DNA from: Anthoceros angustus
Taxonomy: Eukaryota; Plantae; Anthocerotophyta
Direction: 5' to 3'
DNA: 64,000 nucleotides
Assembly: GCA_010909165.1 (NCBI GenBank)
Contig: VJWM01000253.1
Coordinates: forward strand, 124,001-188,000
Translations under genes and position numbers: made by a program
In this document: positions 1 to 64,000 of the stretch, piece after piece
Layout of the letters: each line of letters begins with the position of its first letter
Numbering within the stretch: the first letter of the stretch is position 1
Notes under the pieces: model-generated
Told to the model about the DNA's origin: nothing
The model's input: only the letters and a program-made list of their open reading frames with translations
The model's database searches: none

Positions 1-178
1 ACAGGCTTAGTGACGAGATCGGGTATTCCATATCGGTGACATCAGAAGTTTTCCCGCTGTGACACCAGAAGTTTTCCCGCCGAATGCGGCGGGAAAACTT
101 CTTTTGTCACCATCGAAAAAAACCCTAAAGGGCTTCCTGACGAGATCGGTATTCCATACGCTTGAACTGCTGCTAGTG
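1..178 (-). mobile_element. Possible terminus of a CACTA-type DNA transposon with subterminal repeats
   Basis: Ends in TAGTG at 174-178 (reverse complement of CACTA). Direct repeat TGACGAGATCGG(G)TATTCCATA at about 11 and 138. Repeated AGAAGTTTTCCCGC and a perfect 16-bp inverted repeat at 67-82/87-102. The other end lies outside the window. Confidence 0.3.
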
Positions 179-787
179 TCACCTTAAATCAAATCAGAGT
201 GTGAGAAACATAAAAATTTTAACCAATTCATGAGGCGGCAACTCATTCTCGTGACCTGACTGACGATACTGCCCGGATAATCCAAAGTACCATGACACAC
301 TTACTATTCCACTCAACAGTGAAAGCCGAATGTAGACATCTTCCGACGAATTTCAGGACGGGACACCCTCGAACATACGATAGGAAAGAAGGTTGATTGA
401 TCACTGTGGAGAGTGGAGTGTTGTTCCGGCATCTAATTCCACCCCTTCATTCTTGAGGTTGGTATCTTCGTCACAAATTTCTCAGGCGGTGGCCTCCCCG
501 CACGTCTGCTGACTGGCAGCACAGTGCACACGAGGGAGACAGCCGCAAGATAAAATGGAGGCACAACTCAGAGTCGGCAGTCGGTGTGAAGCTCGATCTG
601 GCTGGGAAGGCAAGTGCCTAGAGTGGAGCTTCGGCACCTGCAAGCTGCGTCATCAACCATCGCGTGGTACTCAATGCTCCTCATCTTGCATTTCTTTTGG
701 TGCTCCGCGACTGTCGAAGGACAGCGTCTCACCCGTGCGAAATGTTTCCAGAAACCGTTTGTTCCCTTCTTGTCCCCTACTGCCAAC

Positions 788-1398
788 ATGACCAAGACCG
801 AGATCCTGGATGTGGAGGTCAATGTCACAGCAGCGCGGCTGTGGAATGCTCTTCGGGATTTGCCGAAGCTCTTGCCCGCCCTTCTGCCTGGAGTGATCGA
901 TAGCGTCTCTTGGATTCAAGGTGACGGAAGCCCTGGAAGCATTAGAGTTGTCAAGTTCGGCGCTGCCACCGGTGAGTTACTTACCACCTGGGTTGTCATC
1001 CTACCGTACGGCGTCAGATGTTGTTCAGGGAATCAAGGAATCTGTGAGGATGTGGGAATGTGAGAATGTGCGGGAATGTGACCCGGTTGCGCAATGCAGA
1101 GTTGGCATCAAAGCTTAAGCTCACGTTCTCCAAGGAGGTGATTGATGAAGTGGATAACGACAAGCACACTGTAAGCTATCATGTTGTGGAGGGAGAGGTG
1201 AGGACCTTGTACAGTCATTACAAGGTGACGACCCAGATTCAGCCGGCTGAGGACCCTGCCACGTCCGTCATCCATTACGTTATTGAGTATGAGCCCATAG
1301 GCGAACAACCTCCCCCCGTGGAACACACTCAGGGCTATGCGCAATTCTTGAAGCTGCTAGAGGCACGTCTGGTGGCCGATCTGTCTGAATATGCTTAA
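788..1398 (+). CDS. PR-10/Bet v1-like (START/MLP superfamily) protein, 2 exons join(788..971,1100..1398), 160 aa
   Basis: MTKTEILDVEVNVTAARLWNAL..., Gly-rich loop GDGSPGSIRVVKF, then KEVIDEVDNDKHTVSYHVVEG and a C-terminal helix. GT-AG intron 972-1099 falls in codon 62 and restores the frame. Confidence 0.92.
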
Positions 1399-1765
1399 AA
1401 CAAACTTACCAGGAGGGCGCATGTGGTGGATGGGAATGTGAACGGAAGCTTCTCCAGGCAGACACACCTTTATTTCCGAGAATATGATAATACGATACAA
1501 TCTTTTGTACGAAATCTTTTGCACTATGGATAAATTGTCACAATTGATCGCAGTCGACTTCGGCTCGCATCGATTGCGCTTGAAACGATACTTTTTCTTT
1601 CCGTGGCCGAGTGTTTTGGGTGGCCTAAGCAGCAGGACATGACTCCAACAACAGCGCATTGCCATGCACTTTCATCAAGCAGGCTTTGATTGCTAGTCGT
1701 GCATCCTCTGACAGGGATGTAATAAAACTGTTTTTGATCAGCTGCACAACAAGATGGCTACTTGA

Positions 1766-3480
1766 TTAATCCCATTCAGTGTCGAAATAGCCAGCGTCTT
1801 TCATCTCAGAATAGTACACATCCTCTGCTTGCATATGCTCTTCCTGCTCCAGAAAATCAATGACTTACAGAGTCAGATTTGAAAACATCGAACTGGCTCA
1901 CACCCAGAGTATATCAGAGCAACAAACACAATGATGCCTGAAAAGCATCCCAATACTGTACCTGGAAAAAATCGGACAGGAATGTGACATAAAGGAGAGG
2001 TGGATAAATCGCGTAGTAACAAAAGCTCGTTACACCATAAACACTGCACAATACCAAACCAGCAACAACACATCAAAGGGCCACATCTACATCCTCAAAA
2101 CCCAGCCTCTTCTTCTCTAAGGCCAATACCTATAAGACAGCAGCCACCTGTTCAGGAGCATCAAACAGGATCCATTTTAGTGTGAACAAAGACATAACAA
2201 TTTATCTTGGACATGGCTACCAAGGGATGTTACCCACGTACCAGTAGCCGAATGTAGCTTTAAAGCCAAGTAGGGAGCTGCCAAAGGCCGCCATAACGTT
2301 CAGCAGAAACAGAAGGAACACATATCGATAAAATGATGGACGTGCTGCTGACACCCAAAGGACAAAGGTAGTTAGACATCTGGATTCCTGTACCCGGAAC
2401 TCTTCAATATATATGGAAGTTCTGTAGCAAGCTAGCCACTGGTACCTCTAGTTATATCACTTCAACCTGTGGATACTCAACAACAAACTTACCAGGCAGC
2501 CGTTCCTTCCACTTAGTATGCGGTAGTATGAGAATTAACAAGTACAGGCCCGAGAAAAAGGCAGAATGTACAAGCCAAAAGCCCCATTTTCGCCAGTCTC
2601 CACTATCGTTCTCGAATATAAACAGAGGTACACCTATCCCAAAGATGTATATCGCCTGCACAAGCATGTAAAAAAAGGTTCTCCAACAGATCTCTGCAGA
2701 TGAAAGATAGGACATGAATCTTTCAGCAGACAGTGGGCGTTGCATTCGTCAACATTTCCTGTCCAGTCACTGCATTCTCACATGAAACAGGCAAATCAAA
2801 CAGCTAACAAATCTGACCAGAAGGCTTGGCGCAACACAAGTTGAGAGCCAGTTTGATTCCAAAAAGCACACTGATGGGCAAGGGTGATAAACCTTAATAA
2901 TGACGTCTGCGGCTGCGAAGAGGCCAGAGAACAGGAGTGTCCGTAAAAGAGCATCCCAACCACTGACCAGATACCCTTGGCTCAGGAACACAATAACGCT
3001 AATTTCCAGCAGTAGCATGCCACTGCGCGTCACCAATGCAACCACGTTCCATGTTGTTGCCCTGTCACCTGCACCGGTTTGCCGAACCTGAAAATTCAAC
3101 AGCATACAGTTAGAGAAGGCCTCAAGGAACCAGATCCCTGAATTTCCGTGCAAGAATTCATTCAGCAATTGCCCCCAGAATCTTGGGATCGCCGGCATTC
3201 GTCAGCAGCCAGAGCTGTAGTCGATACATACCTCCACCAGACACCAGCAGATGTTGAGCAAGCAAACCACCCAGAGAAAGCAGTAGTAGGTGGCCATGAT
3301 GTGTGATTGACTCTGCGCAAGCTTCCTCACGCTGGCTCGAGCGTTGGCAGCCAAAAACAGGAAGAGCAGCACGGCTGGGGCTGCCATGAGCGCATTATAC
3401 ATCCAAGCGTAATCGGCCCAGGGCGTTATCAACCGATAGCAGAAGGAAGCCGGCTCCCCTGCTGCGGTAGCGAGCTCCAT
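1766..3480 (-). CDS. Multi-pass membrane protein of the CAND2/CAND8 (TPRA1/Tmemb_40-like) candidate GPCR family, about 6 exons
   Basis: Exon peptides ARASVRKLAQSQSHIMATYYCFLWVV, SGMLLLEISVIVFLSQGYLVSGWDALLRT, KWGFWLVHSAFF...PHTKWKERLP, RPSFYRYVFLLFLLN and YPPLLYVTFLSDFFQ, with the terminal EDVYYSEMKDAGYFDTEWD* typical of this plant family. Canonical splice sites. Confidence 0.88.
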
Positions 3481-4994
3481 TTCCGCCTGGCCGGTGTGTA
3501 AGCTTGTAAGGAGGAATGTTTTTGTTCGTAGAGCTGGTAGATGCAGTCAAACTTTGACACTGTTTTCCAACAGCTCGCTTCCGGATCTTACAACATACCA
3601 GGTCAGCTGCTACTCCGCCATGGCTGGATTTCATCCGTCAAAAGCGCATCCCCGTCCTCTTGCTAATTTCTCACCTCTGACCCCAACCGGAATCCCAGCT
3701 CGCTGGTCCGTCTGCTTTCAGCACCTCCAGGGCTGCTTTGCTTCTGTACGCACCGTCCGCCCCATTGTCCGGGCACATGTAGTAGATATACCTTGTCATT
3801 CCACAAGGATGTTGTGCGCTGTCCTCAGTTCACCATTCCTCTATTAGGTTAGAGTAGGCACTGAGGCCGCCTATTTCTCGTGACTTCCATTCTCAACATA
3901 GACCTAAGTAGTGTTTCTTGCGGTTCTAGGTTGGAAATTAAAGGTTTTGCTTCATGTTCAGACAGAGTACGTGCACAGCATTCTTTAGTGTGGGGAATGT
4001 CCGGCAGCAATGGAATGCCAGGACTGTAGGTGCAATCACCTTAAACGAGAACAACACCAGATCGCACTCTCAGAGGTTTCTGACCGCCGCCTGATACAGA
4101 TCTCCCTCGGTGAGAGATCAAGACGCACAGTGGAATTCTGGAGTCCAGCAGAAGTGGGCAGAAAGATGCTGCTGCGGAGGGTACAAGCGTATCTGAGGCT
4201 CCGGCACCAAGACGCCCGCTGCTGGAAACAGCGCGTGGATCCGATATCTACCAATCCGACGACGAGGAAAACGTCCTGAAATGATGCACCGACTCCTCAA
4301 CAAGGACGCGGATCCAGAGCGGCGTGTTAGTGGCAATCTGGAGATGACGCCTCTCGAGGCTTGCGGGGATACTACTCCTCCAACCCTGGCAAAGGCGAAC
4401 AGAGCGGACTCCTTCGCTGGCAGGCCAAAACTGCACGAAGTCCTTTCGGGTGATAGCATATACTGTAACCAGGAGGCCTAATGACTCAGACCAAAGAGGC
4501 TCTGACTACTGAAAAACCACTAATTAGATGTGAGAGGGAGAACGCGGAAGGAGGGGTTATGCCAGGTCAAGGGGCCAAGTTAGGAGAAGGCCAGCCTGGC
4601 GAGGGGAAGGAAGCATGCTTGAAGCAGAGAGGAGGACAGGGGATGCTGTGGCACAACTGCCTGCACCACCGCTGCGCAAGGACACCGTTTAACCCCAGAA
4701 CGCCTGGCCCTTTTTTCGGCCATTTTAGGTGAATACCGTACCTCGAGAGGTGGTTCAACAGGATTATGCCGAAATAATTATTTCTTTAAAAAATAAGGTT
4801 CAACATAAATATTTATAATTTTTAAATATCAATATTTATGAAAAAATAATTTTATCAAATTTGAAAATTTATTAAAATACATAGGTACCTATATATAAGA
4901 AGGCTTCAAGGCCGGTGGTTGAGGCGGATATATAAGCATCTTTCTAAGTTTCTGCGTGTAGCAAACGATCCAACGCACTGATTTTTCTAATGTA

Positions 4995-5274
4995 AAATTC
5001 AGCTTGGCTACCAGGTTCTCAACATAGTTTGCTCAAGTGTCTTGAGGCTTGGAACCTCCGAAAACAAATTCATGGTGCTTCAACGAGGGGCGAACGACTC
5101 AAATTGAGTCGGTTCGTCCTTATGAGGTTAAAAGAAATTCAGCTTGGCTACCAGGTTCTCAACATAGTTTGCTCAAGTGTCTTGAGGCTTGGAACCTCCC
5201 AAAACAAATTCATGGTGCTTCAACGAGGGGCGAACGACTCAAATTGAGTCGGTTCGTCCTTATGAGGTTAAAAG
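4995..5274. repeat. Near-perfect tandem duplication, 2 x 140 bp
   Basis: AAATTCAGCTTGGCTACCAGG...GAGGTTAAAAGA starts at 4995 and again at 5135. Confidence 0.95.
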
Positions 5275-6398
5275 ATATGTATCGAAATAAAATGATACAA
5301 TCCCTAACATTTTGCCGACAACCCAAAGTCATGAGAGAAATAATGCACAACTAGTGATGAGCAATGATGTCAATCGATTGGTCGTCTCTAAAGATTTACG
5401 GCATAGGTATGTAAGATCCAAGTACCTACTCACTTGGACACGGTGTGTAAGTATGAGAAGCACATATACTCACAGAGTCAAATAATGCTTACAAAAAGCA
5501 TCTTTTCAATTTGCCGTATCTAATATTTGAAGTAGAACCGTAAAAGTATGAACAAAGTTGAAACAAAAACCGTAAAAGTATTAACTTTCAGACTACGAGT
5601 TCCTTGTTCGCATATTTTCATTGACGAGAACTGGATGCTGGGATGTGTTGCTTATCAGGCAGTGAGCTACAAACAAAACTAGTACATATCGATGGTCATC
5701 TATGATTTCTGTATTGTTGATTTCAAGATGAAAGATATATTTAAACAAGAGGCCTTTCTTAGGATTATATGCAAATTACACTTACATATCTACATGTGCT
5801 TGTGTTAACCCTACTAGAAATCCTTGTCCATGTTACACTTTTTGTTAAGATTTGGACCCCGGGATGTTACACTGATGTTGCAATTTTGGGTCCATGTTAC
5901 ACTTTTTCAACCCCTTGTTATAGTGAGGTTTGGAACTCGCACCGCAGTGTTGTTGCAATCTTGTTGCAATTATGTTGAGATATAGTGAGAGGTGGTTTTG
6001 TCCCCCTCTCAAGATTGCAACAAGTAGCAATATCCAAAGTGTTACAAAGAACTTCTTGTTACACTTTTCTAGGCTTGGTACCAAACCTCCTCCCCATCTA
6101 CCTTTGTCCTTGTTATTTTACCTCTAAGGACTATGTAGTTTGACTTCGTAGTTACTACCAATATGGCTCCGGATACCTCCTACCAAACATCACCGTATCG
6201 CTATGTCACTCTAGGTATTGCAAGGTTTACATATACGGCTACGATTACGTCTGCTCGTTTCACGTATATTATATTTTGTATACTATTAGATACATCCGTT
6301 ATGTTTCAAGAACCTATCTACAGTGTATCGAGCTGTAAACGAGAGGTCCAGATCTTGAGTTTCTCCTGCGCATACTATCAATTATTTTTGATATGTAT

Positions 6399-6580
6399 AG
6401 ATATTGTAATTCAATATACAATAACTCCATATACAAAGCAACGACCAAGAATATTGATATTGTAACACTATATGAAAAGCAACGACCAAGAACATTGATA
6501 CTATAACTCTATATACAAAACAACGACCAAGAACATTGATATTGTAAGTCTATATACAAAGCAACGACCAAGAACATTGA
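6399..6580. repeat. 41-bp minisatellite, about 4 copies
   Basis: CAACGACCAAGAA recurs at 6439, 6480, 6521 and 6562. Confidence 0.9.
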
Positions 6581-6644
6581 GTTTTGTGGATTGGTCAAGT
6601 GGTTGAGAATAGTTTCTCCTCTTGCTGATCATGTGTTCTAACCT

Positions 6645-6770
6645 GCTATTCTACACAAAATTTTGCGTGTTTGAACCCACTGTTCTACATAGATTTTGTC
6701 GTGTTCAAACTTGCTGTTCTACACAAAATTTTGCTGTGTTCGAAACCGATGCTCTACGTAGAATTTTGCA
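6645..6770. repeat. About 34-bp minisatellite, about 4 copies
   Basis: TTCTACA-C/T-A-A/G-A-A/T-TTTTG core recurs at about 6649, 6683, 6717 and 6752. Confidence 0.8.
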
Positions 6771-9494
6771 ACACAATAGGACGTTGATGTTGCACTCTTG
6801 TGTATGCAACATAAACAAATAGTTGTCTATTAAATAGGGTGTGTAATGAGGAGGGCAGGTGGGAGAAGAGACAGCCCAAGTCGATTAGATCATGAATTGT
6901 CTATGTATAATTGCCTGACATTGGTGAGTATTAAGTTGGAGCATTATGAACAGGTGCTGTGCGGACTAAAGTTCTTTGTCTTGCAGGTGCAGTGCTTTTG
7001 TCATAGCTTCCCATGATTAGAGTATTTAATTTCAATTTTCAAATTTAATTTTTGTCCGTGTCTCACATTTTGAAGTTAGAAAAAAAATTGAGTACATTGG
7101 ACCAATTTTTGAGTGTTGAGAATTATTTACAAGAAAATGTGGACATAAGAAATGTTTGTTTTTTGTTGCGTTCGTCCTTACTTAAAGTGGTCTACCAAAC
7201 TATGCAAGCACCTTGCAATTCGAAAAACAATGTAAAGCATCCTACATATTAAAGTCTCTAAATGTATGGGAAGTGCATGTTTATTCATGAATTAAGATTT
7301 AATATTGTATCGTATAATATAATGTTATGGACTTTAGCCATAAGATTGTAACCAATTTAGGTATGAAGTTATAGAAACTTGTATATTATTATGTTGCTGC
7401 ATCTATTGAGATCTTCATAATCCTTAAAATAATACCCAGCCCAAATACTATTTCCACATATAGAAATTGTGTACTAAACCTGATTGATTTTTAGATACGT
7501 AGTTCATTGAAATTTTATTTAATCACAATTGAAGTTGTTTTCTTATGAGTTGAGTTGGCTGGACGGGATGGAAGTTGTGATAAATCGTTGTCAAGAGGCT
7601 ACATCCAATGTATTGAGAGCTCTATGTCTTCTTCCTGAGTGTATAAATATGTACCTCTTTGTTGACTATTGTGATTGATGAATTTGAGAGTAAGCGCCTA
7701 ACTTTAACAAATTTCAAAGATGGTTGAGTATTGTTCCTAGATGTAGGTGTGAACGAGATCATTATCATAGAATCTAAGAAGTTGACGGATTGAAGTTATC
7801 CATCCCTCTTCACGATTCACTCGAGGAGGAGCGAACCAACTTCTTGGATCCTTTTGTTAGATGATATCTAAGGTAAGAATACTCAATCATCCCTTAAAGT
7901 TTAGGGTTTTATGCCACAATTTAAACTATGAAGAATAGTCACAAGTGGGTAGACGGTTCACATCTAGAAGAAGACATAGAGCTTTTTAAAACCTTAGATT
8001 TAGCCTGAAAAAAATTATTGCATTTTTAATCCTCTAAACTAAGTCAAATAAAAAAACTTCAATATATAATTAAAATAAATTTATATATATTGAAAAAACG
8101 ACCTAAACTAATATTAAATATTTAAATCAAAGGTCGCTGAAAGATAGAATGGAACGATTTACATAGAAACCTACACACCTACACTCGAACCGCACCCAAC
8201 TTATGACACATTTTGGAGCTCTACTATCTTTGCATAAGTCGGAGGTCGGAGACAAAACGTTTTGCTGCCACTGTAAGAGTTGACTCGGTTCGATGTTCGA
8301 TTCGGATTCTGAGGTCGTTATTTGCTGCATTCCATGTCTGTAGTTGGCTAATAACGGCCGTCCGTAGCTTCCGGGCAAAGTAGCCGACAACAGGCCACGC
8401 GTCTCCACGCTTTCAAGGGAAGGGCCCCCCTTGCATAGGATCCCAGTCCCCGTTGCTTGACCCGCCGACGCCGACCAGTTTCGCCGAACACCTCTCGTCC
8501 TGTACGCGGCTGACGACTAGGATTTGTATACCGCAGGCAGCAACCTGGCTAAATTGTCTGGCGCAACTGGCTGCGCAGCTTCCCGCCGGTTGCGTGCGGA
8601 AGAAGCTCCAGCAACCGGTCCGATTGCGCCGACGTCGGAAGTTGATGGTGCGGATTGAAAACATAGCGGATCCATCGCCCGCCGTCTCCTTCAGCGCAAT
8701 TCTTCAAGGCTTGATGCATTCCTTTGAATTTCTTCCGGTTGATTTTGTGATGTCCGGACAAAACGAGGATTGCACCTGGTGGTGAAACCAAGGAGCAAGA
8801 ATTCGCTGTCTTCCTGCTTGATCGAAGGAGTGACCACTGCATCAGCAGCTTCAGGGACCTCGTCATTGGTAGCGAAGCAATTGTGGTGAAGTCTGGTTTC
8901 TGATTGTGGCGGAAGAGCAACGGGCAACAAACAGCTGAATCGCAGTGGTGGTGCGCAATTCTTCTCAACCTTTTCGTTCTCAGGTTTTGTGAGCACCTGT
9001 TTGATGAACGATTCACTGGTTTCAATTCTGGAGATGGTCTCACTGGATTTTAGGCACCAACGATCTGTGCGATAACTGGTATTCTATTTTGGAAATCGGG
9101 GTGTTTAGCTCAGAGGAAAGGAAGTGAGGGATCTACGACAAGGGTAACTGTCACCGTTGGATCACCGTAGTTAGCAGTAGTCACAATAGGGTTCCCAAGA
9201 TGCAGACATGGGGAGATGGATATTTCCTGTGCCTTTGGTGGCTGGAGGTTGGAGCGTACCGTTCATGTGCCAACGGCTTATCACAGTTATTTGAATGGTT
9301 TTTGGTGACTGTAAATTCCACTCTTGGAGCTGGTTTTCGTAGTACTATCTGCCACCTTCAAACAAGGTTATGATCGCCATGGACAGCCACCTTATATTGC
9401 TGACCGGTGTTGTTACCAGGATTTCTTCAAGGGCGAAGGATGATTCTTGGCAAGAGTGCTGTTGGGAGAAGAGGGATATTGTGCTGACGAAAGG

Positions 9495-11191
9495 ATGCTT
9501 CTGCATTTTCGGAATTTAGGGAAAGTGAAGACAAAAGAGGTTTCAACCTATTGCTGAGCCGGTGATTGTTGCATCTCACATGTGATCTTCGTGAAAGCAA
9601 CAACTTGGTGCTCTGGCTCTTGTCTAGGTGGTGTACGAGGAGACATACTACGCACGAGATTCCGGCACCTTAGAGCAATTGAAGGAGCTGAGCACCAGGC
9701 GAAAAGCTATTGCTCAGTCGATCAATGGCAAAAGCCAGCTCACTCCAGCTATTGCACGTGAAATGGCTGGCGGAGTTACTTCTCCTGTTTTGCAGGTTCT
9801 TTCGAAATTCCTGCCAAATGATGATCCTCCACTGTTTTCAGAGTGTGAGACCTAACCAGGTGTTCCTTTTGCAGGATATCCAGAAGCTGAAGTCATATCT
9901 GCCTCTTCTTCAAAACCTGGTCAAGCGTGTGAGTGCTGAACCGGAGAATCACAGAATCCATCAGTGGACCACTGACCTCAAGATAAGATGGACAAGTGTG
10001 CTAAGTGGCTCCAGTGGCAGTTCCTTTGGAACAGCCAAGTACTTTCGTGTCAATGACCTCCGCTATGAACTTTGCATGATGCTGTTTCTTTATGGCGCGT
10101 TTCTGAGGGAACGGGGTTTAGAGCTATTATCCACAGGTAAGGTTGTGAGCGTCCCTCAAACACGTTTTTTGTGTTTTGTCTAGAGTTCTGTTTACAATGA
10201 CCGTTTCTTCTTCAACTGCGCAGATCTCGTTGAGGCAGCCACTTTGTTCAGGACTGCTGCAGGAGTCTATCAGTATCTCGCACAGAATGTCCTGCCACCT
10301 TTGCAGCAACTTCTTCCATCGGAACGACCTCCTGAATGCACAGCATCGATGGCATCTGTCTTGAGCTTAGTTTGCTTGGCTGAAGCGCAGGTGGGTTTGG
10401 TTTTCCTCTTGGTGCTCCTGATATTTTCCTGAAAGGCTAGCTGCCTTTTCTGTGTTGTTGACCTCCAATTTAACTTATGTCCGTAGGCTGTGACTGTCCG
10501 AAAGGCAGAAGAAATGTCCACAGGTGGTGCCCTCCTTGCAAAACTGCACTGTGGAGTGGTGCAATTTCTTGGAGAAGCCAGTGAAATTCTCCGAACAAGC
10601 CAAGGAGATTGGAATGATGTGTCTGACAAGCTCAGGGTAAGTACTCTAGGAATTTTGGACCTTGTTTTCCATGGACCTCAATCAACCCCCAACACCTAGC
10701 GGTTGCTTAGCTCATGATTGCCAGATAGTTGATCATTGTGAGGTGACATTGCAGAAATATATAGGAATTTGTCATTCCCTTCATGAGGCGCGAAGTCGGA
10801 GATACTTTGCAGAGCATTACAAGAAACAAGAACGTCTTGGTATTGCTGTCGCTATATTACGACATGCGGTGACCCAAGTCCAACACGTTAAGTGTCCAGG
10901 TGAGCCGCATCACCCTGACCTCTCATCTCTTACGAAACTGGAGGGATATTGTCAGCTTTCTGACTGTCGATACGTTGTGGAGCAGGGGATGAGCAGTGGA
11001 GGCCAATTTTTAGACTAGAAGTCAGTACACTTTCAGAGCTGCTCAGGAAATTTGAGCATGAGAACGAGTTCGTTTGGCGAGACAGGAGCCCCAGACAGGA
11101 TGAGTTGCCCGTGTTGGAGGGGAAACAGATTGTTTCAGCCGTACCATTTGCGTGTTGGGCTTTGGACAGAGATTTCGTGTTTGTGACCTAG
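9495..11191 (+). CDS. BRO1-domain (BROX-like, endosomal-targeting) protein, about 7 exons
   Basis: MLLHFRNLGKVKTKE / VVYEETYYARDSGTLEQLKELSTRR...AIAREMAGGVTS / DIQKLKSYLPLLQNL...DLRYELCMMLFLYGA / LFRTAAGVYQYLA...ERPPE...LVCLAEAQ / AVTVRKAEE...LLAKLHCGV / ...FEHENEFVWRD...LEGKQIV, joined by GT-AG introns. Confidence 0.9.
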
Positions 11192-11309
11192 GACTGCCTC
11201 GTGTGTAAAGTAATCTTTAAGTATATTTCTTGTCCGCTAAAATGAATGTAATCAGTATTTTTGAGCGGGGAATAGTAATCTCTGAACAAGTTAGGCAACA
11301 GTTTGGTCA

Positions 11310-11582
11310 TGGACAGATTATGGAACATTTTATGGAACGGATTACAATCGCAGTTGTATTCTTGTGCAAAATTCATATGAGGTGGACAGCAGGAGAGGTC
11401 ATGGACAGATTATGGAACATTGATGGAGGGCTTTTATGGAACATTTTATGGAACGGATTACAATCGCAGTTGTATTCTTGTGCAAAATTCATATGAGGTG
11501 GACAGAAGGAGATGAAGACATCTTATGAAGCTCCGATAACGAGGTAACAAGCACAATTGTGTTCTTGTGCAAAATTCATAGT
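11310..11582. repeat. Local duplication between the convergent BRO1 and NAT 3' ends
   Basis: TTATGGAACATTTTATGGAACGGATTACAATCGCAGTTGTATTCTTGTGCAAAATTCATATGAGGTGGACAG occurs twice, plus a third partial copy at about 11560. Confidence 0.85.
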
Positions 11583-11860
11583 AGCTGAACAGAGGGAGAC
11601 GGAGTCCTCATGGGCTGTCAGAGCAGCAATGTTCAATTCTACAGTAGCTCATCATAACTTAGGATATATAAACTTCTGTGGCGAATCTCTAACAGCTGTA
11701 CAAAATTTTCTACTTTCAATGGGGCCGAGATGTGCCTGCTAAGCTGCGATGTCAGTATCTGTACACCTTGTGTCTCTCTACCTCTTGACCCATTGCAGCA
11801 TACTGCCGCAGTTCAAAAATTGTTCTATCAGAGAAGAATATGAAATGTTGCTTCCTACTA

Positions 11861-14800
11861 TTAGGTAGGTGGGAAGAACTTATTAAGCCCAAGTGGCAGT
11901 CTGTAGAACTCGAGGTTGCGAGGATCTCCATTGAAGGTCCTGAACTTCTCCCACCATCCCATTCCACGGTCCTTCGGTGTGGCGTGGTTCATTGTGTTGT
12001 CCAGAATGGCAGTGATGAACAACGCAATCACCGGGCTTGAAGAGAAGATCACGTTGAGCACATCGTTGAACTGCAACAGTTTCAGACACTTTGTCACCTG
12101 CTGCACGATCCAAGGGCCTATAGGAGACGAACCTTAGAGTGCATGGTTACTTCACTTACCCAGTCAGCTCCAGTGTGCACAGGGCCATGAAGAGCTGAAG
12201 TCCTGAACTCGTTGAAGTACTGTGGGACGGAAATGGCCATGAAAAACGCGAAGCCGATGATGAACATGTTCCGGGAAGAGTTCAAATTAACAAACTGAAG
12301 CTGTGAGATTCCGACGGCCGCTGCTCGAGGCATACAAAGAAAACATGATCAGCACCAGGCACGGGAGGTGCAGTTCTGAAAACTGAGATTGAAGAATGTG
12401 GTAGACGAGAAAACTTACTGACAACCCCGAACACGATGCAGAAGATAGCTGCAACAATGGGTTGGGGTATCGAGGCAAAAATTCCACCAAACTTGCCTGC
12501 ATCGACGGAAGAGTACATCACAACAGTCAAATTGGATGCAACTAGAGAAATGCTACCTTTCAGCTCGGACCTTGGGTGCAACGGATGCAGGGAACCAGCT
12601 CACCAAGTAGAGAGAAAGCGATCATGAAGCCTGCAGAGATCTGCACCACTCGGCGACTGCCAACCCTGGTGATACCAATAACTCCCACATTTTCACTGCA
12701 ACAGACAAACAGCACGAATGCGTCAGCCATGACGTCGCGTGCCCAGAGCAATGAAGGCGTGGTATAAAAGGCGTACGGAGAAATGGTGACTCCAGTTGTG
12801 GTTCCAAACATTCCCGCGATGAGCAATCCTATACCCTGCACCATGACACGGTCCACACCTAACCCTTGAGAACGCGTCCACCTCAGGGACCACCACACGC
12901 AATGAAGGAAGCAATGGCGGTGAAAGCATGTGAAACCGACCTGCCAACCAACTCCTCGGCTGATGACGTACGGGGGCGGGGGAGTAGCTCCGGAAAGGCG
13001 TGCAGTGGCGTAGTAATCAGCTGTCGACTGAGCACAGCAAGGGGCGGAGTGTCAGTTCCAACACAGTCCCACAGACTTTCACAGGGACCACATCAGGGAG
13101 GGTGTGGTGTTCCATCCCACCTCGATCAGAGCTGCAAAAGCTCCAGCCATCAAGCCGAAAGCATGGCCGGCGTCGAAGGTCGGGGCACCCCATTGGAGAG
13201 GGTACGGGATGCGGATCCTGAACAGAATACGAGAAATACCACGGGAATTAGGACAGGACAGGACGGGGATGGTGTGCTGGAGAGAGAAGAGACGCATGGC
13301 AACCCACCACGGAGACGCTTCGATGATGTTGGAGCGATCGGTTCGGCAATGTTGTTGTCCCTTGGGGCTCGCCTTGTCGTATGCTCCACTGATTGTGAGC
13401 AGATGGGCATAAGCCCACACCACAGCGATGCCCAAGATGATTGGAAAGAGCTCGAAGATGGGAACCTTCCGGACCTTCACGTGCCTCAGAAACTGAGGAA
13501 TTCCAGATCCTGAAGTTAGAAACAGTGGCTGCAAGTGTATTGAGATGGGTTTACGACTAGTGTTGTGAGCAATACTAACCTGAGAGAAGGCAAGGATCAC
13601 GATGATCTGGGGAAGGCCAACCTCGATACACTTGCCAACCTGGAAGCCGAAGGCCATCAGGGTAAGACACAAGTACACAAGCATGGGGAATTGGGGAATT
13701 AAGTATCGAGACCCCGCTTACCCCAGGAAAACCTTGATTGAACAGACCGAGCCCAACCATTGCAATGGTGGGAGCGATCATGAGGGGTGTGAAAAACCTG
13801 ATGGCACATAGCAAACAGGCACAACACGTGAGAAAGGGGGACGCTCTGGCTTTCAGTCACCGTAGCCTCTTGGAAATGCTAGCGTGGCCCAAAACTTCCC
13901 CCCCTCAAAATACCCCCTTCCTTATTGTAGAAAATATAACAGTGAAGATCAATCCCTTGTCTCACCTTGCCACTATACCCCACAGGCCACTGAATCCCAG
14001 AATAATGTGAAGACTGGACGTTGCGATGTAAGCTCCTTGGACAGCACGAATTGACCTCAAGAACCTCTGTTTACATGAAGCCAAATCACGTGTTTACATG
14101 ACAAGCAAGCATACCTGATCAGTATGCCCAAGAGGCCACTGAATCCAAGGATAATATGAAGGCTGCATCCTGCCAAAGTAGCTCCTTGTATGGCACGCAT
14201 GGTTCTAATAAACCTCTGTTCCAGGGTATGCAGATTATGTGGACGCGAAGGGGCAGCAGACTAGGAGCGGGGATTAGATTGGCAGCATCTACAAACAACC
14301 GGCTCCAGTCAAACGAGCACAGAGAGAGAAAATGAATACCTCATGGTCGTCGTTGATGTGCAGCAAGGCAGGAGAGCGGATGATCGTGATGGTAGGTAGA
14401 ATGAAGTAAAAGGAGCTCCCCACAACCGTCGGAAGGCGGGCCCCAAGAGTAGTCTGAAGCAGAGTGTTAATCCCCGTCACAAACACAACGGACTGAATGA
14501 CCTTGGCCTTGTCGTGCTGCGCAATAACGACAGACCCACATGAGGCAAAGCAGCAAGAGCGACCAGGTCGCCTTCGGACGCAGTGCGAGCAATGGTGCAA
14601 GAAGGCCTACGTCGTCTCCGCCCATCAACGGCACCAGCATCGAGGGGATCATGACGGCAGCACCCAGCATCACGATGTAGTGTTGAAATCCCAGCACAAT
14701 GGCCTCCACTGCACGAAACAGGCAGCGGTGAGGCGACGCAACCCAGAGCCAGAGCCAGTGCCAGCCATTTCAGCTACTTCATTACCCTTCCCCTTCCCCC

Positions 14801-15271
14801 TCCCATCCCTCAAACCGCGAGTCGGCCGAATGTTGGTCAAACTGCAGTTGCCGGGGAGCTAAAAGGTGCAACTGTCGGTTACAACCATCGAGCTGGTGCC
14901 ATTGCGGTTACGAGTTGCTCGCACCCTTGGCACAAAGACGAAAGGGCGCCCACCACGAAGCCCAACCAGCCAAGGAACACCAAAAAACCACACCTTCCTC
15001 CACGCATTCGGTCCACACACAACCCAAGAGCAAGCCAACCAAGAACCCCTCCGTACACCAACGCTCACACCCACACCCACACCCAATTCCCCGCCCACAA
15101 GCAGCCCAATTACGAAAAAGACCCCGCTCCAGCAGGGGAAGCAGGCGCAGGGCAGGAAGCGGAGAACGTACCCCAAGGCGGATTGTCATTGATGCAGTAC
15201 TTGAGCGTGAGCAGCTGCTCCTCCGCCTTGTGCTGCAAATCCTCCGGCTTGGCAGGAGCGGGGGCCGCCAT
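11861..15271 (-). CDS. Nucleobase-ascorbate transporter (NAT/NCS2, xanthine-uracil permease family), multi-exon, with a duplicated alternative exon
   Basis: Exon 1 MAAPAPAKPEDLQHKAEEQLLTLKYCINDNPPW (15271-15172). TM1 motif EAIVLGFQHYIVML, RLPTVVGSSF, NAT signature ENVGVIGITRVGSRRVVQISAGF, C-terminus FYRLPLGLNKFFPPT*. Confidence 0.95.
13966..14066 (-). other. NAT alternative exon B (101 nt)
   Basis: AG/GT flanked; encodes RFLRSIRAVQGAYIATSSLHIILGFSGLWGIVA(R); same phases as exon A. Confidence 0.85.
14115..14215 (-). other. NAT alternative exon A (101 nt)
   Basis: AG/GT flanked; encodes RFIRTMRAIQGATLAGCSLHIILGFSGLLGILI(R); phase 0 in, phase 2 out. Confidence 0.85.
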
Positions 15272-15571
15272 GTCGCCCCAGCACTGTCCTCCGCTCTACA
15301 ACAATCCCTGCCCTCTGCTTCCCCCTCCCGCAAGACCAGTCAGCCCTCTTCCACCAAGACCCGCCCTGCGCCAATTCCGCCGCCCTCAACACCACCACCC
15401 GAGGGAGCTCCGGCGCATTCCAATTGCAATGCCGAACCCGAAGCCCAGCAAGCCCAAGGCAGCGGCAGCAGCAGCAGCAGCAACACCGGCACCCGAAGCT
15501 GCTCCGAAGCTTCCCGCTTCCCCGCCCAGCTCAACCACTGAAAGAAGCGCCCACGAAAGCCCAGCAAAGGC

Positions 15572-15631
15572 GCAGTGCAGTGCAGTGCAGTGCAGTGCAG
15601 TGCAGTGCAGTGCAATGCAATGCAATGCAAT
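15572..15631. repeat. Compound pentanucleotide microsatellite (GCAGT)8(GCAAT)4 upstream of the NAT start codon
   Basis: Read directly from the sequence. Confidence 0.97.
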
Positions 15632-18600
15632 GGTGGGCGCCCAAGAAATCCTATTCCTAACACGCAGAACCAGAGCCACGAATCCGCGAATCCAGCCGCC
15701 GGCAGCCTTTCCCCTCCAGCGAACCGCGGTAGCGAGGAGGCGGGAGGAGCGCAATGCGGGCAAATGCGGCGCCAAGCCGGCTTTGAGCAAAGCTTCGGCT
15801 CCCAGGCAGGCCCGAGTCCGACACGCAGGAGAGCGAGCAGCAGGAACCAGGCAAGGCCGAGCCTCTGCCTATGCAACGTTAACTGGCCCCGTCTTTATGA
15901 GCCCGTTGCTGTAACGTTCATGTTCGGGCAGCACGCCATCATGAACGTTCGTGACCGGGCCGGGGGCCGGGCCCGGGCCGAGCCCCGGGCCGGGCAGCCT
16001 CCCCTTTCAAAACGCCGTCCCCGGCCGCCGGTAAAGGGCTTCCCGGCTACGGGGCAGCGGGCAGCGGGCAGCCCGCCGCGCATACTGCATGTTATGTATC
16101 TCCTCCCCCGGCTGGCGCTGGCTACGGTATCCGTCCCGGATCTCGCGTATGGACTCCGCATGGTCATTAAATAACACGCATACATACTGATGCAACCAAC
16201 CCGTACATGGCATTGGCCAGCTGCATAATTGTCATCATTCAAATTATGAGCCATGTTGCCGTTGCGGTAAGTTAGTAACCGGGCGGGTAGCTCCTACCGG
16301 TGGCGGGTGAAAAAATGCTCCCCGCCCCACCTTACTGCATGATGACGGCCGCGGCGGCAGCGTGGACACTTGTCTCGCCCGGGCGATGCGGCCACGGCCC
16401 GAAAGTGGCCGGGGAAAGTTAGTGGAGAACCCGCAAGAATGGCTTCAGGCGGAAGGAAAGGAAGGCTGGCGATGCACGCCCCGCCTCCGTCCAATGGAGG
16501 GGTTGCTTGGCGAGGCGGAAAAGAGAAAGGGAGAGCATCTGCGGGCTGCACTAGCTTCCATTCAATGCGGTAGTGTAGCATGTTGGTGAGATGGCGTTGT
16601 CCACTACTTGCCCTACATAGCTGGCTATGTCAGCAAATAGAGCTGTTGCGGCGGTGGCACCGGACTATCGAGTGCCGATGCAGACCAGGGAGCAGATGGA
16701 TGTACGCTGCTCTCACTGGAGGTTTCAGCGTGTGCGATTGGGGGGCATTGAATTGGACTCTGTTCCCTAGGAGAGTGATTACGTACATGGAGGCAAGTTG
16801 ATGAGCTCTCAGGCCCTAATGAAATGGCCTGGCTGGTATGTTCACTGAGCTCGTACCGGCTATGGCTGTCACCGCGGTGCGGAACCCTAGGAAAATGCTT
16901 GTCTACGACCCCGGGGGGCGCTGATTCCCGGCTTAGGATGCCGTTCTCCTGCGAAGGTCTCTGACCACTCTCTGTTGGCGACTATAAAGTGGCAGCAGAT
17001 CCGTGGCCTGGATCGGTCCGTATACCTGTTGCCGGATGCAGATATCATAAACAAGGGGAATGAATGCCCGGAAGTCATCCAGTAAATTCGCTTATCTGGC
17101 GTGAATTTGGAGCTTGAAGGAGAGAAGCAACGGATTGAATTCATGTTTCCAAGACCGCGACGCCTTCTCCCAGGCAGAAAACGCTCTGGCGGGGCGCGGT
17201 AATTTATTATTAGATCATCATGGTGATGGGGCCGATGAAGAAGGAATACAGTAGCCGTTGAAATGCGGTACCATCTCCGCCTCTGATGAGAAGGCTCTGG
17301 CAACCTGCGACATGGCCTGGCGCTTCTTGGTCGGACCATCCGGGCCATGGCAGGCTGCCATCAACGCTGCGCTTCTTGGCCTATGGCAGGTCACCACAAG
17401 AAGAAGCTGGTATGCAGGCTATGTGGAGGGAAGCTCATGCTCGCAATTCGAGCCCACTGTTCCGACCATGCATATGTATGTACCTACAGCGGCTGCACTC
17501 GTGACCTTTTGTATTCCACCCCGTGATCATGCTCCTGGCGCAGTGGAGGCCCCTGCACTAATGAAACCTAGCCCTGGAACCCGGAGGAGAGGCGGGAGCA
17601 AGGGATTGCGTCCCGGTACGGGCTGCTGTTTCTCATACCCTTTTTCTCCTTTCATTTACCTTGATACATACACCAATGACGCCCATGGTTGACAGATGGG
17701 TCACAAGCTTTCATCACGCTGATGATCTGAGAGACTACCTATCTGTACATCACCGGAAAACTGATGAGTAATTCCGTCCTGCAGGCCTCCCGATTCGTCC
17801 TGCAAACCCTATGCTTGCGTCCTGGACAGCAATCTTGACACCATCCTTATCTTGACTTGATTCAGGAAACGAGGAGCCCGTTCTTGGACTGGGACAAATG
17901 CATTAGATTCGGAGGCACATGAGGCAATAACGCTTCCCCCAAGTGCGAGTCCTGGAAACCGTCACTCGTTCCGGTGGAGACTGCAAGTAGTTGCACAATC
18001 CAGTCCCGCTGGACAGGAAAGCGGTGGACACGTTCTGCACACATGTGGCTACTGCCTCCCTTGTACATTATGGATCAAATCTTCCAGCAAGTGCAACCTG
18101 AGTGAATGCCAAGCTTGAGGACAAGGGTTGCCACATGAACTGTTTAATTACATACAAAAGAATGTACAGCAATACCGAGGACAGAAGCGTGAGCGCATAT
18201 CCACTATCTGTATGTACATCTGCTTCTTCAAGGCCTTACGCTGATGCCTGGCTGAGACGGAATCAATGACCAGCTCCCCTCCTACTGTTTTGGCCACTGT
18301 GGGCTTACACTCTGCACAGACAGATGCTAAAACTGTTGGATGAAATTCGTCAACAGGATCCTGTTCTCCAGGACATGATCTGGTGCATCCAACATAACTC
18401 AAGGCTTAGTAGACATAGACCTCGAGAGTGGCGAACACCAAGCGCATGCGATCTGCAACCAGTGCCGGCTCTTCAGCATGGCCTGCAACAGCTAACTGCT
18501 CCAGCTGCAAGGTCTTTATGGGCATCCTAAAACGCATTCACAGGCTTGAGAAAAATGGTCATGCGGATATGTTAGCAGCAATGAGGTCAAGGACTAGCTA

Positions 18601-20124
18601 GCCTAACATGTCCATTGGCTAGTAAGCCTAAACGTTCACCGAACAAGGTCACTTTGGAGCCTGTAAGCGAATGAACAAGTCCTACCAGGCCATCCCACGA
18701 GTGTAGTAAGCATTGGCAATAACAGCACAGAACCCTTTCCATTGCCGCTGCTGTTCAGATGAGACTGCTGGAAAGCTTGACCATCTGACAACCGTTGGTT
18801 GAGGGGTGCACATGATCGTGAGAAAGACGATACAAAGCCATAGTATACACTCTTCTACCTGCAACCACCCAGGTTCTCCTATTAGCATAGAAAGGAAGGA
18901 TACAAGAATCGGTCGACTCAAATTGGTGGCCTCTCTAACACATTAGGTACCTCCTCTGCAGTTACATTTGTCTTCAACCTCACACTTCCCGCTGGCGTCT
19001 CCAGATTATCCGAATCACACACACTCAGAAGTTCGTTGCGGAGACCTTCAGCAGTACAACCTACTGCGTAGGCAGTTACCCCAGCCTCCACAAATTCCTG
19101 TGAAGAGAGACGGCATGGGCAAGTCAGAGATTACGAGCTTCCAAGTGTCTCTCATGCTCCATTTAGGTGGACGAACCCTACCTTCAAATTGGTGAAGCCA
19201 CCATTCAGAACATCCTTGTATCGTCTGTGCAACCCAAGAGCAATGCTCCTCGTGGACTTGAACTCATCATCGTGCGATGCTTTGCAGCAGAGTTGGCCCT
19301 GTTTCACATTGGTGAATCACAAGTGCAGCAAGGATATGGACTGTGTGACCTGGAGAAACAGGGACAGAAGTCTTTGGACTCAACAAACGTAGGTCAGGTA
19401 CCTCGGAGCTGAATCTACCAGGCTCGTCTTGCTTTCGTGTTTCCCAGCCCCAGCATATCCTGGGAATGAAATCGGTCTTCAATCTGCGGAAAAGACTCAG
19501 ACCGGAGACGGCCTCCTGATTGCTTCCAGTTCCTCGGATAGCGATGATCCTAGATGTGCTCAAGGGGCAGCACTTGTTATTGTAGAATAGGGAACCGGCA
19601 AGGGCAGAATAACCAATGCATCCATCTCCAGGCATGTTTGTGAGAATTCTCGTTATAAGCTCCTGCCCCTGCTTATTGCCATTCTGGAATATTGAAAGGA
19701 CTCGTGTCATGAGCAGCGCCCATCACGCCTGCAGGATCGCATAGACGGAAAATATGATACATGGACCACAAGATGTTACCTTCTATGCTTCCAAAGTCGG
19801 AACTGATGCGCCGGATTCTGAATTCACAATGTTATTGGCCGGATGTCACCTGAAATGACATACACGCGTTCATTCCAGGGCCGGCGATGGCATAGCCTTG
19901 TCCCATCAGGTCTGCTGCTTGAGGTGCTAACATTTGCAATCCACCTTGCTGATGACCTGCAGGGTGATCGTGGCGAAGTCCAACCACCCTCTTGGTACAC
20001 CATGAAGAGCTGCTGCTTTCGTGACTCCTTCCAAGTACCAAGTCGGCAAACAACGACGCCTAGAGGTGCAGGGAGCCCCAGGAGGCCCTCTGGTTGGACA
20101 GATTCTGCAAGCTAGCTTGGGTGG

Positions 20125-22401
20125 ATGCGCAGCTGGCGGGTTTGGATGTGGAGACGGGTCGTGCTGCTGCCCCTGCACACGTGCCGGGCGATTGCGAACC
20201 TTGCAGGCCTGCAGGATACGAAAGCGGCATGCCTCGCTGAAACTGTGAGCCAACTATGTCAGCAGGGGCAGCTCACTGAGGCCGTTGAGGCTCTGGGAGT
20301 TCTGGTGCAGACAGATTGTTGCATCTCCAAACCTCTCTTTTTAACGGTTCTAAAGGAATGTGTGGCTAAGAAGAATCTGGCTCTGGGTCGCCGTGTTCAT
20401 GCTCTCACCTTGAAGCAGGGGCATGAGTCGGACACGATCCTGTGCAACCACATCTTGCGAATGTATGCCTCTCATGCCAGGCTAGAAGAGGCTACGGACG
20501 TGTTTACTATGGTTGCCAGACCAGATGCCTTCACGTGGTCTGCCATACTCTCAGCGCACGTCAAACACGGGCGGGATAAGCAGGCCATACAACTGTATCA
20601 TCGCATGCGCAGGTCAAAAGTGGAGCCAGATGCTCATGTGTTTGTGGCAGCCCTTCAGGCTTGTGCAAGGGGAGCAGACTTGGCATCTGGGCAGCAGGTG
20701 CATGCTCATGTGTTGGCTAAAGGACTCGAGCCTAATTTGTTTGTTAGTAGTGGCTTGGTTGTTATGTATGCGAAGTGTGGCAGCTTAGAAGACGCTCAAA
20801 GAGTGTTTGATGGACTTGGGCAAAAGGATGTGGTCACGTGGAATGCCCTGATAGCAGGGTATTCCCAGCGGGGAATGGGGCAAGAAGCCTTTTGTCTATA
20901 TGATGCTATGGTAGAAGAAGGGATCGTTGTACCCGATTCTGTGACATATTTGTCCCTCCTGCAGGCATGTGCAAGTATGGGCACGCAGGCCTTGGAGAAG
21001 GGGAAGCATCTTCATGCACGAATTCGTGAAAGGGGGCATCATGCTGATGTGTTTGTGGCCAACAGTTTGGTTAACATGTATGCAAAGTGTGGGAGCTTGA
21101 ACGACGCCCAAAGAGTGTTTGACAGACTTGGTCAAAAAGATATTGTGACATGGAATTCGCTGATCGCAGGGTATGTCCAGCAGGGCCTGGGAGAGGAAGG
21201 CCTTCGTCTCTACGATGCTATGCAAGAAGATGACACTCCTGTACCAACTTCTGTGACGTTTTTGTGCCTCCTGCAGGCTTGTGCAAGCGTGGGCAACCCG
21301 GCTTTGGACAAAGGGAAGGAGCTTCATGCACGAATTACAGAGAAAGGCCTTCAAGGAGATGTGTTTACAGCCAGCTGCTTGGTAAACATGTACGCAAAGT
21401 GTGGCAGCTTGGAAGACGCTCAAAGAGTGTTTGACGGACTTGGTCAAAAAGATGTGGTGGCATGGAGTGCCATGATAGCAGGATATTGCCAGCAAGGCAT
21501 GGTGCAGGAAGTCCTTCGCCTTTACAATGAAATGCAAGAAGAAGGTCTGACAACACCCGACGCAGTGACGTTTGTGTACCTCCTACAGGCATGTGCAAGT
21601 GTGGGAGCTTTGCATGTGGGAAGGCAGCTTCATGCACAGATAAACAAGCAAGGCCTTCAAGCTGATTTGGTTGTGGGTGGGAGTTTGATAAACATGTATG
21701 GAAAGACTGGCAGCATGGTTGATGCACAGCAGGTGTTTGAAGCATTGCCTGAAAGAGACACTGCTGCTTGGAATGCTATCATTGCAGGCTACACCTGTCA
21801 AGGGAACAGTGACACCGTCTTTAACTTGTTTCGGAGGATGAGGAAGGATGGCATACAGCCAGATGGCATCACATTCCTTAGTATATTAACAGCATGCAGT
21901 CATTCGGGTCTTCCAGAAAAGGGGCGAGAGTACTTTGAAGCTATGAGTAGGGAATACGGGATCAGTCCCACGGTGGAGCACTATACTTGCATTGTGGACC
22001 TCCTCGGTCGTGTGGGCCGGTTGGACGAGTCACTAGCTTTAGTGAAGACGATGCCTGTGCATCCTGATGCTGCAGCTTGGCACACTGTATTAGGGGCTTG
22101 TCAAAAGTGGAGCAATGTGGAGGTGGGATGCCACGCTTTCAATGAAGCAGTGAAGTTAGAAAATAAGGATGCTGCAGCATATGTTCTTATGTCGAACATA
22201 TATACTGAGGCCCGGATGTGGGATCAGGCAGATGAGATGCAGTCGAGGAGAATACGAATCAGCGCGTGGAAGCTGCCAGGACAGAGCCTGTGGACGGACA
22301 TGGATGGTTTGGTCCACAGTTTCTGGGTTGGAGATAGGAATGCCCCAGATAAGCTCCAGATCAGGAGAGAATTAACAGAGACTTGCAGGAAAACTCCATA
22401 G
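20125..22401 (+). CDS. PLS-class pentatricopeptide repeat protein with E1/E2/E+ extension (organellar RNA-editing factor type), intronless, 758 aa
   Basis: About 17 PLS motifs (YAKCGSLEDA, DVVTWNALIAGY, PDSVTYLSLLQACAS), P2-L2-S2 (FLSILTACSHSG, EHYTCIVDLLGR), E1/E2 and a PG-box-like KLPGQSLW...VHSFWVGD. The ORF stops before any DYW domain. Arg/Trp-rich N-terminus resembles a transit peptide. Confidence 0.95.
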   Translation: MRSWRVWMWRRVVLLPLHTCRAIANLAGLQDTKAACLAETVSQLCQQGQLTEAVEALGVLVQTDCCISKPLFLTVLKECVAKKNLALGRRVHALTLKQGHESDTILCNHILRMYASHARLEEATDVFTMVARPDAFTWSAILSAHVKHGRDKQAIQLYHRMRRSKVEPDAHVFVAALQACARGADLASGQQVHAHVLAKGLEPNLFVSSGLVVMYAKCGSLEDAQRVFDGLGQKDVVTWNALIAGYSQRGMGQEAFCLYDAMVEEGIVVPDSVTYLSLLQACASMGTQALEKGKHLHARIRERGHHADVFVANSLVNMYAKCGSLNDAQRVFDRLGQKDIVTWNSLIAGYVQQGLGEEGLRLYDAMQEDDTPVPTSVTFLCLLQACASVGNPALDKGKELHARITEKGLQGDVFTASCLVNMYAKCGSLEDAQRVFDGLGQKDVVAWSAMIAGYCQQGMVQEVLRLYNEMQEEGLTTPDAVTFVYLLQACASVGALHVGRQLHAQINKQGLQADLVVGGSLINMYGKTGSMVDAQQVFEALPERDTAAWNAIIAGYTCQGNSDTVFNLFRRMRKDGIQPDGITFLSILTACSHSGLPEKGREYFEAMSREYGISPTVEHYTCIVDLLGRVGRLDESLALVKTMPVHPDAAAWHTVLGACQKWSNVEVGCHAFNEAVKLENKDAAAYVLMSNIYTEARMWDQADEMQSRRIRISAWKLPGQSLWTDMDGLVHSFWVGDRNAPDKLQIRRELTETCRKTP

Positions 22402-23583
22402 TAATCATCAGCTATATTACTTCTGAAATTCAGGAAATTTTGAATAATCAAGATATACCCCTTCTAAAAACAAGTGGGTGATCTTACAACGATAGTGGTC
22501 ACATCTATACCAAAATAATGTGAAAAAGAACCTTCTCGAAGGGCACAAACGAAGAAAACAAATGAAGAATTTTATTGAAGCCCAAAATGGGACTTAGTAC
22601 TGTTAAGGTGTATCTGACTTGAAGCGTCAACTATGTATCCGGACCTACAGACACATGCATGGGAAGGTAAGGTTACTAGACCGTATTCTTGCCCGTGACA
22701 AGATTGTGCCAAATACTGACAGGGTCACCCTTCAGACTATCAGCATATGGCGAGTTGAAACTGAGCGATGAACTGGCTACAATGAACCCGATCAAGCAGG
22801 CATACGCATACATCAAGGGTGATAGGGTGAGGTCACTGCAAGAGGATCTGTCTACTGTAATTCACAGCACCACAGGTCCACTCAATAGATTACACACAAA
22901 TGGTTAGATGCCCTCAGTCCTTCGTGTCCTTCATACACCTTTCTGCACAAGAAATCAAGGTCACAGTGCAAGAGTTCAAGAGAGCGTGGCCTCAACGTCA
23001 GTAAGGGGAGAGATCCTCTTAAGAATGGGCACAAGGATCGGCACTCTTGTTACTTCCTCGAGCAGAAAATGGAATACAATTTTATAGGATGTCCAAGGCA
23101 TCTTTTCCTACGCTTTAACTACAGTGACAATCTTGTAAGTTGTGGCCACTCACGTTTTCCCATAGCCAGTCCCTATAGCTCCTGGATGCCCGCTCTCATG
23201 TCCACAGTACTCATGCTGGCTCTTTCTTGACAAAAGCACAATCTAATCTTCCTCCTAACAGTACTTACTTAACTTATGGAAAATGGAGACTTTCTAAAAA
23301 AGATGATAACTTATGAAAAATAGAGATTTAAAAAAAAAAAAGATGGGAAAACCCATCTACCCCGAGCCGATGAGAATAATCGATTAAAGGGCCAAGAGCC
23401 CTCTTGGCCCCGGGGGGCTAACCCCCCAGAATGTCGATCCCAAAACTACCAACTGCCCCAAGTATGTCGTGGTCAGAGATAAGGAAAGGGGTACGTATAA
23501 CCGGTGCTGTTGATGCCGCGTCTCCCACGCTCGTTGACAACTTACACCATAGTGTGCCTAAGGTCGAGTTCGCATGTGCCCAG

Positions 23584-23862
23584 CTCCGGTTTCGGAAACA
23601 CCGTTTTTATCCTCCGGTTTTGGAAAAACCATTTTTGTCCTCCAGTTCCAGAAAAACCATTTTTGTCCTCCCGTTTTGGAAAACCCGTTTTTATTCTCCC
23701 ATTTCGGAAAAACCAATTTTGTCTTCCAGTTTCGGAAAAAGCGTTTTTGTCCTCCGCCTGTAAAAACCATTTTTGTCCTCCCGTTTTGGAAAACCCGTTT
23801 TTATTCTCCCATTTCGGAAAAACCAATTTTGTCTTCCAGTTTCGGAAAAAGCGTTTTTGTCC
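23584..23862. repeat. 28-bp tandem repeat, about 10 monomers, with a duplicated 110-bp four-monomer block
   Basis: Monomer resembles CTCCGGTTTTGGAAAAACCATTTTTGTC. AAAAACCATTTTTGTCCTCCCGTTTTGG recurs at 23652 and 23762. Confidence 0.9.
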
Positions 23863-24055
23863 TAACCGATATGTTCGAATGTGTGTGTAAGAAAGACCAC
23901 GGGAACCTACTAATGTAGGTTGCCGATGACAAACTTGCACTTGAGCACAATCTCGTGCAATGGGACAGCTTGTGCCCTTGCTTGTATCCCTAGCCCCTAT
24001 CATTACGGATATTCATCGAGCACAATCTAATACCACTCGATTGCGTAGGACATAC

Positions 24056-25648
24056 TGTGGACAAGGGAAGAACAATAGACTCCCCCTTAGGAAGGTAATA
24101 GGAGTGTTTTTTTGTTTTCTTTAGTGTTCGGTGTGAGGAATAAGGCAGTAAAAGGGGAAATAAGGACGAACGTACTGGATTACGACGGAGAAGAAGGATT
24201 GGATTACGACGGAGAAGAAGGACTGAAGGAAGGGCCCGTGTCGGACAACGTCAGGAACTCCGTAGTAGACTACGGGGAACTTCGGAGTAAAGACCGATGG
24301 AAGGAGTAACTGCGGAGTTGTCATGCCGTGTGATACTAATCTCTGCACTTGGGTTTAGTATTTGATTAGCATTAATTAATCTAATTACTTATCTTTAAGT
24401 AAGTAATTAATATTAATTAATCTAAGGTGCTTATGTTAATTAAGCATTGCTTATTGTTAATTAATCTAAGGTGCTTATGTTAATTAAGTATCGATTAGTG
24501 TTAATTAAACGTGGTTAGCAATAGCTAAGTGGATAAGCTCAAGTAATATGCTTTGGCATATTCCTTGCATATTATAATGTATTCTTAGGATACAATAGCT
24601 AAGTGGATAAGCTCAAGTAATATGCTTGGCACATTCCTTGCATATTATAGTGTATTCTTAGGATATTTTCAGCATATGCTGATGCCAATAGGATATCTTA
24701 GGAATATGCCAATGCCAAGGGCTAGTATATATAGACCCTTCCATTGAGGACAGCTCGATCATAGCTTGTCCTCTAGATGCAATGCAAGGGTGTTGTGAGG
24801 AGGCCAAAGCTATGACCCGAGAGCGTGTGTGAGGAATTTGCGTGTTGTTCTCGTGGGAGAGTGTTTCTCGCCACGATGCCGCTACTCCCTCTTGTTGTTA
24901 TTGGTTGCACCTATATATCCGCCAGACATTTGTTTGCGTGGTTGTTGGTCAAGAAGTGCTTATATGAATTGCGCTTACTAGGCGTGCAGGGAGTGGAGCG
25001 TAATAGGCAAGCAGGACACATGGACGGTGCCGAATGGAAGACTGACATGCAGCGGACCATGACCGCAGAGTTGCCGTTATAGGTGTGTAACCACGACCCA
25101 GGACATGCGCCAAGAAGTGCGAGCGTGAAGTTGCGTGACACGATGCGTAACTCGGCGCCACCGCAGCAAAAGACGTCTTCCCGCGCATCAATTACACCAT
25201 ACGCCCCGTTGCTAAGAGAAGGCTATCTACCACCGACTTCCGAAGCTCGCAAGGGCCACACCCCGCTCTTTGGTGCTTTCTCTTCCGAGGTTTGAGCGCA
25301 ACGCCCGGTGACCCTCGACTCCTTCCGGCGCGTCGATCTCTCCGAAGTTCAAGAGCATCGCAGCCCTCCATACCTCAGCAGCAGAACGAGCGGCGAGCAG
25401 ACATGGGACCAAAGAAGATGGCAGAAGTCTGGACGCCCTGGCGCCTGGTGGAGAAGAACATCATAATGCGGCGCTACCCCGATTTCGGCCCATGGCTTGC
25501 CGAAGCGGAGGAGCTTGTGCAAGAGTGGCACCTAGATATCTTCCAGGCAGTGTGGACCTTCGACAGCGTGGCGCTGGTCAAGGAGTACACCCGGAAGATG
25601 ATGGCGGTGGCAAGCAAGGCTGTTCGTTCCAAGAGTTTGAGGAAGGAC
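24056..25648 (+). mobile_element. LTR-like family C, copy 1 (5' part), carrying the start of a conserved ORF and interrupted by the copia insertion
   Basis: T-rich GGAGTGTTTTTTTGTTTT motif near 24101. CTCCCCTTAGGAAGGTAAT is shared with 30340 and 32880 (reverse complement). ORF MGPKKMAEVWTPWRLVEKNIIMRRYPDF...RSKSLRKD continues on the minus strand at 35954. Confidence 0.6.
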
Positions 25649-25932
25649 TAATGAAGTGACAGTCCAAGACCATAGCTGAACCGTCACCAACACCTCTACA
25701 TCCGAGAGGCATCAACCATACACACCAACTGACGCACCTGTTCGCATAGCACCCTGCACAGACACAAGAACCAGCATGAACACTCAACGTTGTAATCAAT
25801 TCTTAGACCGAATGAAAACATGAGTATATCTGAAACTTTTCCCATGGTATCAGAGCCCAGTAATCATGCACCGTGATGGAAAGCTTTGTTGTGCGACACT
25901 GGCGTGCTTGAAACCCCTGGTGGCTGGAAGCC

Positions 25933-26265
25933 ATGGGTCGAAATAGGGGAAGCCGCATGCCCAAGGCACTGCCATATGGGGAATACAGTCTCCCCGCTCC
26001 CCAATCTCCCGTAGAGGCTACAATCTACAACCACCGAAGATGTCAGTGCTACATCCCACTGAGAGCATCAAATATCACAACAATAAACCTGCTACAAAAG
26101 CTCCATCAGATTGAAAACAAGCTTCACACCGAGACTCGTCTGCTCCGTGACCTCATGGGTGCTGTATACAAGGAACTGAACGAACTAAGATGCGAACTGA
26201 ACGCTTCGCAAGCCAAACCAATTAATTCCTCACCATCCCGCAAGAACCCTATAAGATCACGCTGA
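25933..26265 (+). CDS. Extra 110-aa ORF in the copia leader, predicted coiled coil, function unknown
   Basis: ATG-initiated ORF between PBS and gag; heptad-like LLQKLHQIENKLHTETRLLRDLMGAVYKELNELRCELNA. Confidence 0.35.
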   Translation: MGRNRGSRMPKALPYGEYSLPAPQSPVEATIYNHRRCQCYIPLRASNITTINLLQKLHQIENKLHTETRLLRDLMGAVYKELNELRCELNASQAKPINSSPSRKNPIRSR

Positions 26266-26308
26266 AGCCCAAGACTTGCGTGAAATCTCGACACCATGTT
26301 AGGAGCCG

Positions 26309-28795
26309 GTGGAGGAACTGCTCAACCCAACCCTACATACCACAATAAAGGAAAGAGACAGATTCACTGGCACTGATTACGATGCTTGGTCTACCAGGAT
26401 GAGAGGGCACCTTGAAGATCCCGATCTGTGGACAATAATTGATGGATCGCTCCCGTTCCCTACCTCCGCAGGTCCAGACCTTGATCATTGGAATAAATCC
26501 GACAGGAAAGCCAGAAACCTTCTAATCGCAGGACTGGATAAGGACATGGTGCACCACACCTTTGGTGCACCCACATCACACACTATCTGGGAGCGCTTCT
26601 GCCAGATGTATGAAGCAACCGACCCGCAGCACGTTGCTACAGCGACAAGGAACTTTCACCTCCTTAAATATAAGGATGGTGATAGCAGCCACAGACGTCT
26701 GAGCACCTTCCGAACCCTAAGAGCAAGGGCTTCCTGTGGCACAACCCTCACGGAGCCTGAGGCGGCCATAGCCCTCCTCATGACCCTACCACAAAGCTGG
26801 CATACTTTCACAGCCACACAGAACGGCCTAATCAAGCAATCACAACAAGCAAAGAAATTAAATCTTGGAGACGAGATGACCCTCTCAGAGGTCATAACGG
26901 CCGTCATTGAGGAGGACTCTGCCATGGGATCCTCTAGAAGCGCAAGCGCTGCCCCGGGACATGCCTTGTTCATCTCGAGGCGCAATGGGCAAAGACATAC
27001 AAGAAGCAGAAACTGGCAAAGCAAGAAGGGAGGAGAAAGCTCGTCTTCTCCAGGCTCTGCTAATCCCCGTCGAAAGGGGAGCTGCAACTGGTGCAAAAAA
27101 TTAGGGCACTATGAGCGAGAGTGCCGAAGCAAACAAGCAGGCGAACCAAGAAGGCCCGGTCCCCAAAGCGCTCACGTTGTACAGAAAGCACCGACAATCC
27201 TCATCACTACTCTGTCACTTGGCAACGATAGCTGCTCCTCATGGTATCTAGATAGCGGTGCCTCTGCTCACATCTGTAAGGATCGTAGCTGCTTCTACAC
27301 CTACATACCACTGCATGAGGGAGGGCTGATCTATGTTGTAGACAACAGGACCGTAAATGTGCTTGGCACGGGCACAGTCACACTAACATGCAAGACCGGT
27401 GGCACCATAACTTTGACAGACGTGCTTCATGTACCCAAGGTAGGAAAGAACCTTGTTTCAGTTAGCAGTCTGACAGATGTTAAGCAACACGAGGTACACT
27501 TCAAGGCCCAGAAGTGTGAGATCTCCCTGTATGACAAGCCTCTTGCGGTTATCTGCTGCGGAGAGAAAGAGGATCAACTCTACACTCTCAAAGCAACTGC
27601 AACCCTCGGATCAGCCCAATTGGCTCGGACCTCAAACAAAGCTGAAGTAACGAAGCTATGGCACCTGCGCTTGGGCCACCCCAATCTGAAGCGTATGAAG
27701 GAGATGCAGGCAGGCCAACTATATGCAGAACCTCTTCCTGAGTTTAGTGACTCCCTCTTCTGTGAAGCCTGCCTGCTAGGTAAATGCAAGGAAACACCAT
27801 ACCCTCATACTTCCACTCACCGTGCCACTGAGCTACTTGAGCTGGTGCACATCGATCTTTGTGGGCCTATGTCAACACATTCGTTTGGAGGAGCATCCTA
27901 CTTTATGCCTGTTGTTGATGATAAATCACGTATGGTTCATACTTACTTCCTCCGCCTCAAGAGTGAGGCCTTTGACAAGTTCAGGGAATTCCATGTAATG
28001 GTTGAACTTCAAACTGGTTGCAAGCTTAAGTGCGTACGCTCGGATGGAGGAGGCAAGTTTATGTCTGGTGAACTTAATTCCTATCTCTCTGACAGAGGAA
28101 TCACCCGACAAGTGACCATTCCCTATGCTCACGCACAAAATGGGGTCGCCGAGAATTGCAACCGACGTCTGCAGGAGATGGCTAGGGTCATGTTGGCTCA
28201 CTCCAATCTGTCTCGTGGCTACTGGGCTGAGGCAGTTTCTACTGCTACACACTTGGTGAATCGCTTGCCCACATCTGCACTAGCCGATACCACACCTTTT
28301 GCGCTTTGGAGTGGCACCAAGCCCTCCTTGTCCCACCTTCGTGTGTTTGGGTCAGAAAGCTACTCTTGGATTCCCAAGGAGAAGCGCCATGCTTATGATC
28401 CCAAGACTACTAAATTTGATCCCCGAGCACAGAATCTTGTATTTGTTGGATATATGGATGGAGTAAAAGGCTACAAGCTCATTCACCCACACTCACATCA
28501 GGTTACAATCTCTTGGAGTGTTTATGTACGTGAACACCTGGACCACCCTTCCAGTCTCCTAGGAGACAGCGGGAGTATCATAGGCTCCTACCCTGACCTT
28601 GATTCCCCCGATTGCAATGTGGAGGAGGAAATTGAGATAGAGATCAACCGGCACCAAGCCGCTCAACCGGGACTCCTGCCGGTAGCGCAGCCTCCCGTGC
28701 ACCAAACCCTTGCTCAAGCGGATCCATTGCTCTCTCAGGTCATCCATGCAGGAGGAGACCAAGATGCTCAAGCTCCAAATCCAGTTGCAGTGTAA
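26309..28795 (+). CDS. Copia Gag-Pol polyprotein (Gag, CCHC knuckle, protease, integrase), premature stop before RT
   Basis: CNWCKKLGHYEREC, WYLDSGASAH, LWHLRLGHP...CEACLLGK, LELVHIDLCGP...DDKSR...SDGGG...NGVAE, and the GKGY-like motif VKGYKL. Confidence 0.93.
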   Translation: MEELLNPTLHTTIKERDRFTGTDYDAWSTRMRGHLEDPDLWTIIDGSLPFPTSAGPDLDHWNKSDRKARNLLIAGLDKDMVHHTFGAPTSHTIWERFCQMYEATDPQHVATATRNFHLLKYKDGDSSHRRLSTFRTLRARASCGTTLTEPEAAIALLMTLPQSWHTFTATQNGLIKQSQQAKKLNLGDEMTLSEVITAVIEEDSAMGSSRSASAAPGHALFISRRNGQRHTRSRNWQSKKGGESSSSPGSANPRRKGSCNWCKKLGHYERECRSKQAGEPRRPGPQSAHVVQKAPTILITTLSLGNDSCSSWYLDSGASAHICKDRSCFYTYIPLHEGGLIYVVDNRTVNVLGTGTVTLTCKTGGTITLTDVLHVPKVGKNLVSVSSLTDVKQHEVHFKAQKCEISLYDKPLAVICCGEKEDQLYTLKATATLGSAQLARTSNKAEVTKLWHLRLGHPNLKRMKEMQAGQLYAEPLPEFSDSLFCEACLLGKCKETPYPHTSTHRATELLELVHIDLCGPMSTHSFGGASYFMPVVDDKSRMVHTYFLRLKSEAFDKFREFHVMVELQTGCKLKCVRSDGGGKFMSGELNSYLSDRGITRQVTIPYAHAQNGVAENCNRRLQEMARVMLAHSNLSRGYWAEAVSTATHLVNRLPTSALADTTPFALWSGTKPSLSHLRVFGSESYSWIPKEKRHAYDPKTTKFDPRAQNLVFVGYMDGVKGYKLIHPHSHQVTISWSVYVREHLDHPSSLLGDSGSIIGSYPDLDSPDCNVEEEIEIEINRHQAAQPGLLPVAQPPVHQTLAQADPLLSQVIHAGGDQDAQAPNPVAV

Positions 28796-28979
28796 CCTCC
28801 ACCAACTGCAACCATCATTCCGTAGAGACGCCAATCTACCAGAGTTCGTAGGCGCCCCGCCTATCTGGATGCCTACCATGTCCCAGAGTTACCTCGAGCC
28901 CATCACTGCGTGTTGCCCCGATGCCTCGAATTGATAACACGCGGGAGACAAGATCGAGATTGATGCCCCGGATAATCTC

Positions 28980-29423
28980 GTGGCAAGAGCAATGCTTGAG
29001 ACTGCAAGCCTAGAAGAAGCTCTCAGATCACCTGATAAGGAAGGATGGATGCAGGCAATCCAAGAGGAATACGATTCTCTCATTGAATTAAAGACATGGG
29101 TGCTCACCCCACTCCCTCCCGGTCGCAAGGCAATTAAATGTAAGTGGACATTCAAACGTAAGCTGAAGTCCGACGGAACCACTGAAAGACTCAAAGCACG
29201 GCTCGTGATCAAGGGCTACAGTCAAAGGCCCGGCCTCGACTTTGGAGATAACACCTACGCACCTGTGATGGCCGCTCAATCTGTTAGATTCCTCCTGGCA
29301 ATTGCGGCTGAGCACGACCTTGATGTGCATCAACTCGACATTTCAACAGCCTTCCTCTATGCCACACTAAAGGAGGAAATTTATATGGAGCAACCACCAA
29401 TGTACGTGGATCCCAAGAGATCT
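28980..29423 (+). pseudogene. Copia reverse transcriptase, N-terminal part, cut at the inversion breakpoint
   Basis: WMQAIQEEYDSL...KCKWTFKRK...RLKARLVIKGYSQ...QLDISTAFLYATLKEEIYMEQPP. Confidence 0.9.
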
Positions 29424-29427
29424 ACGA

Positions 29428-30442
29428 TAAGTTCCGGCACCACCCCCCCCAATTTCTTCCACCGGCCGGTTGTAAACCGCCCGCAAGACCTCCACCGTCC
29501 ATCTCCTTGGGTCCTCCCTCAGACTCTTGGAGCGGACGGTTTTGTTGGCCACCGCCAACATCTCCGGCGATTTCTCACCAACGCCTGTGAACGCGTCCAT
29601 ACCGCCCGGAAGACGCCCGTGTGCGCCCCGCACTCACCTCCGCCTTCTCCAGCTAAGGTTCAAGTCGGGTAGCGCTTGGGACGATGTTCTTCACCCGACG
29701 CCAGAGTTCCGGGCCTTCCACGCTTTGGGTCCCATATTTGGCCGCCGGCTGCTGCCAGGCGTGATGGCCGACAATTCCCTTCTGCAGCTCCGCCATGAGC
29801 CACCACGAAAGAGGGTCGCTGAATTGCGCTTGCGCCCGGAAGAGATAGCGCCGTAGAGCAGTGGGTGCCCGAGCGATTATCGCGAAATCTAACTGAGAAG
29901 TCGGTCGAGAGAATGGCCTTCTCTGCCGCCAACGCTGGGAGTAAAGCGCGGAGGCGCCCTTCGCTGCCTGTAATCGCGAGAGTCCTGCATTGCCACTCTA
30001 GCCTTGCCGCCGCCACCAGCGGTCTCTTACTCCGCATGTACCGTGGGCGTGGTTACGTTACTGCCATCGACAACCCTATGGTCCCGGTCCACTGCATGCC
30101 TGTTTCCCCTCAAAGACCGCCCACAAGGCCCCTTGCCAAAACACGCCCCTGCTCCAAAGTTACTTTTCCCAGCATTTATCGCGACTTACTCGAGTGCACC
30201 GACTCACCCCTACCTACTCCGGAGTGTCAAGTAGTCTCCTGTGCTACTCCGAGTGCGTCCGAGCCACCGGCCTTATTTCTCCCTTTCGCTTATTTTCCCA
30301 CTTCCCACTAACAAAAACAAAAACTAGCTCATTACCTTCCTAAGGGGAGAGCCCATACCATAGCAGTCCCAACCTCCTCGCCCGCTTTGCGCCACCTTCT
30401 CCGCCTGCCTCTCGCTGGGGTGGGGGTGAAGGGGTCCGGGAG
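29428..30442 (-). mobile_element. LTR-like family C, copy 2 (5' part with ORF start), inverted
   Basis: Minus strand ATGGGACCCAAAG...MLAVANKTVRSKSLREDPRRWTVEVLRAVYNRP, homologous to the ORF at 25414-25648. Confidence 0.7.
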
Positions 30443-30794
30443 TGTGGTGACCACATGGGTACTGCACTTTAAAAGGAGTGTTTTTTGTTTTGTGTTTAAG
30501 TTGTGAGAATCGTGGAGTTGGAATGTGAAGTAGGTTAGGAAATAAGAAAAGTCTACTAGAGCCTAGTAGGAGGAAGAGAGTCTAGTCCGATCCCGGATGT
30601 AACCTTGAGGGTTGGTCGTCAATGCTGCTAACGCGTTGCTAGGGCCGTTGCTAATGTGACTGCTATTATGACAACAACCGACTGGAGCTGCTATGGTAGC
30701 AACCAAGTCGGAGTTATTTTCCGATAAATTGGAAACCTATTTGGGCGAAATCACAGGAAATACCCGAACGGAAGTGGGGAACATGGAGGTACTT

Positions 30795-33371
30795 GGCTCA
30801 CTCCAACTGCCTCTGTGGCTACTGGCCGAGGCGCTTACCGCTACACACTTGGTGAATCGCTTGCCCACATCTCGCACTCAGCCGATACCACACCTTTTGC
30901 GCTTTGGAGTGGCACCAAGCCCTCCTTGTCCCACCTTCGTGTGTTTGGGTCTGAAAGCTACTCTTGGATTCCCAAGGAGAAGCGCCATGCTTATGATCCC
31001 AAGACTACTAAATTTGATCCCCGATCACAGAATCTTGTATTTGTTGGATATATGGATGGAGTAAAAGGCTACAAGCTCATTCACCCACACTCACATCGTT
31101 ACAATCTCTTGGAGTGTTTATGTACGTGAACACTGACTACCCTTCCAGCCTCCTAGGAGACATGGAGTATCATAGGCTCCTACGACCTTGATTCCCCGAT
31201 TGCAATGTGGAGGAGGAAATTGAGATAGAGATCAACCGGCACCAAGTCCAACCGGACTCCCCGCGGTAGCGCAGCCTCCGTGCACCAAACCCTTGCTCAA
31301 GCGGATCCATTGCTCTCTCAAGTCATCCATGCAGGAGGAGACCAAGATGCTCAAGCTCCAAATCCAGTTGCAGTGTAACCTCCACCAACTGCAACCATCA
31401 TTCCGTAGAGACGCCAATCTACCAGAGTCTGTGAGGCTCATGTCCATGAGTCCCAAAGAATGTTACCCCTGTCTCATTGATAATTTGTTAGATTGATGCC
31501 CCGATAATCTCGGCAAGAGCAATGCTTGAGACAAGCCTAGAAGAAGCTCTCAGATCACCTGATAAGGAAGGATGGATGCAGGCAATCCAAGAGGAATACG
31601 ATTCTCTCATTGAATTAAAGACATGGGTGCTCACCCCACTCCCTCCCGGTCGCAAGGCAATTAAATGTAAGTGGACATTCAAACGTAAGGTGAAGTCCGA
31701 CGTAACCACTGAAAGACTCAAAGCACGGCTCGTGATCAAGCGGGCTACAGTCAAAGGCCCGGCCTCGACTTTGGAGATAACACTCACGCACTGTGATGGC
31801 GCTCAACTGCTTAGATTCCTCCGGCAATGGGCCGAAAGCACGACCTTGATGTGCATCAACTCGACATTTCAACAAATTTTCCTCTATGCCACACTAAAGG
31901 AGGAAATTTATATGGAGCAACCACCAATGCAATGGATCCCAAGAGATCTACGACATAAGTTCCGCACCACCCCCCAATTTCTTCCACCGGCGGTTGTAAA
32001 CCGCTCAAGAACCTCCACCGTCCATCTCCTTGGGTCCTCGACTCTTGAGCGGACGGTTTGCTGGCGCCAACATCTTCCGGCGATTCCCCCAACTGCCGAA
32101 CGTCCATACCGCCGAAGACGCCCGTGTGCCACCCCGCACTCACCTCCGCCTTCAGCGGCTAAGGTCAAGTCGGGTAGCGCTTGGTGACGATGTTCTTCTC
32201 CACCAGACGCCAGGGTTCCCAGTCTTCCGCTGCCTTCTTGGGTCCCATATTTGCGCGCCGGCTGGTCTGCTGTTGTGGCGTGATGGCCGACAATTCCCTT
32301 CCTGTGCTCCGCCGCGTCGAGCGCTCAGCTCACGAAAGAGGGTCGCTCGTAATTGCGCTTGTGCGCCGGAAGAGATAGCGCCGTAGCGAGCAGGTGCCCG
32401 AGCGCAGTGGCTGCGAAATCGCTGGAGAAGTCGGCCGAGAATGGCCTTCTCGCCGCAACGCCGGGAGTAATTGGAAGCTGGAGGGCGTCCTTTCGCTGCC
32501 TGAATCGCGAGAGTCTGCAGCATTGCCTTTAGCCACAGATTTAGCTCTTATCATTGGCGCATGTACCGGTGGTTACGTGCCCTTAACGGCCACTGACAAC
32601 CCTATGGTCCTGGTCCACTGCATGCCTGTTCCCCTCTCAGCACCGTCCACAAGGCCCCCTTGCCAAAACACGCTCCCCCGTTCCAAAGTTACTTTTCCCA
32701 GCGTACTTATCGCGACTTACTCCGGAGTGCAGTCCGGACTCACCCCGGCCTACTCTGGAGTGCAGTCCGTAGTCTCCCAGGCTACTCCGGAGTGCGGTCC
32801 GGAGCCACCCTGGCCTTATTTCTCCCTTTCCGCCTTATTTCCCACTCCCCACTAACAAAAAACAAAAAACTAGCTCATTACCTTCCTAAGGGGGAGAGCC
32901 CACAGTCCATAGCAGGTCCGTCAACCTCCCTGGCCCGTTTTGCGGCCAATTCCTTCTCCGCTCGTCTCCGCTTGGGGTCCGGTGGGGGTGAAGGGGTCCG
33001 GGAGTGTGGTGACCACATGGGTACTCAGACCCCCTCGAAAAGGAGTGTTTTTTTTGTTTTGTGTTTAAGTTGTGAGAATCGTGTGAGTTGGAATGTGAAG
33101 TAGGTTAGGAAATAAGAAAAGTCTACTAGAGCCTAGTAGGAGGAAGAGAGTCTAGTCCCGATCCCGGATGTAACCTTGAGGGTTGGTCGTCAATTTGACC
33201 GTTAACGCGTTGCTAGGGCTGTTGAACAGGACTGCTATGACAACAACCGACTGGAGCCTGCTATGGTAGCAACCAAGTCGGAGTTATTTTCCGATAAATT
33301 CGGAAACCTATTTGGGCGAAATCACAGGAAATACCCGAACGGGAAGTAATGGGGAACATGGAGGTACTTGA
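30795..33371. repeat. About 2.6-kb tandem duplicate of 28194-30794 (copia INT/RT + family C + LTR-A start)
   Basis: Junction GGAGGTAC-TTG-GCTCACTCC at about 30792. The copies are colinear but differ by many small deletions. Confidence 0.9.
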
Positions 33372-35025
33372 TCCATGCCTTGACGGCACCGGATCCTACC
33401 TATGGGTTGGACTCTTATGGAGGAGACTTTCACCACCCATCCAGGATTCAAGAGCTCACCGAGGAGGAGTACTGTGCTATGTCATGAGCACAAGAGAGGG
33501 AGGAGTCCAGAGGAGGTGGAGATTTTGGGAGAGTTTGCCCAACCACCCAAGAGGGAGGAGAGCAAGAGGAGAGCATAATAGGAGGCCTAGGAGGCCTAGG
33601 AGAGATAATAGGGTAAGTGACCAAATAGTCAGAGGCCCATGTGCTATAGATAGATCAGAATCTTATCTTCTTAGTGGATGTAATTAAGAGATAGGCCTCT
33701 AGGACTGTAGGCTAAGACCGATTGGTATTTTGGCAAGCCCAAGCTTTTTGTGGGTGATCTTGGGTATAAGAGGCAGCCCTCTTGATGAAATGTAAGCAAA
33801 GGTCTGGTGTTTGGGGTGAGCACGGGGTTTGGGGGTACTGATCCAAAGGTCGTAAGTCTAGACACGCTTTGTCACAGGAGAAGCCAAGAAGACCACTGTT
33901 GCCTAGATCCGTGGGCCGATCCGCAAGGGTGGTGGAAAGCAAGGGAGGGAGCCTTGAGGTCTCCTTGAGGGAGTTTCCAAGGTCAAGAGGAAGGGGTTGT
34001 GAAGCCGGGAGGCTGTCCACTCTTCCTCATTCCTCTTCAGCCTAGTCTAGTACTCACCTTGTGTTTTGAGTTTCGTGTGGAGGTCGGGTGTTTGGGAGAA
34101 GAGAGGGCGGGAGGTGTGAGGAGAAGACAAGGCGGGAGCCTGTGTGTGGAGGAGAAGTCAAGGAAAGTCAAGTGAGTTGGAGGCCGTGGGCTTGTGTGTT
34201 TGGAAAATGAGAGGAAAGTGAACTGTGAGAGAAGTGGAGAATGGACATGGAGAGTTGCTGATTGGCTATTTGAGAGGCTGAAGAAGGAGCCGTGAGAGTC
34301 TGTGGATGGCTTTGTAAAGTTGGTGAAGAGAGAACCGAGCCGGAAGGTGAGATTGAATGGGGCAAAGTGAGGTGTGAGAACAAGGAGAGTTGAAGAGAGG
34401 CTGGGAGACTTGGAGAGTGGGGAGGATCATGAGAGGCACCTCAAGGGGCTGTGAGAGCCTGGAGAGGTCTGTATGGAGCTTGGAAGGTGAGCTGCGGAGG
34501 AGAGACAAGGAAGTCTCAAGAAGTGCCGCAAGAGAAAGGGGTAGTTTGTGTGAGCTGCAACCCTTTATGCCCGTGAGTTGTCCTAGGTTTAGGTTTAGAG
34601 ATTAGGTTAGGGCCGCTTAGGTTGTCCATAAATAGTGTGTGAAAAGGTGACACGTGGCTAACTCGATTGGTGGATCTAACTTTGTGGATAGATAAGAGAG
34701 AGGGTGTCCAACCTTATCCACTTGGATCCCCAAGTGGGTCCCACCTTCTATTAATAGCCGACCTGATCCCAAGGTGGACCCCACTGCTAAAATAGAGGGT
34801 GGTTGCTAAGATAGCAACTGTCCGTCTGCTAAGGTAGCAACAGGTCGGCTAAGATAGCCATGTGTCCGAGTGTTGTTAGGATAGTAGCGTCTCAGAATCG
34901 CTAGATGTTTGGTGTGTCCGTGTTTGGTTGGATTGGCTATGTTGTCTTGACACGAAATCACCCCTTGGGTACGTAATCTCAAGTCTACAACGATAAGAGG
35001 GTAAATGTGGCCTCTTTGTGACCAC
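33005..35025 (+). mobile_element. LTR family A, about 2 kb, no clear ORF
   Basis: Begins TGTGGTGAC after a purine-rich tract (GGGGGTGAAGGGGTCCGGGAG) and ends GTGACCAC (near-inverted terminus). Homologous to 37951-39535 (minus), 30443-30794 and 55520-55821 (minus). Confidence 0.7.
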
Positions 35026-35029
35026 TTGG

Positions 35030-35954
35030 TTTAGAAAATCACCTGCTGTGGAGCTTGGCTCTGGGCTTCTTCCCTCCCTATGAGGAGAGGACCGCCCGGG
35101 TAGGCTACCGCTAGTGGCCCCTCACTGGCAACAAGGCCTCGCCGCTCTTCACGGCCTCCTCCGCCTGCTCACGCATCACCGGCCAGGGTAAGCACTGGGC
35201 CATCAATGTGGACAGGGAGTTGGGCGCTTGTTCTCTTTCGCTTGCCTGCCCCACTGTCGATCGGGCTGGTCGAGTCCCCGAGCACTGGCCACCGGGTGCC
35301 ATACTGGCACCAACTCCATTCCCATCGAGCTTTGCCATCGGGACTGGCCTGCTGAGGGTCCGGAGGAGGGAAGCAGAATTTCTTCCCATACTCCTTGGTG
35401 AGGGGGTCCGCTCGCATTTAATGGCATCTAGGATGCTCTCCCAGTCCTCTTCCTCCTGGGCACATCGTGCTTGGCCAAGGCTGGCCCTAGTCTCGCGCTT
35501 CTCCCACTCCCTCCCAGAGGGGTGGCCAGCCTCGGAGGCCTGCCCTCCTCTCCCTCCCTTCAAGAGATTGAGGTGTCCCTGCACACGCGAAAGAGGATAG
35601 TGCGAAGGAGGAGCCGCCGTGCAGCCTCCTCGCCTCCCGAGCTATCCGGCGAGGATAATTGGCCCTGGCTACCCCTTGCCCTCCTGGAGGCGGAAGACCA
35701 GCAGGTTATCTCCTAGGTGGTCCACCTTGGGAGCATGCCCAGTGCACGATGATCTCGCAACGCCCTCACCCCGGGTCCACAAGAGGTCCCACATCAACCA
35801 GCCCATTGGAGGATCTCTGCCCGGCTTCCGGGCGGCCACCTTGGCCACTTCCACCTTTTCCTTCACCTTTCAGGGGCCCGTACCACGCACCCAACTTCTT
35901 CACCGGGCGATTGTAAACCCCAAAGGACCTCCACCGTCCATCTCCTCGGGTCCT
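35030..35954 (-). mobile_element. Family C copy 1, 3' continuation of the ORF after the copia insertion (inverted)
   Basis: After the copia 3' LTR and AGGAC, the minus strand reads DPRRWTVEV...YNRPVKKLG...KVDHLGDNLLVF, continuing the ORF that breaks at 25648. Confidence 0.8.
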
Positions 35955-37356
35955 TGGGAAAAGTTTCATATATACTCATGTTTTCATTCCGGTCTAAGAA
36001 TTGATTACATGTTGAGTGTCTGCCGGGTTCTGTGTCTGCAATGAGGTGCTATGCAAACAAAAGCTTGGGTGTATATGGTTGATGCCTCTTGGATGTAGAG
36101 TGTGTGACTGGGTTCAAATGGCGGTCTTGGTACCTCACTCATTACTCCCGCCTCACCTCCCAGTAATCCATCCTTGTACTTGATGTGGGATCAGATGGAC
36201 TCCTGAAGTTTGCGAGGCCTAAGGTAGAGGTGAGTGTTTCGTGCCTGGCTTTGCCTAGCGACTTAGTGAGGAGGTCATCAAGATTGACTGTAGGAACATG
36301 GTGTGGGAGCGAATGTGCTCTAGTCGCGTCGCCTGTGACAAAGTGATAAGCAACTTCTATATGCTTTGTCCTAGCATGGAATCTATCACCCTTGGTTAAG
36401 GCAATGGCTAGAGTGCTATCACAATGCAGGACAGTAGGATTTGCTTGTGGGTAGCCAAGGTCTTCAAGGATTTGCCTGCAGTGTACGATTTCTTTTCCAG
36501 CCTTGGATAAGGCTCCATATTCACTTTCGGCGCTTGATGTGGAAATCGTGGCAAGCTTCTTGCTTGACCATAATACGGCTGATCCTCCCAAGGTGAAGAC
36601 ATAGGCCGCAACGCTTCGACGAGAGTATCGGCCTGGATGCCCCCGCACTGCATCAGCCACTCAAAGTTAAGCACTCCATTACTTGACCTCTTGTAGGTGA
36701 TTCCAAGATAAGTCGTACCCTTCAGATAACGGTAGATTCGCTTCACACACATCCAAAGCAGCTCGCCTGTGATTAGACATGAACTGTGCTACACTAGATG
36801 CAGCATGGGAAATGTCAGAGCGTGGTCCAAATTGGAAGATAGATGATAATGATCTAAGATAAGGCACCTTGGCCATGTCCTCCTTTTCTACTTCTGGGCC
36901 AGGGGCAATCCAAGGTGAGCTTGACCGCCAGAAGCGTGTTGGACCAGGCCGAGCATCTGAGAGCTTGAACTTATCTAAAATTTCAAGAACGTACTTCGAC
37001 TGGAGCAGAGACAGTGTGCCTGCCTCTCTGTCTCGACGGATTTGTACTCCGAGACAGTACTCCAAGGGTCCTAAGTCCCTCATCTTAAACCTGGCAGCGA
37101 GCATTTCCTTCACATCAACAAGCATCTTCTTTGGATCATTTGTGAACAGAATGCAATCGTCTACATATAAGGCCAGTGCCAAGAACTTGTCTCCCCTTCG
37201 CAGCAAGTATAAGTTCTGGTCTGCTAAGGTCTGGACAAAGCCGAATTGGATGAGGTGACCGTCAATCAGCACATAAAATTCATCTGGTGCTTGCCTCATT
37301 TGGAAACCATTGCTTTGCTTAAACGGGGCGGACATAGATTCATTTCTGCGTTAGCC
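35955..37356 (-). mobile_element. Ty1/copia 3' half (RT C-terminal part, RNase H, PPT 36145-36161, 3' LTR 35955-36144), inverted
   Basis: LALALYVDDCI, MRDLGPLEYCLGVQI, AVLWSSKKL...SSAESEYGAL...CDSTLAIAL...HARTKHIEVAYHFV. PPT GGGAGGTGAGGCGGGAG. The LTR matches 25649-25844. Confidence 0.93.
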
Positions 37357-37360
37357 TCGT

Positions 37361-37950
37361 GAAAGTATGGAAGCCGCCAAGGTGGCGCTTTTGAGGCCGG
37401 GGATGCAGCGGTCCTCGAATGGGTGGCTGATGTCGGACCTATTGGACCAACGGGTGAGAGCGGTGGCGAAAGTCATCGTGCATTGGAACATGCTCACCAA
37501 GGTGGACCACCTTGGTGACAATTTGCTGGTGTTCCTCCACGCCCTGCAGCGGGGGAAAAGAGCGGATTGGGGAAGGATCATCTTCGCCCGGATCAACCAG
37601 AGGCATCAGAAGGCGCAATGGAAGTCACCTCGCCGCTGTTGTCGCCATTGTCCACGTGGGAACACCTCAACCTCAAGGAAGGGAGAAGAAGAGCGAGCGC
37701 CAGAAATGGCTGGTAACCCCGCTTGACTCGGAGCAAGAGGCGAGGGCCCAAACCGTAAGGATGTACCCAGCCTCAAGCCACCTGTGGGAGGAGAGGACCT
37801 GAAGGTATTCCTGACTCCATACCTGGAGGGACTTCCGCCTGGAAGTATGGGAAGAAATTCCCGCCTCCTCTAGTCCCTCACTAAACACCCGCACGGGAGG
37901 CAACTACGACAAGGAGAGAGCTGGTGGTCGCGTGTGGAGTGCTTTTCAAC
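37361..37950 (+). pseudogene. Family C copy 2, 3' continuation of the conserved ORF
   Basis: MEAAKVALLRPG...GWLMSDLL...KVDHLGDNLLVFLHALQRGKRADWGRIIFARI, homologous to the minus-strand peptide at 35660-35870. Confidence 0.75.
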
Positions 37951-39535
37951 TATGGGTCACAAAGAGGCCACATTTACCCTCTTTATCGTTGTAGACTTGA
38001 GATTCGTACTAAGGGAGTGATTTCGTGTCAAGACAACCAAAACATAGCCAATCCAACCAAACACGACACACCAAACATCTAGCGCACACTGTGCTACTAC
38101 CTAACAACACTCGGACTGTGCTATCTTAGCCACGCGACCTCGATACCAGAACGGATGTAATCTTGCTAACTTAGCAACCCTCTATTTCTAGCAGAGGGGG
38201 TCCACCTTGGGATCAGTCGCTATTAATAGAAGGGACCCACCGGGGATCCAAGTGGATAAGGCTGACTCTCTCTCTCTCTCTCTACTCATCCACAAAGTTA
38301 GATCCACCAATCGATTACCGCCTCATAACCCCCTCCTCTCACTCTTGCAAGACTTCTTCGACTTCCTTGCTCCTCCCGCCTTCCAGCTCACCTTCCAACC
38401 CCATACCAACCTCTGTCCTCACACTCTCCAAGTTCCCCAAAGAACTCTCTTCAACTCCTTGTTCTCACTCACCGCCCCATCCCCCACTCTCCACTCCCGC
38501 CCCATAAGGTTTCTCATCCACCCTTACACTTCACCAACTCTCAAAATACTTGTTCATCTCCCGCAATCATTCCGTCTCATCCACGGATCTTCAACCTCCA
38601 CGCCTCTTCTTCAAGAACACAAACATCACTTACAGCATTCTCCAGCCTTCTTACTCCTCTCAAACAGCCAATCAAGAACTCTCCATGTCCAAAGATTCTC
38701 CACTTCTCTCATGCTCACTTTTCCCTCATTTTCCAAACACACAAGCCCACTGTGCCCCAACTCACTCTCCCTTCCTCCTTCCACACACAGGCTCCGCCTT
38801 TGTCTTCTCTCGACCTTCGACACTGAAAACTTAAACACAAGGTGAGTACTAGACAAACCGCAGAGAATGAGTAAAGGAGGGACAGCTCCCGCTCCCGACT
38901 TCCTCTTGACCTTGAGGACTCCCTCCAAGGAGATCACAAGGCTCCCTTCCCTTGCTTTCCACCACTTGGATCCGCCACATGATCCGGGCAACTTGGTAGT
39001 CTTCTCCCCTCGAGTGAGGAACAAAGGTTTAGGCTTACAAAGACCGGATCCGAACCTCCCAAACCCCGTGCACCCCAAACACCGAGACTTAGGCCAACAT
39101 TGCTTACATTTCATCAAGAGGGCTCCTTATACCCAAGATCACAAAGTTTTGGTCGCTGCCAAAAATACCAATCCTTAGCCTACCAATCCTAGAGGCCTAT
39201 CTATTATCGCCCACTATGAGAGAGGATAAGATTTATATAACACATGGGCCTTTAGCTATTTCAGGCCACTTACCCCTATTACCTCCCGGGCCTCCTAGGC
39301 CGCCTAGCCCCATGTTCTCCTCTTGCTCTCCTCCCTCTGGTTGGGCAATCTCTCCCATAAAATCTCCACCTCCTCGAGCTGGACTCCTCTCTCTGTGCTC
39401 AGCAGTCCTGCACTCCTATGAGCTCTTGAATCGGATGGGTCGGCCGAGAGTTTCCTCCTTAAGAATCCAACCCATAGGTAGGATCCAGTCTGCCAAGGCA
39501 TGGATCAAGTACCTCCATGTCCCCCCGTGCCCACA
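37951..39535 (-). mobile_element. LTR family A variant (A2), about 1.6 kb
   Basis: Reverse complement of about 33355-35025. Flanks TCAAC and ACAAC give only a 4/5 TSD match. Confidence 0.7.
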
Positions 39536-40736
39536 ACAACATAAACTTTCGGAGACAATCTTCCACCCAAGGAGAATCCAGCACATGGTTATCTTGATAA
39601 GCATCCTCAATCTAATGCACCATTGGGAAGTTAGACTTTAGGCGGCGCCTCGGCCTGCTTTGTCCTCCTCCCGGTCTGCCCCTTCTTCCTTGTCCTGTCT
39701 GAGCCCGTGTCCCTTAGCAACCGAGTTGTTGCTTAGCATGCTTGCGGTTGCTTGCTTAGCAACCTCCTCTGCTGCTAACTCAAGAATGATTCTTCCATGG
39801 AGGCTCCGATCTTCCACTTGGCTCTCCTTGCAATCCCGGCCCTCTTGGCCTCTTTCCAACCTTTCCTTGCCTCGTCCCTCTCCTTCTTGTAGCGCCAACA
39901 GGGCATCCGGGTTTCGCCTCGAACATGATCCGAGATGACATTCTCGCAGCCTCCCTATGGTGCTTTGGCGTCCGAGAGCGAACCATGAGGGTTTCCCGAT
40001 CCTTGGTCGCAACTCTTCCTGACCTTCCTTAATTCCGCCCATGCTACCTAGGCGCCCCTCCAAGACCTCCTTCCCCGCTCATCTCGAGCCCTTTAGCCCC
40101 TGCTCCAGAGACCGATCTGGACTTGAAACCTGGGACGTGCCCGAAGTGTTTTTTTTTTTGTTTTTTGGGATCCGTGGTGTGAAAATAAGTCGGGTTGGTA
40201 GTAGGCGAGGTATTTATAGAAGAAATGCCCTTGGCCTATGGATTCTTTTCTTGTTTTGATTTTTAAGTTAGAAAATAAATGGTCCGGAATTTGGTGTTCC
40301 TTGGCCCATGGACTGGAATGTTCCCTAAAAAGTCTATATATGTGAGATAGGGGTTGGAATAATTAGAGTGTGATAGGTCTATAAGTTGGGGTTGACAGCC
40401 AGAGTGAATGAGTGTGGGGGTTGTGGATTGGGGAAAGCAGAGTTTAACAGAGTAGGGGAACCCGGGAAACTTAACCCTAGGAATGATGTAATCCCGCTCA
40501 AACAACGGAGCGCAACGGCGGGCCGGACGGAGCGAGCAGCGGAGCGCGACGACGGCGCCGGTCGAGGAGCGGTCCGGGGCACCGTGATCGCAGGAGGGCG
40601 AGGCGCAACGACGGGAGCTCAACCCCGCTGCCGATATCGCGAGGCGCGACGCAGAGGAGGAAGGCGGCGCCGCGCCCGGGCCGAGGAGGTAGGAACTCGA
40701 GACCGACCCCCGTGAAATTCGCAGCGAGGTGGCGCG

Positions 40737-42080
40737 GTGGCGCGAGACCGTGAAGACCGTGAGAGGGATGGCGCCAAGGTCACCACCGAAATTGTGCTTG
40801 CCCAATGGCCGAACATGGATCATTGGAAAGTTCGAGGGGAGCTGAAGGAGCCGGGTTTCATGGAAGAGCGGTGGAATTACATGAACTGGACTGCAGGAGC
40901 GCGCACACGGACAAATACCAAAGGGGATTTAGAGCGAAGCAGGATTGGGACCGGAGGTTAGAAGGGTGGGGCGGGCAAGGAGGAGGCGGGCGGTTGGTGA
41001 TGGAGCCGCCCGAAAAGAAGCACGGCAATAGCAGCACCGCCCGTTAAAGCGGCGACTCGAACCCAACGGGCCGGATTGGGACGGGCAATGCAGCTTGATG
41101 GGTCCGCGCTTCTATGTTTCGCAGCAAGCGGATTATTTGTCCGACCACTGCGCCGCCTTCATGAAGTGGTCAAGGGGCGAAGATCGAAGCAATTCTCTTG
41201 TTGTGTGAAGAGAGGTTGAACTTGATTTCCTCTCGCCTCTCTAATCTCACCATTTCGTCCATCTTTATGTTTACGCTAACCCGCTGAGGTGGAGATTGTA
41301 GCCTCCTCCACATGTGGAAGCCGCTTAGGGAGGTGAATGGAAGGCGGAGGAGCCCAAGGAGGAAAAATCGGATAGCCGGGAGTCGGTCAGGGCCTGGAGG
41401 AGGAGAAGGAAATTCCCACCAAAGAAAAGGAGGAAGACCGGGGTGAAAGGCGGGCATCAAAAAAAGGTGAAGGCGGATGCGCGCGGCCACTGTCGAAAAC
41501 GCCAAGGCTAGTAAAATGAAAGCCAAACGGCAGCTTGGAGGTGGCAAGAGGAGGCGCGATCCGAGGACAATTTTCGACCGGATGCGATGAATCAACCTGA
41601 GGGTTTAGGGTGACCTCGGGACCCTCCTCAAAGATGGGAAGAGATTTTCAAGGGACTCCACCGCAACAGAGGTGGATGCAACCGAATTGGTGAGGGTGCG
41701 CACTCCGGGAGGAAAGTTCTCGACAGAGGGATGGCGTCGCGGGCCGCCACAACAAGTGGACTTGGAGTGACCACGCCGATGATCCGCCCAAGGGATTTGT
41801 TGGATCTGCTTTAGCTCACCGCCTGGGCAGCGACGGAGGAAGTGGTGAAGGCGTTTGTTTAAGAGGAGGCGCAAGCAATCGGAGGAAGACAAGCGGAACC
41901 TAGAGGAAATAAGGGCCAAGATTCAAGAAGATTTGTGGCAGGCCTGTGAGAAGTTGCAAGCCATGACGAGCTGCAGGAAGCACTCATGGCTCAAATTAAG
42001 GATGCCCACGAGACGAACCAGGAGATGCGGGAGTTGTTGCAGCCCAGGCGTGAAGCGGCCTCGGGAAAAGGCCCATAAGT
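40737..42080 (+). pseudogene. Frameshifted ORF inside the 5' LTR (globular N-terminal part, charged linker, coiled coil)
   Basis: EIVLAQWPNMDHW...FMEERWNY; DYLSDH...LHEVVKG-KI; KRRRKQSEEDKRNLEEIRAKIQEDLWQACEKLQAM. A second copy lies at about 50260-51600 in the 3' LTR. Confidence 0.65.
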
Positions 42081-44209
42081 GAGCGATATAAGCGGAGCGG
42101 ATGAGGCACGTGGCCGGGCCGTAAAAGACAAAGGGAAGGGAAGCGGGTAGCAGGACCACGATCGAGTAGCGGAAGGCCTACCGAGCGGAAGGAAGCGAAC
42201 CGAGGTAGCCGAAACCTCACCTGTCGAACGAACGACGGCCGTGGAGTCCACTACTCAGAAACGAAACCGCCACCGACATTGGCGCAACCAACCCGGAAGC
42301 AGGGCGGGCGAGGTGCGACGTGGCGCCGAGGACATAGGCCGTGCAACTGTGTAGCCTACGGGAGGAGGGGTAAGCACCTCACCGCAGCAGGGGTCCTATT
42401 ATTACGGCACATGGATGAGGAAACTTATGTGCCTCGGTCTATATGTGAATGGAGAACGCGTGCTTAACCTCACCGCCCATGTGCGTGTGGAAATAGGAGG
42501 GACTGGCCTACCATCGCAAGTGAGGACCCGGTGCATACTTCTACCACCGCGCTGTGGGGTTGGCTCCTATTATGCGGAGGCGACTTTGGAGGAGTTGAGC
42601 GAGGAGGAGGTCCAGCTTGGGTCGAGGAACCAATAATCCTCGAATAGGCGGCCGGAAGATGGAAGCCCAGGCGGTGGTACACCTCAAATTCGACGCCCAG
42701 CAGCGATGTGAGGTGGAAGTAGTGGGAGAACCCGTCCGACCAGTGGCGTGAGAGCTCGGCGGCAGCAATGGAGGACGAGGCCGACGGCCAAGTCGAGGTA
42801 GGGCGCAGATAGCGAGGGGTGAGGTGGTAGCAACCTAAAGATAATTTGGTTAGGATGTCATCGACCTAGGATCGCCCGAAGTGTGGCCCTTCTGATAGCC
42901 ATCTTAGGACCTAAAATCCGGGTGGTGCCCACCGATGTATAAGAGGCGAATTAGGTCCCTCACGATAACTCGTTGAGATCCCCACGCCTGTGGCTGGTTG
43001 GAGACGTCCGAGATGAGGTGGTGTGCGCGAGACGCCCTAGGGTGGTCGAGAGCTTGCTCCGCAGGGAGGAGGGGTGATAAAGCAATCTTGCCGACAAAGG
43101 AGGAGGAAACCAAGGGATTGGCGCGGGCGGTCCGGAGCTTGCTCAACGCCGGACGCCCGGGGTTCTTCTTTCCTTCACACTTGTCCCCGCTAGTTGTGTT
43201 CAAAGAGAGGTGAGTGGATGGTTGGAAGCTCGAATTGAGGGAGAGAGAGAGAGGAGAAGATTGGGTGAAGGAGTGACTAAACATCAGACGATGCGAGGTG
43301 TGAGAGGAGTTGAGAAGGGAACTAATTGAGGCTAGCGGAGATTTGTGTGAATCCAAAAGAAACCAAACCGGGTCCGGTGGAAGCGCAAAAACAACGCCCT
43401 TGTAAAATTGTGAGTGTGGCGCCTTTGTGTGTGTGGAGTGAGGAGGTGGAATTTAGGTCCCTAGGAATGTGTGTGTTGAAGTGGAGTGCAGAATAAAGCC
43501 GATCCGCGCTGACGCCCGTGGTGGGATCCGCGGCGCCGCGGCGCCGAAATAAGTCGCTAGGGTTTGGTGTGGGACCCACCTCGGTGGAAGCACCCAGTGG
43601 TGAGAGCCACCGCTCGTGGAATAAGACGGTCGTGGAATAAGAGCCGTGGTAGCTAGACAAGTCGGGGGTAGTAGTGGTTGAGTAGATAGGTAAGAGGAGT
43701 AATAGCAAGTAAGTCTTGACTTAGGTGAAGGTCGAGATAGAAGTTAGCGCCTTGGCACAAACCATTCCCTTGGGAGCGAATCCTAAGCCTACAACGACAT
43801 TGAGGGTGAATGTGGACCTCACGGTGTCCCCGGACACGAATCCACACTCCACATTTTGGCGCCTGCCGGGAATGGAATCCAAGGACGAGGAGACTAACCA
43901 TAGCTAAGTAGAGTCTAGCATTACTAGATTGATGATGGATGCCTCGGTGGAGACAAGCGATTCGATCCGACTGGGGAAACGCTCGCAAGACGGCAACGCC
44001 AAGCAGGAAAGATTGCAGAGAGTTACGAGGAGAGCACGGGCGAGATCACACTTGGACGAGGAAGAGGGGGTGGAGTCAACTCGAGTTGGGATCGGATCTT
44101 ATCGGATTGGATTCCCAACTCGAAGCGTACAAGGGCCGTACCCGATTCCACCTTGTCTTTTGATCTCGCTCCCGGTGCAACAGTCCAACTGTGAATGTAG
44201 GTCCCGCAT

Positions 44210-47200
44210 TTAGTGGCCGGCCAACTACCGCAGCTGCTGAAAGTACTACCCGTAGTTATGGCGATCTGCCTTACTAAGCAATCTTACCCGCTGTACGGAG
44301 AAAAGAAGGGCCATGAGGATCCCGACGAGTTTGTCGAGCGCTTTGAGCTTGACGCCACAACCGTGAGGATGCGATCGTGCCCAGCTTTTTTATGGAGTCT
44401 TACGGAGCGGCCAAGTGGTACAAGCGGGAGTACATAGCTTCCGCCACACCCCTACTTTTGGGGCCTTGAAGAGAGCTTTTGTGAAAGATCAGAGGGGTCG
44501 ATGTGGAAGGATATGTCTTGTCCAAACTCGAGGGAGGGAGAGGGAAGAAGGAGACACAGCTTATGTGGAAAGGTTCCACACCCACGGATCGGGCCGGTCC
44601 GCACGAGCTAATGGCCATTCACGGTTTGCAAGAGGATTGGGGAGATGGGAAGGCACGTGCCTCCGGAGAAAAGATTTGGATCGACAAAGTCGCTCGAACT
44701 ATGAGGAGTCCAACGCGGAAGAGAAGAAGAACTAACAAACTAAGGACAAAAAGAAATACAAAAGAAGAAGAAGTACTATTCGCCTCCGATGAGCTCATGG
44801 AGGAGGATAGTTTCTTCAACCGACTCCTCGGGTAGCTCCACCAAGAGGAGACCACGAGGATTCGGAGGAGAATTCGTAAGGTGAGCGCAATCAAGGGATA
44901 GAAGGAAGAAGGGAAAAATGATCGGAAACACGACGTGCAAAAGGGAAGGAGCCGCTATATGCACGAAAGGACGCGGAGTGTGAGAAGAGAGGTGGAAACA
45001 AAAGTGGAGCAACAAGGAACAAGATGGAAATGATGGTCAAACCGAGAAACTCCATCTTAATGCCATCAAGGACCATGATAGAAGAAGGGTTACGGAGCGG
45101 CGAATCTCTTCGCTCAACTTGTGGATGCAGGGCACTCGAGGTCGAATGCCCACAAACAAAAGTGCAACCAGCTACGAGGAAGAGGATGAGGAGATGTGCT
45201 TGGAAGATACATACCAAATTCAAGAGGCAACACCGATCTCGGTACCAAAACTTTGTACTTTTGCGAAACCCCATGTGCATGGGCATTCGCAATCGATGGC
45301 AAGGAACCCCGGGCAAATGAGTGCCGTTGTTACAATTGCCGAGGGTTCGCATCTTGCTGCTGGATGCCCCTCCGCATCTCGCCGGGAATGGTGATTTTGA
45401 AAGGTGTGTGGACAAGCAATCGTCACGTAGCCGGCAGTCCCTCCCGACACCAAAAACAGTGAGGATCGCTCAACCTCTTACTGACCCACCCCCGCAAAGA
45501 AAGCCTGCCGCAATGCAAGTCAAGATGCTCAGTGGGAGGATTCCGAGGCGCACCGAGGAGCGGAAGGGTTGGATGGTGGTATTACGGACTGATTCGCTCG
45601 ACGAGCACGAGAGGAAGGACAAAGAAGGGGAGCGAGGAAAAAGGAAGAAGAACGGAGTGGAGCTTCCATAACGTCCGCAAGTGAGGAGGAAGAGGCGTTC
45701 ATCAAAGCGGGAAGGAAGAGAAGTCCAACCACAAAAGGCGACGAGGGACTCGGTATGGAGTCGAAAAAGGGGCATGCGAATCCGGACGGGAGCAAGGCAC
45801 GAACGCCACACTTAACGCGAGCGATTTCGGATGGCATCGTGTAACTTTAGCCGAGACCGCTGGATTCGAGGGTGAAGTGCAAAACGAGGACACGGACGGC
45901 GGGGACTCGAGTCGACATGGGGCGAAAAACCCGCAAGAGGGGGATGAGTCGCTCCCGTGTCGTGGAAGGTTATGGATATGATCCGACAAGAATCGAAGAC
46001 TGACAGATTTTGGCCATCCCCGACCCACCCACCCGGCCTGTTTTCAACGACCAACATCTCAAAGACATTGAAAATGACGGTGGGGTTGGCAAGGAGAAAA
46101 GTAGCACACAGTGTTCCTTTCAATTTGGCGACGCTATCATGGACCAAAAGTTCATGATAACGCTCGACAGCCTCGTGGACAATCCGCGTACCGCCAAAGA
46201 ACTGGGGCATTGAAGGCGGCACAACCCAAGAAGAGAGAACCTTTCCACCCCAAGGCAAAACCCCTCTGTGAATATGGTGGCCATGATGGACTGTGTCTGT
46301 GAGCTGAGAGAAATTATGGATGTGTAATCAAGAAGGTGCTAGATTAGAGTGGGTCAACATCATGACAGAGGAGACCGCCTAAGCTTGGGTTGCGATAGAA
46401 CATACATCAAAGGTGTTGCGCGGACATGTCCAAAATGGCGCTAGGGGAGTTGACGGAGTCCTAACCCATATTGGTACCATTCCGCACTCATGGACTACGT
46501 GGTCATTAAACAAAAAGCTGTGGTATGAGGTTCTCATTGACGAACATGGATGTATGGGGCACGTTGCACCTTCAAATGGGCAAGAAAGGAAGTGGGATTC
46601 AAACCTCGACGGGACCCCAAAATTAAGGAGGAAGGATATGTTTGACTTGGAGGAGATACATGGGAGAGACACCCACAAACGGAGGGATACACCTCTCAAG
46701 ATACCTGGGAGGATGAGAAGGAGAAATTCCCATTCGCATATTTCGTGGTCGATGAAGAGGACGACACGGAGAGATATTCCCATTCCATCAACCTATTAGG
46801 GTGCTATGGAGTCACAATTGACAACCCGGTGGTCGGAGAGAAGAGAGGTCGAGGAACAAGAAGTAGAGGTGAGCCGGAGCGACGATCTGGACAAACGGAG
46901 GGTGCGAGGAGGTCTCACGCTTTACCTCGACGACCTATTCCGGAATGGGGAATGCGCCAAGGAGAACCAAGACAGAGGAGGAAGGGTTCGCATCACATCC
47001 GCGGAGAGAGAGTGGCATGACGGATGAGGTCAAGGATGTGGAAGTGTTGCGCAAGGTCCTTAAGTTTTCGAAGGATGAATGCAGACTTGGAAAGGGGTAT
47101 GAAACAATTGCATGGAATTTATCCACGTTTTGCTTTTGACGTTCTGACATGAAGGGTATACCGAGGGAGTGGGGAGCACAAGATTGATCTCGAGCCGGTG

Positions 47201-49620
47201 TGCACACCGGATACCGCAATACAAGCTAAATCCAAAGTATTCTGAAGGTAAAGGAACAATTGAGCTCACTGACGCTATATATCCTATTGTGACATCGGAG
47301 TGGGTAGCCCCAATTGTGGTGGTTCCCAAAAGCGTAAGGGAAGATACGGTCCGCCAGATTGGAGGAAGTTAAACAAGGTGACCAAAAAGACCATTACCCG
47401 CTTCCATTCATAGACAACAATCGGACTTAGTTGCGGAGAATGGTCTACCTGCTTCTCGGATGGGTATTCTATTACATCTCGTGGAGAGTGATTGGCCCCC
47501 AATGCCTTCACTATGATCGGGAACCTATGCCTACAAACGGAGTGCGCGATTAACAGGGCACCGTGATCCTTCATGCGGTTGTCAAGATTTTCAAGGAATA
47601 CCTTAGGGACTTCATGGAGGTCTTCCGGATGACTTCGTGTTTGAAAAGATCACCTCAACCACCTTCGCAAATGTCCGAACGGTGTCAATGCACAATTGTG
47701 TCTACATCCCGAGAATGTTATTTCGGCATGCCGAGGGTATTTTGTTGGGGCACCGTGACGGCTGGGGATAGAGGTCGAGGATAAGGTCAAAATCATTACC
47801 GCCTCAAGCCACCTACCACCAAGGAGCTTAGGGATTCCTCGGAATGGTAGGCTATTATCAAGGTTTGTGAAGAATTTCTCCGTAAGGCCCGCTACGTAAT
47901 CGCGCAAGGACCGGAGTGGAATGGACGCAAAACGAGAGGAGGCCTTCAATGATCTTCGCACCACCCTCGATCACCCACGCCGCGGGGCCGATCGAGCAAG
48001 AAGTTCCACGTGTTTGTAGACGTTCCTATGCAATCGGTACCATTCTAAGCCAAAGGGATGACAAGAAGCACGATTATCCAATCTATTATGCAGGAGGCGA
48101 ACGACGCAGAAGAAGTATACCACCACCGAGAGGAGGCGCTAGGGATGGTGTACTCGGTTCGCAAGTTCCACTATTTGCTATCCTACGAGTCTTCCATGTG
48201 GACCACTTCGCCTCAAACACCGTAAACAAACCGACGTCTGACGCATAGCAAGATGGATCCTACTCCCGCAAGAATTCACGCTCACGGTGGAGACCAGAGG
48301 AGGGAGTAAACATGTGAATGCATTACATTTCGAGGTCGAAAGAGGAGGTTACACAGACCAAAACGACGATTTTCCCGATGAAGCTGTCATGCGAGTTAGA
48401 GGGGAAGGCACGGCCAACCATAAGGCGAGGGTAAATGGTGGCTCGGCAGAAATGAGAAGGGAGAACGGGATACACAAGGCCCACTCACGAGGAGATGATG
48501 GAATTCGGAACGGGAAAATACCACCGGATCTTTCAAACCCCAGGGCAGGCACTATTCGCGTCGCTTGTACGACGAAAGACAATCAGACATCGGGACCGGA
48601 TGGACAAAGTTATGGGTAACAAGGAGCAAAGTTATCCGAAAATACGAGATGCACGAGGGGAAGCGAGGACATTTTGCCGCACATATCACGCAAGAAGGTG
48701 CTTGAAACGGGTATCGGTGGCAAACCATGCATCGTGATGCTAGGAGTTTGTTAAACGCGATGCTCGAGGGTTGGGAAACCGTCCGCAACCACTCAATGGC
48801 CAATGGTTCCATATGGCGCCATTCGAGAAATGGGGAATAGACTTTGTTGGTCCCATACCAAAAACGAGGACGCGATAAAAATACATCCTCGTCGACTATT
48901 GCACGCGATGGTGGAAGCCCAAGCACTGTAGACACACTCATGTAGTGGCTGTGTTCCTCTATGAATGATTATCACCGATATGGTGTCCTTGGAGCTTGTC
49001 GGCGAGGGTCACATTTCCAACGGTTATATCTCATATGACGATCTCTACTTCAACGCTCGCCACAGAAAACGACTCCTTATAATCCCAAGGCAAATGGCTT
49101 AACGGAAAAGGCGAATGGGCTTGTGCAGATCCTCAACAAGCTAACGGTGGAATACGCGACGATCGGGATCTTAAGCTTCACTCGCCCGGGCATACAGGAT
49201 CGCAGAGAAAATAACAACGCAACAAACACCGCATTACCTCACACGGCCATTCTCCCAGAATGCCTATTGAGTTTGAAATTCCCACCGCGATCAGAAACTA
49301 ACCGCATGGCGAGAGGAAAGTCACCGAACGCCTGGTCGCTTCGCTAAACATACAGAGGATAGGCTGAGCGTCATGCGATATTCAAAGGAAAATATGGCAT
49401 GACAAGGTTATGGAAGCAAGAGTGGGTAGTTCCGTGACTTGGCCTCGTCAGACGACAGGTACATGCACTTCGCAAGCTCCACCTTCGATGGATGGGGCCA
49501 TATAGGTTCTCAAGTCTTCAAATGGCTCAAGACAACCGCAAGAACTAGGTGACCTCCACCACCACCCGAGTCAATGGGTGGAGGGTCAAGAAGTATTATA
49601 CTAAGTTGGCGGACGCCAAC
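44210..49620 (+). pseudogene. Gypsy gag-pol (Gag, knuckle, PR, RT, RH, INT), heavily frameshifted
   Basis: GHEDPDEFVERFE; CYNC; IYPIVTSEWVAPIVVVPK; KVTKKDHYPLPFI; FKEYLRDFMEVF; AIGTILSQRDDKKHDYPIYYA...YTTTEREAL; PFEKWGIDFVGPI; LRWMGPY. Order RT-RH-INT. Confidence 0.9.
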
Positions 49621-52600
49621 AAATGAGAAGGGAGTATGTAAACGATCTATCCGACTTGGAAACCCTGAAATGTGCTCAAGTTTTTTTTTGTTTTTTGGAG
49701 TGTGAAAATAAGTCGGGTTGGTAGTAGGGGGTATTTATAGAAAAATGTCCTTGGCCTATGGAGTTCTTTTCTTGTTTTATTGCCTAGGTTAGAAAATAAA
49801 TGGTCCGGAATTTGGTGTTCCTTGGCCCATGGACTCGAATGTTCCCTAAAAAGTCTATATATGTGAGATAGGGGGTTTGGAATAATTAGAGTAGGAGGGG
49901 TCGAGACGCCGAATGAATGAGTGTGGGGTTGTGGATTGGGATGTGGAAAGCGGTCGAGAGGTAACAGAGTAGGGGAACCCGGGAAACTTAACCCTAGGAA
50001 TGTGAATCCCGCTCAAACAACGGAGCGCAACGGCGGGCCGGACGGGAGCGAGCGGAGCGCGACGACGGGCAAGCGCGACGAAGTCGAGGAGCCGGTCCGG
50101 GGCACCGTGATGGAGGGGCGCGAGGCGCAACGAAAGGAGCTCAACCCGCCGATATCGCGAGGCGCGACGCAGAGGAGGAAGGCGCGATGCAGCGCGCCTT
50201 GCCGAGGAGGAGGAACCGAGACCGACCCCCGTGAAATTCGCAGCGAGGTGGCGGTGGCGCGAGACCGTGAAGACCGTGAGAGGGATGGCGCCAAGGTCAC
50301 CACCAAATTGTGCTTGCCCAATGGCCGAACATGGATCATTGGAAAGTTCGAGGAGTGGTGAAGGAGTCAAGCCGGGTTTCATGGAAGAGCGGTGGAATTA
50401 CATGAACTCGACGGTGCGGAGTGTGCGCCACACGGGACAACAGCAAAGGGGATTTAGAGCGGCCGCAGGATTGGGACCGGAGTTAGAAGGGTGCGGGCGA
50501 AGCAAGGAGGAGGCGGGCGGTTGGTGATGGAGCCGCCAGAAAAGAAGCACGGCAAGAAGAGCACCGCCCGTTAAAGCGGGCGAATTGCGAACCCAACGGC
50601 CGTTGACGAGGGATTTGGCAACAACTTGATGGGTCCGCCGGTGGCTCCTATGTTTCGCAGACAAGAAGTGGATTATTTGTCCGACCACTTCTGCCTTCAT
50701 GAAGTGGTCAAGAAGATCGATTAGCGAATTCTCTTCGACAAGTTGTGTGTGAAGAGAGGTTGAACTTGATTTCCTCCGCCTCGGCCTCTCTAATCTCACC
50801 ATTTCGTCCATCTTTATGTTTACGCTAACTGCCTGAGGTGGAGATTGTAGCCTCCTCCACATGTGGAAGCCGGTTAGGGAGGTGAAATGGAAGGCGGAGG
50901 AGCCCAAGGAGGAAAAATCGATAGCCGGGAGTCGGCAGTGCCTGGAGGAGGAGAAGGAAATTCCCACCAAGAAAAGGAGGAAGACCGGGGTGAAAGGCGG
51001 CATCAAAAAGGTGAAGGATGCGCCACTGTGTCAAAAACGCACCAAGGCCACAGAAAATGAAAGCCAAACGGCAGCTTGAGGTGGCGTAAGAGGAGGCGCG
51101 ATCCGAGGACAATTTTCGATGCGATGATGAATCAACTCCGAGGGTTTAGGGTCGACCTCGAGGCGGACCCTCCTCAAAGATGGGAAGAGATTTTCAAGGG
51201 GACCCCACCGCTGAGAGGTGGATGCAACAATTGGTGAGGCGCACCGCCACAACAAGTGGACTTGCGTGAGCCGACCACGCCGTGATCCGGGCCCAAGCGC
51301 ATTTGTTGGATCTTTAGCTCTCACCGGCTCAAGGTGCAGGGCGACGGAGGAAGTGGTGAAGGCCAGTTTGACGAAGAGGAGGCCAAGCGCAAGCAACTGG
51401 AGGAAGACAAGCGGAACTAGAGGAAATAAGGGCCAAGATTCAAGAAGATTTGTGCAGGCCTGTGAGAAGTTGCAAGCCATGACGAGCCGCAGGAAGCACT
51501 CATGGCTCAAATTAAGGATGCCCACAGACGAACCAGAGATGCAGGGGAGTTGTTGAGCCCGTGAGGAAGCGGCCTCGGTGGAAAAGGCCCATAAGCGGAG
51601 CGATATAAGCGGAGCGGATGAGGCACGCACGGGCCGTAAAAGACAAAGGGAAGGCAGCGGTGACCACGATCGAGTAGCGGAAGGGCCTACCGAAGGAAGG
51701 AAAGAACCGAGGTAGCCGAAACCTCACCTACCGCGGTAACGAACGACGCCGGAGTCCACCACCAGGTAGTCGAAACCGCACCGACATTGGCGCAACCAAC
51801 CCAAGGCGGGGCGGCGGTGGTGCGACGTGGCGCCTCGCGAGGACATAGGCCGTGCAACTGTGTAGCCTACGAGGAGGGGGTAAGCACCTCACCGCAGGGG
51901 GTCCTATTATTACCACACATGGATGAGGAAACTTATGTGCCCGGTCTATATGTGAATGGAGAACGCGGCTTAACCTCACCGCCCATGTGCGTGGAAATAG
52001 GAGGGATGTGGCCTACCATCGCAAGTGAGGACCCGGTGCATACTTCTACCACCGCGCCTGGGGGTTGGCTCCTATTATGCGGAGGCGACTTTGGAGGAGT
52101 TGAGCGAGGAGGAGGTCGCTTGGGTGGACGAGGAACCAATAATCCTCAATAGGCGGCCGGAAGATGCGAAGCCAGGTGGTACACCTCAAATTCACGCCCA
52201 GCAGGATGTGAGGTGGAAGTAGTGTGGGAGAACCCGTCCACCAGCGGCAAGGAGAGCTCGTGGCGAATGGAGGACGAGGGGCCGACGGCCGAGGTAGGGC
52301 GCAGAGAAGCGAGGGTGAGGTAGCAACCTAAAGATAATTTAGATGCCGCACCGACCTAGGATCGCCCGAATTGTGGGCGGCCTTCGCGATAGCCATCTTA
52401 GGACCTAAAAATCCGGTGGTGCCCCAGATGTATAAGAGGGGCGAATTAGGTCCCTCACGATAACTCGTTGAGATCCCCACGCCTGGTTGGAGACGTCCGT
52501 GATGAGGTGGTGTGCGCGAGACGCCCTAGGGGTGGTCGAGAGCTTGCCCGCACTGGGGAGGAGGGGTGATAAAGCAATCTTGCCGACAAAGGAGGAGGAA

Positions 52601-53319
52601 ACCAAGGGATTGGCGCGGGTCCGGAGCTTGCTCGTAACGCGACGCCTGGGGTTCTTCTTTCCTTCACACTTGTCCTTAGTTGTGTTCAAAGCGAGAGTGT
52701 TGAGTGGATGGTTGGAAGCGGCGATTGAGGGAGAGAGAGAGAGGAGAAGATTGGGTGAAGGAGTGACTAAACATCACGCTGGCGCGAGCAGGTGTGAGAG
52801 GAGTTGAGAAGGGAACTAATTGAGAGACTAGCAAGGGAGATTTGTGTGAATCCAAAAGAAACCAAACCGGTTGGTGGAAGCATGGGGGGAACAACGCTGT
52901 AAAGTGAGTGTGCGCCTGTGTGTGTGTGGAGCGTGAGGGATTTGTGGAATTAGGTCCCTAGGAATCGTGTGTGCATGAAGTGTGGAGTAAAAGCCGATCA
53001 GGGTGGACGCCGTGGGATCCGCGCCGTGGCGCCCGGAAATAAGTCGCTAGGGTTTGGTGGGACCCACCTCGTGGTCAAGCAACTACCCAGAGAGCCACCG
53101 CGGTCGTGGAATAAGAGGCGGTCGTGGAATAAGAGTAGCTAGAGTCGGGGGTAGTAGTGGTTGAGTAGATAGGGAGGAGTAAGTCAAGTCGACTTAGGTG
53201 AAGGTCAGAAGAGCGCCTCGGCACAAACCATTCCCTTTGGGAGCGAATCCAAGCCTACAACGACATTGAGGGCGAATGTGGACTCACTGTCCTCGACACA
53301 AATCCACACCCACATGCTC

Positions 53320-55821
53320 CCCCGCGCTTGTAAACCTATCAGGCGAGAGGACCAGAGCTATCTGGTCCTCCATCTCACCCCTAGTGCGTGCTATAGCCGA
53401 GACCCTTGTGGTGATGTTAGGCCCCAAACTCATCGATGGGTTCCTCCTTCCTATCTCGGGCGAATCGACTCTCCCGCGACTACTCGGTAGAGCATTGAGG
53501 TCACCCCTGAACAGTAGTGACTTTCTCGGATCACGCCGTGCCCAAGGGGTTGGGCCGATTCCTCCTGACTGTGGTTTCTCGCCACTGCTCGCTGGACCTG
53601 TGCCCGCCTTCCTTGTCCTGCTTCGGCCTGTGTGAGCCCCTGCCTGTGGCTCTAGGCGGGTTGGAGTCTCTGCTCACCCGACCTCTCTTGGTTCCCAGTC
53701 TTTAGCAACTCCTGCTTTAGCAACCGCAACAAACCTTAGTAACCCGCCACATTCCTCATGGACACTTCACTTCTCATCTTCACTCCCACACCGGAGATGG
53801 CCTCTTCCTCCCACTCTCTTTGGGCTTCCTTCTTTTCAACACCGCCTGTGCATGGAAGGTCGAGACCATCTCTATCCCTCCAAAGAATCCTGGCATGGTC
53901 AAAACGTGATTAAGTAAGGAGAGATAGAGCTAAGGATGGATGGTAGGGGTGGTCCTCTCCTCGCAAGCCGTGGTCATAGGAACATCCTCGGCCCAATCTA
54001 TCTTGACCCTCTCACCACTTCGTAGAGAAAGACAAGAAAATGGTCAAGAATGTGCTCTAGCTTCTTAGTGAGCTGAGAGCACAGGATCCACTTGGCTAAT
54101 CCAGCCAGCTTAGGGTCTAACTTGTTGGTGACCCAGCCATTCTCCACTCTAGACAATGTGGGAGCAATGGCACCTGTGCCTCTGCAATTTTTGGGGAGAT
54201 GGCTTTCCGAAGGATCAATGATTATTCCGCCACATTCTCTTCAGTCTCCATAGATGTACCGAACAATGAATATTCCACCAAGGGGTTGGTTCTCGTGTTG
54301 CCTTCCGTAGCCTCTCCCTCATGTGTCCCGCACATTCCCGAACCAACTCGCCACCGTAAGACCACTTTTGTCCATGAAGGACAAGTGATGCTTTAGCCAC
54401 CATGAACCTGCCACTTCCGTTCCCATGTTGGGCCATCGGATGCTGGTAATGGCCTCAATGGCCACCGTGAGTGTTCTTCTTAGGCCCCATGCTCCTTGTC
54501 CCGTGACGCGAGCCCAGAGTTTACAGAGCAAAATCCCGGCCACACCGCCACGCCCCTCGCACTCCATCTCCACAAGCAAGGTGGAGTGCCCCTGATCATT
54601 TTGCTCCGCCGAATCCATCAATCTCCTCCCCACATACAAATGCTGCCTCGCTGTCCGCCGGCTTGGTATCTCGTGTCCCCACGACTGGAGAGCGCGCGAC
54701 TACCCATGGTGTCCAATTGATTCCACCCCGCAATGCCCTATTTTCTATGGCCCGATCTCAGTACTCCGACACCACCCTGGAATTGGAACCCTATTCCAAT
54801 CCCCCTGCCTCACAACATGCCGCCCGCCTCCCGCCAAGCTTCTACCTTCTTCCGACCTCAACATGTGAGGTCCGGGGTGTATCCTGCAACTACTTGCTAG
54901 ATACGACTTCGGTGCGCTCTGCCTCACCCTTTATCCAGAGCCTTCCTTAGGTGCGTACACCAATTTGCACACACTACTCGCACGCCCACCTCTTTCCCGC
55001 TGTACCCGCGTCCTTACTTACGCCCCATCTGATCCACCCCGCCTCCTCAATTTCTTGCGGTATGCCTGCCGTGACTGAGCCGCCTGCCTGTGAGCCGCCG
55101 GCCCGATTGTTCCACACCCGCTATTGGGCAGACTTTACACGCGCCTAACCCGCGAGCCCGATTGCCGCCATGCCGCTGCCTCTGAGCTTCTCACCAATCC
55201 TTCGCTCCGCTGACCTCCCCTCTATGCCGTAGCCCCAGGATCACACCCGACTCAAGACACTGACCTTCTACCCCGCTTCCACCGCCCGCCCCCTGGACCC
55301 CGCCACTCCAACCTCGACCTGCTCACTGCACCGATGCTCATATTTGTGCCACCGCCTTTGGGCCCTCGCATTCGCTTCCGCCTCCGGGCTCACTTACGCC
55401 CGAGCTTGAGGCGCTGCGCCTGCCTACCGCTCGGGTTTATCGCAATTATTCCTCCTCGTCATTGACTTAATTGCTACTTAGGACCCCGCCCAAGCATTCG
55501 CTCAATATTTTCCAATGATTTTCGTCAATGACTAATTTATCGGAAAATAACTCCGACTTGGTTGCTTCCATAGCAACAGTTCTCAGTCTGTCCCATAGCA
55601 ACAGTCCTGCTAGCAACGCCCTAGCATCCGCTAGCAACCCCGAGCGCCCAACCTCCAAGGTTCTCGTCTGTGTCGACTAGACTCTTCCTCCTACTAGGCT
55701 CTAGTAGACTTTTCTTATTTCCTAACCTACTTCACATTCCAACTCCACACGATTCTCACAACTTAAACACAAAAACAAAAACACCTTTTCGAGGGGTCTC
55801 GAGTACCCATGTGGTCACCAC
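53320..55821 (-). mobile_element. LTR family A-prime fragment: same first about 300 bp as LTR-A, then a decayed homolog of the LTR ORF
   Basis: 55520-55821 is the reverse complement of 33005-33300. Minus strand 54066-53985 reads KKLEHILDHFLVFLYEVVRG-KIDWAE. The left boundary is uncertain. Confidence 0.6.
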
Positions 55822-56339
55822 ATCATGGTACCAAGCAGATCAACCCACGACGGCACGACGCCACGAGCCCCATAGACCAAGAGGGAGGCGAAGAGGAAGA
55901 CGGCCCCACCACTACGGCCCCCCAGATCGCCTCGGCCCGCCTTGCCAACCCGGGAGTAAGGAGGCAGGAAACCTATGTGAGAAGAGCGTAATCTGGGATG
56001 CGCCTGTTGGAGGACACCGGGCAAGAACCCCACCCCGAGCCCGCCCTATCATCGCCGATCAGAGGGGAAAGCAGCCACCCCTGACTTTCACCGCCTCCCG
56101 GACCCCAAACGGGCGGGCAAGGAGAAGGAGCCAGCGCTGCGGGCCAAGTTGAGGTAGAGGCCCCATCAGCTAGCCGACCTAAGGGTCCTGATTGGGTCCG
56201 GAGTCCCTAGTTTGGCCTCTCGATCACCATGGTCCGCGGTTTAATACGAGATACCCGCACTACCAACGGACTTTCACGGGACTCAAAGAATGCCGCGGTG
56301 GAAGAGACACGGTGGAGCCCACGCTGACGGTGTGTTTTG

Positions 56340-57340
56340 GGGCTCAGAACTGCAGAGAAAGCCCAGGAAGTGGAGGCCACCGTAAGGAGAATGGTGGAGC
56401 CAGAGCTGGGGCGGAGGCGGCCCAAGCGGCCAGGAGAAAGGCGGAGACCCTCGCTAGGGTTGGCGAGGAGAAGCGATTGACGCAGCCTGAGGCCAGTCCG
56501 CTCATCAGATAGAAGGTGTGGTGCTTCACCTGTGGTGAATAACAAGCGTAGAGCCAAGGTGCAAGCAAAGGCAGAGGACCTTTGTAGGAGGAGGGGAGCG
56601 GCCCAAGAGGAGGCAGAGGAGGCAAGAAGGCAGGGGGAGAGGGCCAAGGACCTGGCCGAAACCGCTGACAGAGCGCACTCAAGCCCGGAGGCATGTGAAG
56701 GGGGCGTGAGGCGAGGCCTTGGCCAAGATGACACGTGGACAACTACTGCAAGACTTCGAACCGTGGAGGGAGGCGGCGGGAGTAGCCACGGCCAATTTGA
56801 AGGCAGAGCAGGCAGCGGCAGAGTAGGCACGGGTAATCCATGAAGAGGAGAGGGAGGCCAGCACCAGAGAGATGGGGGACCTCTAGGCACAGCTGTAGGG
56901 TGTGGAGGAACGGCGCCAAGAGTCGGAAGACCGGAAAGAGACCCTGGAGCTACAGCTCCAGGTAATGGAGGAGCGCAACGGAATTCTCCAAGGGAGAACC
57001 GCGGACCACGAGCGGGAGATAGAGCGGCTCCAGCTCTGTTGGAGGGCGGAGGAAAGTCGGCGGCGAAATAAGGAGCAGGACATCGCCGAGTTGGAGAAGG
57101 ACTTGGAGGAGCGAGCCGGAGCGGAGTCACCGGAAAGAGATATGAGCCTCCGGCAAGGATGGACGGGAGAGAGAGCCCGAGGAAGAGCGTGGTTGCTTGG
57201 TCCGAAGGGAAGGCGGCGGGGAACGGCCGGGCCATGGCTGCATGTTGGCCGAGCCACAGAGATGCCGGGAGGAGGAGCGGAGCAGCAGCAGAGGTCAGTA
57301 GTGGCGAGGCGGCCTTGGCAGCCTCGAGGGACTTAGCTTA
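56340..57340 (+). pseudogene. Frameshifted Glu/Arg-rich coiled-coil ORF, probably TE-associated
   Basis: AEAAQAARRKAETLARVGEEKRL, KAEDLCRRRGAAQEEAEEARRQ and LELQLQVMEERNGILQGRTADHEREIERLQ...KEQDIAELEKDLEER occur in successive frames. Confidence 0.4.
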
Positions 57341-57714
57341 TCCGACCGGGATCATGGATCTTTGGCGAGACAAAAAGAAAACCCGACACGCCACCGCTGA
57401 GAACCGGAGGCGTGAATATCGGGTGCCTGTGCCCATGTGGAGGAGGCCCATTCAACAGTCGACTCACCGCCCACATCATGCGGGCCCTCAAGGCGGTGGA
57501 GATCGTGCCCCACACCCGGCTGTGATTGAAGGGCCACCTGAAGAGTTGGAAGGAGGAGAGAGAGACGAGGGCCTAGGAGAAAGTGCCACAAGAACTTTGG
57601 GGCGCCTGCTCGGACGAGAGCAAGAACGAGGGAAGGGAGCGCCTGACGAGGGATGGACGGACACCACCCCGACAAGAGGTAAGTCCGTCACAACCACAAG
57701 GGAGGAAGGAGAGG

Positions 57715-58680
57715 GGTGGAGTGTGAACTGTGTCTAGAGACACCGTGAGGTCCACATTCACCCTCAATGTCAAGTTGTAGTCCTAGGATTCGCCTCCTAA
57801 GGGAAATGGTTTGTGCCAAGAGACGCTAACTTCTATCACTACCCGACCTTTGCCTAAATCAGTGACTCACCATTACCCTCTTACCCATCTACTCAACTCG
57901 CTACTACCTCCCCGACTTGTCCAACTACCACCGATCTATTCCCCACCATGCATCTTATTCCACAACCCCGCTCCCCGAGCTACTACCACGGTGGCTTCAC
58001 CACTACCTGGTAGTTGACTACCAAGGTGGGTCCCACGCCAAACCCTAGCGATTATTTCCGCGACGGCGACATGGATCTCGCCATCAAGGCTACCACCGGC
58101 CATGCATCGACTTTATTTTGCACTCCACACTTCATGCACACACCGATTCATAGGGACCAAAGTTCCTAGGATCCCTCACAACCACTCTCTCACACACACA
58201 AAGGGCGCCACCACACAATTCCACAAGGAATGCCGCTTTCCTTAGCACTTCTACCAACAAAGACCGTTTGATTCCTCTTGATCTACACAACTCCACCTGC
58301 TAGTTTCTCAATTAGCTCTTCTTCTCAACTCCTTCACACTCGTGATCGCTGCATAAAGTGTTCACTACCCTTCACCCAATCTTCTCTCTCTCTCTCTCGA
58401 TTCGACCTGTGCTTCCACCCACACACACACACACGACTCAACACGAACACAATGTGAAAAGGGTGAGGAAAGAAGAATTCAAGGCCACAGCCAAGGGCAG
58501 AGCAAGCTCTGCACTCCGCTTATCCTCGATTTCCTCCTCCTCCTTGTCACGAGGAACGCCTATCACCCCTCCCACCGGGTTGCGAGCAATGGAGCAAGCC
58601 TCACCACCCTGGAGCGCCTCGCCGCACACCACCTCCTCAATTGGATCGCCTCCAACCACCCACAAGCAGCTGGGGGATAC
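57715..58680 (-). mobile_element. Diverged distal about 1-kb part of an LTR-B-like repeat
   Basis: Reverse complement similarity to about 42960-43853, including GACATTGAGGGTGAATGTGGACCTCACGGTGTC. Confidence 0.75.
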
Positions 58681-61290
58681 CTAGAAATGCCGTTGTTTGT
58701 TATGCCGCAAAGATACGGAATATTGCCTTCTTGTTACGTAAACGATGGCTTTGTTACACAAGGCATGTGGTCTGCCGGACCTAAGAACTGTAATAAACCT
58801 TGTAACACGAAGACTGTGACAACCAATTCTTATAACGGTTATGAGGTGCGGGGTAAGGCCTGGTGGTACGCTCGGTAACCCGGGTTTGTCAGTGTTTCTA
58901 ACCCAGGAGATGACAATGTCGGTCCGTAGTGTTGGACGTGTCTCCTCATGTTCGCCGCATCGCTGCTTTGAAGCTGCGAGCTGGAGTTTTTATTTTGAAT
59001 TCTAAAGGTTTCCGGTTTGGTTTTGATGCCTCTCCCGACATGTGTGAACTTGCCATGTGCATGTACAATGTCCGCCACACATTATATTCTCGCATGATTT
59101 ATCAATTTATACCGCATTTTATAGGTGGCTCTAAACAGAATACATATAAATTCACAAAACTGCATGTACTATACGGATCGTGACGATCGAAGTTTGCGCG
59201 GGGTTCACCCGACACGGACCTTCCGAGTATGTGCATCCAAGCACTAATCATAATCACCGGGTATCTCACCAGACGCTTATGACGCCGCCTTTCGCTTTTC
59301 GCTGGTCCTCGAGGGTTTGTAGCGCCCGCCTTTTTCCCGCCGATGCTGAATGCCATCGCCTCATGCACATCGTGCTCGTTGTGCGCATGAGAAAGAATCC
59401 ACATCAACCCCACAACGCACATGACATGCATGTGGACATATAAATTTGGTCATGGCCACCACCCTTTCGCTTTGTCTTTCCCCTTGGCACTTATGCACTT
59501 TGAGTCACCGCTGCCAGCCCTCGCATTCGCCTCCAATGTGGCACTTTATGCCGCCCCTTGTTCTTGAAACTTTCTCAGACGCTTCAAAGATTTTCGACAT
59601 CGTCTGTCAAATTCTCGATTGGCCTCCTCCTAGTGACTCGATGTTGTGCCATCCGCCACCGTATGTTGTTTTCCATGTCCTTTCACCCTCTCCGCTTCCT
59701 CCTCCTCTGTTGCTTCCCCATCCTCGTTATCTTTGTCTCCCGCATTAACTTCACGGCCTGTTTCCTCTTCCTGTTCCGAATCACCTTCGTGATCCCCTTC
59801 TTCTCCATCCGCTGTTTTCCCCTTCGCACCATCCATCGACGGGCGCCGCCGCCCATATCGCTACCTTCCGAATCCGATCAATTATTGCAGATTTTCGTGA
59901 ATGCTTTGACCCATGTCTCTCGCTTGGCCCTCGATGCATACCTCGTGATTTCAAAACCGGCACCGACCGGCCCCGCACATCCCATAGTTCCATTTTTTGT
60001 TAGTGGGCGAGTGATCCAAAATCACACTCGCCAGTTGGCTCCTCCCATACTTCTCTTGGAACTTAAAACCCATCCTCGTCCGCTTGGCCCCATGGATTGG
60101 GCCCTTCTCCATTTGATTTCTCGATCGAGTCTTAGGCAAGTGATGCCTTGGATGGCAAAAATTTCCATCTTTGAGTTCAACCCGTGCCCATGTGAGAATC
60201 TCGCCATACCCTTTCATCATGGAAAAATGCTGTCAATTTTTGCCTACCCTCTTCTCCTCAGGCGCGGGCTTTGTGCCTCGACATACCTGCTTGTTCCTTG
60301 TTCGAGTGTATTGGTGAACTCGATGAAATCATCCCTTTGCGAGAAGATCCGAGGCGGCCCTTACATGCACATTTTCTTCCTCGAGACAACGGCAAGTCGC
60401 TCCACTTTCACGGAATTTCGTTTGCCTCTGCTGCGTATTACTTCCATGAACTTCTTATGCCTCGGGACTCAAGCCCAGAAGGTCAATGTAGATGGAGGCT
60501 TTGGCTTCCCGTGTGCTCCATATCTTCGCAACTACACTGAGTGCGGTTGCTCTTGAATCCACCTACTCCCGTGTTTTCCAAAGCTTCGGACCGGTGTTGT
60601 CTATTCCACACCTACTTCGGCCCATCTTTGCGAAACATTGTGGGGAGGAAGCACCCGCCTCCTGCGACAAAGTTCCCTGCCCATACCTTGCGTGCAAGCG
60701 AGCAACACGATGGCCACCGAGATTCCCTTCCGCTTCATAAGCTTCTTGGGAATCCGGAACTTCATCAGTGGATGAAATCCTCCCCATATGCCTGCAGTTT
60801 GCGACTTACGGTGATGCCGGGATCCCTGCATTTCCATTTCTCCCCAAACTCCGGCCGTCGAAATCAAAGCGCTACCATGCACGCCTTGGCGGCGGATATG
60901 TCGATCGAAAACAAGTAGGAGGGCATGTGGGCGCATACGGTACATGGTCATACTAGGCAATTGCATCGGCCAAACCTTGCTCACTTTCGAAATTGACATA
61001 GCCTACAAAGGAGTGCACTATGCATCACACTATAGCTACAACCATCCACCACAACGATATGAACATGTTATGGGTCATCCTCGGACCGTTGTCACCACCA
61101 TACATCACAAATAGGGGACCATCGAATTACGCTCGGCTAATCTCGCAGCCCAAGCAAGGTCGTGTAAGTTTGGGACGCAAGCTCACGCCTGGGATGCACG
61201 CCCACAACCTCGCCACACTTCCACGGATTGCCGGTGCAAGCGGTGTATTTCAATCCTTCAAGCCCTGGCCGCCATGAATACCAAACATGT

Positions 61291-62450
61291 CACTACAAGG
61301 AGGGGCCACTTTTACAAATGGGTCTAAGTTTAGTTAGAGGAAACTACAACACTCTTACTATTATTCAAAGCCTGTAAGTTTTTGAACATTTACAACAAGG
61401 GTTCCTAACTAATATGATGTGGCATGGATTTTACAACAGGGGTTTGTTGACATGGCATGTTGACACGAATTTTACAACGGGGATTTGTTGACATGGCATG
61501 TTGACACGAATTTTACAACGGGGTTTGTTGACATGGCTTGCTCGTTGTACATGACGTTGTTAATTGTGCATAAACTCTTTTTGATTTAGAAAACTATGGG
61601 GGGGTTATTTGTTAATAAAACTACATTTTGTTGAATTTATAATGACGTGGCATAAAGGATGTTGTAAACGGTACTTGTAAAAGACGTTGTAAACCATGTT
61701 TGTTGTAGATGTGGTTGTAAATTGTGCAAGACTTGATTTTTGGAATAATACCATTTATTGGAATATCTATGAATAGATTTATTATTTGCTGATGTGGCAA
61801 GTTCGCAAATGATGTTGTAAATATGTTTCTCTGGATGTTAGTTATGGGATTATCTTTTTTTTTTGTATTTATCGACGTGTCACATGCATTGTAGCTATGG
61901 TTGTAAACGCATGAAAACCATTTTATATAAATATCTATAAATAAATTTATTATTTGCTGACATGGCAAGCTCATTGCAAATATCATTGTAAAATGGTTTC
62001 TCCAATTTATGTTATATTATTGGATTATTCATTTATTGTATATTTATCGACGCACATGCGTCAGAACTATGGTTGTAAAATGCACAAGCCAGCCAATATC
62101 CATGAATAAATATATTATTTGCTGATGTGGCATGTTGTAAAATGCCGTTGTAAAATTTTGGAAGAGACCTTTTCCTTATTTATGTAATTTATGAGGTTAT
62201 ATATTAGTAAGATTGCGATGTGGCATGCCTTTTCCTTATTTATGTAATTTATGAGGTTATATATTAGTAAGATTGTGATGTGGCATGCTTGTCGAAATGC
62301 CGTTGTAAATATGTGGAAGAGACCTTTTCCGATTTATGTCATTTATGAGGCTATATATTAGTGAAATTGTCATGTATGTTCATTGCAAATACATTGTAAA
62401 ATGTTATACAAATTTATCGATTTATAAATAGTGCCAGCATTGTAAATGTC
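61291..62450 (+). mobile_element. CACTA-type non-autonomous DNA transposon fragment
   Basis: Starts CACTACAAG. Many TTTACAAC/GTTGTAAA motifs occur in both orientations, with a 41-bp x3 array (61430-61540) and a 60-bp duplication (62170-62290). No matching right terminus or TSD was found. Confidence 0.5.
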
Positions 62451-62459
62451 GGTAAGAAT

Positions 62460-63400
62460 TTTCCTAGCCAAGTCACAAAACGAGGCATGCATCTTGGCAC
62501 AGTCCACCTGTGGAAGCGCCCACAAGTACGTTATCCAAATGTCCTCTTTGCACAAGTCGTGAGTGCCACCGCCTTCAGAAGGCACCAATGCTTGCACATG
62601 CCTTCAAAAGGCAAGCAAAAGTAACCTCATCGCCCACAAGCAGGCCCTCCTGTTGCATTCGTCCATACAAAAATAGCGCCTCTTGACCAAGCCCTTTCGT
62701 CCATACCCAAAGAATCGTGGCATTCCAAGTCACCACATCCTTTGGGCTCAAGCATTGAAAAACTTGATGCGCATCTTCTACTCGCCACACTTTGCCTACA
62801 TGTCCACCGCAAGTGCCCACAAGTGTGTTATCTAGTGTCCTCTCTCCACAACTGTGGAGTGCACCGCGCCTTCCGTAAGGCACTTGCTTGCACAGCTCAA
62901 GGCAAGGCAAGCAAAGGTAACATGGTTGCCCACAATCGTGCCCTCCTTCTCCATTTGTCCATACAGAATAAGCGCCTCTTGGCCAAGCCCATGATTTGCA
63001 TACCCAACTATCGGGCCCATGTCACGACATCCTTTACGCTAACCTATCGAAACCGTGTTTGCCTCTTCCGCCACCACGCTATACATGTCCACCAGACTTG
63101 GCAATAAACAAGTTCGGTGGAATGTCACGGCAACATATCATGCCGCACTTTTCTCGCTAGATTCCGTGTCCACAAAGAAATGCACAAGCTTGAAGGGTGC
63201 TACAAAGATGTGGGCATCCGCCACACCAGCGACACATCGATAGTAAAGTTGTATCGCCTCATTAGGCTCCCCATGTGTAGCATGTGCGAGATTATTGAAA
63301 ACCACATGAAGGGATTTGGTTTGCCCACCCTCCGTAGAGCCTACCTCCGGATACATACATCCGCAAGATATGGTTCCCCAAGTATGTGATTGACTCACTC
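62460..63400 (-). pseudogene. Degenerate PLS-class PPR gene, paralog of 20125-22401
   Basis: HGEPNEAIQLY...DAHIFVA; GYANHGLGQEALILYGQMEKEG...VTFACL; VEDAHQVFQCLSPKDVVTWNA...GLGQEALFLYGRMQQEG...VTFACLLKACAS, split across frames. Confidence 0.85.
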
Positions 63401-64000
63401 AAGTTTGACCGTGAGATCATGAACGCGCCATCCCACAACCATGTCCTTCTTATCGCACAAAGTTTTAGCACGATATATAAGATGGATGAGGAATAGAATA
63501 GTCTATCACGCTAGATTTTCAGAGCTCCAACGGCCTCGAAGCTTTCCCTACTCACATAACGTTGATGGTTACAGTGTCACGACTCCCATATCCAATCCGG
63601 CACACCTCCTGTGCTCAGCCGGAGAGCTCGACTTGGAAGGAGAAGCACAATGACCCACGCATATTCAAAGAAACAAGCTTCTCATCCAACAAGTCGGCTT
63701 GAACATGTTGTTTAACCCGAGGACCTCACGGACTCCTTGCACCGAATGTCGGTGAGCGAGAGCTCCTCTTACCTCGCCTAGTTTCCCACGCACAAGAGGG
63801 GAGTCCTAGGAAGTGGTGATGGGAGGATTACTTGGTGTGTCACACCGAGAAGCGGTGGCCGCTCAAGTCCACACGAGTCCTAGTCCTATCTATTCAAATA
63901 GGTAGGATTCAAGTCCTTGGTCTTTGGGTTTGGGAAAACAGACTCAAGTCCTTGGTCTTGGGTTTGAATGATGTTCCTTGGTCCTTGGGAAAGTAGCAAG

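Follow-up and report, generated by a model that had tools for sequence, protein, structure and literature searches.

A nucleobase-ascorbate transporter (NAT/NCS2) gene of a hornwort very probably contains a pair of mutually exclusive exons, derived by tandem duplication of the exon for the fourth transmembrane helix (TM4), one or the other of which enters each mRNA to yield two isoforms of 526 aa. The gene lies on the minus strand of the window, that is, of the whole 64,000-nucleotide stretch of DNA analysed here. In the model that we propose, an old tandem duplication of a 101-nt TM4 exon in the NAT/NCS2 gene would have given rise to the pair, and the mature mRNA would carry either exon A or exon B, the two isoforms differing at 11 of 34 residues. 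Two layers would keep the choice exclusive: (i) the 48-nt spacer between the exons would be too short for removal as an intron and, once exon A had been chosen, the only acceptor left for its donor would be that of the downstream exon; and (ii) transcripts carrying both exons or neither would be out of frame and would be expected to undergo nonsense-mediated decay.

The transporter gene

The gene model was obtained by splicing under the guidance of a liverwort homologue (P0084), from an ATG at 15271 to a stop at 11861. In this guided model all introns are GT-AG, and the 13 introns, excluding the spacer between the two alternative exons, are 81-463 nt long. Four of the junctions are confirmed by an assembled RNA contig (X1, described below). 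The features of the gene that bear on the exon pair are the following.

15271-11861, minus strand: NAT/NCS2 (nucleobase-ascorbate transporter) coding sequence, 14 coding exons per transcript, 526 aa.
14340-14516, minus strand: upstream constitutive exon, TM2-TM3 region and start of an extracellular loop, from Pfam, the alignment to SVCT1 and RNA contigs X1 and X5.
14216-14339, minus strand: intron between the upstream exon and exon A, 124 nt, GT..AG ends.
14115-14215, minus strand: exon A, the derived alternative copy (RFIRTM...GLLGILIR), 101 nt, spliced in X5.
14067-14114, minus strand: 48-nt spacer, running from the donor of A to the acceptor of B.
13966-14066, minus strand: exon B, the canonical-like alternative copy (RFLRSI...GLWGIVAR), 101 nt, present in X1 and X5.
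13798-13965, minus strand: intron between exon B and the downstream exon, 168 nt, removed at the joint 13795/13964 in X1 and X5.
13722-13797, minus strand: downstream constitutive exon (TM4-TM5 linker and TM5), joined to A or to B in the RNA contigs.

Members of the NAT family are marked by the sequence [QEP]-N-x-G-x-x-x-x-T-[RKG] in TM10 and by a QH motif in TM1. The translation contains both, as GFQHY (QH motif, TM1) and ENVGVIGITR (ENxGxxxxTR signature, TM10), and in this the hornwort gene resembles the plant NATs (NAT1/NAT2-like clade; structural relatives UraA, UapA and SVCT1). Even taken alone, the upstream exon scores 28.4 bits against PF00860 (Xan_ur_permease), above the cut-off of 27, which places it in the family. 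Bryophyte NATs are the closest orthologues of the predicted protein, at 65-69% identity, among them a Sphagnum NAT (P0160, PF00860; 69% over 519 aa) and Marchantia Mp_6g08300 (66%); the Sphagnum orthologue also has identical boundaries for its 101-nt TM4 exon. The moss and liverwort homologues carry PF00860, and the angiosperm proteins matched in those searches bear the name nucleobase-ascorbate transporter 2. No record of the predicted 526-aa protein itself was found in the protein collections searched.

Repeats flank the coding sequence. A perfect (GCAGT)n microsatellite of 11.6 copies (15572-15629, plus strand) is situated some 300 nt before the start codon, where it probably falls within the 5' UTR or the promoter of the gene, and a (GCA)8 run is found near it at 15459-15482. 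On the 3' side, at 11330-11520 (minus strand), a segment of about 90 nt containing cacctcatatgaattttgcacaagaatacaactgcgattgtaatccgttccataaaatgttccataa was seen by eye to be directly repeated past the stop codon; Tandem Repeats Finder reported just a 12-nt unit in this interval.

Anatomy of the exon pair

The two alternative exons are homologous. Both have AG immediately before them and GT immediately after, their phase is the same, and they are identical at 71 of 101 nt (30 differences) and at 23 of 34 encoded residues. When their peptides were searched against the 64-kb window with tblastn, each matched the other exon (E = 5.7e-12) and no further site, which indicates a real duplication and no chance likeness. 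The original prediction had described two homologous 101-nt exons with AG/GT ends and matching phase across a 48-nt gap, and its coordinates, peptides and 11 amino-acid differences were all reproduced. Tandem Repeats Finder did not detect the 149-nt duplication, as the copies are too diverged.

The reading frame permits one exon at a time. With A alone or B alone, the upstream exon continues in frame into the downstream exon, as had been predicted, and the anticipated frameshifts for the other two combinations were also found: inclusion of both exons leads to a stop three codons into B (codon 161), and omission of both shifts the frame and leads to a stop at codon 267.

A 10-mer, CATGTAAACA, occurs twice within the 48-nt spacer (14071-14100, minus strand): one copy lies directly behind the donor of A, and the other ends at the acceptor of B. 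The repeat may be left over from the duplication junction, or it may be a splicing signal that the two exons share.

Transcript evidence for either-or use

The RNA evidence consists of contigs assembled from four runs; such contigs lose rare variants, and their depths are a poor measure of expression. Two of them span the pair: X1, from a run on the window's own sample, is 100% identical to the window, and X5, from a run on a relative, is 95-99% alike. X1 is a 2,296-nt contig (depth 60.8) with the joints 14340>14066 and 13966>13797. It therefore carries exon B only, the first intron, exon A and the spacer having been removed together as a single 273-nt skip. X5 comprises two contigs of 154 nt that have in common 25 nt of the downstream exon and a 23-nt upstream end. 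One of the two (depth 34.3) contains exon A joined directly to the downstream exon, with B skipped (joint 13795/14113, corresponding to the splice 14115>13797), while the other (depth 46.3) contains exon B with the joint 13795/13964 (13966>13797). The 23-nt upstream end of X5 is a loose end with four differences from the window and was assigned to the upstream exon by similarity; together with two adjoining bases it matches the 3' end of that exon at 21 of 25 positions, in frame. Equal-length contigs with both flanks in common are the output to be expected from an assembler when two isoforms differ by one swapped exon.

No joint of A to B and no joint skipping both exons was seen in the assembled contigs of the four runs, from which rare forms drop out. 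The predicted mutually exclusive splicing is thus supported by the junctions 14340>14066 (X1), 13966>13797 (X1 and X5) and 14115>13797 (X5). The junctions specific to B were recovered from the window's own sample, which assembled isoform B only, and one of them from the relative as well; the one specific to A came from the relative's run alone (X5). All were seen on contigs.

The relative's two RNA forms might also represent two paralogous genes with identical flanking exons, since near-identical gene copies likewise give contigs that share their ends in a de Bruijn graph. This explanation appears highly improbable, because two further contigs from relatives carry A and B adjoining, as the window does: X23, which is unspliced and of low depth, and X24, a genomic contig that is 90-95% alike. 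Moreover, the joints in X5 fall exactly at the splice sites predicted from the tandem arrangement, the exon A of X5 is identical to that of the window, and a second gene would need to have lost precisely the complementary exon.

How exclusivity may be enforced

The 48-nt spacer is probably too short to be spliced. It is only just over half as long as the gene's shortest other intron (81 nt), and plant introns need about 60-70 nt for splicing. Its best branch-point-like site, UGAU, located by eye, is 19 nt before the acceptor of B and only some 28 nt away from the donor of A. Other devices for enforcing a choice between neighbouring exons were considered. The donors of A and B are not of the U12 type, and competing RNA structure was not apparent, as the predicted folding of the 542-nt region was no more stable than that of shuffled sequence (z = +1.58). 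Given the short spacer, the non-U12 donors and the lack of unusual structure, we infer that a steric block backed up by decay is the most economical mechanism.

Decay could also act alone: the spacer would be spliced, transcripts containing both A and B would be made, and nonsense-mediated decay would then remove them. Such transcripts would be typical decay targets, with a stop three codons into B and far upstream of the later junctions, and, being rare and unstable, would be missing from contigs; the splice sites on both sides of the spacer also look normal. We nevertheless hold this version to be rather unlikely, in view of a spacer of 48 nt where the shortest other intron has 81 nt and plants require some 60-70 nt, the cramped position of the branch-point-like site relative to the donor of A, and the A-B joint being found in the contigs of none of the four runs.

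Selection on the two copies

Comparison of exon A with exon B gives a dN/dS of 0.25 with a dS of about 0.99, and on this estimate, which had been suggested as a check of the original prediction, both exons are under purifying selection. Within the central 11 codons (SLHIILGFSGL), the two exons have five synonymous and no non-synonymous differences, so that the identity of the encoded residues has been kept by selection and not by recent gene conversion.

Exon A is better conserved than exon B between the window and the relative represented by X5: exon A has no differences over 105 nt, exon B has 3 over 105 and the upstream exon has 12 over 176. Between X23 and the window, the interval 14103-14300 contains 14 substitutions and three indels; among the differences listed, four substitutions all lie in intron, and most of the other substitutions are probably intronic too. 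The last codons of the upstream exon (14340-14365), which encode the extracellular loop before TM4, read LHINDDHE in the window and LDIHDDHE in X5. To judge from these comparisons, the loop before TM4 evolves fast and the adjoining exon A does not.

These comparisons bear on the possibility that only the relative uses exon A and that the window's own species retains it as a silent leftover, in which case a single isoform would be made here. The sole RNA contig from the species' own sample (X1) does carry exon B alone, although a single assembled run cannot prove absence. The window's exon A is open, has its AG and GT intact and is identical over 105 nt to the relative's spliced exon, even though the neighbouring exons of the two plants differ by 2-7%; and with a dS between A and B of about 1, an unused copy should have decayed. 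Silence of exon A is improbable on these grounds, and use of both exons is the reading that we retain.

The exchanged protein segment

The swap was located by alignment to mouse SVCT1, in which the upstream exon matches residues 88-129 and exon B matches residues 160-185, which correspond to TM4. The match of exon B is weak by itself and was accepted because it is collinear with the stronger match of the upstream exon; exon A alone, when compared with solved structures, gave chance matches only. The collinear alignment supports the prediction of a swap at about TM4; the putative swapped segment takes in the last part of the extracellular loop, TM4 and the first part of the TM4-TM5 linker. NAT/NCS2 proteins have a 7+7 inverted-repeat fold with core and gate domains, which, to judge by the alignment to SVCT1, the hornwort protein would share. 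The core, or transport, domain of this fold is built from TM1-4 and TM8-11, has the substrate site between TM3 and TM10, and moves against the gate domain (PMC10011568) in an elevator cycle (PMC10011568, PMC11992111). In AZG2, which is related, TM4 is displaced by some two helical turns, and the transport domain is joined to the scaffold domain through the TM4-TM5 linker (PMC11992111).

Among 144 plant NATs, three positions of the segment are nearly or wholly invariant: I14 (99%), S17 (99%) and W29 (100%), the last being a Trp at the cytoplasmic end of TM4. Exon B retains all three, whereas exon A has L, C and L in their place, which marks B as canonical-like and A as derived. Relative to the same 144 proteins, exon B has unusual residues of its own at I6, Y13 and T16. 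As TM4 belongs to the moving core domain and exon A replaces near-invariant residues within it, the transport kinetics, stability or specificity of isoform A are probably altered. A more far-reaching proposal, to which we give only tentative credence, is that isoform A has been long maintained and neofunctionalised, with a regulated share relative to B, and that this lineage regularly diversifies its membrane transporters through steric-block splicing. The ratio of A to B in contig depth was 0:61 for one run and 34:46 for a second, depth being no expression level.

Age and distribution of the duplication

The orthologous TM4 exon was examined in two Sphagnum species, Marchantia, Physcomitrium, Calypogeia, Selaginella and Diphasiastrum. 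It is single, 101 nt long and bounded by the same AG and GT in 7 of 7 loci (six species). An apparent second copy in Selaginella was a weak match that fell within the coding exon before it and was read in a different frame; it was rejected as a chance likeness. Of the orthologs, in which the original prediction had proposed to look for the same duplication, those of relatives have the exons in tandem (X23 and X24), and the seven moss, liverwort and lycophyte loci do not. Searches for relatives in metagenomes gave no match, either with a DNA pattern common to both exons or with the peptide of the upstream exon.

Aligned over 102 nt, A and B are identical at 72 positions, and either of them is identical to the moss, liverwort and lycophyte exons at 63-73 of 102. 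The distance between A and B thus equals the distance to those exons, which indicates that the duplication is old; a tree built from the 102-nt exon sequences lacks resolution and gives no date for it. Going by the distribution of the exons, the pair is one of this lineage; the duplication would either have arisen on the plant's own deep lineage or have been lost elsewhere.

Comparison with known systems

In animals, mutually exclusive exons that are homologous to each other are a classic device. One such pair, exons 2 and 3 of alpha-tropomyosin, is enforced by a short spacer; frame incompatibility is a further known means of enforcement, and exons 3A and 3B of SLC25A3 provide an example in a transporter. 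The NAT pair resembles both of these in consisting of adjoining homologous exons of equal length and phase with an intervening intron that is probably too short for a spliceosome to assemble on, and in losing frame when both exons or neither are used. As in SLC25A3, one transmembrane segment of a carrier is replaced. The NAT pair differs from these systems in its land-plant host and in that the steric block is here inferred. Its mechanism is a textbook one; the host lineage and the gene family are new.

To our knowledge, very few examples of mutually exclusive exons in plants are backed by transcripts. The Kassiopeia study (2014) listed pairs in Arabidopsis that were no more than predictions and noted no described case (PMC3923563). 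In a conifer, Picea abies, the MADS-box gene DAL19 has mutually exclusive exon isoforms (PMC6243048). DAL19 and the NAT gene have in common transcript-backed either-or use of exons in a plant gene; they differ in that the latter encodes a membrane transporter, exchanges a transmembrane helix, has a 48-nt spacer and belongs to a host of bryophyte grade. Within the plant NATs, the hornwort gene stands apart in having two TM4 exons where the seven other land-plant loci have one, and its isoform A lacks a Trp that is present in 144 of the 144 homologues compared. A literature search found no paper linking mutually exclusive exons with NAT transporters, and among papers containing both 'mutually exclusive exons' and SLC23, none appears, to judge by titles and abstracts, to concern such a pair in the family.

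With its RNA support, short spacer, helix swap and purifying selection, the pair offers a clean model for the question whether either-or splicing by steric block is used in plants. The two natural isoforms also amount to a ready-made experiment on TM4 and on the TM4-TM5 hinge of the elevator-type NAT/SLC23 fold, one that includes a natural replacement of the Trp that is invariant in the plant homologues.

Elsewhere in the window, a 758-aa pentatricopeptide repeat protein, for which the public protein collection held no identical record, is encoded by an intronless ORF on the plus strand at 20125-22401; it is of the PLS class and has an E motif (Pfam PPR families, PF20431).
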